NCBI GenBank assembly: GCA_030390025.1
Contig: CM059440.1
Location: 52,514,001-52,578,000, forward strand
Source: Squalus acanthias
Lineage: Eukaryota
Direction of reading: 5' to 3'
DNA length: 64,000 nt
Part shown: one piece after another, positions 1-64,000 of the stretch
Layout: each line of letters opens with the position of its first letter
How positions within the stretch are numbered: position 1 is the stretch's first letter
Position numbers and translations under genes: made by a program
Notes under the pieces: model-generated
The model's input: the letters and a program-made list of their open reading frames with translations, nothing else
Database searches by the model: none
Told to the model about the DNA's origin: nothing

Positions 1-3000
1 AACGACATAGGTAGAAAGAGGGATGAGGTCCTGCAAGCAGAATATAGGGAGCTAGGAAATAAATTAAAAAGCAGGACCTCAAAGGTAGTAATCTCAGGAT
101 TACTCCCAGGGCCACGTGCTAGCGAGAGCAGAAATAGGAGAATAGACCAGATGAATGCATGGCTGGAGAGATGGTGTGGGAGGGAGTGATTTAAATTCCT
201 GAGGCATTGGGACCGATTCTGGGGAAGGCGGGACCTGTACAAGCTGGACGAATTACACCTCGGCAGAACTGGGACCAATATCCTCGCAGGGGGGTTTGCT
301 AGTGCTGTTGGGAATGATTTAAACTAGTTTGTCAGGGGGCTGGGAACCTAAGTGTGGGCCCAGAATGGAGAGAAACAAAGCTGGAAGTGCAAGTTAGAAA
401 AGTAGTCAGCAAAACTAGTAGGGAGCAGAAACAAAGGCCAATAGTAAAGAGGGTCAAAGTGCAGAAAAATATTAAACAGGCAAAGTTGAAGGCACTTTAT
501 CTAAATGCACGTAGCATTCGCAACAAGGTGGATGAAATTAATGACACTAATAGAAGTAAATGGATATGATGTCATTGCCATTACAGAGACATGGCTGCAG
601 GGTAACCAAAGCTGCGAACTGAATGTTCCAGGGTACTCAACATTTAGGAAGGACAGACAAAAAGGAAAAGGAGGTGGCATAGCGCTGTTAATAAGGGATG
701 AGATCGGTACGGTAGAGATAAAAGATCTTGGCTCGGCAGATCGTGATGTATAACTGGATTCAGTTTGGGTGGAGCTAAGAAACAGCAAAGGGCGGAAAAC
801 ATTGGTGGGAGTTGTGTATAGGCCACCAAACAGTAGTGGTAATGTAGGGCACAGTATCAATCCAGAAATTAGAAGTGCATGTAACAAGGGCAATACGGTA
901 ATCATGGGGGACTTTAATCTACATATGGACTGGGCAAATCAAATTACCACTAATGGTGTGGGGGGACGAATTCTTGGAATGCATGCGAGATGGTTTCCTG
1001 GATCAGTATGTAGAGGAACCAACCAGGGAACAGGCTATTCTGGATCTGGTACTGTGTAATGAGAAAGGGCTAATCAATAATCTTGTGGTAAAGGGGCCTT
1101 TAGGGACAAGTGACCATAATATGATTGAATTTTACATTAATTTTGAGAGTGATGTAGTCCAATCTGAAACTAAGGTCGTCAATCTAAACAGAGGAAACTA
1201 CAAGGGTATGAGGGACAAGTTGGCCATGGTAGATTGGGAGACTACACTAAAAGGTATGAAGGTGGACATACAATGGCTAACATTCAAGGAAATAATGCAT
1301 AATTTGCAACAAACATATATTCCTCTCAGGCATAAAAACCCAAAAGGAAAAGTGATCCAACCATGGCTAACAAAAGAAATTAAAGCTAGTATTAAGTCAA
1401 AGGAGGAAGCTTATAAAGTTGCCAGAAAAAGCAGTCAGCCTGAGGATTGGGATCTTTTTAGAAATCAGCAAAGGGGGACCAAGAAATTGATAAAGAAAGG
1501 GAAAATGGATTATGAGCACAAACTAGCGAAAAAACAGATTGTAAAAGCTTCTATAGGTATGTGAAAAGGAAAAGACTGGCGAAGGTAAATGTAGGTCCTT
1601 TACAGTCAGAGACGGGAGAATTTATAATGGGGAATGAGGAAATGGCTGAGAAATTAAATAAATACTTTGTTTCTGTCTTCACGGAGGAAGACACAAAAAA
1701 TCTCCCAGAAATACGAGAAAACCAAGGGTGTGGCGAGAATGAGGAACATAAAGAAATTGTTATTAGTAAAAAAACAGTACTAGCAAAATTAATGGGACTA
1801 AAAGTTGATAAATCCCAAGGACCGGATGACCTACATCCTAGGGCTCTGAAAGAGGTCGCCATTGGGATAGTGGACACATTGGTTGTCGTCTTCCAAAATT
1901 CTATAGATTCTGGAACGGTTCCTGCAGATTGGAGGATAGCAAATGTAACCCCGCTATTTAAGAAAGGAGGGAGAGAGAAAACGGGGAATTACAGACCTGT
2001 TAGCCTCACATCAGTAGTTGAGAAAATGCTGGAATCTATTATAAAGGATGCAATAACTGGGCACTTAGAAACTAATTAGGCAGAGTCAACATGGATTTAT
2101 GAAAGGGAAATCCTGTTTAACAAACCTATTGGAGTTCTTTGAGGATGTAACTAGTGGAGTAGACAAAGGGGAACCGGTAGATGTGGTGTATTTGGATTTT
2201 CAGAAGGCCTTCGATAAACTCTCACACAAGGGGTTGGTGAACAAAATTAGGGCACATGGAATTGGGGGTAATATATGAGCATGGATTGAGAATTGGTTAA
2301 CAGACAGAAAACAAAGAGTAGGGATAACCGGGTCTTTTTCAGGATGGCAGGCAGTGACTAGTGGGGTACCGCAAGGATCGGTGCTTGGGCCCCAGCTCTT
2401 CACAATCTATATCAATGATTTGGATGAGGGGACTAAATGTCACATTTCCAAATTTGCTGATGATACAAAGCTAGGTGGCAGTGTCAGTTGTGAAGAGGAT
2501 GTGAAGAGGCTTCAAGGGGATCTCGACAGGCTCAGTGAGTGGGTGAGAATATGGCAGATGGAATATAATGTGGATAAATGTGAAGTTATCCACTTTGGTA
2601 GAAAAAACAGAAAGGCAGAGTATTTCCTAAATGGTGAAAGATTGGGGAATGCAGATGCTCAAAAGGGACCTGTGTGTCCTTATACGTGAGTCACTGAAAG
2701 TGACTGTGCAGGTGCAGCAATCCATTAGGAAGACAAATGGTATGCTGGTCTTCATTACAAGAGGATTTGAGTACAGGAGTAAAGAAGTCTTACTCCAATT
2801 ATATAGGGCCTTGCTGAGACCACACCTGGAGTACTGTGTACAATTTTGGTCTCCTTACCTAAGGAAGGATATACTTGCCATAGAGGGAGTGCAACAAAGG
2901 TTCACGAGATTGATTCCTGGGATGGCGGGACTGTCGCATGAGAAGAGATTGAGTAAATTAGGCCTGTATTCTCTTGAATTCAGAAGAATGAGAGGGGATC

Positions 3001-3383
3001 TCATTGACGCATACAAAATTATTACAGGGCTTGATAGGTTGGATGCTGGGAGAATGTTTCCCTTGGCTGGGCAGTCTAGAACCAGGAGCCACAGCCTTAG
3101 GATAAAGGGTAGGCCATTCAGGACTGAGATGAGAAGACATTTCTTCACACAGAGGGTGGTGAATCTTTGGAATTCTCTACCCCAGAGGGCTGTGGAGGCT
3201 TAGTCATTGGGTATATTCAAAACAGAAGTCGATAAATTTCTGACTAGTAAGGGCATCAAGGGATATGGCGATAGGGCTGGTGAATGGAGTTGAGGCAGAA
3301 GATCAGCCATGATCTCATTGAATGGCGGAGCAGGCTCGAAGGGCCGAATGGCCGACTCCTACTCCTATTTCTTATGTTCTTAT
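1..3383 (+). mobile_element. CR1-clade LINE (end of ORF1 esterase, fragmented APE-RT ORF2, 3' UTR); truncated by window edge
   Basis: ORF pieces with [63 protein letters not shown]; several frameshifts; (CTTATGTT)-type tail near 3370-3383. Confidence 0.95.
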
Positions 3384-3384
3384 G

Positions 3385-4325
3385 GTTGGGCCTAGGACAC
3401 TGCCCTGAGGAACTCCTGCAGCGATGTCCTGGGGCTGTGATGATTGACCTTCAATCACCACAGCCATCTTCCTTTGTGCTAGGTATGACTCCAGCCAGTG
3501 GAGAGTTTTCCCCCTCGATTCCCATTGACTTCAATTTTACTAGGGCTCCTTCATGCCACACTCAGTCAAATGCTGCCTTGATGTCAAGGGCAGTCACTCT
3601 CACCTCACCTCTGGAATTCAGCTCCTTTGTCCATGTTTGGACCAAGGCTGTAATGAGGTCGGGAGCAGAGTGGTCTTGGCGGAACCCAAACTGGGCATCA
3701 GTGAGCAGGTTATTGGTGAATAAGTGCCGCTTGATAGCAATGTCGATGACACCTTCCATCACTTTGCTGATGATTGAGAGTAGACTGATGGGGCGGTAAT
3801 TGGCCGGATTGGATTTGTCCTGCTTTTTGTGGGCAGGACATACCTGGGCAGTTTTCCACATTGTCGAATAGATGCCAGTGTTGTAGCTGTACTGCAACAG
3901 CTTGGCTAGAGGCACGGCTAATTCTGGAGCACAAGTCTTCAGCACGATAGCCGGGATGTTGTCGGGGCCCATAGCCTTTGCTGTATCCAGTGCGCTGAGC
4001 CATTCCTTGATATCACGTGGAGTGAATCGAATTGGCTGAAGACTGGCTTCTGTGATGGTGGGGACCTCAGGAGGAGGCCGATATGGATCATCCACTCGGC
4101 ACTTCTGGCTGAAGATGGTTGCAAACGCTTCAGCCTTGTCTTTTGCACTCACGTGCTGGGCTCCACCATCATTGAGGATGGGGATATTCATGGGTCCTCC
4201 TCCTCCCGTTAGTTGTTTAATGGTCCACCACCATTCACGACTAGATGTGGTAGGACTGTCGAGCTTTGATCTGATCCATTGATTGTGGGATTGCTTAGCC
4301 CTGTCTATAGCATGCTGCTTCCGCA
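3385..4325 (-). mobile_element. Non-LTR retrotransposon RT fragment (non-CR1 family; RTE-X/CR1-group-like, clade uncertain)
   Basis: ORF 3562-4509 with KAMGPDNIPA, NYRPISLLS, QFGFRQ, ALDIKAAFD; same family as 7250-8908. Confidence 0.85.
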
Positions 4326-5968
4326 TTGTGGTAAGAATAAAGGTGAGGCTATTAGCGCTCACTGTTATAGAGTAAATTGGACAGCAACTTCCAGCCTCCG
4401 CACATGCGCAATTAAACACAGAAATCCTGAAGTTGCTGTCTGATTTGCCCTGCTCCTCCACAAGCTTCGCTACACTGGCACCTCGCTGAGAGATTCGGCA
4501 TTCAAACAATGAATGGCGTGAAGTTGCACTACTAACCCACTAAATACACCAGAAAGTGTTAGGGCTGGTGCATTCAGGTGTAAGTGAATTTTTAACAGCA
4601 TAATAAGTCTTAATTACTGCCAAACAACCACTCTGCACCTGAAAATTTATGTTTACAAGTATGGAGTCTCATTCTTTCAGATTTTAATTATTGTTGGAGA
4701 TTTAAAAAAAAAAAAAAATTAAATTTTTTTTAAACTTTTTCTTTCTGTCTCTTTTATCTCTCTCTTAATCCCATCCTTTTTCCCCCTCTTTATTTTGCTT
4801 GCTGTGCATAATTTTACATTGAATTAAATATTCTAACTTACACTTCCTGGTTTAGACTCTGCGGGCTGGATTTTCATTGACCCATGGAGTCGGGTTTGGA
4901 GGCGTGTGGGGGGTTAAAGTTGCAGATTCGGGGGTCCCGACCCCATCCCGCCTCCATGCCAGTTTCGCTGGCGGCGGGTACCCGACCTGTGCTGGGACCC
5001 GACTCCCCGAGGCGGGAAGGGGATTAGTGACAATTAACTGCCTGTTAACAGGTAGTTAACAGGCAGTTTTTTGCCCAATCCCTATTTTGAAGGCTGAAAT
5101 GTGGGCTTCCCGACAGGTGCGAACCACGCCAAGTTAGCGAGGCGGACCGTGGGTCTGCAGGGGTTGGAGGGGTCGATATGTCCGGTGGGCAGGTGAGTGA
5201 TGGGTGCATGTGTGCAGAGGTAAGTGTGTAAGGTAAGTGTAAAGTGTGGAAAAATGTTTTACTTACCTTAACTTCCTCCTGCAGGTGTCAGCCCTTCAGT
5301 TCTCGGGAGTCAGAAATCTCACCGGCACAGAAAGCAGAAAGGCCGTGGTGCTGTCAAAAGTTTCAGCCTCTGTTTTCTGTGCTGGAATGATTTCTAACTC
5401 AGCCTGAGAGGAAGGACTCAAGTTAGAAGACAATTTGTCAGTGTTTGACAGCTTCAAGGAGCTGTCAAACGCTGATATTTCATCTGTCAAAAGCTCTTGA
5501 CAGATGAAATGTCAATCTGTGACGTCACCTGTTGCCGGGTGGCCCTTAATTGGCCTGCTGAGCTCACTGGGCGGGCTCAACAAGGTCAATCAAGGGAAAA
5601 TACAGTGGGTTGGCCACAAGTCGATGGAGGCGGGTCTACAACCCAAAAAGTGGGATTCCCGACTCCATCACGACCCCAGTATCAAAATCCAGCCCTGCGT
5701 GTCTCAGTGAGGATTCTTCAATCTGATTGGTTGAGGAGACATGTTGTTGCTTGCCCTGTTCACACACGCCCCACATCTCCTGTAGAGGGCGCCGTGCTGT
5801 TTCAGACACCCGATGACCGTAAGTTGCCACTCAAAAGCCCACGAAAAGTTTGTGGGCAGCTGCTAGTGTAATGAACGGCGAGCGCCGCTGAGAGCAAATT
5901 CCACGCCAGTGTATTTAATGCTGGATTAATTTAAGAAATACATTAAAAAAAAACAACACCCGATCTCA
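4326..5968. repeat. Copy 1 of a ~1.6-kb inverted duplication (copy 2 at ~47125-48875)
   Basis: Reverse-complement match of about 90% by eye over 4326-4862 and 5696-5968. Confidence 0.85.
4863..5695. mobile_element. Non-autonomous TIR element (PIF/Harbinger-like MITE)
   Basis: TIR GGGCTGGATTTT...AAAATCCAGCCC; 3-bp TSD TGC. Confidence 0.85.
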
Positions 5969-6380
5969 TAGAAACATAGAAGATAGGAGCAGGAGTAGGC
6001 CATTCGGCCCCTCGAGCCTGCTCCGCCATTCAATGCGATCATGGCTGATCATCCAAATTCAGTACCCTGTCCCTGCTTTCTCCCCATATCCCTTGATCCC
6101 CTTAGCCTTAAGAAATATATCTAACTGCTTCTTGAATATACTTAATGAATTGGACTCAACTGTCTTCTGTGGTAGAGAATTCCACAGGTTCACCACTCTC
6201 TGGGTGAAGAAATTCCTCCTCATCTCAGTCCTAAATGGCTTACCCCTTATCTTTAGACTGTGACCCCTGGTTCTGGACTCCCCCGCCATCGGGAACATCC
6301 TTCCTGCATCTAGTCTGTCTAGTCCTGTTAGAATTTTATAAGTTTCAATGAGATCCCCTCTCATTCTACTTAACTCTAAG
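5969..6380 (-). mobile_element. CR1 LINE 3' end (5'-truncated)
   Basis: RMRGDLIETYKI...FFTQRVVNLWNSLP plus 3' UTR; nearly identical to the 3' end of 11105-15510. Confidence 0.9.
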
Positions 6381-6789
6381 CTAGAAACAGTGGAGGCCCA
6401 AAGAGACTTAGGGGTCCATGTACATAGATCATTAAATGTCATGGACAGGTACAGAAAATAATCAAAAAGGCTAATGGAATGCTGGGCTTTATTTCTAGAG
6501 GACTAGAATACAAGGGGGGTAGAAGTTAGAAACATGGAAAAATAGTTTGGACTCCAAGGGTTAAATTACGAGGAGAGATTACACAAACTAGGGTTGTATT
6601 CACTGGTATTTAGTAGGTTAAGGGGTGATTGGATTGAAGTTTTCAAGATATTAAGGGGAACAAATAGGGTAGATAGAGAGAAACTATTTCCGCTGGTTGG
6701 GGAGTCTAGGACTAGCGGAGCATAGCCTAAGAATTAGAGCCAGGCCTTTCAGAAATGAAGTTAGGAAACACTTCTACATGCAACGGATG

Positions 6790-9274
6790 TGTATGAATCT
6801 CTTTGTGAGATCTTTGATTCCAAATGATTCGAAATTGACCCGTATTGGTGGCAGTGACTAAAACTTTATTCAGCACAAGCAAGAATCAATACAATTACTG
6901 TATCGTAAGCAGCCGTTTACAAGGTATAATTAAGAGTTATACTACCCCGTTTATGCCTTGGGTAAAAGTCACGCTAAGAGTTGTCTGCACCCCTCTGACC
7001 GTGCCCCAGGCCTGTATTCGCCTCTGAGTGTCTCCGAAAATTACTTGAATCCTCCTCTTCTCTTCTACACTTAACCCTTGCTGGGGTCCCTTTCTTATAC
7101 CATTTCTTTCAATTCAAATCTATGGCATTCCATTGGACCTATCAACCTTCCTTTATCCTCTGATAGGCCCTCTCTCTTCTCCTCTGATCTCCCACCATCC
7201 CTCCTCTTCTGTAATTTTCCACTGAAAAACACCAATTTCAAGAGATGTTATTGTTTTTTTTATTCATTTATGGGGTGTGGGCGTCGCTGGCAAGGCCAAC
7301 ATTTATTGCCCATCCCTAATTTCCCTTGAGAAGGTGGTGGTGAGCCGCCGTCTTGAACCACTGCAGTCCGTGTGGTGAAGGTACTCCCACAGTGCTGTTA
7401 GGGAGGGAATTCCAGGAATTTGACCCAGCGACGATGAAGGAACAGCCGATATATTTCCAAGTCAGGATGGTGTGTGACTTGGAGGGGAACTTGGAGGTGG
7501 TGGTGTTTCCATGCGTCTCCTGCTCTTGTTCTTCTAGGTGGAAGAGCTCGCGGGTTTGGGAGGTGCTGCTGAAGAAGCCTTGGTGAGTTGCTGCAGTGCA
7601 TCTTGTAGATGGTACACACTGCAGCCATGGTACGCCGGTGGTAGAGGGAGTGAATGTTTAAGGTGGTGGATGGGGTGCCAATCAAGCGGGCTGCTTTGTC
7701 CTGGATGGTGTCGAGCTTCTTGAGTGTTGTTGGAGCTGCACTCATCCAGGCAAGTGGAGAGTATTCCATCACACTCCTTACTTGTGCCTTGTAGATGGTG
7801 GAAAGGCTTTGGGGAGTCAGGAGGTGAGACACTCGCCGCAGAATACCCAGCCTCTGGCCTGCTCTAGTAGCCACAGTATTTATGTGGCTGGTCCAGTTAA
7901 GATTCTGGTCAATGGCGACCCCCCAGGATGTTGAGGGATTCGGCGATGGCAATGTTGTTGAATGTCAAGGGGCGGTGGTTAGACTCTCGCTTGTTGGAGA
8001 TAGTCATTGCCTGGCACTTGTGTGGTGCGAATGTTACCTGCCACTTATCAGCCCAAGCCTGAATGTCATCCAGGTCTTGCTGCATGCGGGCATGGACTGC
8101 TTCATTATCTGAGGAGTTGTGAATGGCACTGAACACTGTGCAGTAATCAGCGAACATCCCCATTTTTGACCTTATGTTGGAGGGAAGGTCATTGATGAAG
8201 CAGCTGAAGATGGTTGGGCCTAGGACACTGCCCTAAGGAACTCCTGCAGCGATGTCCTGGGGCTGTGATGATTGACCTCCAACCACCACAACCATCTTCC
8301 TTTGTGCTAGGTATGACTTCAGCCAGTGGAGAGTTTTCCCCCCCGATTCCCATTGACTTCAGTTTTACTAGGGCTCCTTGATGCCACACTCGGTCAAATG
8401 CTGCCTTGATGTCAAGGGCGGTCACTCTCACCTCACATCTGGAATTCAGCTCCTTTTTCCATGTTTGGACCAAGGTTGTAATGAGGTCGGGAGCAGAGTG
8501 GTCTTGGCGGAACCCAAACTGGGCATCAGTGAGTAGGTTATTGGTGAGTAAGTGCCGCTTGATAGCACTGTTGACAACACCTTCCATCACTTTGCCAATG
8601 ATTGAGAGTAGACTGATGGGGCGATAATTGGCCGGATTGGATTTGTCCTGCTTTTTGTGGACAGGACATACCTGGGCATTTTTCGACATTGTCGGATAGA
8701 TGCCAGTGTTGTAGCTGTACTGGAACAGCTTGGCTAGAGGCGTGGGTAGTTCTGGAGCACAAGTCTTCAACACGACAGCCGGGATGTTGTCAGGAACCAT
8801 AACCTTTGCTGTATCCAGTGCGCTCAGCCGTTTTTTGATATCACGTGGAGTGAATCGAATTGGCTGAAGACTGGCTTCTGTGTTGGTGGGGATCTCAGGA
8901 GGAGGCCTCTTCTTATCTTTCTACTGAAACTCAGTCTAGTTTCTATGGTTGATAATATCCCAGCCCCAGCTGTGTCTTATTTTTCTTAAGCTGTTACAAC
9001 TCCTACCTTTTCAAGGTCTGTGACTTCATGCCTTCTCAATGTGTTTTTTCCAGCTAGAGTTTATAATGATAAAAAAACATTTGCACTTTATTAGTCAAGC
9101 TACTCAGTATTTTTCCCATCTGCCTTGTAAGCTAACTATGATTGTCTATATATATTTGTGTGTATAAAGAAAATAAGTATTAATAAACAATTAGTAACTA
9201 CTTGCATATATATGTGTATAAAGAACATAAGTATTGATAAACAAATTAATAAGCAAATTGACTATAATCTTACA
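6790..9274 (-). mobile_element. Probable solo LTR (~820 bp) interrupted by a LINE
   Basis: Termini TGTA..GA / TC.TACA; imperfect 4-bp TSD GATG/GGTG; minus-strand AATAAA near 6865; interrupts a CR1 cleanly. Confidence 0.6.
7250..8908 (-). mobile_element. Non-LTR retrotransposon 3' half (same family as 3385-4325)
   Basis: ORFs 8189-8800, 7909-8163 (MFAD) and 7398-7952 (YKAQVRSVMEYSPLAW), followed by a 3' UTR. Confidence 0.85.
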
Positions 9275-10119
9275 GGTGGTAGAAGTTTGGAACTCTCTTC
9301 CGCAGATAACAATTGATGCTAGGTCAATTGTTAATTTTAAAACTGAGATTGATAGATTTTTGTTAACCAAAGGTATTAAGGAATATGGGCCAAAGGCGGG
9401 TATATGGAGTTAGGTCACAGATCACCCACGATCTCATTGAATGTCGGAACAGGCTCGAGGGGCTGAATGGCCTCCATCTGTTCCTATGTTTCAATGAGTA
9501 ATTAGCTTTGCCTACCCAGTGCTATTTTGGTTATTACGAATAACTCCTAATTGAACTTAACAATTGAGTTGGAGGATTTAATTGCTGCACCTTTCTCATT
9601 CACTGGCCTATTATGAGCAAGAGCATTCCCAGTTTAGTTCACAGATCAAAAACAGTAATATTGTGGGTATTTCTCCGAATCTTTTAGGAATGTACAATTT
9701 ATCTAATAACAAAACCAGTAACAGTCTCTGGACTTTTCTCTTTCAGCTCCACAGTGTGACTTTAAAACTGCACTCACACCATGAGTAAGAATATTGCAAA
9801 AATTTCTTGTCAAATTGCCACAGCTAAGTCACACAGCAGCTGACTGAAATACAACTCATGATGCAGTGCTATTAACTGATAAAATATTATCTATGATTAC
9901 AAAGGAAAATTCACACCATGTTCTTCAAACTTAATTACAGGTGAATCTGCATTCTCCTGATATTTTAAAACAATTTTAACTTGCTTGTTAAGGTAATACT
10001 ATTTTTAAAATGATGATTGAAACTAGTTTCAACATTTTTTAGAATATGAGTCATTGAATCGTTCGCATCTGTTTATCTTCTCAGCTACTGAGTAATCATG
10101 AGTCATAAAAACAAAAGAA

Positions 10120-10585
10120 TTAGGAGCATAAGTCAACCAGGCAGCCCCTCGTGCCTGCTCCATCATTCAATAAGGTCATGACTGAACTTCTACCTCAACT
10201 CCACTTTCCCACCTGATCTCCATATCCCTTGATTCCCCTAGCATCCAATAATCTCTCGATCTCTGTCTTGAATATACTCATCGACTAAGCATCCACAGCC
10301 CTCTGGGGTACAGAATTCCAAAGATTCACCACCCTCTGAGTGAAGAAATTTCTCTTTGTTTCAGTCTTAAATAGCCGACCCCTATTCCTGAGACTGTGCC
10401 CCCTGGTTCTAGACTCTCCAGCCAGGGGAAACAGCCTCCCAGCATCTACCCTGTCAAGCCCTCTAAGAGTTTTATACATTTCAATGAGATCGCCTCTCAT
10501 TCTTCAAAACTCCAGAGAATATAGGCCCAATCTACTCAATGTCGCCTCATAGGACAACCCTCTCATCCCAGGAATCAAGCTAGTC
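10120..10585 (-). mobile_element. CR1 LINE 3' end
   Basis: ORF 10285-10500 MRGDLIE...FFTQRVVNLWNS plus 3' UTR. Confidence 0.85.
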
Positions 10586-10589
10586 AGCA

Positions 10590-10900
10590 ACACACTGCTT
10601 GAGCCCTAAAACAGCAAGGCCTGTAGCGATCTGCTCCTGGGCCTGGCTAAAACTCACAGGTCCAGGATGAGCATGGCCCTGCATGCCTCTCTTCCATGGT
10701 CTTGTCCGTGCCCGGGTGACCCTGGAGAGGGAACACGCAGTGCCTGCCGGAACTGTAAGGCCTTCTGTGACCGATGGGCACCGCAGGGTGTAGAGTGTCA
10801 AATTGACACAAACAATATTTTGATTTTGAATGATAGGTTTATTTAGTTAATTAGACTTTAAATAAAAATTATATTAGTGGTGCCTCTGTAAGAGGGGGCA
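10590..10900 (+). mobile_element. Tx1/L1-group LINE 3' fragment
   Basis: Translates to LFHGLVRARVTLEREHAV..GT..AFCDRWAPQG, resembling a Tx1 ORF2 C-terminus; homologous to 48421-48620. Confidence 0.65.
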
Positions 10901-11104
10901 TTTGTGGAACCGTCTTCTGGATGGTGAGACTGGGGCAACCCAGTCTTACCTTTATTAGTTTATTTCAAAATAGGCAAGGCCTATAGGTCCCTAGTACTGT
11001 GATGTGATTTATGAAATTAAGTATTGAAATGTAATTGTGCCAAGTTTCAGCAGAACCCAGGACTTTGGACGTCAATCTTTCCAATCGCTCTCGTTGCCCT
11101 CTTA

Positions 11105-14100
11105 TAAAAACACAGAAGATAGGAGCAGGAGTAGGCCATTCGGCCCCTCGAGCCTGTTCCGCCATTTAATGAGATCATGGCTGATCATCCAAATTCAGTA
11201 CCCTGTCCCTGCTTTCTCCCCATATCCCTTGATCCCTTTAGCCTTAAGAAATATATCTAACCCCTTCTTGAATATATTTAATGAATTGGCCTCAACTGCC
11301 TTCTGTGGTAGAGAATTCCACAGGTTCACCACTCTCTGGGTGAAGAAATTCCTCCTCATATCAGTCCTAAATGGCTTACCCCTTATCCTTAGACTGTGAT
11401 CCCTGGTTCTGGACTCCCCCGCCATCGGGAACATCCTTCCTGCATCTAGTCTGTCTACTCCTGTTAGAATTTTATAAGTTTCAATGAGATCCCCTCTCAT
11501 TCTTCTAAACTCTAGCGAATATAAGCCTAATCGACCCAATCTCTCTTCATACGTCATTCCTGCCATCCCAGGTATCAGTCTGGTGAATCTTCGCTGCACT
11601 CCCTCCATGGCAAGAACATCCTTCCTCAGATAAGGTGACCAAAACTGCACACAATACTCAAGGTGTGGTCTCACCAAGGCCCTGTGCAACTGCAGCAAGA
11701 CATCCTTGCTCCTGTACTCGAATCCTCTCGCTATGAAGGCCAAAATACCATTTGCCTTCTTAACCGCCTGCTGCACCTGCATGCTTACCTTCAGCGACTG
11801 GTGCACAAGGACACCCAGGTCTCATTGCACTTCCCCTTTTCCCAATCTATTGCCGTTCAGCTAATAATCTGTCTTCCTGTTTTTGCCACCAAAGTGGATA
11901 ACCTCGCATTTATCCACATTATACTGCATCTGCCATGCATCTGCCCAATCACCCAACTTGTCCAAATCATACTGGAGTTTCTCTGCATCCTCCTCACAGC
12001 ACACACGCCCACCCAGCTTTGTGTCGTCTGCAAACTTGGAGATATTACATCTAGTTCCCTCGTCTAGATCATTAATATATATTGTGACTAGCTGGGGTCC
12101 GAGCACTGATCCCTGCGGTACCCCACTAGTCACTGCCTGCCACTCGGAAAAAGACCCGTTTATTCCAACTCTTTGCTTCCTGTCTGCCAACCAGTTCTCT
12201 ATCCAAGTCAGTACCTTACCCCCAATCCCATGTGCTTTAACTTTGCATGCTAATCTCTTATGCGGGATCTTATCGAAAGCCTTCTGAAAGTCCAAATACA
12301 CCACATCCACTGGTTCTCCCTTATCTAGTCTACCAGTTACATCCTCAAAAAATTCCAGTAGATTAGTCAAGCATGATTTACCTTTTGTAAATCCATGTTG
12401 ACTTTGTCCGATCCTGTCACTGTTTTCCAAGTGCTCTGCTATTACATCCTTTATAATGGACTCTAGCATTTTCCCCACTACCGATGTCAGGCTTACTGGT
12501 CCATAATTCCCCGTTTTCTCTCTACCACCTTTTTTAAATAGTGGGGTTACATTAGCTACCCTCCAATCCATGGGAACTGTTCCAGAGTCTATAGAATTTT
12601 GGAAGATGACCAGCAATGCATCTACTATTTCTAGGGCCACTTCCTTAAGTACCCTAGGATGTAGATTATCAGGCCCTGGGGATTTATCAGCCTTCAATCT
12701 CATCAATTTCCCTAACACCATTTCCCTACAAATACTGATTTCATTCAGTTCCTCCCTCTCATTAGACCCTATGTTCCCCGACATCTCTGGGAGGTTATTT
12801 GTATCCTCCTTTGTGAAGACAGAACCAAAGTATGTATTTAATTGGTCTGCCATTTCTTTGTTCCCCATTATAAATTCCCCTGATTCTGACTGCAAGGGAC
12901 CTACGCTTGACTTCACCAATCTTTTTCTCTTCACATATTTATAGAAGCTTTTACAGTCAGTTTTTATGTTCCCTGCAAGCTTACTCACATACTCTATTTT
13001 CCCCCTCTTAATTAATCCCTTTGTCCTCCTTTGCTGAATCCTAAACTGCTCCCAATCCTCAGGTTTGCTGCTTTTTCTGGCCAATTTATATGTCCTCCCC
13101 TTGGATCTTATGCTATCTCAAATTTCCCTTGTTAGCCACAGTTGAGTCACCTTTTTTGTTTTATTTTTATGCCAAACAGGAATGAACAAATTCTGTAGTT
13201 CACCCATGCGATCTTTAAATGTTTGTCATTGCCTATCCACCATCAACCCTTTAAGTAATGTTCCCCAATCCATCCTAGCCAACTTGCGCCTCATACCATC
13301 GTAGTTTCCTTTATTTAAATTCAGGACCCTAGTCTCTGAGTCAACGACTTCACTCTCCATCTTAATGAAGAATTCTATCATATTATGATCGCTCCTCCCC
13401 AAGGGGCCTCGCACAACAAGATTGCTAATTAATCCTTTCTCATTACATAATACCCAGTCTAAGATGGCCTGATCTCTAGTTGGTTCCTCGACATATTGGT
13501 CCAGGAAACCATCCCGTATACACTCTAGGAATTCCTCCTCCACAGTATTGTTACTAATTTGGTTAGCCCAATCTATATGTAGATTAAAGTCACCCATGAT
13601 AACTGCTGTGCCCTTATTGCACGCGTCTCTAATTTCCCATTTAATGCCATCCCCAACCTCAGCATTACTGTTTGGGGGTCTGTATACAACTCCCACTAAC
13701 ATTTTCTGCCCCATGGTATTTCTCAGCTCTACCCATACAGATTCCACATCATCAGAGCTAATATCTTTCCTTACTATTGTGTTAATCTCCTCTTTAACCA
13801 GCAATGCTACCCCACCTCCTTTTCCTTTTTGCCTGTCCTTCCTGAATATTGAATGCCCCTGGATGTTGAATTCCCAGCCTTGGTCACCCTGGAGCCATGT
13901 CTCCGTAATCCCAATTATATCATATCCGTTTACATCTATTTGCGCAGCTAATTCATCCACCTTATTACGAATGCTCCTCGCATTAAGACACAAAACCTTC
14001 AGGCTTGTTTTTTTAACACTCTTAGTCCTTTTAGAATTGTTATTTACTGTGGCCATGATTGATTTACACCCTTGATTTCTCTGCCTTCCACTTTTGCTTT

Positions 14101-15510
14101 TCGCCTTCCTGTCTTTTGTTTCTATCCTTGCTTCCCTTTCCTCTGTCTCCCTGCACAGGTTCCCAACCCCCTGCCATTTTTGTTTAAACCCTCCCCAACA
14201 GCACTAGCAAACACTCCCCCTAGGACATCGGTCCTGGTCCTGCCCAGGTGCAAACCGTCCAGTTTGTACTGGTCCCACCTCCCCCAGAACCGGTTCCAAT
14301 GTCCCAGGAATTTGAATCCCTCCCCCTTGCACCATTCCTCTAGCCACGTATTCATCTGAAATATCCTTCTATTTCTACTCTGACTAGTATGTGGCACTGG
14401 TAGCAATCCTGAGATTACTACCTTTGAGGTCCTATTTTTTAATTTACCTCCTAACTCCCTATATTCAGCTTTTAGGACCTCATCCCGTTTTTTAACTATA
14501 TCGTTGGTACCAATATGCACCACGACAACTGGCTGTTCACCCTCCCCCTCCAGAATGCCCTGCAGCCACCACGAGACATCCTTGACCCTTGCACCAGGGA
14601 GGCAACATACCATCCTGGAATCTCGTTTGCGGCCACAGAAACGCCTATCTATTCCCCTTACAATAGAATCCCCTATCACTATAGCTCTCCTGCTCTTTTT
14701 CCTCCCGTCCTGTGCAGCAGAACCACCCATGGTGCCAGGAAGTTGGCTGCTGCTGCCTTCCCCTGATAAGCCATCTCTCCCAACAATATCCAAAGCGGTA
14801 TATCTGTTTGAGAGGGGGATGGCCACAGGAGACCCCTGCACTACCTGCCTGCACCTACTACTCTGCCTGGCGGTCACCTATTCCCTTCCTGCCTGTACAG
14901 CCTTTACCTGCGGTGTGACCAATTAATTAAACGTGCTATCCACGACATCCTCAGCATCACAAATGCTCCAGTATGTATCCATTCACAGCTCCAGCGCCGC
15001 AATGCAGTCTGCCAGTAGCTGCAGCTGGATACACTTCCTGCACACATGGTCGCCAGGGACACAGGAAGTGTCCCTGATTTCCCACATAGTGCAGGAGGAG
15101 CATGCCATGGGGCCGAGCTGTGCTGCCATGACTTACCCTTTAATTAATCCAGATTAAATTAAATCAAATCAATACCACTAATTACACTACAATTAAATGA
15201 TATACTCAAGGGCCCTTGTATACTAGCACTCCCCGCTACACAACAGAGACCTTAGAAACTATAACCACAAAAATTAAGACCTTCTAAACTTTATAAACTA
15301 TTAACCTTAACTGTCAAACTATAGAGTAGTATAAGTACTCACCCAATCAGCTGCTTCCTCTTGCCCGTGTCACTTTTTGAATCGTGGCGTGGCTCTGGAA
15401 CGCCTCCGCCGGTCTGTGAGATTGGTAAGCCTCTGAGGAAAAAAGCCTGCGAAAGTGAGTTTAAATACTCACTGTAGTGCCGCTCTCCTGCTGCTCCTGA
15501 CACCGGCCTC
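11105..15510 (-). mobile_element. Near full-length, young CR1 LINE (5' UTR, ORF1 Zn-finger/SGNH esterase from ATG 15129, ORF2 APE-RT with few stops)
   Basis: ORF1 CSSC..CRKC, IGDSIVRG, HIGTND, DGLHL; ORF2 pieces 13226-14056, 11861-13084 and 11195-11806. Confidence 0.95.
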
Positions 15511-18500
15511 ACAGATCAATTCCAGAATCTCTGATTCATTTCTTGGAATTGATCTGAGATTTTTATGAGAAGGCAGTGAGAGCGATTCATGTGAATCAGC
15601 TGTATGAATATCCTTGGAGCTCTGTTAAAGAAAAGTGAATGTATTCAAAATGAATTAAGCATCATACTTAGTGATGCAGCACAGTTATAAATTAATACAT
15701 TGTGACCGAAAATGTTGCCACTGAGGATCCCAGTGTATTTCTTTTCCATGATTAGCTGCTGTGAGTTCTACACCATGTATTGTTAGAAATTGGGATTCAT
15801 CGAGTTACATCGAGTCTACAGCACAGAAACAGGCCATTCGGCTCAACTGCTCTATGCCGGCTTTTATGCTCCATGCGAGTCTCCTCCCACCCAGTGGATT
15901 TGAAGAATTATATTCATCACTGCGTGAGGATATGATTGTATGTTGGCCTCAGTCTGTGCTGCTTCAGGAGACAGATTTAACTGCAAAATGTATTCAGTTT
16001 CAAGGTTGAAATTCCATGAACCAAAGCTTGGAGTGGACAGTGCCAAAAACAGAGGGAAAAGCTAGAGTTTTAAAAAAAAATGGGAATATTCAACCACAAC
16101 ACACAAGAAAGTGGAACCATGACAGGAAAGTAGTAGAGTGGGCAGTGCAGGGCATTGGTTTCTTTCACACCATGACCAGTCCCCCCGCCTTGCTCCCAAC
16201 ACATGGTTCTTTCTCTCCTTCTGTTCTTTCATAAACTTTTCCCATCGGCTCTCCCTGGTCTGTAACTTCAATTGCTTAGGATCCTTTTTGTGAGAATAGG
16301 CGCTCATATCGTGATTTATTTTGAGCCACATTGTTCTCGTGTCTCCTCCCAAGTCGTCAGCTTAAGAACATAAGAAACAGGTGCAGGAGTCGGACACACA
16401 GCCCTTCGAGCCATTCAATATCACGGCCGATCTTCTACATCAACTCCACTTTCCCACCCGATCCCCATATCCCTTGGTTCCTTTAGTGTCCAGAAATCTA
16501 TACTCAACGACTGAGCATCCACAGCCCTCTGGGGTAGAGAATTCCAAAGATTCACAAAGTTCCAAATAAGTGCACCCTTTGTGTGGCTTGTATCGAAGAG
16601 GACGAGACAAGCTTGACTTTAGGTTGAACTTTTTGTTGGTTCCAGTAGTGGTTCTGGGGAACCGGTATGGAGTAACCACTTTAGTCTGGGTAGGGTTAGT
16701 AGTGCTGGCAGGTTTGCATCTTATAGGTGCATCAGAGTGCCATTTCACCCTTAAACTTATAAGGTTCTTAATTTAAAGTCAGTTCTGTGTAGTGTTACAA
16801 TGCAATCTTTTTAAAACAGTACTCTGCACTAGTGCCATTCCTAGCCCACCCACAAGGTCTGGGAGTAGCAATAGGTTCTTTTGGAGGTCATACAGTCATA
16901 ATGGCACAAGAGGCCATTTGGCCCATCGACTCCGTGCCGGCTCTCTCTAGAGCAATCCAGTCAGTCCCATGCAAGTTTATTTCCCTCAAGTGCTTATCCA
17001 GTCTCCCCTTGAAAACAGAGCATCTCCGCTTCCACCACTTCCGTCGGCAGCGAGTTCCAGGTCATCACCACTCGCTGCGTAAAAAAGATTTTCCTCACGT
17101 CTCCCCTGTATCTCTTGCCCAAATCCTTGAATCTGTGTCCCCTAGTCCTTGTACCATCAACTAGTGGAAACAGCCTTTCCCTGTCTAGCCTATCCAAACC
17201 CGTCATAATCTTGTACACCTCTATCAAATCACCCCTCAACCTTCTTTGCTCTAATGAAAACAAATCTAGCTTCTCCAACCTGTCCTTGTAACAAAGATCC
17301 CCCATCCCCGGAACCATTCTGGTAAATCTCCTCTGCACCCTCTCAAGGGCCTTCACATCCTTCCTAAAGTGTGGTGACCAGAACTGGACGCAATACTCTA
17401 GTTGTGGCCTAACCAGCACTTTATAAAGGTTCAGCATAACTTCTCTACGTTTGCACTCACTACCTCTATTTATGAAGCCCAAGATCCCATATGCTTTGCT
17501 AACCTCTCGCTCACTATGTCCTGCCACCTTCAGGGAACTGTGCACATTAATTCCCAAGTCCCTCTGTCCCTGCACACTCTTTAAAACTGTACCATTAAGT
17601 GTATATTGTCTTTCCCTGTTCCTTCTGCCAAAATGCATCACCTCACACGTCTCTGTATTAAATTCCATCTGTCACTTGTCTGCCCATTCTGCTAGCCTTT
17701 CGATGTTCTATTGCAGTCGATTGGTATTGTCCTCACTGTTTGCCAACCCCCAAGTTTGGCATCATTGGCAAATTTAGAAATTCTACTCAATATTCCATTA
17801 TCCAGGTCATTTTATATCAAAAATAGCAGTGGGCCCAGCCCTGACCCTTGGGGAACACCACTGTCCACCATCCTCCAGTCTGAAAAACAGCCATTTACCA
17901 CAACTCACTGTTTTCTGTCCTTAAGCCAATTCCTTATGCAAGCTGCCACTATCCACCTATTCCATGAGTCTCAATTTTGTTAACCAGCCTGCTATGTGGT
18001 ACTTTGTCAAACAGCTTCCTAAAATCCATGTAGACAACATCCATTGCATTCCTTTCATCAATCCTCCGTTACTTCATCAAAAAATTCAATTAGTCAAACA
18101 CGATCTGCCTTTTACAAATCCGTGTTGGCTCTCCTTAATTAGCTTAAACCGCTCCAAGTACCCGTTAATTTTTTCCTTGATTATTGTTTCTAAAACTTTA
18201 CCCACCACGGATGTTAACTAACCAGCCTGTAGTTACTAGGATTGTCCTTACACCCTTTCTCGAACAATGGTGTCACATTTGCCATTTTCCAATCCTCAGG
18301 CACCTCCCCCACATCTAGGGAAGATTGGAAAATTATGGCAAGCCCTGCTATCTCCTCCCCCAATTCCCTTAGTAACTTGGGATGCAAGCCATCCGGACCA
18401 GGCGACTTATCAACTCTAAGCATACCCAGCCTTTCTAGTACATCCTGTATCAATTTTCACCCCTTCCATTGCTTCTACCTTTTCCACTTCTACCAATATT

Positions 18501-18839
18501 TTGTTAGCATCCACATTCTTAGTAAACAGATACAAAGTACTCATTGTATTCTAGCCTTGCCCTGTGCCTCTAAGCATATATCACCTTTTGTCCCCAATAG
18601 GCCCCACCCCACCTTTTACTACCTGCTTACTGTTTACATGCCAGTAGAAGATTTTTGGGTTCCCTTTTATGTTAACTGCCATTCTACTCTCATTGCCAAT
18701 CTTAATTTCATCTTCACTTCCCCTCTCAGCTTATTCTCCCTTGAAGAATTCACCAGACATTCATCACACACCCTCTTTCTTTGTTTCATCTTCTCTATCT
18801 CCCTTGTCATCCAAGGAGCCCTTGCTTTGGTTCCCTTAC

Positions 18840-20328
18840 TGTAGGGGGTGGTGGTGGTAGGGGTCAGGCTTACCCCTGACTCAGTGAGCGGTTCAAATCG
18901 CTCCCACACCCCAGGTTCAGACCTTGGACTTATTTAGGGGTTGTGAATAAAGATGCAGTAGGCAACAGGTTCCGATGAAAGTATTTTGACTTTATTAAAA
19001 GAAAAAGGTAACAAACTTAAAACACACTTCACACTTAAACAGGTTGGGGAACACACGGTACAGGCGAGGGAGAATGACAATATACAAAAACCCTTATCCC
19101 TCCCAAAAATCCCACTTTACTAGCTAGGTTTCGGTTTCAGGGATAATGCTCACCAAAACAAATCCTTTGACAGTTGAGATATGGTTTAAAGTCCTTTTAA
19201 GTAAAAAGTTTCATGAGGCCCTTGTGCCTCGAGGTGTTTGATGGTCACTGGAACCGTTGCTCTGGTTTCTTGCGTGTCGGTCTGTTTCTGGAGCTGCTGG
19301 CCTTCTTTGTTGAACGGTCTTGTTTTCTGTTGAACTGTGTACTGGAGAACTCCTGTGCTTCAGCTGTCCTGCTTGTGGCCTGACCAGCTTGTTTTAAACT
19401 GCTAGGCTGCAAAACTGCCCGTCTCATCTCTGTGGAACTCTGGCTTGTTCCATCACAGGTCTAAAGTTATACTGTTCGATTGTTCCTTATTTGCCCGCCA
19501 AATCTTCCCAGTGCTTTGTTTAATTCTGGTGGGCTCGTTAAGGTTGTTAACTTTAATGGCAGGAGATGGCCTTTAATGATATTAAATATTTGTTAAGTGG
19601 AGGATGATTGCTGGTCTGATGGTTGTTCATTTGTGTTGCCTTTACACAAGAAACAAACACAAAAAATGGAGAGGATATGCAGCCAGCAGGTGTTCTGACG
19701 CGTTGGACCCCCTGGGACACATCTCATTGTCTTGGCTGTGCTCTTAGTGTGTCTTTGATGTAGGGAAAGATTAAATCTATGCATTTTCTCTGTGTTTTTA
19801 TATTCTGTGAATTCTGATAGATTCTCTCACAGTAACTTTGCCTGACGAAGGGGCGACAGCTCCGAAAGCTTGTAATTTTAAATAAATCTGTTGGACTATA
19901 ACCTGGTGTTGTGCGACTTCTCATCTTTGTATAAATGCTAAGCAGTTTGATGGGGCTGGAGACAGGTCGGCCACCTGTAATATACAACATTGTCTCTGTG
20001 GAGGCCAGCCCCGCCTCCTTTGGCAGCCTGTACTGAGGTCTGCCCAGGCATGTTTAAAAATGTCCCTGGTCCACTACACTCAATTGGTTTTAAAATGTCC
20101 AAAGCCCCTTTTTCTTAGGGTCTCTCTCTTTTCCTCCGAGTCTTTTGGGGGTCTGGGAATTTGGCAACTCTCTTACAGACCCAGGCATGTCACCTGGCCT
20201 GCTGTTTCTGCAGGGTCTTGGTTTCTGTTCAATGTCACAGGCTTCTGCCACGAGGTCTAGAAGCCACTTTGTCTAGGGTACCCCTTATTAATAACTCTGG
20301 GGAATGTGGGCATTTTGAGAACCCTACA
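18840..20328 (-). mobile_element. Solo LTR (~1.5 kb, containing a Penelope end at ~19780-19925)
   Basis: Termini TGTAGGG...CCCTACA; exact 4-bp TSD TTAC (18836-18839 and 20329-20332); minus-strand AATAAA near 18991. Confidence 0.8.
19838..19875 (+). ncRNA. Minimal type I hammerhead ribozyme in a Penelope-like 3' end
   Basis: TTGC-CTGACGA-A-GGGGC gaca GCTCC-GAAA-GCTT-GTAA: catalytic core, stem II, palindromic stem III, 4-bp stem I. Confidence 0.75.
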
Positions 20329-20918
20329 TTACCCTTACCTCTTGGAGTGTACCAAGCCTGTACTTGGAACATCCTCTCCTTAAAGATCACCCATTTTTCC
20401 ATTACAGTTCTTCCCATCAGTCTTTGGTTCCATTTTACCCTGGCTAGATCCTTTCGCATCCTATTGAAGTTAACCCTGGCTATGTCAGCTGTATCATCTG
20501 ATGGTACAGCTGACATAGCCAGTATATAACAGCCATACTAAGAAGGCCCCAGGTTCAATTCCTAATTGGAGTAAGGTGCTATAATTCCCTTAGTGCCCCA
20601 GACGGACAGGGGGAAAAAAAAAAAAAAAATCAGCCTCTGATGCGGTTTCTGGCTACCAGTGTTTACTGTGTGTGGAACACTGATCCTCAAAACACCTTCA
20701 GACAATTGCCAGGAAATTCTTTGAGGTTTATCCCCACATTGCCACCTTAACTTCAGCAGCAGCTTAGTTTACATTAGGGAAAACAGGGTTTCCCAAGTTA
20801 TGGCAGCAGAGTGGGAGAAGGCCTGAAGAAAAAACTAGAGTACAGGGTGCTAAAATAACTAAAGCAATTCTTGGAGGCAATGAGAAGAGAAAAGAAAAAA
20901 GAGAATTTAAAAAAAAGC

Positions 20919-20924
20919 TTTATT
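20919..20924 (-). terminator. Putative polyadenylation signal of the B7-family gene
   Basis: AATAAA about 300 nt after the stop codon, followed by a U-rich tract. Confidence 0.6.
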
Positions 20925-21217
20925 GCATTAAGCTGTCCTGATCCAGCAGAAGATGACCACTCCTGATCCAGCAGAAGATGGACAAAAAACACTATTGTAT
21001 TAAATAAATAAGTTTGGAAGTTACAAATGAGAAAAGGGACCAATCAGATGGCACTTCTTATTCTGTGTGTTGATATTTAGTAGTGAGGGTTAAGGAGACG
21101 TGTCCACATTTGCACAAGGCTGCGAATAGCATTAACCCACTATGTTGCGACAGTAAATATCGGTTTTCATGGCTGAAGGGGCAGCATCCAATCACATGCA
21201 TTTTCTTGAATGATCCA

Positions 21218-21375
21218 TCACGTAATGCCGTGTTCATTTTGTTTCTCTCCATTAGCCAGTGAAGCACGTTTCTTGCACACGGCTATGACTAGAATTACAA
21301 TTATAAATTCAACAAAAAGGAGAGTGGCTGCAAGTATCCAGTGATTTCTTGTAAGAACGTGATCAGTTTTCATTT
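21218..21375 (-). CDS. B7-family (CD276-like) gene, last coding exon: stalk, TM and short cytoplasmic tail
   Basis: Acceptor TTTTTTTTTTCACAG, phase 1; (E)MKTDHVLTRNHWILAATLLFVEFIIVILVIAVCKKRASLANGEKQNEHGIT*; too short for the ORF track. Confidence 0.85.
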
Positions 21376-21624
21376 CTGTGAAAAAAAAAATTATTGATCA
21401 TTACAGCAGTGGTTTCAGTGCTGGTTTGTTCTTCTATGCCAACAGTTTAAAATACAAGCACCATAAAAGCACAACCGCATTTAAGAATGTAATTGTATGG
21501 TGAAAGTATTTTTAAACATTGGATAACACCATAGTAGCCTAAACCAGAAACAGTGCATTGATATAGCGCCTTTAATGTAGAAAAACATCCCAAGGTGCTT
21601 CACAGTAGCGTAATCAGCCAAAAA

Positions 21625-22060
21625 AAAAAACACATTTATACAGCGCCTTTCACAACCCCAAAGCACTTTACAGCCAATGAAGTACTTTAAGTGGTCACTG
21701 TTGTGATGCAGGAAACACAGCAGCCAATTTGCACACAGCAAGCTCCACAAACAGTAATTAGATAATGACCAGATAATGTGTGTTTTTTTTTAAAAAGTGA
21801 TGTTGGTTGAAGGATAATAATGATCAGGACACCGGGGAGAACTCCCCTGCTCTTCGTAATAGTGCCATGGGATCTTTACATCCACCTGAGAGAGCAGACA
21901 GTGCCTCGGTTTAATGTCTCATCTGAAAGATGGCACCTCCGACAGAGCAGCACTCCCTCAGTACTGTGTTGGAGTGTCAGCCTAGATTTTTGTGCTCAAG
22001 TCTCTGGAGTTAGGCTTTAACCCACAACCTCCTATTACTGATGCATGGCTGACACCCAAG
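21625..22060 (-). mobile_element. SacSINE1/Deu-domain-type SINE
   Basis: tRNA-like head, Deu-like core (GATGAGACATTAAACCGAGG...GATCCCATGGCACTA) and L2-like tail, in reverse orientation. Confidence 0.75.
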
Positions 22061-22500
22061 AGAGATATTAGAAGGGGTGACTAAAAGCTTGGTCAAAGAG
22101 GTGGATTTTAAGGAATGTTTTGAGGGGTGGGGGGGGGGGGGAGGGAAATTAAAAAAAGTTTAGGGAGGGAATTCTGGAGCACAAGCTATAGATGGCTGCC
22201 AGTGGCAGGGCGATGGCAGTAGGGAATTCACAAGATGCCAGAGTTGGAGCAATGCAGAGGTCTCAGAGGGTTGTAGGGCGAGAGAAGGGTAGAGATTAGG
22301 AGGGACGAGGCCATGAAGGGACTTAACCACAAGGATAAGAATTTTAAATTTGAGGCGTTGGTAACCAGGAGCTAATGTAGGCCAGCGAGCACAGGGAGAG
22401 GGTTAGCAGATCGTAGTGCAGGATAGGAGAAGGGCAACAGGGTTTTGGATGAGCTGAAGTTTACATAGCGTGGAGGGTACAATACAGCATGGAGAGAACT
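22060..22500 (-). mobile_element. L2 LINE 3' fragment
   Basis: Similar to the 3' ends of the L2 copies starting at 39040 and 40860. Confidence 0.65.
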
Positions 22501-22916
22501 TCTTATATCCTCTCCAAGGAGCGAGGGAGACATTAAGGAGAGTCTTCCCAAATATGGGAGCAGAATCCAAGTCACAAAAGGACTCGAGCTATAGAGAGTT
22601 AAAGGTATTTGGTGAGAAGTGTTGGGCACAAACGAGGAAACAGCTTTTGAGCAGCCGAGCAATGCAGCAGCTCCATTTGTGGTCTTGGGAGATAGTGAGG
22701 CCAAGAACATTGATAAGTCAAGAAGTGTCGGCCCATGAAAGTTAAAAAGGTGCAGCGGTTTATACTTGTGGAACCAGAGACTGGAACAGAAGTTTCTGAA
22801 GAACTGAAAGAAGATTTCCTTTACTTCAAATGGCATGGAGATCAAGATGTCGTGATTCAGCATTGTATCGCAAGACAACTGGAGGTTATGAGTACTGAGT
22901 GTAGGACACAACTTAC

Positions 22917-23201
22917 CTACAGAAAGACCAAATGTTCGAGAAACTGATTGGTTTAGAACATCATTTCTTAATATGAATGTGTAGTTCGCACTCCTATTGG
23001 TGTCATTGATTTGCAGAATACTCTGCAGGGAGTATAGACCATCTCCACTTTGTTGGTACGAAGTCTCAGACAGTATGGAAATATCTTCATTTTCTTCATT
23101 GTACCAGGAAACAGTAGCCTCAGGGTAACCTTGGGACTCGAATCTGAACAATGTCCCAGATGGTGTTAACTGGATAAAAAAGTCAGGTTCCTTGTAGTAT
23201 G
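22917..23201 (-). CDS. B7-family (CD276-like) gene, IgC exon
   Basis: Acceptor TTTTTTAATCTACAG, donor G|GTAAGT; 285 nt, phase 1-1; AYYKEP..SQGYPEATVSW..DGLYSLQSILQ..NYTFILRNDVLNQ resembles the B7-H3 IgC pattern. Confidence 0.9.
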
Positions 23202-23784
23202 CTGTAGATTAAAAAAAGTCATTAGAAACAAGAAATAAACTTGATAAAAATAATGCCAACTAGGAATTTTGTTCCAGTTAATAACTAATTGAATAATGCA
23301 ATAAAAGCTTTAAATGATCAAAAACAACAAATCAAAGTACAAACAGAATAGTAGATATTGCTGTTTGTGATCAATTTAGAGATATTCAAATCATTGTACC
23401 AAGTGATCAAGTTGAAGGTGAAAATCCCACAATATCCTGCTGGCAGCTGTTCAGCCAAAATCATACGTAACCCTTGATGGTAAATATCAGTGGGCTTTTC
23501 ACCTGCGAGGCCATCACAGTTCAGCCCGATCCTGGAGCCGTCCACAGGCAGGGCTTGCTGAATAGCAAATGGGAGTGCCAACCCTAACCGAGGTGTGTCG
23601 ATTGCACCAATAGCACTGCTCCAGCAGAGAGGAGCTAAACCAGCAGAGTCTGGGCATCAAACCTGGTCTGTACGGCTCAGGCACTCAATGGCGAGACTCA
23701 CTGAGCCATCAGGGGAGGCCAAGAAGCATGACTTTAATTTGAAGCACTGACAGAACAAAAATTAAAACTGAAAGCAGCATGTAC

Positions 23785-24138
23785 CTGCAAATATTAGAGA
23801 CACAATGCCCTGGCCAATTCCTTTTGCATTACTGACTAAGCACAGGTACTGTCCAGCATCCTCTGGTCTCACTCTGTCTAGCTTCACTGAAATGTTCCCT
23901 TGTTTTAACTCCTCTGGGAATAAGCTTGTCCTCCCCAAATACCGAGGGCTTTGGCGACTCAGTTGCTCTTTTCCAGAATAATATTTATAAACAACTTCCT
24001 CCGTCTCGACACGGTGCCAATTGATGACCAGCAGATCCAGTGACGATTCACCCCGAGCTGTAAAGCTGCAACTCAGCACCGTGTACTGGCCGTAGACAGC
24101 AGTCACTGGTGCTTCTGGGGTGTGGACTTGAAACTGAG
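23785..24138 (-). CDS. B7-family (CD276-like) gene, IgV exon
   Basis: Acceptor TTTTAATTCACAG, donor CAG|GTACAT; 354 nt, phase 1-1; VLSCSF, INW, RYLGRTSLFPEELKQGNISVKL, EDAGQYLC. Confidence 0.93.
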
Positions 24139-24262
24139 CTGTGAATTAAAACAAATAGATTAGTAACAGCATTGTTCCAAGAGATTTAATCTTGAACACA
24201 GGAAAGCACTAAAAAGCAATTATCCCCGCTTCTGCATTTTCTCTCTTCCCTGAAGAGTTGAT

Positions 24263-25024
24263 GGGCCAGAACTTCGTCTCTTGTCGGGTGAGTATGCGCT
24301 GTGTACTCACCCGTAAGGCCACCTGAAGTGCCGGTTTCCTGCATGCACTGCGCATGCGCGGGAAACCGGAACTTCTGTTCCCCTGAAGGAAGGGGTTCAG
24401 AAGTCGAACGTGTGCGCGGTAGAGGCTGCGCACACGCAGCGAAATTCGCTTTTTTTTCAGGTTTCTCTGAGGGTAAGCATGGAGAAGCTGCACTTTTAAA
24501 AAGGAGGCGCAAGGCCTGTTTTTAACAAGGTAAGTGGTTAATTAATTACAATTTAAACATTTTTTCAACAGGTTTATCTTTTTTACATACTTTAAAGAAA
24601 GGTAAGTTTATTTTTAGCACCGTTAAAAAGTATAATTAATTTTTTCAAAAATTAAAATTTTTGTTTGAAGTAGTTAATTTATGTAACCTATAGTTATTTT
24701 AAAAATGCGACGTTTTTTTAAAAATTTATTTGAAGTTTAAGTGTGGTTTTGGGGCCGATTTCTATTCATAGATTTGACAGGTCTTCCTGTCAAATCTATG
24801 AATGAAAATGCCCTGCTCCGATTGGCTCTCCATGGCCCACGTGATCCCAGGGGACGCTTCGAACTAACTGCGCCCCTGGGATACGCAAGCACTGCGCGCC
24901 GGCAGCTGCAGGAGGCCCAGGAGCCAAAGTCCTCGTGGGCCCGAAGCACAACAGCAGGCGCGGTAGGCAAGTACGCGCGCGATCCTTGCACCCTCAGGAA
25001 GCCGGAGAGCCGAATTTCTGGCTC
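24263..25024. mobile_element. Harbinger-like MITE in the intron upstream of the IgV exon
   Basis: Imperfect TIR GGGCCAGAACTTCG / CGAATTTCTGGCTC; TSD GAT; related to 34292-35031. Confidence 0.75.
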
Positions 25025-25669
25025 GATATTTCCTGCGTTGCTATTTCCTGTGATCTATTGAAATAGAAGAAGTTTGGTTCCCTCACCTCACCAAATGGAC
25101 ATAAAAAAAGTAACTGCAGCATCATGATCAGTAAACACCACAAAATAGATGGGGCTATTTCTTTGAAATATTCTTTTCAGCTCCATGAACAATGTTTACT
25201 TGGGAAGTATCCATCTTAGAATCATAGAAAGTTACAGCATGGAAGGAGGCCATTTCGACCCATCGTGTCCGTGCCGGCCAACAAAGAGCTATCCAGCCGA
25301 ATCCCACTTCCCAGCCCTGCAGGTTAGAGCATCCCAAGTGCACATCCAAGTACTTTTTAAACGTGGTTAGGGTTCCTGCCTCTACCACCCTTTCAGGCAG
25401 TGAGTTCCAGACCCCCACAACCCTCTGGGTGAAGAAATTTCCCCTCTAAACCTTCCACCAATTACTTTAAATCTGTGCCCCCTGGTTTTTGACCCCTCTG
25501 CTAAGGGAAATAGGTCTTTTCTATCCACTTTATCTGTGCCCCATATAATTTTATACACCTCAATAAGTTCTCCCTTCAGCCTCCTCTGTTCCAAGGAAAA
25601 CAGACCCAGCCTATCGAGTCTTTCCTCATGGCTAAGATTCTCTACTCCCGGCAACATCCTTGTAAATCT

Positions 25670-25913
25670 GGATAGCAAAATACTGCGGATGCTGGAAATC
25701 CGAAATAACAGAAAACACTGGAAAAACTCAGCAGGCCAGGCAGCATCCGTGGAGAAAGAAACAGAGTTAACGTTTCAGGTCGAAGACCTTTCGTCAGAAC
25801 TGGAAAAAAGCAGGAAATGAAATGGATTTTAAAGCAAGTTTAGGGCTGGGAAAAGGGGGAGGGGATGAAAGAACAAAAGGGAAGGTCAGTGATAGGATAG
25901 AAAGCAGGAGAGA
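25670..25913 (-). mobile_element. Penelope-like 3' terminal fragment with hammerhead ribozyme (25765-25801)
   Basis: 10-bp TSD TTGTAAATCT; CTGACGA-A-AGGTC ttc GACCT-GAAA-CGTT core; same family as 50191-50700. Confidence 0.8.
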
Positions 25914-26055
25914 TTGTAAATCTCCTCTGTACCTTCTCTAGTACAATCACATCCTTCCTGTAATGTGCTGACCAGAACTGCAGGCAGTACTCTAGCGGAG
26001 GTCTAACTAGTGTTTTATACAGTTGAAGCATAACCCCCCTGCTCTTGTATTCTAT

Positions 26056-26705
26056 TGAGAGGTCGCACAACACCAGGTTATAGTCCAACAGTTTTATTTG
26101 AAATCACAAGCTTTCGGAGCTATCGATTGCCCCTTCCTCAGGTGAAGTAAATTAGATACAGAATCGCCAAAGCATATATAGAGAACAAAGCATGTGTACC
26201 TTACAATTGCAGACCACTAAATTAAATCATCCTGACTATCTGCCGAGGTGTGATAAAGTTAATCAAGTCAGCCAGGAAGGTACCACATCAAAGACATAGC
26301 AAGATACAACTGAGACAATGAGGTGTAGTCGCAGGGGTTCTAACGTGTCAAAAGCTGCCGTCTGTATGTAAAACGAAAAGCTTTAAAAATTTTACTTTTT
26401 TACTGGGAAAATTTTTACTTTTTTACTGGGAATCACATCTGTGAACAAGCCAACGACGACTCGAGTCCGGATCACGTCATGTATCGTGACAGAAACCCAA
26501 GATCCCGGTTGAGACCGTCTTCATGAGTGCGGAACTTGGCTATCAGTTTCTGCTCGATGATTTTGCGTTGTCGTGTGTTTCTAAGGTTGCCTTGGAGAAC
26601 GCTTACCCGCAGATCTGAGGCTGAATGTCCTTGACTGCTGAAGTGTTCCCCGACTGGGAGGTAACAATCCTGCCTGGCGATTGTTGCGCGGTGCTCGTTC
26701 ATACG
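26056..26705 (-). mobile_element. Penelope-like element 3' end (GIY-YIG C-terminus and hammerhead at 26104-26145)
   Basis: ORF 26472-26702 RMNEHR..PVGEHF..RKIIEQKLIAKFRT..GLNRDLG; 11-bp TSD TTGTATTCTAT. Confidence 0.85.
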
Positions 26706-27049
26706 TTGTATTCTATGCCACGGCTAATAAAGACAAGCATTCCGTATGCCTTCTTAACCACCTTATCTACCTGGCCTGCTACCTTCAGGGATCTGTGGAC
26801 ATGCACTCCAAGGTCCCTTTGTTCCTCTACACTACTCAGTGTCCTACCATTTAATGTGTATTCCCTTTCCTTGTTAGCCCTCCCCAAATGCATTACCTCA
26901 CACATCTTGCCCATTAAAATTACCCAACATTACAAGTGAAACTACTGTTATTGCTTTGGGCCATTGCTCAATGGTGAAAAGACCACCTCAAACTGTGTAG
27001 ATCATTCATTCTAATGTGTGCAAGGAAACAGTTACATTTAAAGACTTAC

Positions 27050-27104
27050 CAACAGCCAAACTGAATTCGCCAGCCACCAAAACAGCGAGCAGAATTCTCA
27101 CCAT
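27050..27104 (-). CDS. B7-family (CD276-like) gene, signal-peptide coding exon (exon spans 27123-27050)
   Basis: Acceptor TTTTCTTGTCTTGACAG, Kozak AGTATGG, MVRILLAVLVAGEFSLAV, donor G|GTAAGT in phase 1 matching the IgV exon. Confidence 0.85.
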
Positions 27105-27574
27105 ACTTTGCTCTCCTCGACAGCTGTCAAGACAAGAAAAGACGATCAGTTTCCACAGCTGCAAACACAACAGTGACTCCACCTCCAAAGTCATCTATTG
27201 GCTAGAAGGCACTTTGGGACATCCTAAAGACATGAGGTGCTATATAAATGACAGTTATTTCTTTGCACATCAACAACAGAATCTCCAACCAAATATCTCA
27301 ACTCTAAACCTCAAGCTATTTGATTTGGTCCTGGTTGTGTTTTTAAAAACAGAGACTGTCTGAAATGTGGAAAGGAAATAAATAAAAACCAGCATTTACA
27401 CAGCACTTTTCATATCCTTAGAAAAATACCAAAGCACTTCACAAACAATGAATTACTTCTGAAGTGTAGTCACTGCTGTTATAGGCAACACAGGAGCAAT
27501 CAGATAAATGACCAGTTTTGGTTGATGAATAACTTTTGCCAGGAAAGTAGAAAACTTCCCCGCTCTTCGAATAG

Positions 27575-30500
27575 ACCGGAGGAGGTGGACCTGTGTGGGA
27601 GCGGCAGCGGGACCGGAGAGAAGGCGGATCGGCCATAAAGGAGCGCTGCAGAGGAGGCCCGACACCGGAATGCTGTGAGTTGGGAAAGAGTCCGAGACGG
27701 GGAGCAGTCAAACAACAACAACTGCGAAACCACTAAGTGACGTCACAACCAGGGAAGGAGCTGATTGGTAAGTAGGACCCGGTGAATATTTCTACAGTCC
27801 AGTCATTGAAGTAAAAGTAAGATCTCTAGTTTAGAATAAGTAGTGTTTAAAGGGAAGCAAGGTCCCTAGTGTATTTAATATTCTTTAATTTAAAGGAAGT
27901 AAAGGGAGTAAATTAAGGGTAGGACATGGCAGGGCAGCTCAGCAGCGTGGAGTGCTCCTCCAGTGCTATGTGGGGAGTCAGGGACACTTCCGGTGTCCAG
28001 GGCGAACACATGTGCAGGAAGTGTCTCCAGCTGCAGCTACTCGAAATCCGTGTTTCGGAGCTGGAGCTGCGGCTGGAGTCACTGGAGCATCCACGAAGCT
28101 GAGATCTTCCTGGATAGCACGTTTAACGAGGTGGTCACACCGCAGGTAAAGAGTGCACAGGCGACCACCAGACAGAGTAACAGAACTAAGAAGGTAGTGC
28201 AGGAGTCCCCTGGGTCCATCTCCCTCACCAACAGATTTTTTGTTTTGGATACTGCTGGGGGAGATGGTTTCTCAGGGGAATGCAGCAAGAGCCAAGTCCG
28301 TGGCACTATGAGTGGCTCAGCTGCACAGGAGGGGAGGAAAAAGAGTGGGAGAGCAATAGCGATAGGGGATTCTATCGTAAGGGGAACAGATAGACGTTTC
28401 TGTGGTTGCAGACATGACTCCAGGATGGTATGTTGCCTCCCTGTTGCCAGGGTCAAGGATGTCACTGAACGGCTGCAGGGCATTCTGAAGGGGGAGGGCG
28501 AACAGTCAGAGGTCGTGGTTCACATTGGTACCAATGACATAGGTAGAAAGAGGGATGAGGTCCTGCAAGAATAATTTAGGGAGCTAGGTAGCAGATTAAA
28601 AAGCAGGACCTCAAAGGTTGTAATCTCTGGATTACTCCCGGTGCCACGTGCTAGTGAGTATAGGAATAGGAGGATAGAGCAGATGAATGCGTGGCTGAAG
28701 AGTTGGTGCAGGAGGGAGGGCTTTAGTTTCCTGGATCACTGAGTCTGCTTCTGGGGAAGGTGGGACCTGTACAAGTCGGACGGGTTGCACCTGAACCAGA
28801 ACAGGACCAACATCCTTGCGAGGAGGTTTTCTAGCACTGTTGGCAGGGGGGTGGAGGGGGGGGGGGGGGGGGGGGGGGGGAAGGGGGGGAAGGTTAAACT
28901 AAATTGGCAGGGGGAATGGGATACGGAGTGGAGCTATAGTAGGGGGTGATGCACAGCCAAATATAGAGGAAAAAACAAGTCAGCCTGGAAGGCAGAGCAA
29001 ATATGTAACAGCACAAGGGAGTATGGCAAGGCTGTATGGCATTTATTTTAATGCAAGGAGTCTTGCGAGTAAGGCAGATGAATTGAAGGTGTTGATGAAC
29101 ACATGGGAGTATGATATTGTTGCTATCACAGAGACATGGTTGAGGGAGGGGCAGGACTGGCAACTCAATATTCCAGGGTATAGAATCTTCAGGCGAGACA
29201 GAGGGGGGTGTAAAAGAGGAGGGGGTGTCGCAATATTAATCAAGGAGTCAATTACTGCTGTAAGAAGGGATGATATCTTAGCAGGTTCTTCTAATGAGGC
29301 CATATGGGTAGAACTTAAAAACAAAAAGGGGGCAAGCACTTTGCTGGGAGTGTACTACAGGCCCCCAAACAGTCAGGGGGAGATAGAGGAACAGATATGC
29401 AGACAAATCTCAGAGAAGTGTAGAAATAATAGGGTAATAATAGTAGGGGATTTCAACTTCCTCAATATTAACTGGGATAGTCAGAGTGTGAAAGACTTAG
29501 AGGGTGCGGAATTCTTAAAGTGCATCCAGGAGAGCTTTTTGAGCCAGCATGTAGAAAGTCCAACAACAGAGGGGCGGTACTGGACCTAATTCTAGGGAAT
29601 GTAGCCGGGCAAGTTGTAGAAGTGTCAGTCGGAGAGCATTTTGGTGAGAGTGATCATAATTCGGTGAGATTTAAGATAGTCATGGAAAAGGACAAAGATG
29701 GACCGGAAATAAAGGTTCTAAATTGGGGGAAGGCCGATTTTAATATGATAAGGCAGGATCTGGCCAAAGTGGACTGGGATCAGCTACTTGTAGGAAAATC
29801 CACATCAGAGCAGTGGGAGTCTTTCAGAAAGGAAATCGAGAGAGTACAACGTCAACATATTCCCGTAAAGGTCAAGGGTGGGACCAACAAGCCCAGGGAA
29901 CCCTGGATGTCAAGGGATATACAAGAATGGATTAGAAAAAAATGGGAGGCTTTTGGCAGATACAAAGGACTAAAAACAGTGGAAGCCCTCGAGGAGTATA
30001 GAAAGTGTAGGTGGGTACTTAAAAAAGAAATTAGGAGAGCGAAGAGGGGGCATGAAAAAACATTGGCGGCAAAATAAAGGAAAGTCCCAAAGTGTTTTCT
30101 AAGTATATTAAGGGCAAGAGGATAACCAGGGAAAGAGTCGGGCCCATTAGGGACCAAAGTGGCAATCTGTGTGTAGAGCCCGATGATGTGGGTGAGGTTT
30201 TAAATGAATATTTTGCATCTGTGTTCACTATGGAGAAGGACGATGTAGGCATAGAAATCAGGCAGGGGGATTGTGATATACTTGAACAAATTAGTATTGA
30301 GAGGGAGGATGTACTAGCGGTTTTAGCGGGCTTAAAAGTGGATAAATCCCCAGGCCCAGACAAGATGTATCCCAGGCTGCTGTGTGAGGCAAGGGAGGAG
30401 ATTGCAGGGGCTCTGACACAAATTTTCAGAACCTCTCTGGCCACAGGGGAGGTGCCAGAGGACTGGAGGACAGCTAACGTAGTACCATTATTCAAGAAGG

Positions 30501-31892
30501 GTAGTAGGGATAAACCAGGAAATTACAGGCCAGTGAGCCTAACATCAGTGGTAGGGAAATTATTGGAAACATTGAGGGACAGAATTAGTCTCCACTTGGA
30601 GAGGCAAGGATTAATCAAGGATAGTCAGCATGGCTTTGTCAGGGGAGATCATGTCTAACCAATTTAATTGAATTTTTCGGGGGGGTGACTACGTGTGTGG
30701 ACGAGGGTAGTGCAGTTGATGTAGTCTACATGGACTTCAGTAAGGCTTTTGACAAAGTCCCGCATGGGAGACTGGTCAAGAAGGTAAGAGCCCATGGGAT
30801 CCAGGGCAATTTGGCACATTGGATCCGAAATTGGCTTAGTGGCAGGAGGCAGAGGGTGATGGTCGAAGGTTGTTTTTGTGACTGCAAGCCTGTGTCCAGT
30901 GGTGTACCGCAGGGATCGGTGCTGGGTCCTTTGCTGTTTGTAGTGTACATTAATGATTTAGATATGAATGTAGGAGGTATGATCAGTAAGTTCGCAGATG
31001 ACACGAAAATTGGTGGAGTGGTAAATAGCATGGAGGGAAGCCTCAGGCTACAGGATGATGTAGACGGGTTGGTCAGATGAGCAGAACAGTGGCAAATTGA
31101 ATTTAACCCTGAAAAGTGTGAGGTGATGCATTTGCGGAGGACTAACAAGGCAAGGGAATACACAATGAATGGTAGGACCCTAGGAAGGACAGAGGATCAG
31201 AGGGACCTTGGTGTGCACGTACATAGATCCCTGAAGGCAGCAGGACAGGTAGATAAGGTGGTTATAAAGGCATATGGGATACCCGAGGCATAGAACATAA
31301 GAGCAGGGAGGTTATGATGGAGCTGTACAAAACACTAGTTAGGCCACAGCTGGAATACTGTGTGCAGTTCTGGTCGCCACACTATAGGAAGGATGTGATT
31401 GCATTGGAGAGGGTGCAGAAGAGATTCACCAGGATGTTACCTGGGCTGGAACGCTTCAGCTATGAAAAGAGACTGGTCAGGCTGGGGTTGTCTTCCTTAG
31501 AGCAGAGAAGGCTGAGGTGGACCTGATTGAGGTGTACAAAATTATATGGGGCATAGATAGGGTAGATAGAAAGGAACTTTTCCCCTTAGTAGAGGGGTCA
31601 ATAACCAGGGGGCATAGTTTCAAGGTAAGGGGCAGGAGGTTTAGAGGGGATTTGAGGAAAAACTTTTTCATCCAGAGGGTGGTTGGAATCTGGAACTGAC
31701 TGCCTGAAAGGGTGGTAGAGGCAGGAACCCTCAACATTCAAGAAGCATTTAGATGAGCACTTGAAATGCCATAGCATACAAGGCTACGGACCGAGTGCTG
31801 GAAAATGGGATTAGAATAGATAGGGCTTGATGGCCGGCGCGGACATGGGCCGAAGGGCCTCTTTCTGTGCGTATAACTCTGACTCTATGACT
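27575..31892 (+). mobile_element. Full-length degenerate CR1 LINE inserted in an old SINE; poly-G tract at ~28846-28892
   Basis: ORF1 from ATG 27926 (CRKC, GDSIVRG, HIGTND), fragmented ORF2, (CTATGACT) tail. Confidence 0.93.
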
Positions 31893-32559
31893 CGGAGTAA
31901 AATGCGATCTTTTGAATCCCCTTCAACAGACAGGCTGCGGTTTAATATCTCATGTAAATGAACCCACTAGTGATGAAGTGGCACCTCGTCAGCACTGCAC
32001 TAAAATGTCAGAAGAGTGTGCTCAATTTGTGATGTGGCGCATGAAACTATATTTTTTTTGTAGGAAAGAGTGCGACTACTGAATGATGGAGGGGGAGGAG
32101 GGGAGCGACAAAGACACAAGCCTGGAGGTTACGTGGGCAGCACTTCCACCTACCACTCAGGTCTGCCATTGACCCTGTCCCCAATCCAAGAGACAGGGTC
32201 TTTTAAATATTCACAGTGGCTGCCACACCAGGAGCAGCAGTGCCTCACCCCACTGAGGCACAACTTGGAGCAGAACCAAAGGCTTAAAATTGGCCAAAGA
32301 TAAGGGAATTGAGGCAGCTTGAAGTTAAATCAATCCCAAAGGATTCTTGAGTAGCGCAGGAATGTCCACGCAAATTGATTTGGACGTAATGGGACTGTGG
32401 GCCGAAGGAACAACTGCGACCTCTGGAGCTCAATTTGCCAGAGAAGGTGCAGAGCGTATCAGAGTTCCATAGCAAATTTTCTCCCTCTCTCTGCCAAGCC
32501 CACCCCCACAACATGCAATTCTGCTTACCACTTTGGAGTTTCTACCCTTTACAAACCAT

Positions 32560-32830
32560 CTGCTCTCAGGTGAATGTAAAAGATCCCACAGCACTATTTG
32601 GAGGAAGAGCAGGGGGAGTTCTCCCCGGTGTCCTAGGGCCAATATTGACCCCTCAATCAACATCACTAAAACAGATTATCTGGTCATTATCACATTGCTG
32701 TTTGTGGGAGCTTGCTGTGCGCAAATTGGCTGCTGCATTTCAACAGTGACTACACTTCAAAAAGTGCTTCATTGGCTGTAAAGCACACTAGGACATCCCA
32801 AAAGGCGCTATATAAATGAAAGTCTTTCTT
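32560..32830 (+). mobile_element. SacSINE1/Deu-type SINE, 3' part
   Basis: Matches 38270-38540. Confidence 0.75.
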
Positions 32831-33069
32831 TTCTCTCGTGATGCTTAACCACATGACATTTGCCCACTATTTACAAATGTTATTGAATTTACCTCAATCA
32901 CCAACCCCCCCCTCTCCATAAAATACTTCACACTTTTTTTTTTATACATCATATTCTCATCTCACTATAAATAAAACACAAACGAATAGAAAGAAAGATT
33001 TAAAGGTAAGTAATGGATGGAAGCATCCGACACCGAGCCCAGTGGCCGGGACGCAAGTACCCCACTTAC

Positions 33070-33400
33070 CTCACACGAACACTCGCTCGCTCTCCGCTCT
33101 CCTCTTTCCTCTCTCTCTCTCTCTCTCTCCCACCTCTCCGCTCTCTCTCTCTCTCTCTCTCTCTCCCACCTCTCCGCTCTCTCTCTCTCTCTCCCACCTC
33201 TCCGCTCGCTCTCTCTCCCACCTCTCCGCGCTCTCTCTCCTACCACACCCACAGCCCGCTCTCTTAAACAGACCGCCTGCTGCGTCATCACGCATCCCGA
33301 TATAACTGACGCAAAGGCACGCGCCAGATACTGACGTCATTGCCCAGCTAGACACCAGATACCGCGCCCGCGAGCCGGAGTATCAGGGAATGGTTAAAGC
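33070..33400 (-). promoter_or_regulatory. Candidate promoter and non-coding first exon of the B7-family gene
   Basis: CpG-rich patch, full CRE TGACGTCA (33332-33339), two TGACGC half-sites, strong donor GAG|GTAAGT at 33069; the signal-peptide exon has an acceptor and so needs an upstream exon. Confidence 0.5.
33083..33240. repeat. Compound (CT)n microsatellite with a CCCACCTCTCCG higher-order unit
   Basis: Directly visible tandem repeats. Confidence 0.95.
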
Positions 33401-34291
33401 TAAGACAGACCTGCCCAAATCGAAAGTCATACATTCCCACAGGCTCTTTAGAAAAAAAGACAGACCTGCATTTATATAGCGCTTTTCACGACCACCGGAC
33501 GTCTCGAAGCACTTTACAGCCACTTTTTTTTTGGAGTGGCGTCACTGTTGTAATGTGGGGAAACGAGGCAGCCAATTTGCGCACAGCAAGCTCCTACAAA
33601 CACCCCCTTTAGGATTGTACCCTTTAGTTTATATTGCCTCTCCTCATTCTACCAAAATATATAAGGCCAGATCTAGGTTAGATACCAGGAGATGGTTCTT
33701 TTCCCAGAGAGTAGTGGACCTCTGGAACAGGCTGCCGTCACGCGCGGTGGACTCTGATTTGCTGAATTCCTTCCAGCGAGAGCTGGACCTGTTTCTGGCT
33801 GGGGCGGAGATCACCTCTTACAGAAGGTAGGCACTGCAGGGAATTCAGGGCCAAAGTGATCTCCTGGACTAGTTTCGATCACCTAGATGGGTTGGAGAGG
33901 AATTTCCCAGATTTTTTCCCCCAAATTGGCCTGGGTTTTTATGTTTTTTTGCCTCTCCCAGGAGATCACATGGTTTCGGGTGGGGTGGAGAGTGTATATA
34001 TTGTGATACACAAGGTATCGCAATTGTGTGGGACAGGCAGGATGGACCAGAGGGTCTTTACCTGTCCGTCATTGTACGTATGTCGTATGTTCGTATGAGG
34101 AAGGATGGGAGAAGACTCGAGTGGAACATGAACCCCAGCATGGACTGTGAAAGGGCGAAAGAAGATGTCTGGGGGTTGGTGTGTAGTGGTGGTGCATGGT
34201 GGGGATTTAGCTCTGTGCCGGGGGTGGTCGGGAGAGGCGGTGTATAGCATTACCTCACATAATCGCGTAACTGGGCTGGCTACAAGATATA

Positions 34292-35031
34292 GGCCCAGAA
34301 ATTGATCTCGCTCTGTTCCCGCGGGGGTAAGGCTTTCCCGCGATCTCTCACCTCGCTTGTGCTTTTTCAGATTGAGCTCGCACGAACTTCATGTTCTAGA
34401 GATCAGCTGGGCAGTGCTTGCGTATCCCAGCGGCGTAGTGAATTCGTGCGAGCTGTGGGATCACGTGACTCAGTTAGAGCCAATGGCAGCACACCATCTT
34501 CCATTCATAAGTTTCACAGCACGGCTGTGAAATCTATGAATCTTACACCCCCCCAAAATAACAGCTAAACCTCAATTAAATTAAAAAAAAAACCATCACA
34601 TTAATAAAATAAGTATAGTTAATTAAATTAACCATTTTAAATAAAAAATTAAATTTTTGAAAAAATTTAAAATCTTTTAAAAAGTTATAAAAATAAACTT
34701 ACCTGTCTTTAAAGTCTCTAAAAAAGATATACCTGTTAAAAAAAATTCAAAAAAATACTTAATTCACTACTTACCTTCTTAAAAGCGGGTCTTACTCCTT
34801 TTTACATTTCCAAAATCTTCAGTACTTACCTGCGCGTCCAAAGCATGAAGTGCACAGCGTGCGCGCAGCCTGTAGCGCGCACGCGATGCACCGAGGACCC
34901 GCCCCCTTTTCAGAAGAGCAATTGCCGGTTTTCAGCGCATGCGCAGGGCATGCAGAAAACCGGCAATTGGAGTGGGAATACGCGAGAGTACGCAGTGCGT
35001 ACTCTCGCGTCCCGGGATCAATTTTCGGCCC
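34292..35031. mobile_element. Harbinger-like MITE
   Basis: Imperfect TIR GGCCCAGAAATTGATC / GATCAATTTTCGGCCC; TSD ATA; inverted relative of 24263-25024. Confidence 0.75.
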
Positions 35032-38000
35032 ATAATCAAAAACATAGAAATGCAAATGTTGCAAGACAAAGGGGATGCTCAAGATGTGTAACCATCCTAG
35101 AAACCAGACGGCCTAACAATATCCCAAGGACATTAAGTAGATCAGGAAGCAGACACAAAGTCAACGATTCTTGGGACTGGGACAAAGGGCCAGTAAACAA
35201 ATGCTGACGAGATAAAAACTGATGTTATAACGCAGAACATTCTAGAAGGTAGGCGGGAACAATGTATAGCACATCAAACTGTATGTACAAATATCTACTA
35301 ACTGCTGTAACAATTCGGAGAAGCTTGACGAAGGCGGAAGCAGGCTGTCTCCCCACCGGTGCGAATAAAGGCAGTTTGGACTCTCGATCTCGGACTTGTG
35401 TTGAGTGATTTGAAATTACTCCACAACAGACTGGTTGGGCCAAATGGCCTGTTTCTGTGCTGTAAATTCTATTTAATGGCTGTTTCTCGGACTGGAGGGA
35501 GGTATACAGTGGAGTTCCCCCGGGTTCAGGACTAGGACCACTGCTGTTTATGATAGACATTAATGACTTGGACCTGGGGGTATAGGGCACAATTTCAACA
35601 TTTGCAAATGATACAAAACTTGGAAGTGTAGTAAACAATCAGGAGGATAGTAATAGACTTAAAAAGGACAGAGACAGGCTGGTGGAATGGGTGGACTCAC
35701 GGCAGATGAAATTCAACACACAAAAGATATATTTTGGTAGGAAGAATGAGGAGAGACAATAGCTGGGGGACCAGCAAGGCCCAGACAATGCGAATTGGCT
35801 GCTAGCCACGACAGCCAGGATACTGCGGGTGCGCAAACCGCGTATACACGGACCCTTTCTCCCGAGTCGCCAGCAGCAACGTTTCAGAGACCAATCACCC
35901 ATTCCGATAGATAGCGGGAGGGTGGGAACCCTACACCACCCTTTGTGTAAAGAAATTCCTCCTAAATTCTTTTTTTGATCAGTTAGTGGCTATCTTATAT
36001 TGATATCCCATTGTTCTTGACTCACCCACAAGTGGAAGCAATTTTTCCACATCTACCCTATCATAGGAACAGGAGGAGGCCATTCAGCCCATCGAGCCTA
36101 TTCCGCCATTCAATTCGATCTTGGCTGATCTGCACCTCAAATCCATTTGCTCCATAATCCTTTAGATGTTTACCGAATAAAAATCTATCAATCTCAGTGT
36201 TTAAAATTTCAGTTGACCCAGCATTCACAGTCTTTTGGGAGAACAAGCTCCAGATCCACCACCCTTTGTGTGGAAAAAGTGCTTCCTGATTTCACTCCTA
36301 AATGGCCTGGCTCTAAATTTAAGATTGTGCCTCTTGTTCTGGATTCCCCCATCCTCGTGAATCTTTTTTGGCACTTTCTTCAATGCTTTTTGTAGTGTGG
36401 AGACCAGAACTGCACAGAATTCTCCAAGCGTGGTCTAACCAAGGTTCTATCTACATTTAACATTACCCCCCCGCCCGCCCCCTCCCCTTCTGTATTCTAT
36501 TCCTCTAGTCCCAGTACTTTGTTCTCTTTATGGCCTCTCGCTGAATTTCTATCAATGTTGCTCTGCTCCTCTCTAATTCTCTCTGAATTTCTGTAATCCA
36601 TTCTGCTCTGCTTCCACTGGCTAATTCTTTCTGTCTCTCTCTCTCTGAATTTCTGTCTGCTTTTCTCTTTCTTCATGTGTAAGGCATGTACCCAGGAATT
36701 TAGGAAGATTTGTGCACGAAAATGTTATCAGTTATACAAGAACAAACAGCGGCTTTGTTTACTCTGTTGTAAAAGATGGGGCTGATAACACGATGGTCCG
36801 TCCTTCCTGGGGAAAATTAGGTGTGGCGCCTTCCAAATACCTGAGGTGCTTGGCTTGTGTAAATAAGGTGGTGAGTCAGAGCGGGCTGGGCACCAATACA
36901 CAAGTTGTGCCCGAGGCTCAATAGGCTCCTGATTTCTTTTTTTAATTATGCAGCTGGTGTGCCTGAGCAGCGCCACAACTGCACAGCGCAACCGAACGGG
37001 CATTGGAGGAGAGGTCACCGTGGAAAACTCTAAAAACAACCTGCCCTCCTCCCCGTCACCACCATCCCAATCCCGGCCACCCTGGCAACAACGCCCCGGT
37101 GCTCCTGAAACTGGCTCCGGGGAATTGCCCCAGCACACAGAGCAGCAGGCAGTCCTTCACTGGTGCTGCCATCCCGCAGTGTAGCTCGGCCACTCCTGGA
37201 GCAGTGCGGGTGATTCCGTTTCGAAGCCACATTACCTGCCCCCTTGTTGCAGCCCCGAGCTCACTCTTATCGGCTGTTAATAGTAAATATTGCTCCGTTC
37301 CACTCCTTCAACACTGTGATATTTAAATAGCAACTGTTCCTCCCAATTCCCGTCCAGGCTCCCACTGCTGATTTTTAAATTGATTTTTTGTCTGTTTATC
37401 CTGCGTGGGCAGGCTGCAATTTGAAATTAGCAGCAGGAGATGGAACCTAAATCAGGAGAGCTGCCATTTAACGATCACAGCAATAGTGGAGCAGAGCACA
37501 TTACTGTCTGTCAACTGTTGTCTACTTCACTCCTCCAGGGCAGTGATATACAAGTGGCAAAGTGATGTAAGAACAGAATGGAGGATCAACTTTCACCCAA
37601 AATACAAACACGTGCAGAAGAAACATGGTGGTTTGTGGTTGATTTGTATTTGATTTGTATTTTATTCCCCTACAGCTTTTTAAAAATTTGTTTATGGGAT
37701 GTGAGCGACACTGGCAAGGCCAGCATTTATTGTCCATCCAGATTGGCAGCCATGTCCTTCAGGACTCGACCAGCTCGGTCAGTAGTGGTGCTACCGAGCC
37801 ACTCTTGGTGATGGACATTGAAGTCCCCCACCCAGAGTATATTCTGTGCCCTTGCTACTCTCAGTGCTTCTTCACAGTGCTGTTCAACATGGAGGAGTAC
37901 TGCTTCATCAGCTGGGGGAGGGCGGTCATCAGCAGGAGGTTACCTTGCCCTTGCTTGACCTGAAGCCATGAGACTTCATGGGGTCCGGAGTCACTGTTGA

Positions 38001-38089
38001 GGACTCCCAGGGCCACTCCTTCCCGACTGTATACCACTGTGCTGCCAAGAGATGGGAGTTTGGGTCTTCAGTTCTCAATTATGACACAG

Positions 38090-38540
38090 TGTCAGCTATG
38101 GATCAGTGGGTAGCACACTCGCCTTCTGCTGTCAGAAGGTTGTGGGTTCAAATCCCACGCCAGGGGCTTGAGCACATAAAGCTAGGCTGACACTGCAGTG
38201 CAGTGCTGAGGGAGCGCTGCACTGTCGGATGAGACGTTAAACCGAGGCCCCGTCTGCTCTCTCAGGTGGATGTAAAAGATTCCACGGCACTATTTTGAGG
38301 AAGAGCAGGGGAGTTATCCCCAGTGTCCTGCCCAGTACTTATCCCTCAACCAACATAAGAAAAACAGATTATCTGGTCATTATCACATTGCTGTTTGTGG
38401 GAGCTTGCTGTGCGCAAATTGGCTGCCGTGTTTTCCCACATTACAACAGTGACTCCACTTCAAAAGTACTTCATTGGCTATAAAGTGCTTTGAGATGTCC
38501 GGTGGTCGTGAAAGGCGCTATAGAAATGCAAGTCCTTCTC
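38090..38540 (+). mobile_element. Full-length SacSINE1/Deu-type SINE
   Basis: Box A/B-like head (TCAGTGGGTAG...GGTTCAAATCCC), Deu-like core, tail GTGAAAGGCGCTATAGAAATGCAAG. Confidence 0.85.
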
Positions 38541-39039
38541 TCAATTATGTATAGCCTCTGGAGCTATGACGTAAATATATTGTAAGAATTGTTTACTGTG
38601 TTGCTGCAATGAAAATAACCATTTATTGCACAGTTTTCATAAAACAATGCCTTTTAATTCAAAATGGTGAAAAACTACAAAAGCCTGATGAACAAAACCT
38701 AAATATCTGCAAATTCTAAAGGAGCAGCCTTTCCCTGATTTTGTGCTTTTTACAACTTACCTACAGCTTTTTTTTCCCCCTTGCCATTTTCTCCCACTCC
38801 TCCTTTCTTCAAAGTTTGGACTCTGTTCTGGGGTTTGGTTCCATAGGCAATGGGTACCCAGGGATCTCTCACCCAAGTGGTCATTGTTCATCTGTGAGTC
38901 TTGAAAGTGAATGCCAGCAGGCTGTTCATCTGCATGGGGCATCACTGCCAACCAGTTTGGGGTTTTGGTCATTTAAGTAAATTAGAAACAATAGTTGTAC
39001 CAAAACTGAGTGCTTGGGCTACACACCCAACACTTACTA

Positions 39040-40015
39040 CAACAACAATTTGTATTTATATAGCACCTTTAACGTATAAAACATCCCAAGGTGCTTCACA
39101 GGAGCGTTATCAAAAGAAATTTGACTTCTTAGCACAGAAAGAGGTAGATTTTAAGGAGCGCCTTAAAGGAGGAAAGAGAGGCGGAGAGGTTTAAGGAGGG
39201 AATTCCAGAGCTTAGGGCCTTAGCAGCTGAAAGCACGGCCGCCAATGGTGGAGCAATTAAAATCGGGGATGCTCAAGAGGCCAGAATTAGAGGAGAGCAG
39301 ATATCTCGGAGGGTTGTAGGGCTGGAGGAGATTACAGAGATAGGGAGGGGTGAGACCATGGAGCGTTTGAAAACAAGGATGAGCATTTTCAAATCGAGGC
39401 ATTGCTTAACCAGGACCCAGTGTAGGTCAGCGAGCACAGGGGTGATGGGTGAACGGGACTTGGTGTGAGTTAGGACACAGGCAGTTTTGGATGACTTCAA
39501 GTTTACAGAGGGTAAAACATGGGAGGCTGGCCAGGAGTTCATTGGAATAGTCAAGTCTAAAGGTAACAAAGGCATGGATAAGGGTTTCAGCAGATGAGCT
39601 GAGGCAGGGGCGGAGTAGGGCGATGTTACGGAGGTGGAAATAGGCGGCCTTAGTGATGGCGCGGATATGTGGTCGGAAGCTCATCACGGGGTCAAATATG
39701 ACACCAAGGTTGTGAACAGACTGGTTCAGCCTCAGACAGTTGCCAGGGAGAGGGATGGAGTCGGGATGGAGATGGAGCTAGGGAACGGAGTTTGTGGTGG
39801 GGACTGAAGATAATGGCTTTGGTCTACTCAATATTTAGTTGGAGGAAATTTCTGCTCATTCAGTACTGGATGTCGGACAAGCAGTCAGACAATTTAGAGA
39901 CAGTGGAGGGGTCGAGAGAGGTGGTGGTGAGGTAGAGCTGGGTGGCGTCAGCGTACATGTGGAACTGACGCTGTGTTTTCGGATGGTGTCACCAAGGGGC
40001 AGCATGTAGATGAGG
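39040..40015 (-). mobile_element. L2 LINE 3' portion
   Basis: AYFHLRNIA..AETLIHAFVTFRLDYSN and ITPVLADLHW motifs; (TTG)n-like tail. Confidence 0.85.
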
Positions 40016-40859
40016 TTACCCCAACCTTAACCTAACTCCTCCAATTGTTTTCTATCCTTCAGCCAATTTCTTATCCATTCCCAAGGTTTGCCCTAAATCT
40101 CCACAGCTTGGAGCTCAACTAATTTGTGTGGAACCTTTGCTGAATCTGCCATTCTTCATGTGGTAACCAAGACAGTGGGTGTTGGTAAGGCACAACTTTG
40201 AGCCCATCATTCCAGATTGCTTATCTCAAATGAACAAGTTCTTTCAGTTTCAGTCAGGCTACTCAATAGAATCTCGGTGGCCTGAATGGGCCACGTGACG
40301 CAAACCTTGTAAACATTACGACCCTATTTCCTGTCAACAGTGGTGTGCGCGAAGTTGAAAGGGATAAAAAGCTCTATCAAGGCAAGAGCGGAAACCGAAG
40401 TACAGAGAATGTCTAATAATAACTCGCTGAAATTACAGTTAAAGCCACAACAATTTGCATTTTTTTATCTCTCACTAATTCTCTGTGTCCTCCCACCCAA
40501 GCACTGCTGCAAAAACAGCGAAGGAAATCCTGTGCCTCGTGTTCGGCGCTCCTTGCTGGATCACTCCCTCTGCTGGCTAAATGTGAAACAGCATCTGGAG
40601 GTGCCACAGAGTAATCCTGGGAACAGACTGACTTGTCTTTCTGTAGTGAGGGTGGGGGAGTCCCTGCATATCATTAAAATGCAAAAATAAAACAGTAGCT
40701 GAGTAAAACTTTAAAAGATGGAAATGGGTAATTTGAGCGAAATTCACTGAAGACACTCCGTGAGCAGCTGGACTTCAAGTTTACACAGTGATTAAAAGAA
40801 AAGTAGCTGTACCTTTTGTGTAAGTGTATTTGTTTTTCCATTTTAACATGCTTACATAA

Positions 40860-43800
40860 ACAACAACTTATTATACAGCACCTTTAACATAGTAAAACGT
40901 CAAAAGGCTCTTCACAGGAGCATTATAAAAGTAAATTTGACACCGAGCCATATAAGGAGATATTACGACAGGAACTTGGTCAAAGAGGTAGGTTTTAAGG
41001 AGCGTCCTCAAGGAGGAGAGAGAGGGAGAGAGGTGAAGAGGTTGAAGGAGGGAATTCCAGAGCTTAGGGCCTCAGCAGCTGAAGGCAAGGCCACCAATGG
41101 CGGAGCGATTAAAATCAGGGATGCGCAAGAGGTCAGAATTGGAGGAGCGCAGAGATCTCGGAGGGTTGTAGGGCTGGAAGAGGTTACAGAGATAGGGAGG
41201 GGTGAGGCCAGAGGAATTTGAAAACAAGGATGTGAATTTTGAAATGGAGGAGTTACCGGACCGGGAGCCAATGTAGGTCAGCGAGCAACAGGGGGTGATG
41301 GGTGAACGGGACTTGGAGCGAGTTAGGACACGGGTAGCAGTGTTTCGGGTCAGTTCAAGTTTACGGAGGGTGGAATATGATAGGCCGGTTAGGAGAGCAA
41401 TGGAATAGTCGAGTCTGGAGATAACAAAGGCACGGATGAGGCTTTCAGCAGCAGATGAGCTGAGGCAGGGGCGGAGTTGGGCGATGTTACGGAGGTGGAG
41501 TAAGCGGTCTTGGTGATGGAGTGGATATGTGATCGGAAGCTCATCTCTGGGTCAAATAGGATGCCAAGGTTGCAAATGATATTGTTCAGCCTCAGACAGT
41601 TGCCAGGGAGAGAGATGGAGTCGGTGGCTGGGGAACAGAGTTTGTGGCAGGGAAAGAAGACAAGGCTTCAGTCTTCCCAATATTTAGTTGGAGGAAATTT
41701 CTGCTGATCGAGGACTGGATGTCGGACAAGCAGTGTGACAAATCAGAGGCAGTGGAGGGTTTGAGAGAGGGGATGGTGAGGTAGAGCTGGGCGTTGTCAG
41801 CGTACATGTGGAACCTGATATGTTCTCGGATGATGTCGCCGAGGGGCAGCATGCTGATGAGAAGTAGGAGGGGGCCAAGGATAGATCCATGGGGGACTCC
41901 AGAGGTAATGGTGTGGGAGCGGGAAGAGAAGCCATTGCAGGTGATTCCCTGGCTACAACTAGATAGATAGGAATGGAAAAAGGCAAGAGCAGCCTCACCC
42001 AGCTGGATGACGTAGGAGAGGCGTTGGAGGAGGATGGTGTGGTCAACCATGTCAAAGGCTACAGACAGGTCGGGAAGATTGATGAGGAGGGATAGTTTAC
42101 CGCAGTCACATAGAATGTCATTTGTGACTTTGATAAGAGTCGTTTCAGTGCTGCGGCAAGGGGGGAACCTGATTGGTGGGGTTCAATCATAGAGTTGCGG
42201 GAAAGATGGACACGGATGTGGGGAGCGATCACACGTTCAAGGACTCTGGAGAGAAACAAGAGATTGGAGATGGGGTGGTAGTTTGGAAGGACAAAATGGT
42301 CCAGGGTGGATTATTTGAGGAGGGGGTGATGACAGCAGATTTGAAGGGGAGGGGTCAGTCCCTGAGGAGACGGAAACGTTAACAATATCAGCTAACATGG
42401 GAGCCAGGAAGGGAAGTTGTGTGATCAGCAGTTTGGTGGGAATAGGGTCGAGGGAGCAGGAGGTGGGTCTTATGGACAAGATGAGCTTGCAGAGAGCATG
42501 AGGGGAGATAGGAGAGAAACGCGACAAAGATGCGAGTTCTTGGCTAGGGTAGGGGGGATCCTTGGGGGGTAGTTTGGCTTGGTGGACTAGGCGAAGGGAC
42601 GGAAGTGGCAGAGGCAGCTGAACGGATGGTCTCAATCTTAGTGACAAAGAAAGCCATGAACTGCTGGCACTTGTTGGAGGTGAGGGTGGAGGAAGCACGG
42701 GAACATAAGAACATAAGAAATAGGAGCAGGAGTTGGCCATCTGGCCCTTCGAGTCTGCTCCGCCATTCAATAAGATCATTGGTGATCTTCTACCTCATCT
42801 CCACTTTCCTGCACTATCCCCATATCCCTTGATTCCCTTATTATTCAAAAATCTATCGATCTCTATCTTGAATATACTCAACGATTGAGCCTCCACAGCC
42901 CTCTGGGGTAGAGAATTCCAAAGATTCACCACCCTCTGAGTGAAGAAATTTCTCCTCATCTCAGTCCTAAATGGCTGACCCCTTATTCTGAGACTGTGAC
43001 CCCTGGTTCTAAACTCCCCAGCCAGGGGAAACATCCTCCCTGCATCTACCCTGTCAAGCCCTGTATGAATTTTGTATGTTTCAATGAGATCACCTCTCAT
43101 TCTTCTAAACTCCTGAGAATATAGGCCTAGTCTACTCAATCTCTCCTAATAGGACAATCCCCCCATCCCAGGAACCAGTCTAGTGAACCTTTGTTGCACT
43201 CCCTCTATGGCAAGTATATCCTTCCTTAGGTAAGAAGACCAAAACTGTACACAATACTCCAGGTGTGGTCTCACCAGGGCCTTATATAATTGCAGTAAGA
43301 CGTCTTTACTCTTATACTCAAATCCTCTTGTAATAAAGGCCAACATACTATTCGCTTTCCTAATTGCTTGCGGAACCTGCATGTTAACTTTCAGTGATTT
43401 GGATACAAGGACACCCAGGTCCCTCTGAACACCAACATTTCCCAATCTCTCACCATTTAAAAAATACTCTGCTTTTCTATTTTTCCTACCAAATTGGATA
43501 ACTTCACATTTCTCCACATTATATTCCATTTGCCATGTTCTTGCCCACTTACTCAGCCTGTCTATAATCCCTTGAAGCCTCTTTGCATCCTCCTCACAAC
43601 TTATATTCCCACCCAGCTTTGTATCATCAGCAAACTTGAATATATTACATTTGGCCCCCTCATCCAAATCATTGATGTAGATTGTGAATAGCTGAGGCCC
43701 AAGCACTGATCCTTGCGGTACCCCACTAGTTACAGGCTGTGAAGCCGAAAATGACCCGTTTATTCCTACTCTCTGTTTTCTGTCCGTTAACCAATCCTCA

Positions 43801-45110
43801 ATCCATGCTAGTATATTACCCCCAATCCCATGAGCCCTAATTTTGTTTAATAACCTCTTGTGTTGCACCTTATCGAAAGCCTTATGAAAATCCAAATACA
43901 CCACATCCACTGGTTCCCCCTTATGTATTCTGTTAGTTACAACCTCAAAAAACTCTGATAGATTTGTCAAACACGATCTCCCTTTCATAAATCCATGTTG
44001 ACTCTGCCCAATCCTATTATTTTCTAAGTGCTCTGTAAGGCCACTTAGGGCCCTGTTAGGGAGAGGAGTTTAAGAAGACGGTTTGTAGTGGAGAAGAGAA
44101 GCCAGGTGTTATCTTTCAATTCCAGGATGATCCTGGAACAGTGAGCAGTTTTGGCCGAGGAAAACCCGACGTCTGTGTCCCTTGGACTTATTGGCAGCGG
44201 AGATGAGGGCCGTACCAGGAGGAATGACCAGGGTAAGAGAGAGTAACTGTTTCAATGGGGACAAGGGCATCAAAGGCGGAGGTGAGAGTGTTTGAGAAGA
44301 TCGGTAGCTGCAGAAATTCTGTGGTGAATGGAGGGCCAAAGGCTGGACAGTTGGGATTTTGAAAGTGCAGTTGTTAGTGAATTGGGAGAGTTTTTTTCCA
44401 GGGGCGGACACAGGAAGTAGGGTTGGGAGGGGGAAGGGGGATGTGAGTGGAGAGGAATAAAAGGAAGTGATCAGAGATGGCCTTATCTGTGATTAATACG
44501 ATGGGAGTAGCGAGGCCATGTGAGATGGCAAGGTCAAGGGGGTGGCCGTGAATATGGGTAGGGGAGCTTATATGGAGGGAGAGATTAAGGGAGGATAGGA
44601 GGGCAGTGAACTAAGAGGAGAGAGGTCAGGTGAGCTGAGATGGAGGTTGAAATCACTGAGGATGAGAAGTCGCTCGGTGCAGAGGCTGAGGGAAGAAAGC
44701 AGTGAAGTTATCTCGGTGAGAAATTTGGCATGGTACTTGGGTGGGCGGTAGGCAACGAGTATTTTAAAGGAGAGGTGAGGGGGTGGAGCAAGGTGAGATG
44801 CTCAAAGGAGGAGAAGGTGCCAGAGGAGTAGGGGGTCAGAGCAAGGTGTAATTTGGTGAGAAGGGCCACACTGCCACTGTGCCAGTCTGGGCGGGGATGG
44901 TGGTGGAAGATATAGCCAGGCGGAGAGGCTTCATTACAGGGGGGGAAGGTGTCATCACCCGTCAGCCAAGTATCGGCCAAGGCCATGATGTCGATGCACT
45001 CATCCACAATAAGCTTGTAGATGGCAAGGGCCTTGTTCACAAGTGAATGGACATTCTGGAGGGAGATGCGGAGAGGGGCAGTGATAGATGATCCACAGGC
45101 ACAGTCCACA
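40860..45110 (-). mobile_element. Degenerate L2 LINE ORF2 (APE to 3' end) with a CR1 inserted at ~42703-44035
   Basis: LQNVHSLVNKA..ALADTWL (44708-45109), SCSLDPIPTKLL, GVPHGSILGP, HMYADNAQLY. Confidence 0.88.
42703..44035 (-). mobile_element. CR1 LINE 3' portion nested in the L2
   Basis: ORFs 43146-43988 and 42795-43139; 3' tail near 42703. Confidence 0.92.
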
Positions 45111-45524
45111 ACCTGCTAAGACATGTCGTTGCAATTGAATAACGCAGTTGAAAAGAATGATAAAATAGTGAGTCTTGATCTAATTGTCATATCTTTATTG
45201 GCGAAAGATTAGTCCGGTACCTTTCCACTAATATAGGCTGCAGGGTGGGATTTTTCAGTGTGCTACTTCCAACAGTTCGGGGGTGTTGTGCAGAATTGAG
45301 CATTCATTTATCCTACAAATAGAAATCATATCCCCGTGGCTTTCCCCAATGATCTTCCATTGAACATGCTTAGACCGTGTGGCTTAGTTACCAGAATACA
45401 TAAAATGGTTGGTTAAACTCCGCTCCCGATGTATTTTAAATATACTTCACAGCCTATAGAACTTCCGACTCCCATTCTGAGGTTGGCGTCTTTAGTTTAG
45501 ATCTGCCATCATTCTACGGTTTGT

Positions 45525-45795
45525 CACCCGTGGTTCAGTGGGCAGCACCCTCGCCTCTGAGCCTGAAGATTGTCAGTCATACTCCAGAAACTTGAGCACA
45601 AAAATCTAGACTGACACTCCCAGTGCAGTGCTGAGGGAGTGCTGCGCTGTCAGAGGGGCCGTCTTTTGAATGAGACGTTAAACCGAGGCCCCGTCTGCTC
45701 CCTCAGGTGGATGTAAATGATCCCATGGCACTATTTAGAAGAAGAGAAGGGGAGTTATCCCTGGTGTCCTGGACAATATTTGTCCCTCAATCATC
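45525..45795 (+). mobile_element. SacSINE1/Deu-type SINE, 5' part
   Basis: Matches 38090-38350. Confidence 0.75.
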
Positions 45796-46507
45796 TCGCG
45801 ATCACCCGTGTTACACTATCGCACAAACTCCAATCTACCCCAGCACCTGTGGAGAGAACAGACAGGTTAATGTTGCAGGAATGCAACAGGAATGCTTCAT
45901 CAGCTGGTGTATGGTTACACCTGAAACATTAACTTGCTTGTTCTCTCCACAGATGAGATGCGGCCTAACCTGCTGAGTGCTTCCAGCATTTTGTGCTTTT
46001 GTTGCTGAGGATGATGTAGTGAATAAAGAGAAAGTGAAATATAAAATGTTAAATTCAGACAGGCAAAACTCTGAACAGGTGTAGTTAAGTTTAAATGGAC
46101 CTGTTGTTTATTTTCTCAAGTTTATTAGCAATCTCATAAATCATTAAAGAATCAATAATGGTTGTATACCAATGCTGAAATGGCCATGGGTATCTATTAA
46201 CCTCTTAACCTTTCTGGGTCACAGGCAGCAGTAAGTGATTAGGAACTAGCCTCCATTCACTATTCAACCAGTTGCCGCTGACTCATCCGTGTTATGCCTA
46301 TTTTTCATTGAACCAATAAAATAAATAGCCGGAAAAACAGCTCCACAAGTGCCCCCCACCCTGGATCTGAGGAGACACCACTAATATATTCTGAACGGGA
46401 CGTCCAATCAAAACTAAAGAAGCTTACATTAAAACTAAATCATAATATTGTTGTCTCTGTCGATAAAACAGTGTATGTCCTGCGCATACCAGACCTCTGC
46501 TAGCAAG

Positions 46508-46600
46508 AAAAGCCTACTGCACCTGGTGTTCCCAGGACTGACTACTTAGCTTCCAAGATCAGATGGGATCGGGTACTTTCACCATAGTGTGGCTGTAAGC
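46508..46600 (-). pseudogene. 5S rRNA pseudogene with internal deletion
   Basis: GCTTACAGCCACAC..CCCGATCCCATCTGATCTTGGAAGCTAAG..CCTGGGAACACCAGGTGCAGTAGGCTTTT. Confidence 0.8.
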
Positions 46601-47047
46601 AATAGCCTGCTTTGGTTCACTTTACTTAAAGGCTTCCTGCTTTGTGTCTTTTTTTTGCTAGCTTATTTTACAAAGTTACAAGATATTTATAGCACAGAAA
46701 CAGGCCATTCGGCCCAACCAGTCCTTGCCAGTGTTTATGTTCCGCATGAGCCTCCTCCCACCCTACTTCATCTAACCCCATCAACCTATTCCTTTCTCCC
46801 TCATGTGTTTATCGAGCTTCCCCTTAAATGCATCTATGCCTCAACTCCTCCCTGTGTTAGCGAGTTCTGCATTCTGACCACTCTCTGGGTAAACGGTGCT
46901 AACACTGAGGCACTCTATCTCGGCCCTATGTCTGCCAGCAAGAGAAAGTGCAGCAAAGGAAAGAGAAAGAGAGCGAGAAAGAGAGAGTGAGTGCAGGAGC
47001 GAGGCAGTGTGAATGTGCAGAGCTGAGAGCAGCCTCTGCTGGCAAGA

Positions 47048-47133
47048 AAAGCCCACTGCACCTGGTATTCCCAGGCGGTCTCCCAGGTAGGTACTAACCC
47101 AGACCTGCCTCTGCTTCGCTTCTGAGATTGGGC
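47048..47133 (-). pseudogene. 5S rRNA pseudogene, 3' part (probable 5' part at ~50917-50950)
   Basis: ATCTCAGAAGCGAAGCAG..GTTAGTAC..GGGAGACCGCCTGGGAATACCAGGTGCAGTGGGCTTTT. Confidence 0.8.
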
Positions 47134-47395
47134 GTTGTTTTAAAAAAAAATGTATTTATTAAATTAATCCAACGTTAAACACACTGGCGTGGAACTTGCT
47201 CTCAGCGGCGCTCGCCGTTCATTACACTTGCAGCTGCCCACAGACTTTTCGTGGGCTTTTGAGTGGCAACTTACAGTCATCGGGTGTCTGAAACAGCACG
47301 GCACCCTCTACAGGAGATCTGGGGTGTGTGAACAGAGCAAGCAACAACGTGTCTCCTCAACCAATCCGATTGAAGAATCCTCACTGAGACACGCA

Positions 47396-48125
47396 GGGCT
47401 GGATTTTGATACTGGAGCGGGTTGGGGTCGTGTCATCTGCATTTCGTGTTATCCACCCGACTGCAATTGGATGTGGGAGATTGATGCAATTTTCACCTAA
47501 TTGGGCAATTGAGTTCCAGCATGTGGGAACCCATGAAGCAATGAGTGGATTCAGTCTGAAAGTCGCCTCTGATGATGTCATCATTGGTGCTGCATTGAAG
47601 GTCTTCAGAGACTGCCTGGCCTTTGCTGTGAGTGGACCTGGATGCAAAATGAGCAGGAGAGAGAGAGAGAGAGAATTAATTTTTTTTTGCCTCCAGGTCC
47701 TCTCACAGCAAAGGCCCATTCAATGCAACAGCATCAGAGGCGACTTTCAGACCTAATACTACTACTACCTTCATCACATCTCCGTTGTAATAGTGGACCT
47801 GCAGCTGATAGTCAGCTATCCACTTGTGCTCCTGCCAGGTTTCACTGGCGTGTTTCACATCAGGCGTGCTTCACATGGGAAAAGGGTTAAACTAGCTAAA
47901 ACGTTTCAAAATGGCATTACAGAGCCAATTTAGGGCTTGTTAAGGACTTTAATGGCCATTCCCGCCTCTTGGAGGCGGGACGGAGTCGGGAACACCGCAC
48001 ACGATTTTATCAAAATTGCGTGGAGGCGGAATGGAGGCGGGATCAGGTCCGCCTGCCACTTTTAGCAATTTTAACCCCACACACACCTCCAAACCCGCCT
48101 CCACGGCCCTATGAAAATCCAGCCC
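47396..48125. mobile_element. Harbinger-like MITE with an internal hairpin (~47555-47750)
   Basis: TIR GGGCTGGATTTT...AAAATCCAGCCC; TSD GCA. Confidence 0.85.
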
Positions 48126-48420
48126 GCAGAGTCTAAACCAGGAAGTATAAGTTAGAATATTAAATTCAATGTCAAATTATGCACAGCAAGCAAAATAAAG
48201 AGAGGGAAAAAAAGATGGGATTAAGCGCAAGATAAAAGAGACAGAAAGAAAAAGTTAAAAAAATTTGAATTTTTAATTTTTTTAAAATCTCCAACAATAA
48301 TTAAAATCTGATGGAATGAGACTCCACACTTGTAAATTTAAATTTTATGGGGCAGAGAGGTTGCTTGGCAGTAATTACGACTTATTATGCTGTTAAAAAT
48401 TCACTTACACCTGAATGCAC

Positions 48421-48620
48421 GGCCATGTTCGTGCCCGGGTGGCCCTGGAGATGGAGCACGCGGTGTCCGCCGGCACGCTCGAGGCCTTCTGCAACCGGTG
48501 GGCACCACAGGGACTGGAGTGCATCATCACCCTGGCCAACCAAGTTTTAATTTAATTTGTTAAGTTTCATTTAATGTATTTTGTTAATTTATTTGTTTAT
48601 TGTTTGTACCCAAAAGAGTG
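48421..48620 (+). mobile_element. Tx1/L1-group LINE 3' fragment
   Basis: 13-bp TSD CACCTGAATGCAC (48408-48420 and 48621-48633); RARVALEMEHAVSAGTLEAFCNRWAPQG; empty site at ~4567-4579. Confidence 0.8.
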
Positions 48621-48964
48621 CACCTGAATGCACCAGCCCTAACACTTTCTGGTGTATTTAGTGGGTAAGTATCACAACTTCATGCCCTTCACGTGTTTGA
48701 ATGCCGAATCTCTCAGTGAGGTGCCAGTGTAGTGAAGCTTGTGGAGGAGCATGGCAAATTAGACAGCAACTTCAGGATTTCTGTGTTTAATTGCACATGT
48801 GCGGAGGCTGGATTTTGCTGTCTGATTTACTCAATAACGGAGAACACTGACAACCTCACCTTTATTCTTACCACAAAAGTTGGGCCAGTTACAATATTGT
48901 GACCATTCCTTTGTACCGCAATTAGCTTCAAAAATTAAAGTTCAATTCACCTCCTACGACTACG

Positions 48965-50190
48965 GAATTGAATAAAATCAGTATTTGTAGGGAAATGGTG
49001 TTAGGGAAATTGACGGGATTGAAGGCCGATAAATCCCCAGGGCCTGATAATCTACATCCTAGGGTACTTAAGGAAGTGGCCCTAGAAATAGTAGATGCAT
49101 TGCTGGTCATCTTCCAAAATTCTATAGACTCTGGAACAGTTCCCATGGATTGGAGGGGAGCTAATGTAACCCCACTATTTAAAAAAGGTGGTAGAGAGAA
49201 AACGGGGAATTATAGACCAGTAAGCCTGACATCGGTAGTGGGGAAAATGCTAGAGTCCATTATAAAAGATGTAATAGCAGAGCACTTGGAAAACAGTGAC
49301 AGGATCGGACAAAGTCAACATGGATTTACAAAAGGTAAATCATGCTTGACTAATCTACTGGAATTTTTTGAGGATGTAACTGGTAGAATAGATAAGGGAG
49401 AACCAGTGGATGTGGTGTATTTGGACTTTCAGAAGGTTTTCGATAAGGTCCCGCATAAGAGATTAGCGTGCAAAGTTAAAGCACATGGGATTGGGGGTAA
49501 GGTACTGATTTGGATAGAAAACTGGTTGGCAGACAGGAAGCAAACAGTTGGAATAAATGGGTCTTTTTCCGAGTGGCAGGCAGTGACTAGTGGGGTACCG
49601 CAGGGATCGGTGCTAGGAACACAGTTATTCACAATATATATTAATGACCTAGACGAGGGAACTAGATGTAATATCTCTAAGTTTGCAGATGACACAAAGC
49701 TGGGTGGGCGTGTGTGCTGTGAGAAGGATGCAGAGAAACTCCAGTATGATTTGGACAGGTTGGGTGATTGGGCAGATGCATGGCAGATGCAGTATAATGT
49801 GGATAAATGTGAGGTTATCCACTTTGGTGGCAAAAACAGGAAGACAGATTATTATCTGAACGGCAATAGATTGGGAAAAGGGGAAGTGCAACGAGACCTG
49901 GGTGTCCTTGTGCACCAGTCGCTGAAGGTAAGCATGCAGGTGCAGCAGGCGGTTAAGAAGGCAAATGGTATGTTGGCCTTCATAGCGAGAGGATTCGAGT
50001 ACAGGAGCAAGGATGTCTTGCTGCAGTTGTACAGGGCCTTGGTGAGACCACACCTTGAGTATTGTGCGCAGTTTTGATCACCTTATCTGAGGAAGGATGT
50101 TCTTGCCATGGTGGGAGTGCAGCGAAGATTCACCAGACTGATACCTGGGTTGGCAGGAATGACGTATGAAGAGAGATTGGGTCGATTGGG
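48965..50190 (+). mobile_element. CR1 RT fragment (young family of 11105-15510)
   Basis: 369-aa ORF nearly identical to ORF 11861-13084. Confidence 0.93.
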
Positions 50191-50765
50191 AATAACAACA
50201 GAAAACGCTGGAAAAACAGAGTTAACGTTTCAGGTCGAAGACCTTTCGTCAGAACTGGAAAAAAGCAGGAAATGAAATAGATTTAAAGCAAGTATAAAGC
50301 TGGGAAAAGGGGGAGGGGATGAAAGAACAAAGGGGAAGGTCAGTGGTGGGATAGAAAGCAGGAGAGATTAAGAGACATTGAGAGACATTAAGAGATAATC
50401 AAATCAAGAGGAGGTGTTAATGTGACAGGTTGAGGCTAGATGAAGTGTGAGATGCGCTGGCAGAATGAAGGACAGCTGCCAGCTTCTGGGAGGGGAAAAA
50501 AAGGGCCAAAGAAAAGGGTGGATGAAAAAAATAAAATAAAAATATATAAATGTGACAAGGGCCGAGGTTATGATTTGAAATTGTTGAACTCGATGTTGAG
50601 TCCAGAGGGCTGTAGAGTGCCTAAACGAAAGATGAGGTGCTGTTCCTCGAGCTTACGCTGAGCTTCCGTGGAACAATGCAAGAGGCCGAGGACGGTGAGG
50701 TCTGGCTGAACTTGTTCTCACATTGAACAACTTCTCCTTTGACTCCACCCATTTCCTCCAAATAT
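50191..50765 (-). mobile_element. Penelope-like 3' end (hammerhead 50220-50256, GIY-YIG C-terminus) with an inverted RT piece at 50702-50764
   Basis: Minus strand RKLEEQHLIFRLGTLQPSGLNIEFNNF; plus strand LAELVLTLNNFSFDSTHFLQI. Confidence 0.8.
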
Positions 50766-52359
50766 TGAACTTCAATTACTGATTAAAAAATACCATCCTT
50801 AAATTCCTTACAGAATAATGGATCCACAAAGCCTCATAATGCTCTTTTAGTCTATATTTAAAATACTCTTTCAGATTTATTCTTCTACCCTTATAAAACA
50901 GAGCATTCCTTCATGGCACGATCGGGTGTTTTCAGAGTAGTAGGTTAGGCATCTGCTGATTGGCTTTCCCTTTACCTAAAGGCTTGCAGTCCTGTCGTCT
51001 AGCTTGTGTTTCCTTTTATATTTCTTTCCCCCCTTCCCCACCTTGCTCTCTTGATCCTCAGGCTTCCCCACACACACAAACTACAAGCCCTACCCTTCAT
51101 TGCCTTCCCCTTGCCTCAACCTTCAAAACTCCATTAGCTCCACCCTTCCTTACCTCGCTCACCCACTCACTCACTGCTGTAAAAACGCTGCTCCTTCCTG
51201 CCTCAAAATACACACAATTAGGGAGCAGCTTTTTCTCCTCTCCCAGGCCCGGCTGCTTAAAACAGGCTCAAGCCCACAACCCAATTCAAGACGCCTTTGC
51301 CCAATTCAGACCAGAACAAGATGTGGGCCTTTCTGCACATTGATAAAAGCCGCCCGCGTGGCCCCAATTTGGCCAGCAGGCCGACCCAGCAGCAGAACAT
51401 GCTACAAGGAAATGAGCCGAGGAAAGAGAGCGAGCGCGTGAGAGAGCGAGAGGGAAAGAGGGAGGGAGCGCGTACAAGCAATCAACTAAAAAGGTTTCCA
51501 AATGAAGGCAGTGTCAGTGCAGCACCAAAGCATCAGCCGAATTTTTTGTGCTCAAGTCTCGAGAGGGACTTGGAACCCACAACCTTCTGACCCAGACACA
51601 AGAGTGCTACCCACTGAGCCACGGCCGACCCTGTATGTGAGGGGCACTACAGAAATGCAGGTTGTTGTTGTCCAAGTGCCTATTCTTTTTGTGCAGCGAC
51701 TGCCGGTAAACTATTCGACTGCGGGGTAAGCCCAACGCTACCCTTATCGGGCATCTGCACGCACTGCAGGAGGGATCAGGAATGGGAATCTCGGATGTTT
51801 CTCTTTTGCTCCGATTGCCCAGGAAGCTGAGGTCAGTTGCATCCATTCCTGTTGACTGTTTCAGCAAGAACCTCGAAACCATCAACCCTGGGGGCTTCTT
51901 TAATTTGTTCAGCTCAGCGCTACAAAAAGTGCTTGGAGACTGAGGCACTGGGGAGGTCCTGTGTCCAGCACATGTTAGGTAGTGGAGAGCTGGAAGTGAT
52001 TACATGGCACTAAACTCATAGAGGGGTTCAGATGATGTCATAAACTCCCAAAGTGAAGCTTGAGTGGTGTATAACTCTGAGATGACATTGCAGCCTTCAA
52101 ATCGTTCCTATGTACCAGTATGTTTTGTGATATTCGAACTGCAGACTTTAAAGGGGTGCTTTTATTTCTTTGAGCGTGCACTTCTTTGCCAACAGATGAA
52201 AACACTGATGTACCCTCCACGCTGCATGGCTGAGAGTTTCTTCCCTGAAGGATTAACCACTGCAAGTACTGAGTGAGAATCAACAATCGGTATACGTCTA
52301 TATTACATTTCAAAGGCCAGTGGGTTATACAAAATCAAAGAAAACTTACAAACACCAAA

Positions 52360-53552
52360 CATAGAAACATAGAAGATATGAGCAGGAGTAGGCCATTCGG
52401 CCACTCGAGCCTGCTCCGCCATTCAATGCGATCATGGCTGATCATCCAAATTCAGTACCCTGTCCCTGCTTTCTCCCCATATCCCTTGATCCCTTTAGCC
52501 TTAAGAAATATATCTAACTCCTTCTTGAATAAATTTAATGAATTGGCCTCAACTGCCTTCTGTCGTAGAGAATTCCACAGGTTCACCACTCTCTGGGTGA
52601 AGAAATTCCTCCTCATCTCAGTCCTAAATGGCTTACCCCTTATCCTTAGACTGTGACCCCTGGTTCTGGACTCCCCCGCCATCGGCAACATCCTTCCTGC
52701 ATCTAGTCTGTCTAGTCCTGTTAGAATTTTGTAAGTTTCAATGAGATCCCCTCTCATTCTTCTGAACTCTAGCGAATACAAGCCCAATCGACCCAATCTC
52801 TCTTCATACGTCATTCCTGCCATCCCAGGTATCAGTCTGGTGAATCTTCGCTGCACTCCCTCCATGGCAAGAACATCCTTCCTCAGATAAGGCGACCAAA
52901 ACTGCACACAATACTCAAGGTGTGGTCTCACCAAGGCCCTGTAAAACTGCAGCAAAACATCCTTGCTCCTGTACTCGAATCCTCTCGCTATGAAGGCCAA
53001 CATACCATTTGCCTTCTTAACCGCCTGCTGCACCTGCATGCTTACTTCAGCGACTGGTGCACAAGGACACCCAGGTCTTGTTGCACTTCCCCTTTTCCCA
53101 ATCTATTGCCGTTCAGATAATAATCTGCCTTCCTGTTTTTGCCACCAAAGTGGATAACCTCGCATTTATCCACATTATACTGCATCTGTCATACATCTGC
53201 CTAATCACCCAACCTGTCCAAATCATACTGGAGTTTCTCTGCATCCTCCTCACAGCACACACGCCCACCCAGCTTTGTGTCACCTGCAAACTTGGAGATA
53301 TTACATCTAGTTCCCTCGTCTAGATCATTAATATATATTGTGAATAACTGTGGTCCTAGCACCGATCCCTGCGGTACCCCACTCGTCACTGCCTGCCACT
53401 CGGAAAAAGACCCGTTTGTTCCAACTCTTTGCTTCCTGTCTGCCAACCAGTTCTCTATCCAAGTGAGTACCTTACCCCCAATCCCATGTGCTTTAACTTT
53501 GCACGCTAATCTCTTATGTGGGACCTTATCAAAAGCCTTCTGAAAGTCCAAA
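52360..53552 (-). mobile_element. CR1 LINE 3' portion (young family)
   Basis: ORFs 52452-53039 and 53201-53557; 3' tail. Confidence 0.93.
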
Positions 53553-53844
53553 GGCACGGTTTAAAATGATCATGATACAAATGTCTTATGTTGTGCAATC
53601 TGCTGCTCCCTGGAATGCATTCCATTTCTATCTCATGTTTCACCCCTTTCAAATAATTTTGCTTAGTTTTTTTTGCGATTCTCATACAGACTCTACTACA
53701 TCTCATTCTTAAGAATAAAGACAGCCTCACAAGTTTAATTGGGTTTACAAGTGGTCTCACTCTTTTTGATCCTCAGCTTACTAAAGGTCATGTGACATGT
53801 TTCTTGTAAATGTAACATTGACTTCTCAGGACATTTTCCTATCA

Positions 53845-54160
53845 CTTTCGGATGAGACGTTAAACCGAGGCCCCGTCTGCTCTCTCAGGTGGACGTAAAA
53901 GATCCCATGCACTATTTCGAAGAAGAGCTGGGGAGTTCTCCCTGGTGTCCTGGCCAATATTTATTCCTCAATCAACATAACAAAAACAGATTATCTGTTC
54001 ATTATCACATTGCTGTTTGTGGGAGCTTGCGATGCGCAAATTGGCTGCCACATTTCCTACATTACAACAGTGACTCCACTTCAAAAGTACTTTATTGGCT
54101 GTAAAGCGCTTTGGGACGTCCGGTGGTCATGAAAGGCACGATAGAAATGCAAGTCTGTCT
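53845..54160 (+). mobile_element. SacSINE1/Deu-type SINE, 3' part
   Basis: Matches 38225-38540. Confidence 0.8.
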
Positions 54161-55817
54161 TTTTCTATTTTTTCCATTTCTGTCCTGTCTGTAATGACTT
54201 TCTGGAACACTTAACCTTGCTTTTTGAAAATCATATTTTTCTCTTTCCCGCCGACAGGCTGGCTGATTCTTGCCATGTGTCTCACTCCCAAAGTCGTCCT
54301 CTGAACTGAGTCACTCAGGTCCGTTCGGAAGTTGCTCTCTCCCTCCCAGGAAGTTGTATTTTTTAAATTGTTTTTCTGCTGCCTGACTGGCACCTCCTAC
54401 CACCTCTCCCCCAACCCCAAAATCCACCTGGTCCCTAATGCTGCTTCCTGGCGCCATTGGTCAATCATAGGTAGCCGTGCCTTCTGTTGCCTAGGTCCTA
54501 AGCTCTGGAATTCCCTCCCGAAACCTCCCTGCCTCTCTACCTCTCTTTCCTCCTTTGAGACGCTTCTTAAAGAGAGTGTCAGCTGTGGCTCAGTTGGTAG
54601 TGCAGCGGGCACAGAGTGAACAACTTTGGAGTTTGGTAAGTTTGGGAGTTTTAAGGGTTAATCTCTTTTAAAATCTAGTGTTAATTGCTAGTAGCTCTTA
54701 AGTAAGATCAACTGTTTAAGTTAAATTTTAAACTTTACATTTTTAAGTTTCTTTCAGGCTTAAGCAGAGAGAAACAAGCAAGCTCTCCTACTGGAGAGCT
54801 GCTGTAGTTAGTTAATTAGCTAGCTCGATTAAGCTGGTTCCTGAAGCAATAGCAGAGCAGTGCTGACCCACCTGAGTTACAAACAGTATAAATACAGGGG
54901 TCTGTGAGTGCAGCGGGCACAGAGTGAACAACTTGGGAGTTTGGTAAGTGTGGGAGTTCGGTGAAGTGGGGGAAGGAGGTGCTGCTTTGCTTTGCTTTTG
55001 CTAACTTCTCCTGCAGAGCAGCGGTGGACCTGAGCGGGAGCAGACCGAGGCCCGAGAGCGGGGATAAAAGCAGCAGCAGCAGACCTGCAACAACAAGAGA
55101 AAACTGCAGTGTGATGTCACAGGTAAGTGATTGGTAGTGACTGTGGGCTAAGTTTTAAGTTAACATATAGCATATAATTAAATTTTAAAACCTAAACTTA
55201 ATTTAATGAATTTAATAAACTAAACGAGGTAAATAATTTGATTAACACTAAACTAATTAATTAAATAAATTAAATAATGAGAGAACAGGAGATGTGTTGC
55301 TGCTGCAATATGTGGGATCTTGTGGACATTTTTGTCCAGGGCGACTACATCTGCGGTAAGTGTCTGCGGCTCGAGGAACTTCGGCTCCAAGTTGAGGACC
55401 TTTTGCTCCAGGAGGCAGCCATACCGCTTATATTAAATACTTTAGAATTGACATGTGGTCAGGGACAGGAGGGTGTCACTGCGAATGAGGCAGGTACGGG
55501 GATCCAGGAGGTAGTATTGCAGGAGCCTCAGTCCCTGTACTTGTCCAATAGATTCGAGGTTCTTGCAACACTTGTGGACAAGTGCAGGTCTGCGGGGAGG
55601 ACAAGCAAACTGACCACGGCACCGTGGTACAGGAAGCTGTTCAAGTAGGGGGGAGTAAAAAGGAAGATTATTGTAGTAGGCGACAGTATAGTTAAGGACT
55701 AGACACTGTTCTCTGCAGCCAGGAGCATGAGTCCCGAAGGCTATGTTGCCAGGGTAAAGGACATCTACTCCGGGCTGGAGAAGAACTTGGAGGGGGAGGA
55801 TCCATGTAGATACCAAT

Positions 55818-56032
55818 TGTCATAAATCGCAAGTAACAACTCAGGAAGTACTACTGGGCGGCCAGCTGGGGCGCCGTCCAGGGAGTATAAATACTCAGGC
55901 ATGGGCCCACCTTGGGCAGAGACAATCTGGAAACAGGAAGCTAGTGACTGCTAACTAGACCTCCATGTTTTGTTACAAGTTGATTAAAGCCTTGCTTTAT
56001 GTTCAAGTGCGTAGTGAGTCTTTATTACGTCA
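55818..56032 (+). repeat. 5' LTR (TATAAATA 55886-55893, ATTAAA 55983-55988)
   Basis: Identical to 60113-60327. Confidence 0.97.
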
Positions 56033-56033
56033 A

Positions 56034-56046
56034 TTTAATCAACTTG
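56034..56046 (+). other. Non-tRNA primer-binding site complementary to LTR 55976-55988
   Basis: TTTAATCAACTTG is the reverse complement of CAAGTTGATTAAA; no TGG after the LTR. Confidence 0.7.
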
Positions 56047-56132
56047 ATATCGTCTCCACGCTTTGGGTGATTCGGAACAACCAGCTGCAACTCGAACCAC
56101 AGAAGGGAACTTGGGCAAGAAACTGATCCATC

Positions 56133-59100
56133 ATGGAAAAACTCCTTAGACCCGCTCGTCTCGACCTGGACCCGAATGCACCTGCGGCAGCAAAGGTATG
56201 GAAGCATTGGTTTCGTACCTTTAGCAACTTTCTTGAAGAATGTGGGGCGGATGTCCCTAATAAGTTACGAATGCTTATCAACTACGTGTCTCCTCATGTG
56301 TATGATTATATTGAGGACTGTATAGACTATGACACTGCTATCGAAATCTTACAGCAGCTATATGTCAAGTCCCCAAATGAAATCTTTGCTCGACACCTAC
56401 TGGCCACAACTCGGCAGCAGCCTGGGGAATCACTCGATGAATTTCTCCAGAAACTTCGCAGGCTCAGCAAGGATTGTAACCTTAAAGCAGTTTCAGCTGA
56501 ACAGTATCAAGAGGAACTAATCCGCGATTCCTTTATCAATGGAATCGCGTCCCCTTTTATACGTCAGCGCCTGCTGGAAAATAAAACCCTCAATTTACGG
56601 GCTGCTTATGACCAGGCGTGTTCCTTGGACTTGGCCAAGAAAAATGCAGACACTTATCTCCCACCACGTGCACGGGCGGCGGCTATCTCCTTTAATGAGT
56701 CTTTCGGTAGGTCTCGGGCGGATGCCCCCACTGATGTTGACTCTACTCTAACAGACGACGACCCTACCCTAGAGGCCTTCGCTGATGACGACCCCGCCCT
56801 AGCAGCATCCTGGCAATCAGGAAGAAAGTGTTTCTTTTGTGGAGGGGCGTGCCATCACAGAAAATTTTGCCCGGCTCGTAATGTGACCTGCAATCATTGC
56901 AGCAAGAAAGGACACTTTTCCAAGGTATGCCAGTCACGGGCCTTTGCTAACAAGAAAGGCCGCTCCTCTAAAGTATACCGGTCGAGAGCTCTTGTTAGCT
57001 TCACAGCTGCTATCTATGGAGCTGCTCCTCCCCCAAGAACTACTGTTAAGGCTACAGTTGCCGAAGGGAAAATTGCCCCTCCTCCCATCACGGCTGTTTT
57101 TCCCCAAAGTTTGTCCCATGCAGCCACGAAGGTTTCAGTAAATGGGCACACTCTAAGTGCGCTAATCGACTCCTGCAGCTCTGACAGCTTCATTAGTAAG
57201 CGGGCTGTCAACAGGTTAAAACTGCACATTTATCCCTCGGACAGGGAGATTGCAATGGCTCTGACGACTCTGACCACCAATTCTTCTGGCTTCTGTCTGG
57301 TCAACCTCATCCTCAACGGCCGCACATATCTCTCCACCCGGCTCGGAGTACTCGCAAACTTATGCAGCGATGTGCTTCTGGGACAGGACTTCCAGAAGCA
57401 GCACAAGAAGATCACTTTTGAGTTTGGAGGGTCAAGGCCGGAGCTTACCATTTCTAAGGTGCCGTTTTGTGCACTCTCGGCGGCCTTACTCGGTGAACCC
57501 TCCCTGTTTGCCAATCTTCCCCCCCGCTGTAAACCCATAGCCACCAAATCGCGGCGCTTTAGCCAAGACGATCGAGCGTTTATTGAGGCGGAAATCTCTC
57601 GCCTTTTAGTCGACGGTATTATCGAGCCATGTTCATCTCCCTGGCGGGCTCAGGTCGTCATCGTGAGGAATCCCTTAAAACAACATAAAAAACGTCTGTG
57701 TATCGATTATTCGCAGACTATTAATCTATATACCGATCTGGATGCCTACCCGCTGCCACGCATAGATGACATGGTCAACAACCTTGCCAAATACAAGGTA
57801 TTCTCGACCTTCGATTTAAAAAGCGCGTACCATCAGGTGCCACTGCAAGACTCCGACAAGAAGTATACGGCCTTTGAGGCCAATGGTCGGCTTTTCCAGT
57901 TTCGCCGCCTTCCATTCGGGGTCACCAATGGGGTGGCCGTCTTCCAACGGGCCATGGATGGCCTAGTCTGGCAAGAGAACTTGACGGATACCTTTCCGTA
58001 TGTAGACAATATCACTATTGCCGGCCATGATCAAAAGGAGCATGACGCCAATCTTCAGAGATTTTTTGACGTACTCCGCCGTCGCCACTTAACGTTAAAC
58101 GAATCCAAATCGGTGAAGTCGGTGCCATCGGTGAACATTCTTGGCTACTGGGTGGGCAACGGTGTTATTAAACCGGACCCAGAGCGACTTCGTCCACTTC
58201 AGGAGCTCCCTCCCCCGACGAACCTCGGCTCTCTTCGTCGGGCACTTGGCATGTTTGCTTATTACGCAAAATGGATACCACACTTCTCCGATAAAATACA
58301 GCCCCTGCTCCATGCGAAGTCTTTTCCATTGGAAGCTATGGCTATTTCTGCCTTCAACCTCCTCAAACGACAGCTGGAGAAAGCCACGCTTCGCTCCATT
58401 GACGAAAATCTTCCTTTTGTGGTCGAATGCGATGCATCGGAGGTGGCGATCTCCACTACCTTGAATCAAGGTGGCCGACCCGTGGCATTCCTATCCAGAA
58501 CCTTGCAGGGTAGCGAGCTCCATTACCCCCCCGTCGAGAAGGAGGCTACGGCCATCATCGAGGCTGTACGCCAATGGGGTCATTTTCTTGCTCGGCGTCA
58601 TTTTACGCTTATAACTGACCAGCGCTCTGTGGCCTTCATGTTGGATAACCGGAGGCGCACGAAAATCAAAAATAATAAAATTCAACTCTGGAGGATGGAG
58701 CTGGCTGCCTTTGGATATACTATCTGTTACCGACCCGGCAAACAGAACGTGGCCCCAGATACCTTCACACGGGCATTTTGCTCCTCAATGTCAACGTCGA
58801 CTCTGGCGGATTTGCATATGGACTTATGCCATCCTGGTGTGACCCGCATGTTGCACTTTGTGCGCTCCAAAAATCTACCATTTTCAACCGAGGACGTAAA
58901 GAAAACATGCTCCTCCTGTAGGATTTGTGCAGAATTGAAACCACAATTCTTCCGCCCATCAGATGGCTTACTCATACATGCAATGCAGCCTATGCAGAGG
59001 CTCAGCATAGACTTTAAAGGGCCATTGCCTTCGTCGACAAGGAACACCTACCTACTTACGATGGTGGACGAGTATTCACGCTTTCCCTTCGCCTTCCCCT

Positions 59101-60074
59101 GCCCTAATATGCTTACCTCTACGGTAATTAAATGCCTCGATCAGGTCTTTTCCCTTTGCGGGACGGCCAATTTTATCCACACTGATCGGGGTCCCTCCTT
59201 TATGTCGAGTGAACTTAAAAGTTATCTCTCCCAACGGGGAATCGCCTCAAGTAGGACGACACCATATCACCCAATCGGTAACGGACAGGTTGAACGATAC
59301 AATGCCATCATCTGGAACGCTGTCCGTCTGGCACTAAGGTCACGCAACCTGCCGGACCAGCAGTGGGAAACGGTGCTCCCCGACGCGTTACACTCTATCA
59401 GGTCTCTTCTCTCCACATCTACTAATGTCACGCCTCATGAGCGATTCTTCAAATTCCGGCGTCGCTCTACACATGGGACGTCTCTACCGTCATGGTTGGT
59501 GGCTCCAGGCCCGGTGCTACTCCGGAGGTTCGTCCGGTCTGCCAAAAACGACCCTCTCGTTGACGAGGTGGAGTTAACGGAGGTAAACCCCACGTATGCG
59601 CACGTACGGTACCCTGATGGCCGGGAGACCACCGTCTCGCTCCGAGATCTGGCTCCCTGCCCAACCGGTCACACGGGCCCGAATGATGAAGGATCCCCCG
59701 ACAATGATATCAACACTCCGCACCCCTATGAAAATGACGCCCCGCCTGGGACATCAGGGGATCTGCCGGCAACGCTACCGGATCAACTCAGGGAGCTGGA
59801 CGCTCCCCGCAGGATGGCCACCCGAAACCAGGACGCCGGACAATCTCCAGCCACGACCCGGGATGAGGCCAGCTCAGCACCTGTGGGGACCCGCACCCGG
59901 AGTCATGATATTCCCAGTCCTCCACAGGATGATCAAGATGACGCGGACTCTACTGACTTACCGGTACGGGCCAAGCGACCCAGGGACCAGGACACGGTCC
60001 GGGGAGACGTGCCTTCCAGTCACAAGCAGAGAGCTAAACGTCTGCGGCTATTTCTGGTCCGCCTAGTCCGTTAA
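56133..60074 (+). CDS. Gag-Pol polyprotein (Gag with two Zn knuckles, protease, RT, RNase H, integrase), 1313 aa
   Basis: CFFC..H..CPA and CNHCSKKGHFSKVC; LIDSCSS; FDLKSAYHQ, LPFG, YVDN; ECDAS, EKEA, TDQ; HHCC, IDFKGP, TDRG, GQVER. Confidence 0.96.
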   Translation: MEKLLRPARLDLDPNAPAAAKVWKHWFRTFSNFLEECGADVPNKLRMLINYVSPHVYDYIEDCIDYDTAIEILQQLYVKSPNEIFARHLLATTRQQPGESLDEFLQKLRRLSKDCNLKAVSAEQYQEELIRDSFINGIASPFIRQRLLENKTLNLRAAYDQACSLDLAKKNADTYLPPRARAAAISFNESFGRSRADAPTDVDSTLTDDDPTLEAFADDDPALAASWQSGRKCFFCGGACHHRKFCPARNVTCNHCSKKGHFSKVCQSRAFANKKGRSSKVYRSRALVSFTAAIYGAAPPPRTTVKATVAEGKIAPPPITAVFPQSLSHAATKVSVNGHTLSALIDSCSSDSFISKRAVNRLKLHIYPSDREIAMALTTLTTNSSGFCLVNLILNGRTYLSTRLGVLANLCSDVLLGQDFQKQHKKITFEFGGSRPELTISKVPFCALSAALLGEPSLFANLPPRCKPIATKSRRFSQDDRAFIEAEISRLLVDGIIEPCSSPWRAQVVIVRNPLKQHKKRLCIDYSQTINLYTDLDAYPLPRIDDMVNNLAKYKVFSTFDLKSAYHQVPLQDSDKKYTAFEANGRLFQFRRLPFGVTNGVAVFQRAMDGLVWQENLTDTFPYVDNITIAGHDQKEHDANLQRFFDVLRRRHLTLNESKSVKSVPSVNILGYWVGNGVIKPDPERLRPLQELPPPTNLGSLRRALGMFAYYAKWIPHFSDKIQPLLHAKSFPLEAMAISAFNLLKRQLEKATLRSIDENLPFVVECDASEVAISTTLNQGGRPVAFLSRTLQGSELHYPPVEKEATAIIEAVRQWGHFLARRHFTLITDQRSVAFMLDNRRRTKIKNNKIQLWRMELAAFGYTICYRPGKQNVAPDTFTRAFCSSMSTSTLADLHMDLCHPGVTRMLHFVRSKNLPFSTEDVKKTCSSCRICAELKPQFFRPSDGLLIHAMQPMQRLSIDFKGPLPSSTRNTYLLTMVDEYSRFPFAFPCPNMLTSTVIKCLDQVFSLCGTANFIHTDRGPSFMSSELKSYLSQRGIASSRTTPYHPIGNGQVERYNAIIWNAVRLALRSRNLPDQQWETVLPDALHSIRSLLSTSTNVTPHERFFKFRRRSTHGTSLPSWLVAPGPVLLRRFVRSAKNDPLVDEVELTEVNPTYAHVRYPDGRETTVSLRDLAPCPTGHTGPNDEGSPDNDINTPHPYENDAPPGTSGDLPATLPDQLRELDAPRRMATRNQDAGQSPATTRDEASSAPVGTRTRSHDIPSPPQDDQDDADSTDLPVRAKRPRDQDTVRGDVPSSHKQRAKRLRLFLVRLVR

Positions 60075-60100
60075 AGGAAGACTGGACTTCCAAACCTTTT

Positions 60101-60112
60101 AGGGAGGAAGAA
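60101..60112 (+). other. Polypurine tract
   Basis: AGGGAGGAAGAA abutting the 3' LTR. Confidence 0.9.
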
Positions 60113-60327
60113 TGTCATAAATCGCAAGTAACAACTCAGGAAGTACTACTGGGCGGCCAGCTGGGGCGCCGTCCAGGGAGTATAAATACTCAGGCATGGG
60201 CCCACCTTGGGCAGAGACAATCTGGAAACAGGAAGCTAGTGACTGCTAACTAGACCTCCATGTTTTGTTACAAGTTGATTAAAGCCTTGCTTTATGTTCA
60301 AGTGCGTAGTGAGTCTTTATTACGTCA
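60113..60327 (+). repeat. 3' LTR
   Basis: Identical to the 5' LTR. Confidence 0.97.
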
Positions 60328-63300
60328 CCAATGACATAGGTAGGACTAAGAAAAAGGTTCTACTGAGAAAGTTTGAGCAGCTAGGGACTAAATTAAAAAG
60401 CAGAACCACAAAGGTAATAATCTCTGGATTATTACCTGAGCCACGAGCAAATTGGCATAGGGTAAATAGGATCAGGGAGATGAATGCATGGCTCAAAGAT
60501 TGGTGTGGGAGAAGTGGGTTTCCATTCGTGGGGCACTGGCACCAATACTGGGGAAAGAGAGAACTGTTCCATTGAGACGGACTACACCTGAACCATGCTG
60601 GGACCAGAGTTCTAGCAAATCGAATAACTAGGGAGGTAGATAGGGCTTTAAACTAAATAAGGGGAAGGAGGGTCCCGGTGGAGAGAAATCTAGAATGCTA
60701 AAGAGAAAAGACAAGGAAGCAGTGCAGGAAAGTGATTGGGGTAAGGATAACCAGATTGTGTTAGGAAGGGACAGAGCGTACAAACAAAGGAGTGCACTAA
60801 CAAATAGGGTCCAGGTAAGAAAAAATGGTAATAAGACAAATAGGGCCATAGTACAAAAAAAGTTAAGACGTCTAAAAATGTTAAAGACAAATCTAAAGGC
60901 ACTGTATCTGAATGCACGAAGTATTTGTAATAAGGTAGACGAATTAACAGCACAAATAGATGTAAACAGATACGATATAATTGCAATTACGGAGACATGG
61001 CTGCAGGGTGACCAAAGCTGGGAGCTGAATATCCAAGGAGATTCGATATTTAGGAAGGACAGGCAAAAAGGAAAAGGAGGCGTTGTTAGTAAAGGATGAA
61101 ATCAGAGCAATAGTGAGAAAGGATATTGGCTCAGAAAATCAAGATGTAGAATTAGTCTGGGTGGAGCTAAGAAGCACCAAAGGGCAGAAAATACTGGTGG
61201 GAGTTGTCTATAGGCCTCCAAACAGTAGTGGTAATGTAGGGGATGGCATCAAACAGGAAATTAGAGATGCATGTAACAAGGGTACTACAGTAATCATGGG
61301 TGACTTTAATCTACATATATACTGGCTAAACCAAATTAGCAATAACACTGTGGAGGATGAATTCTTGGACTGTGCACGAAATGGTTTTTTGGAATAGTAC
61401 ATTGAGGAGCCAACTAGGGAACAGGCTACCCTAGATTGGGTATTGTGCAATGAGAAGGGGTTAATTAATAATCTTGTTGTGCGGGGTCCTTTAGGGAAGA
61501 GTGACCATAACATGTTAGAATTCATCATTAAGATGGAAAGTGAAGTAGTCCAATCGAAACTAGTGTCCTAAATCTAAACAAAGGGAACTACGAAGGTATG
61601 AGGAGGGAGTTGGCTATGATAGATTGGGGAGCTTTATTAAAAGGCATGATGGTGGATAGGCAATCGCTAACATTTAAGGAACGAATGCATGAATTGCAAC
61701 AGTTATACATTCCTTTCTGGCGCAAAAACACAAAAGGAAAAGCGGCCCAACCATGGCTAACAAAATAAATTAAGGATACTATTAGATTCAAAGAGGAGTC
61801 ATATAAAGTTGCCAGAAAAAGTATCAAGCCTGAGGATTGGGAGCAGTTTAGAATTCAGCAAAAAAGGACCAAGAGATTGATTAAAAGGGGAAAAATAGAG
61901 TATAAGAGTAAACTTGCAAGGAACATAAAAGCGGACTGTAAAAGCTTCTACAAGTATGTAAAAAGAAAAAGATTATTGAAGACAAATGTAGGTCGCTTAC
62001 AGTCAGAAACAGAAGAATTTATAATGGGGAACAAGAAAATGGCAGAGCAATTAAACAAATACTTTGGTTCTGTCTTCACAGAAGAGGACACAAATAAATT
62101 CACAGAAATGCTAGGGAACCAAGGGTCTAGTGAGAAGGAGGAATTAAAGGAAATTAGTATTCGTAAAAAAATAGTGCTGGAGTAATTAATGGGACTGAAA
62201 GCCGATAAATCCCATGGGCCTGATAATCTGCATCCCAGAGTACTAAAAGAAATAATGGACGCATTGGTTGTCATCATCCAAAATTCTATAGATTATGGAA
62301 CAGTTCCTGCAGATTGGAGAGTGCCAAATGTAACCCCACTATTTAAAAAGAGAGGGAGAGAGAAAACAGGAAACTACAGACCGGTTAGCCTAACATCAGT
62401 AGTAGGGAAAATGCTAGAGTCTATTATAAAGGATGTGATAACAGGACACTTAGAAAATATCAACGGGATTAGACAAAGTCAACATGGATTTATGAAAAGG
62501 AAATCGTGTTTGACAAACCTCCTGGAGTTTCTTGAGGATGTAACTGGTTGAATAGATAAGGGAGAACCAGTGGATGTAGTGTATTTGGATTTTCAGAAGG
62601 CCTTTGTTAAAGTCCCACATAAGAGGTTAGTGTGCAAAATTTAAGCACATGGGATAGGGGGTAATATACTGGCATGGATTGAAAATTGGTTAACAGACAG
62701 GAAACAGAGAGTAGGCGGTGATTAGTGGGGTACCGCAGGGATCAGTGCTTGGGCCCCAGCTATTCACAATATATATCAATGATTTGGATGAGGGAACCAA
62801 ATGTAATATTTCCAAGTTTGCTGATGACACGAAACTAGGTGGGATTGTGAGTTGTGAGGAGGATGCAAAGAGGCTTCAAGGCGATTTAGACAAGTTGAGT
62901 GAGTGGGCAAATACATGGCAGATTCAGTTTAACGTGGATAAATGTGAAGTTATCCACTTCAGTAGGAAAAACAGAAAGGCAGAGTATTATTTAAATGGGG
63001 ATAGATTGGGAAATGTTGATGTACAAAGGGACCTGGGTGTCCTTGTACACCAGTCACTGAAAGCAAACATGCAGGTACAGCAAGCAGTTAGGAAGGCAAA
63101 TGGTATGTTTGCCTTCATTGCAAGAGGATTTGAATACAGGAGCAAGGATGTCTTACTACAGTTATACAGGGCCTTGGTAAGACCACACTTGGAGTACTTT
63201 GTGCAGTTTAGGTCTCCTTACCTAAGAAAGGATATGCTCGCCATAGAGGGAGTGCAGCGAAGGTGCACCAGACTGATTCCTGGGATGGCAGGACTGTTGT

Positions 63301-63747
63301 ATGAGGAGAGATTGGGTCAACTAGGCCTGTATTCAATAGAGTTTAGAAGAATGAGAGGAGATCTCATTGAAACGTATAAAATTCTGACAGGGCTAGACAG
63401 ATTGGATGCAGGGAGGATGTTTCCCCTGACTGGGGGGTCCAGAACGAGGGGTCACAGTCTCAGGATACGGGGTAGGACATTTAGGACTGAGATGAGGAGA
63501 AATTTCTTCACTCAGAGGGTGGTGAACCTGTAGAATTCTCTACCACAGAAGGCTGTGGAGGCCAAGTCGCTGAATATATTTAAGAAGGAGATAGATAGAT
63601 TTCTAGACACAAAAGGCATCAAGGGGTATGGGAAGAGAGCAGGAATATGGTATTGAGATAGAGGATCAGCCATGATCATATTGAATGGCGGAGCAGGCTC
63701 GAAGGGCCGAATGGCCTACTCCTGCTCCTATTTTTCTATGTTTCTAT

Positions 63748-63950
63748 GTAGCACACTTGCCTCTGAGTCAGAAGGTTGTGGGTTCAAGTCCCACTCCAGG
63801 GACTTGAGCACATAAATCTAGGCTGACAGTCCAGTGCAGTGCTGAGGGAGTGCTGCACTGTTGGAGGTGCTGTCTTTCGCATGAGATGTTAAACTGAGTC
63901 TGCTTTCTCATGTGGATGTAAAAGATCCCATGGCAATATTTCGAAGAAGG
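63748..63950 (+). mobile_element. Remainder of the SacSINE1/Deu-type SINE whose first ~24 nt lie at 54577-54600
   Basis: GTCAGCTGTGGCTCAGTTGGTAG | (GTAG)CACACTTGCCTCTGAGTCAGAAGGTTGTGGGTTCAAGTCCC reconstitutes the SINE head. Confidence 0.85.
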
Positions 63951-64000
63951 TTGTTGTTGTCCTGAATTCACTGTATCTATTGAGCTAGTAATAAGTAGTC

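What the first reader, a model, noticed from the sequence alone, without database searches (positions are those of the whole stretch)
55976..56046. Gypsy element with no tRNA PBS: its PBS pairs with its own polyA-signal region (candidate self-priming)
Seen: after the 5' LTR end (..CGTCA, 56032) and a 1-nt spacer comes TTTAATCAACTTG rather than the TGG of a tRNA-CCA PBS. This is the exact 13-nt reverse complement of LTR 55976-55988 (CAAGTTGATTAAA), which ends in the ATTAAA polyA signal. In the duplex, the 3' end of the LTR segment sits right at the U5 border, which is the geometry a minus-strand primer needs. Established: Tf1/sushi-type elements self-prime using the first ~11 nt of their transcript after RNase H cleavage. 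Inference: the TATA box (55886) puts the start near 55915-55920, so this primer would be an internal R segment overlapping the polyA signal (5' fold-back or the 3' R copy). That would be a different self-priming arrangement, and the same hairpin could also mask the 5' LTR polyA signal.
Basis: partly seen in the sequence, partly recalled or inferred. Interest (0 to 1): 0.85.

Follow-up and report, generated by a model that had tools for sequence, protein, structure and literature searches.

The report
Self-priming Gypsy with internal RNA primer
This young jumping gene and many distant relatives carry, where a borrowed tRNA normally binds, a sequence that pairs with the element's own end repeat, so they likely start DNA copying with a cut piece of their own RNA, probably not the front piece used by the one proven case in yeast.

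Summary
Observation confirmed. The 13-nt site after the 5' LTR is the exact reverse complement of LTR 55976-55988. The same geometry, with family-specific sequences, occurs in 31 of 40 related families, and one subfamily here changed both sides together in 23 of 24 copies. A tRNA primer is therefore very unlikely. Copying footprints add mechanism. The first base after the site differs in 114 of 600 copies, the last paired base is substituted in none, and the variant is mostly G rather than cap-type C. This points to an uncapped 13-nt primer, so not Tf1's capped first 11 nt. A TATA box and a C>G hot site at 55917 put the start at 55918 and suggest an uncut template. Three independent aberrant loci read on from the site into U3, two of them further into the PPT and pol. 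Best reading: the primer is cut from the 3' R copy or a partner RNA (0.5); 5' fold-back remains possible (0.3). The poly(A) hexamer is canonical in only 17 of 30 families. No RNA ends were obtained. The scan noted this signature before on other DNA (39 notes); one note on this genome reached the same 3'-end reading.

The parts
55813..55817 (+). left target-site duplication (5 bp)
   Evidence: 5-bp TSD in 144 of 162 copies scored
55818..56032 (+). 5' LTR, 215 nt, TG...CA
   Evidence: identical to the 3' LTR
55886..55893 (+). TATA box (TATAAATA), kept in the older sister family B of this genome
   Evidence: function inferred
55917..55918 (+). predicted U3/R border: C|A initiator 32 nt after the TATA; 55917 is a C>G hot site (possible cap footprint of first strand transfer)
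   Evidence: partly inherited within lineages
55976..55988 (+). LTR segment complementary to the primer site (5' copy); ends in ATTAAA (55983-55988)
55989..56007 (+). predicted short hairpin just 3' of the likely cut site; relatives often have RCC..GGY starting exactly at this point
   Evidence: fold; motif in 19 of 29 families
56034..56046 (+). primer-binding site, no tRNA-type TGG, one A (56033) after the LTR end
56047..56047 (+). first base after the site: hypervariable across copies (likely non-templated addition at the primer's 5' end)
   Evidence: 114 of 600 non-A; scattered over lineages
56133..60074 (+). single ORF: Gag (CCHC motif by eye), protease, RT, RNase H, integrase; no chromodomain
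60101..60112 (+). polypurine tract
   Evidence: sequence
60113..60327 (+). 3' LTR
60271..60283 (+). 3' LTR copy of the segment; proposed source of the primer
   Evidence: inference; read-through loci L437, L439, L440
60328..60332 (+). right target-site duplication

Best explanation
The site after the 5' LTR pairs with a 13-nt stretch of the element's own R region, and this young Gypsy element likely primes minus-strand DNA with that stretch, probably cut from the 3' end of its RNA (or a co-packaged RNA) rather than from the capped front. Shown: the pairing, its covariation, the hypervariable base after the site, the hot site at 55917, and the read-through loci. Inferred steps: (1) transcription starts at 55918 and ends 10-30 nt past the 3' ATTAAA; (2) the 3' R segment anneals to the primer site; (3) RNase H cuts at AAA|GCC, next to a short hairpin, and frees a 3'-OH, by analogy with Tf1; (4) RT copies U5 and R up to the cap, sometimes adding a cap-templated C, and jumps to the 3' R that is tethered to the primer; (5) RNase H trims the RNA upstream of the duplex and leaves an uncapped 13-mer; (6) plus-strand synthesis copies this 13-mer, which rewrites the primer site each round, and often adds one untemplated base.
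For: Self-priming: 31 of 40 families have a perfect 12-19 bp match with the same geometry, and 81 control windows reach at most 9. Among 30 families chosen for a match of 12 bp or more there are 28 distinct 12-mers, and cross-family pairing at 9 of 9 positions occurs in 0.5%. A subfamily changed both sides in 23 of 24 matches; single copy L087 did so too, with the change in both LTRs. Defined uncapped 5' end: 114 of 600 copies are non-A at 56047 (of 100 listed: 86 G, 14 C, 0 T), against 0 substitutions and 2 insertions at 56046. G occurs in all 4 lineages scored and C in 3. The older subfamily has A12, G5, C3, T2 and 1 deletion; family B, with a 12-bp match, has G10, A3 and 3 deletions at the next base. 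Only 1 of 30 families has C there. PMC6885630 (passages): MMLV-type RT adds C first on capped RNA and A, C or G on uncapped RNA. Start at 55918 and uncut template: 101 LTRs are non-C at 55917 (97 G, 3 T of 100 listed; 24 pairs about 4.3 kb apart by my count) against 1,858 with C; neighbours give 24, 8 and 9. Position 55988 has 4 variants, 3 of them on one contig, and 0 of 166 copies carry a both-LTR variant in 55976-56010. 3' origin: L437 and the tandem pair L439/L440 continue from the primer site as an inverted copy of R, U3, PPT and pol.
Against: The local 5' hairpin is predicted at about 0.9 probability and should form first. The 55917 G is partly inherited: 2 of 30 G copies (one tandem pair) sit on lineage-1 bodies against 88 of 177 others, and 9 of 30 share a private marker; a tree gives 19 changes for 26 carriers, shuffles 24.8, which does not prove recurrence. 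In family B the homologous base is G in only 1 of 100 listed. The read-through loci can also arise by mis-transfer of plus strong-stop DNA onto a partner RNA. In L438 one piece of minus-sense U5 stops at 55988, as a cut template would give (n=1). Uncompensated cases exist: L094 (both LTRs), L071, L075, L041, L171, and several family B copies, some sharing the same mismatch; 6 of 7 copies mutated at three tested positions were uncompensated, and the seventh, L187, lacks the change in its 3' LTR. Invertebrate relatives mostly lack a TATA at any fixed distance, so the start site argument holds for this genome only. 9 of 40 families showed no match of 12 bp or more.
Confidence: 0.5

Rival explanations
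1. Self-priming by 5' fold-back with an internal primer: RNA starts at 55918, the 5' R segment pairs with the site in cis, RNase H cuts at 55988/9, the 45-nt strong-stop DNA jumps to a short 3' R, and the 58-nt capped leader is trimmed off the primer later.
For: The cis hairpin is favoured in folding and buries the 5' ATTAAA (unpaired probability 0.00-0.20 against 0.17-0.64 in the 3' context). It explains the uncapped 13-nt end equally well. L438 has a minus-sense piece ending at 55988. Closest to the Tf1 chemistry (PMC7175516, passage).
Against: A cut template cannot give a cap footprint at 55917 in normal copies, yet G there is common and lies on several haplotypes and in the older subfamily. 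No error excess at 55988. L437 and L439/440 need an extra template switch.
Confidence: 0.3
2. Ordinary Tf1-type priming: transcription starts at 55976 and the first 13 capped nucleotides are the primer.
For: The primer's 5' end is sharp at 55976. Only one cut is needed. Relatives lack a conserved upstream TATA.
Against: 55976 is a C after an A, not a pyrimidine-purine initiator, with no TATA 30 nt upstream, while a strong TATA lies 90 nt upstream. A capped end should favour C at 56047, but G leads C 86 to 14 and only 1 of 30 families has C. The 55917 hot site is left unexplained.
Confidence: 0.12
3. The pairing is a regulatory hairpin (poly(A) masking or packaging), and an unknown host RNA primes.
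For: 17 of 30 families end the segment in a canonical poly(A) hexamer. The host tRNA scan covered only 7 distinct tRNAs.
Against: 28 different 12-mers in 30 families cannot match one host RNA. The hairpin alone does not explain a hypervariable base exactly after the duplex, whose position moves with duplex length (13 in family A, 12 in family B).
Confidence: 0.06

Closest known systems
Tf1/Tf2 (Schizosaccharomyces pombe), Tj1, Tosmo and the Tf1/sushi group of chromoviruses
   Same: Ty3/gypsy element; no tRNA site; primer site right after the 5' LTR is complementary to an LTR segment; a second helix lies next to the predicted cut; RT adds untemplated bases (PMC11042837 passage).
   Different: No chromodomain. 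The match is 12-19 bp, not a fixed 11. The primer looks internal and uncapped rather than the first 11 nt (PMC7175516, PMC10085805 passages). The flanking helix is a local hairpin, not shown to be the three-duplex 'pretzel'. The segment often ends in the poly(A) hexamer.
Tcn1 clade (plants, fungi) and TAR Copia lineage (Houba, Osr-1), predicted self-primers
   Same: Primer site complementary to the 5' LTR, inferred from sequence (PMC6317226 passages); shows that self-priming has been predicted outside Tf1 itself.
   Different: Other lineages and hosts; the passages read make no claim of an internal or 3'-derived primer.
Skipper (dictyostelids)
   Same: Gypsy without a tRNA site; unconventional priming proposed (PMC5006619 passage).
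   Different: Skipper has no complementary LTR segment and is a chromovirus.
Retroviral tRNA priming with strand-transfer errors (MLV '+1G', Ty1 template-end errors; recalled, papers not seen)
   Same: Primer site is regenerated from the primer; untemplated bases at template ends become fixed.
   Different: The primer here is element RNA.

Membership tests
Ty3/gypsy LTR retrotransposon | LTRs, TSD, PPT, and pol order PR-RT-RH-IN | tested here: met
Tf1/sushi group | primer site complementary to a 5' LTR segment, no tRNA site | tested here: met
Tf1/sushi group | integrase chromodomain | tested here: not met
   no Pfam chromo hit in the whole protein (E<=0.1), the last 257 aa or 3 relatives (E<=1); none among the precomputed domains of 120 listed relatives
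Tf1/sushi group | primer is the capped first ~11 nt of the transcript | tested here: inconclusive
   footprints favour a start at 55918 and an uncapped 13-mer; no RNA ends
Tf1/sushi group | three-duplex 'pretzel' around the primer duplex | tested here: inconclusive
   predicted folds show a local hairpin 3' of the segment, not duplexes with site-adjacent sequence; prediction only
Tf1/sushi group | RT phylogeny inside the chromovirus branch | not tested
   no Tf1/sushi reference sequences were on hand; only Ty3 RT appeared
Tf1/sushi group | RNase H cuts the RNA duplex to make the primer | not testable with these tools
   needs biochemistry
tRNA-primed Gypsy | primer site starts with TGG and matches a tRNA 3' end or half | tested here: not met
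   no TGG; best match 4 nt, but only 7 distinct Lys/Cys tRNAs were scanned; the family-specific sequences are the stronger argument
named metazoan Gypsy clades (Cigr, MolGy, PolGy, Mag, CsRN1) | RT/RH tree placement with reference elements | not tested
   reference FASTA supplements could not be read

The most novel reading that the evidence does not exclude
A widespread animal Gypsy lineage primes reverse transcription with the 3' end of its own genomic RNA, so primer and first-jump acceptor are one tethered molecule: a third way of starting LTR-element replication besides tRNA and Tf1-type 5' priming, readable from error footprints in genomic copies.
Probability: 0.4. Interest if true: 0.88.

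Novelty: new variant of a known kind. Interest (0 to 1): 0.72.

Why it matters
Self-priming is proven only in fission-yeast Tf1 and predicted for a few other lineages. Here it extends, with strong covariation, to a non-chromodomain Gypsy lineage whose proteins occur in records named for crustaceans, cnidarians, a tunicate and a nematode, and to a recently amplified family in a 3.7-Gb animal genome. If the primer is the RNA's own 3' end, the scheme of LTR replication gains a new start mode, one independent of host tRNA and of tRNA-fragment silencing. The copy-level footprints also give a way to map primer ends and start sites of any young LTR family from genome sequence alone.

Tried and rejected
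RNA evidence: no RNA holder was listed; the one raw RNA run laid 0 reads and contig runs showed no poly(A) or start site, so no test. No retroposed copy with a poly(A) tail after the segment (0 matches). No chimeric LTR between the main and the older subfamily (0 matches), so the first jump could not be mapped that way. Viral contigs gave no relatives. Rfam found nothing near threshold. A splice-junction primer, as earlier notes propose for BEL elements, was considered because AG often sits at -11/-10; rejected because pairing runs on and covaries through contiguous LTR sequence upstream of the AG and several families lack the AG. A fixed 11-nt primer starting at that AG was my first reading; rejected because positions 12 and 13 are invariant here and pair in 29-30 of 30 families. 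The RNA ending at the AAA by polyadenylation was rejected: no poly(A) hexamer lies 15-30 nt upstream. A first guess at the fold-back junction was wrong (found). Searches had orientation or window errors and were replaced; one search crashed and was replaced. Clade naming failed. Three key Tf1 papers were not held.

Full report
The element. The finding lies in a 4,510-bp Ty3/gypsy element at 55818-60327: two identical 215-nt LTRs, a 5-bp TSD, a PPT and one ORF with protease, RT, RNase H and integrase, without a chromodomain. The family is young and abundant. All 40 scored DNA matches are 100% identical over the first 313 nt, about 600 5' ends match the primer-site patterns, and the two LTRs of 166 copies differ by 0.8% on average. 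Protein relatives at 50-69% identity number at least 996; the few named ones are from Palaemon, Caligus, Armadillidium, Xenia, Actinostola, Clavelina and Trichuris.

The observation. 56034-56046 is the exact reverse complement of 55976-55988, one base after the LTR end. One of 20,000 shuffles reached this length.

Covariation between families. A Gag alignment retrieved 80 metagenome loci (the best 80 of 286 confirmed) and 8 loci from genome bins. I left out 6 of these 88: five with too little upstream sequence and one without the Gag start. Of the other 82, 58 have a perfect inverted match of 12 bp or more upstream of Gag; grouped at 85% DNA identity, 31 of 40 families do, while 81 control windows inside gag reach at most 9 bp. 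In 22 loci both LTRs were inspected, and the site follows the LTR's CA by one base (three 3' LTRs are cut by contig ends). For the window plus 29 families with intact geometry, chosen for a match of at least 12 bp, pairing holds at position 13 in 29, at 14 in 24, at 15 and 16 in 18, and falls to 8 at 17. There are 28 distinct 12-mers, and segment and site from different families pair at all nine variable positions in 0.5% of cases. Even the terminal AAA covaries (AGA with TCT in two families). The hexamer is AATAAA or ATTAAA in 17 of 30, so the poly(A) overlap is common but not required. A hairpin motif starts exactly after the segment in 19 of 29 families.

Covariation within the genome. A subfamily about 95% identical to the window changed segment position -8 and the paired base together in 23 of 24 matches; the exception is a main-family copy. 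Family B, an older sister family, has a 12-bp version. Single-position searches found 3, 1 and 3 mutated copies at -13, -12 and -7; one of the seven is compensated, but its 3' LTR lacks the change, so it is ambiguous. Uncompensated copies also occur among relatives and in family B. They are expected from post-insertion mutation and from first-generation intermediates, but they are not support.

Footprint 1: where the primer ends. If plus-strand synthesis copies the primer and runs off its 5' end, RT should sometimes add an untemplated base. Position 56047 is non-A in 114 of 600 copies (of 100 listed, 86 G, 14 C, no T); 56046 has no substitution and two insertions; 56048 is changed in 4 of 100 listed non-A copies and 0 of 100 listed A copies. 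In 200 fetched copies, deliberately enriched for G and C, G occurs in all four lineages and C in three. The older subfamily shows all four bases and a deletion; family B varies one base earlier, matching its shorter duplex. The primer therefore has a sharp 5' end at 55976 (inference). For MMLV-type RT, capped RNA gives C first and uncapped RNA gives A, C or G (PMC6885630, passages); Tf1 RT adds untemplated bases (PMC11042837, passage). G over C here, and C in only 1 of 30 families, argue for an uncapped end. Easier extension of a G:T than a C:T mismatch may bias the ratio.

Footprint 2: where the first jump happens. A Tf1-type cut would end the template at 55988/9; an uncut template would end at the cap. 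Position 55988 has 4 variants, three on one contig, and 0 of 166 copies with two full LTRs (34 of 200 skipped as incomplete) have a both-LTR variant in 55976-56010. At 55917, just before a C|A initiator 32 nt after the TATA, 101 LTRs are non-C (97 G of 100 listed, often in both LTRs) against 1,858 with C; 55916, 55918 and 55923 give 24, 8 and 9. An unencoded G before +1 is the known cap signature (the retroviral '+1G' case is recalled, not read). This evidence is weaker than it looks. G copies are depleted on lineage-1 bodies (2 of 30 against 88 of 177, p=4e-6) and 9 share a private marker, so much of the count is inheritance. They do lie on both alleles of a U3 marker (15:15), on several haplotypes and in two loci of the older subfamily. 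In family B this base is the most variable of five shown (14 of 100 listed), but mostly C, with one G.

Aberrant products. Four loci, three independent, continue from the primer site as an inverted copy of upstream LTR sequence. L437 runs through R, U3, the PPT and about 130 nt of internal sequence; the tandem pair L439/L440 runs on for at least 1.3 kb of internal sequence. This is what read-through of an untrimmed 3'-end primer would give, but annealing of plus strong-stop DNA to a partner RNA gives the same. L438 is complex, and one of its pieces stops at 55988, which hints at a cut template.

Mechanism. Self-priming itself is near certain (about 0.93). An internal, uncapped primer is likely (about 0.8). 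Its origin from the 3' R or a partner RNA (0.5) is ahead of 5' fold-back (0.3), which folding favours and which would also mask the 5' poly(A) hexamer. Both routes may operate.

Comparison with what is known. Tf1 uses its first 11 nt after an RNase H cut (PMC7175516), within a three-duplex structure shared by Tf1/sushi chromoviruses (PMC10085805; PMC4600332; PMC5341516). Self-priming is also predicted for Tcn1 and TAR Copia (PMC6317226), and an unusual mode for Skipper (PMC5006619). All of these were read as passages only, as were PMC3601003, PMC3587641, PMC8556966, PMC12789967, PMC6894440 and PMC10886601; for PMC6238403 I saw the listing and searched supplements. The element works like Tf1 but fails the chromodomain test and was not placed on a tree. 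Ten full-text searches showed no listing on self-priming in this animal lineage or on a 3'-derived primer. The library lacks most subscription papers, Repbase Reports and three Tf1 papers, and unread supplements of PMC6238403 and PMC8556966 may name the clade.

Earlier notes. The scan holds 39 notes with this signature in at least 11 genomes. Note e1-7857552, on the same genome and seen late, reached the same 3'-end reading; it probably concerns the same family and is not independent support.

Verdict: real, a new variant of a known kind, interest 0.72.

Noticed in passing
L403-L406 and two more loci: Six loci hold a fold-back of the LTR: 55818-55970 forward, then a back-copy to 55818. Three of the four inspected are free-standing 266-bp pieces with U3 ends on both sides and different 5-bp TSDs; one is joined to an element's 3' part. 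Likely integrated hairpin by-products; the turn lies 5 nt before the primer's 5' end.
   Followed up: partly
G000 C1:90667592-90667819 and C2:10600944-10601048: Family B also shows closely spaced inverted LTR pairs; the centre of the first falls near the midpoint between segment and primer site.
   Followed up: no
L073 family: A metagenome family with 60% Gag identity and an otherwise unlike LTR has the same 13-nt segment and site as the window.
   Followed up: no
relatives, segment position -10: A G:C pair is kept at this position in 27 of 30 families while neighbours vary; it may set the register of the cut. Unexplained.
   Followed up: no
L066, L073, L088, L103 families: In many relatives the Gag start codon lies within about 20 nt of the LTR end, directly after the primer site, so the duplex could affect translation.
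   Followed up: no
window 55962: Variants in only one LTR occur 17 times at this non-CpG site in 166 copies; mutational hot spot or assembly artefact.
   Followed up: no
window 55274-55817 and 60328-63730: The element is inserted in a degraded LINE-like sequence (endonuclease- and RT-like frames, label by recalled resemblance); such fragments fill much of the window.
   Followed up: no
L141-L148: Eight prokaryotic genome bins contain this retrotransposon, most likely as eukaryotic contamination.
   Followed up: no

What the first reader, a model, noticed from the sequence alone, without database searches (positions are those of the whole stretch)
57999..58010. RT catalytic motif YVDN instead of YxDD in an apparently just-transposed element
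Seen: TAT GTA GAC AAT (YVDN) at the YxDD position, with the first catalytic Asp (FDLKSAY) intact, an uninterrupted ORF and identical LTRs. Established: the second Asp of YxDD is nearly invariant, and Asn there strongly impairs HIV-1 RT and blocks Ty1 transposition. Inference: either a lineage that naturally uses YxDN, possibly co-evolved with the unusual priming, or one CpG transition (GACGAT>GACAAT). My unverified recollection is that similar YLDN-type elements occur in aquatic animals.
Basis: partly seen in the sequence, partly recalled or inferred. Interest (0 to 1): 0.7.

Follow-up and report, generated by a model that had tools for sequence, protein, structure and literature searches.

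The report
Retrotransposon polymerase lacking its third aspartate
A large group of jumping genes in aquatic animals, with over three thousand copies in this genome, carries asparagine where reverse transcriptases normally have a third catalytic aspartate, has switched between the two residues several times, and very likely copies itself with the asparagine form, which offers natural enzyme pairs for asking what that residue does.

Summary
Confirmed, and not a one-off mutation. The Asn aligns to Ty3 D214 in a full-length Ty3/Gypsy element (55818-60327; 215-nt LTRs, 5-bp target duplication, one 1313-aa ORF). Genome-wide, 677 family copies have Asn and none has Asp; a clade-wide pattern gives 3304 Asn to 1 Asp over at least three families. 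Only the Val is private to this copy; the family reads YLDN. Asn also dominates homologues from crustaceans, corals, molluscs, tunicates, flatworms and rays (98 of 116; 93 of 120 with an Asp-bearing query). The Asn RT is under purifying selection (dN/dS about 0.04). Trees put Asp at the base, Asn in a crown group and Asp lineages nested inside it; one Asn clade is rejected. The site takes Asp or Asn, never Glu. The self-pairing primer site also occurs in a basal Asp element, so it predates Asn. 'Just transposed' is overstated. Natural YVDN is in print for nematode BEL/Pao elements; I found no paper for Gypsy. Enzyme activity is inferred, not assayed.

The parts
55813..55817 (+). 5' target-site duplication CCAAT; the element interrupts the ORF1 (esterase) region of a CR1-like LINE
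   Evidence: repeated at 60328-60332; LINE type read from sequence and from Pfam hits of like copies
55818..56032 (+). 5' LTR, 215 nt, TG...CA
55886..55893 (+). TATA-like box (start site not mapped; inferred)
   Evidence: similar box in the two other families
55976..55988 (+). LTR arm ending in the poly(A)-signal-like ATTAAA; pairs with the primer-site arm
56034..56046 (+). Primer-binding-site position: 13 nt perfectly complementary to the LTR arm, starting 1 nt after the LTR end; no tRNA-type TGG
   Evidence: (0 of 1000 shuffles); junction exact in 504 genomic copies
56133..60074 (+). Single gag-PR-RT-RH-IN ORF, 1313 aa; two CCHC boxes; no env or chromodomain hit
57168..57176 (+). Protease active site D-S-C (family trait: Cys in 36 of 37 copies; DSC in 17 of 67 homologues)
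57813..57815 (+). First RT catalytic Asp (D561 = Ty3 D151)
   Evidence: Asp in 200 of 205 clade rows
57999..58010 (+). RT motif YVDN (family YLDN): D625 = Ty3 D213, N626 = Ty3 D214
58014..58016 (+). Thr628 (Asn+2), typical of the crown group; candidate permissive residue (inferred)
   Evidence: 91% of crown Asn rows, 100% of crown Asp rows, 29% of basal Asp rows, not among the two commonest residues of the outgroup
58431..58760 (+). RNase H with intact D767, E804, D829, D876
59010..59294 (+). Integrase core with intact D960, D1018, E1054
60101..60112 (+). Polypurine tract
60113..60327 (+). 3' LTR, identical to the 5' LTR
60328..60332 (+). 3' target-site duplication CCAAT

Best explanation
This is one copy of a high-copy Ty3/Gypsy retrotransposon family whose reverse transcriptase carries Asn at the third carboxylate position in essentially every copy, and that enzyme is very likely active and copies the element itself. 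Shown: Asn is fixed in three families of this genome, is the majority state in a cross-phylum crown group, alternates with Asp on the tree, and sits in an RT under purifying selection. Inferred mechanism: D561 and D625 (Ty3 D151/D213) bind the two metals. Residue 626 supplies a side-chain carbonyl of the right length for metal or primer positioning and pyrophosphate release, so Asp or Asn is accepted and Glu is not. Background changes that arose near the base of the crown group (Thr at +2, and clade-specific palm and RNase H residues) probably remove the penalty that makes the same swap lethal in Ty1 and Ty3, after which the site toggles nearly neutrally. Minus-strand synthesis is probably primed by the element's own RNA, a trait older than the Asn.
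For: Family pattern: 677 AAT, 1 CAT, 0 GAT. Clade-wide pattern: 3304 Asn to 1 Asp, and that one is a lone variant of an Asn family. 40 copies picked by the LTR junction, not by RT: 38 of the 38 that cover the motif are YLDN; 33 of 36 two-LTR copies have perfect, mostly different 5-bp duplications. RT dN/dS 0.036-0.045 between two Asn families of this genome, equal to RNase H and integrase. Shared variants in the family are depleted of amino-acid changes (13 N/21 S against singletons 240/121, p 0.002). In 123 crown Asn RTs: D561 98%, D625 100%, RNase H D/E/D 97-99%. Site spectrum in 204 clade rows: N 136, D 62, E 0, other 3, gap 3. AlphaFold model pLDDT 94, best match Ty3 RT, Z 22.2, rmsd 3.2 over 236 residues. 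Ty1 D211N and Ty3 D214N keep polymerase activity in vitro while Asn at the other two Asp kills it; Ty1 D211E is dead; RNase H suppressors partly rescue Ty1 D211N.
Against: No enzyme or transposition assay exists for this clade. The same swap cuts Ty1 kpol 223-fold and abolishes transposition in Ty1 and Ty3. Ty3 D214E kept activity in vitro, so 'shape not charge' does not hold for every RT. The within-family selection test is not significant for the RT domain alone (3 N/4 S against 34/21, p 0.43). No Asn-specific compensating residue was found: crown Asp rows share the candidates. Only 8 of 41 sampled copies keep a frame of 1280 aa or more. Self-priming rests on covarying base pairs, not on mapped RNA ends; the scan found a helix of 12 bp or more in only 14 of 41 metagenome loci, and I did not check the misses one by one.
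Confidence: 0.88

Rival explanations
1. A single CpG transition made a dead YVDN copy in a YxDD family.
For: The codon pair GAC AAT is one transition from a CpG-containing pair (sequence); CpG-type changes make up 182 of 453 variants in the family.
Against: 0 of 678 family matches have Asp; the third family has GAT AAT, with no CpG context; AAC codons occur in 20 of 70 metagenome loci.
Confidence: 0.005
2. The Asn RT is inactive and the families are mobilised in trans by a YxDD helper; the RT sequence is kept for a structural or RNase H-supporting role.
For: The swap is lethal for transposition in Ty1 and Ty3. Ty3 RT has an asymmetric dimer in which one polymerase site is occluded, so a non-catalytic role is conceivable. 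The degenerate pattern would miss a helper outside the crown group.
Against: No Asp family of the crown type in the genome (1 match against 3304). The other two catalytic Asp stay 98-100% conserved in Asn rows. RT dN/dS equals that of integrase. RT is made in cis on one polyprotein.
Confidence: 0.04
3. Asn is adaptive rather than tolerated: a slower or differently metal-tuned polymerase, matched to RNase H cutting of the self-primer or to lower host cost, with lineages switching between two selected states.
For: Asn is kept over long branches and is the majority state; in this genome no Asp sublineage has spread among 3304 copies. Ty1 links this residue genetically to RNase H and to Mn2+ preference.
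Against: The self-pairing site is present with Asp in a basal element. Nested Asp lineages persist (11 of 11 readable members YLDD in each of two clusters). Root-to-tip distances of crown Asn and Asp rows are equal (0.77 and 0.76). No residue tracks the switch cleanly.
Confidence: 0.2
4. The genomic Asn codon is recoded to Asp by A-to-I editing of the RNA (AAY read as GAY).
For: The change needed is one A to G at the first codon position (genetic code).
Against: An edited genomic RNA would be reverse transcribed into Asp copies; 0 of 678 and 1 of 3305 are seen. Contigs of three public runs, two guessed to be RNA, show no difference at 58008 (contigs drop rare variants).
Confidence: 0.01

Closest known systems
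Nematode BEL/Pao elements with YVDN (C. elegans Cer7-Cer12; Ancylostoma Atlas virus)
   Same: Natural Asp-to-Asn change at the same RT position in intact elements with identical LTRs; activity of the Asn enzyme was stated to be untested (PMC554778 and PMC9094657, passages read).
   Different: A different superfamily. Here the element is Ty3/Gypsy with two CCHC boxes and no env; Asn arises above an Asp basal grade, so the origin is independent, and Asp lineages are nested inside the Asn group.
Ty1 RT D211N and Ty3 RT D214N laboratory mutants
   Same: Same position and residue; polymerase activity is kept in vitro (PMC2148107 abstract and introduction; PMC5371799 passages). Ty3 RT is the closest solved sequence and fold.
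   Different: Those mutants cannot transpose (Ty1 regains 5-10% with RNase H suppressors); here Asn is the wild type of families with hundreds to thousands of insertions.
Cigr-1 clade of Ty3/Gypsy (RepeatMasker class LTR/Gypsy-Cigr)
   Same: Listed traits of Cigr-1: two CCHC boxes, integrase after RNase H, no chromodomain, env or extra gene (supplement row of PMC2774666); hosts are tunicates, molluscs and annelids. The recalled ORF size of about 1210 aa fits the homologues.
   Different: No Cigr-1 sequence was available, so placement was not tested; the traits are not unique to that clade. None of the passages I read on Cigr-1 mentions YxDN or self-priming.
Self-primed Tf1/Tf2/Tj1 and the Tf1/sushi group
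   Same: Primer site complementary to the element's own LTR in place of a tRNA (PMC4600332, PMC6317226, passages).
   Different: In Tf1 the arm is the 5' end of the mRNA. Here it ends in the poly(A)-signal-like hexamer about 85 nt downstream of a TATA-like box, so it is probably internal; no chromodomain hit.

Membership tests
Ty3/Gypsy LTR retrotransposons (Metaviridae) | Domain order gag-PR-RT-RH-IN | tested here: met
   Pfam order PR 333-420, RT 528-673, RH 738-860, IN 888-1047
Ty3/Gypsy LTR retrotransposons (Metaviridae) | TG...CA LTRs, polypurine tract, short target duplication | tested here: met
   33 of 36 two-LTR copies with a perfect 5-bp duplication
Ty3/Gypsy LTR retrotransposons (Metaviridae) | RT closest to Ty3/Gypsy RTs | tested here: met
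   Ty3 RT best by sequence (E 9.7e-43; next other RT 3e-29) and by fold (Z 22.2, MLV fragments within 1)
Canonical three-aspartate RT active site | YxDD motif | tested here: not met
   YxDN in 677 of 678 family matches
Cigr-1 clade | Two CCHC boxes, IN after RH, no chromodomain, env or extra ORF | tested here: met
   against the trait row
Cigr-1 clade | GPY/F module lost | tested here: inconclusive
   No Pfam hit in the C-terminal 191 aa; no dedicated model run
Cigr-1 clade | RT/RH phylogeny groups with Cigr-1 of Ciona intestinalis | not testable with these tools
   No Cigr-1 sequence came from any call
Nematode YVDN BEL/Pao elements | Asn at the last YxDD position | tested here: met
Nematode YVDN BEL/Pao elements | BEL/Pao anatomy (triple Cys-His box; env in Atlas-like members) | tested here: not met
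   Two CCHC boxes, no env ORF
Tf1/sushi self-priming group | Primer site complementary to own LTR, no tRNA site | tested here: met
   13 bp in the window; 11-15 bp with changed pairs in 10 elements
Tf1/sushi self-priming group | Primer arm is the 5' end of the mRNA and is cut by RNase H | not testable with these tools
   No raw RNA reads were laid on the element
Tf1/sushi self-priming group | Chromovirus placement and chromodomain | tested here: inconclusive
   No chromodomain hit; no Tf1 or sushi reference in my trees

The most novel reading that the evidence does not exclude
A cross-phylum Ty3/Gypsy lineage evolved a reverse transcriptase that runs on two carboxylates and uses the third position as a selectable Asp/Asn switch of speed, processivity or metal preference, coupled through RNase H to a self-priming step that uses the element's own poly(A)-signal region as primer.
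Probability: 0.2. Interest if true: 0.8.

Novelty: new variant of a known kind. Interest (0 to 1): 0.55.

Why it matters
The third RT carboxylate is treated as invariant, and its role has been argued from laboratory mutants that cannot transpose (Ty1 D211N, Ty3 D214N). Whether a natural YxDN enzyme works was left open in print in 2005. Here Asn is the wild type of families with thousands of insertions, under strong purifying selection, with close Asp sister lineages about 70% identical. Those natural pairs make the question directly testable without engineering and should show what background makes the residue dispensable. In practice, pipelines that call YxDN elements dead would misjudge an abundant class of animal retrotransposons.

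Tried and rejected
CpG single-mutant, trans-helper and RNA-editing readings: see rivals. Search for an Asn-specific compensating acidic residue: none; the conserved acidic positions are shared with Asp rows. dN/dS against distant homologues: synonymous sites saturated, so only dN 0.18-0.29 for RT can be stated; the usable values come from the third family of this genome. Expression and RNA ends: no RNA holder listed; the one raw RNA run laid 0 reads, which is no test. No relatives in viral contigs. No tRNA gene in the window. Cigr-1 placement: no sequence in the supplements searched (one scanned file not searched, three files) and no Ciona-named hit. Paper searches without a description of YxDN in Gypsy: 0 hits; 0; 10 listed, relevant only BEL/Pao; 11 listed; without a description of this priming layout in animal non-chromovirus Gypsy. 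Term look-ups with nothing relevant: PMC12440569, PMC3118150, PMC11673190, PMC13524379. The original Tf1 paper is not held. The library lacks most subscription journals and Repbase reports, so a prior description may exist. In crown YLDD locus L033 neither an LTR pair nor a helix was found, so it does not bear on coupling.

Full report
Observation. Bases 57999-58010 read TAT GTA GAC AAT, YVDN, residues 623-626 of one 1313-aa ORF with Pfam domains in the order protease, RT, RNase H, integrase. Identical 215-nt LTRs and a 5-bp target duplication bound the element at 55818-60327, inside an older LINE. The alignment to Ty3 RT puts the Asn on the second Asp of YLDD. An AlphaFold model of the RT (100-row alignment, pLDDT 94) puts it at the start of the strand after the motif turn and matches Ty3 RT best (Z 22.2, rmsd 3.2, 236 aligned; MLV fragments are within 1 Z).

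The Asn is fixed in the family. A DNA search of the 3.7-Gb genome gave 1151 candidates, 40 scored; of the 30 loci read, 29 were YLDN and one was the window. Exact patterns over the whole genome found 677 copies with A at the first base of the codon, one with C and none with G. The Val is in 1 of the 677, the window. To avoid choosing by RT I took the first 40 of 504 copies listed for the LTR-primer-site junction. 38 of 40 cover the motif and all 38 are YLDN; 36 of 40 showed both LTRs, and 33 of these have a perfect 5-bp duplication. A degenerate pattern for the wider group gave 3304 Asn matches and 1 Asp match. 18 loci from two further families (81% and about 90% RT-RH amino-acid identity) showed 17 YLDN and that single YLDD, a broken copy of the third family. 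The pattern needs Thr at +2 and would miss more distant Gypsy families.

Age. LTR pairs differ by 1.7 substitutions on average and 8 of 36 are identical, so identical 215-nt LTRs say little. The window copy is 0.7% from the others over the ORF and has 5 private substitutions, 3 nonsynonymous, against 3-18 per copy. 8 of 41 copies keep a frame of 1280 aa or more. It is a young copy of a recent burst. I have no rate to date it and no evidence that this particular copy is active.

Distribution. Of the best 120 of 1216 homologues, 119 aligned over the motif, 3 had a gap, 98 had Asn and 18 Asp. Named hosts include Palaemon, Macrobrachium, Caligus, Xenia, Mytilus, Hypanus and Scyliorhinus; the Clavelina and Trichuris hits in this set have Asp. 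With an Asp-bearing query, 93 of 120 hits still had Asn and 22 Asp, adding Plakobranchus, Actinostola, Paramuricea, Spirometra and a Clavelina YQDN. Among 150 representatives at 50% clustering (149 covered), Asn was 30 of 47 at 50% identity or more, 8 of 35 at 40-50%, 0 of 3 at 37-40% and 0 of 64 below 37%. In 80 metagenome loci, 70 readable, the codon was AAT in 34, AAC in 20, GAT in 2 and other or frameshifted in 14; many loci repeat one another across samples.

Phylogeny. Trees left out the Asn column, rows with other residues there and short rows. In a quick tree of 193 rows rooted on 15 distant Gypsy RTs, the group is one branch (178 rows, SH-aLRT 100) with Asp rows at its base; a crown of 146 rows (95) holds 123 Asn and 23 Asp; 12 changes are needed, 6 forced by strong branches. 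A careful tree of 58 hand-picked rows needs 9 changes (7 forced; 8-11 over bootstraps) and rejects one Asn clade (p-AU 6.9e-54); in it the base of the crown is poorly resolved, so one gain with several reversions and several gains cannot be told apart at that depth, but Asp lineages nested among Asn relatives are well supported. Members of two nested Asp clusters are YLDD in 11 of 11 readable cases each, of 14 listed.

Selection. Between the window and three copies of the third family, RT dN/dS is 0.036-0.045, the same as RNase H and integrase; gag is about 0.08-0.09. Within the family, variants shared by three or more of 37 copies are 13 nonsynonymous to 21 silent, against 240 to 121 for singletons (p 0.002); for RT alone the counts are too small (p 0.43). 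In crown Asn rows the other two RT aspartates are kept in 98% and 100%, and the RNase H carboxylates in 97-99%. Over 204 clade rows the third position has 136 Asn, 62 Asp, no Glu, 3 other and 3 gaps: constrained, but to two residues.

Mechanism (inferred). Ty1 D211N keeps polymerase activity with kpol 223-fold lower, prefers Mn2+, has altered pyrophosphate binding and cannot transpose; RNase H suppressors restore 5-10%; D211E is dead (PMC2148107, abstract and introduction read). In Ty3, Asn at D151 or D213 kills the enzyme; D214N and D214E keep activity with low processivity, and all are lethal in vivo (PMC5371799, passages). So the third Asp is accessory in retrotransposon RTs, and the natural Asp/Asn spectrum fits a need for a carbonyl of that length. 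I found no new acidic residue specific to Asn rows. Residues that appear with the crown and are shared by its Asp members include T628 (+2), Q528, T559, V597, F621 and several in the connection and RNase H region; the whole clade also has its own RNase H residues such as E765 and Q830. These are candidates for a permissive background, untested.

Priming. The sequence after the 5' LTR has no tRNA-type TGG. It pairs over 13 bases with the LTR segment ending in ATTAAA. The window and six LTR-defined metagenome elements (five distinct families in all) gave 12-15 bp, matched by 0 of 1000 shuffles each. Across 10 elements the helix starts 1 nt after the LTR end, is 11-15 bp, and keeps pairing while letters change: 5.9 of 6 variable positions pair within elements, 3.8 across them; three of the ten were picked by the helix scan itself. 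The scan found 12 bp or more in 14 of 41 loci with upstream DNA, one of a different form; the others may be decayed or truncated, which I did not check. A YLDD element, L172, has a 15-bp helix in the same register and sits in the basal Asp grade (100/98 with P0176). On this one case the priming layout is older than the Asn, against the proposed co-evolution. Tf1-type self-priming is known from PMC4600332 and PMC6317226 (passages). RNA ends could not be mapped.

What is known. YVDN is reported for C. elegans Cer7-Cer12, with activity left open (PMC554778, passages; the primary paper was not read), and for hookworm belpaoviruses (PMC9094657, passage). Those are BEL/Pao elements, so the present case is convergent. 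Searches for a Gypsy case found none; subscription journals, Repbase reports and some supplementary files were out of reach and may hold one. The likely clade name is Cigr-1. The lead came from an earlier AI note (e1-9160346), which also reported Asp/Asn toggling in another genome; it is not independent evidence. The anatomy matches the Cigr-1 trait row in a supplement of PMC2774666 and the host range in PMC6238403 and PMC8556966 (passages and supplement rows), but no reference sequence was available, so I do not file it there as tested. Several earlier notes on this genome describe the same primer-site helix; my searches came before I saw them.

Verdict. The feature is real and is a lineage trait: a Ty3/Gypsy RT variant with two fixed carboxylates and an Asp/Asn third site, very likely functional (0.88). 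New variant of a known kind; interest 0.55, because a natural precedent exists in another superfamily and activity is untested, but the natural Asn/Asp sister enzymes make an old active-site question testable.

Noticed in passing
window 55976-55988 with 56034-56046: The primer-site helix covers the poly(A)-signal-like hexamer and can form only at the 5' LTR, so it may also block premature polyadenylation there. Earlier notes on this genome describe the same helix.
   Followed up: partly
window 57168-57176: The protease triplet is D-S-C in place of D-S/T-G; a family trait, seen in 17 of 67 full-length homologues.
   Followed up: partly
G000:C4:939688 and 943983; G000:C1:564543, 568790, 573037: RT matches spaced 4295 and about 4247 bases apart, which is element length minus one LTR: probably tandem copies sharing an LTR.
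   Followed up: no
window 55818-60327: Public runs coded as five different organisms in six studies hold 62-91% of the sampled 31-mers of the element; contigs of three laid runs differ from it at few positions. Close host species, host DNA in metagenomes or recent horizontal transfer were not told apart.
   Followed up: no
L171-L175: Members of this clade lie in contigs of bacterial metagenome-assembled genomes, probably host contamination. L171 and L172 are circularly permuted contigs with one LTR (one-LTR circles or assembly collapse).
   Followed up: partly
window 22372-23208 (-): Frame with an Ig C2-set domain hit (butyrophilin-like, E 1.2e-06), probably an exon of a host gene.
   Followed up: no
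window 900-64000, many places: The rest of the window is mostly decayed LINE pieces, CR1-like by my reading, with esterase ORF1, endonuclease and RT hits. With the 3.7-Gb genome and ray and catshark homologues this suggests a cartilaginous fish host (inference).
   Followed up: no
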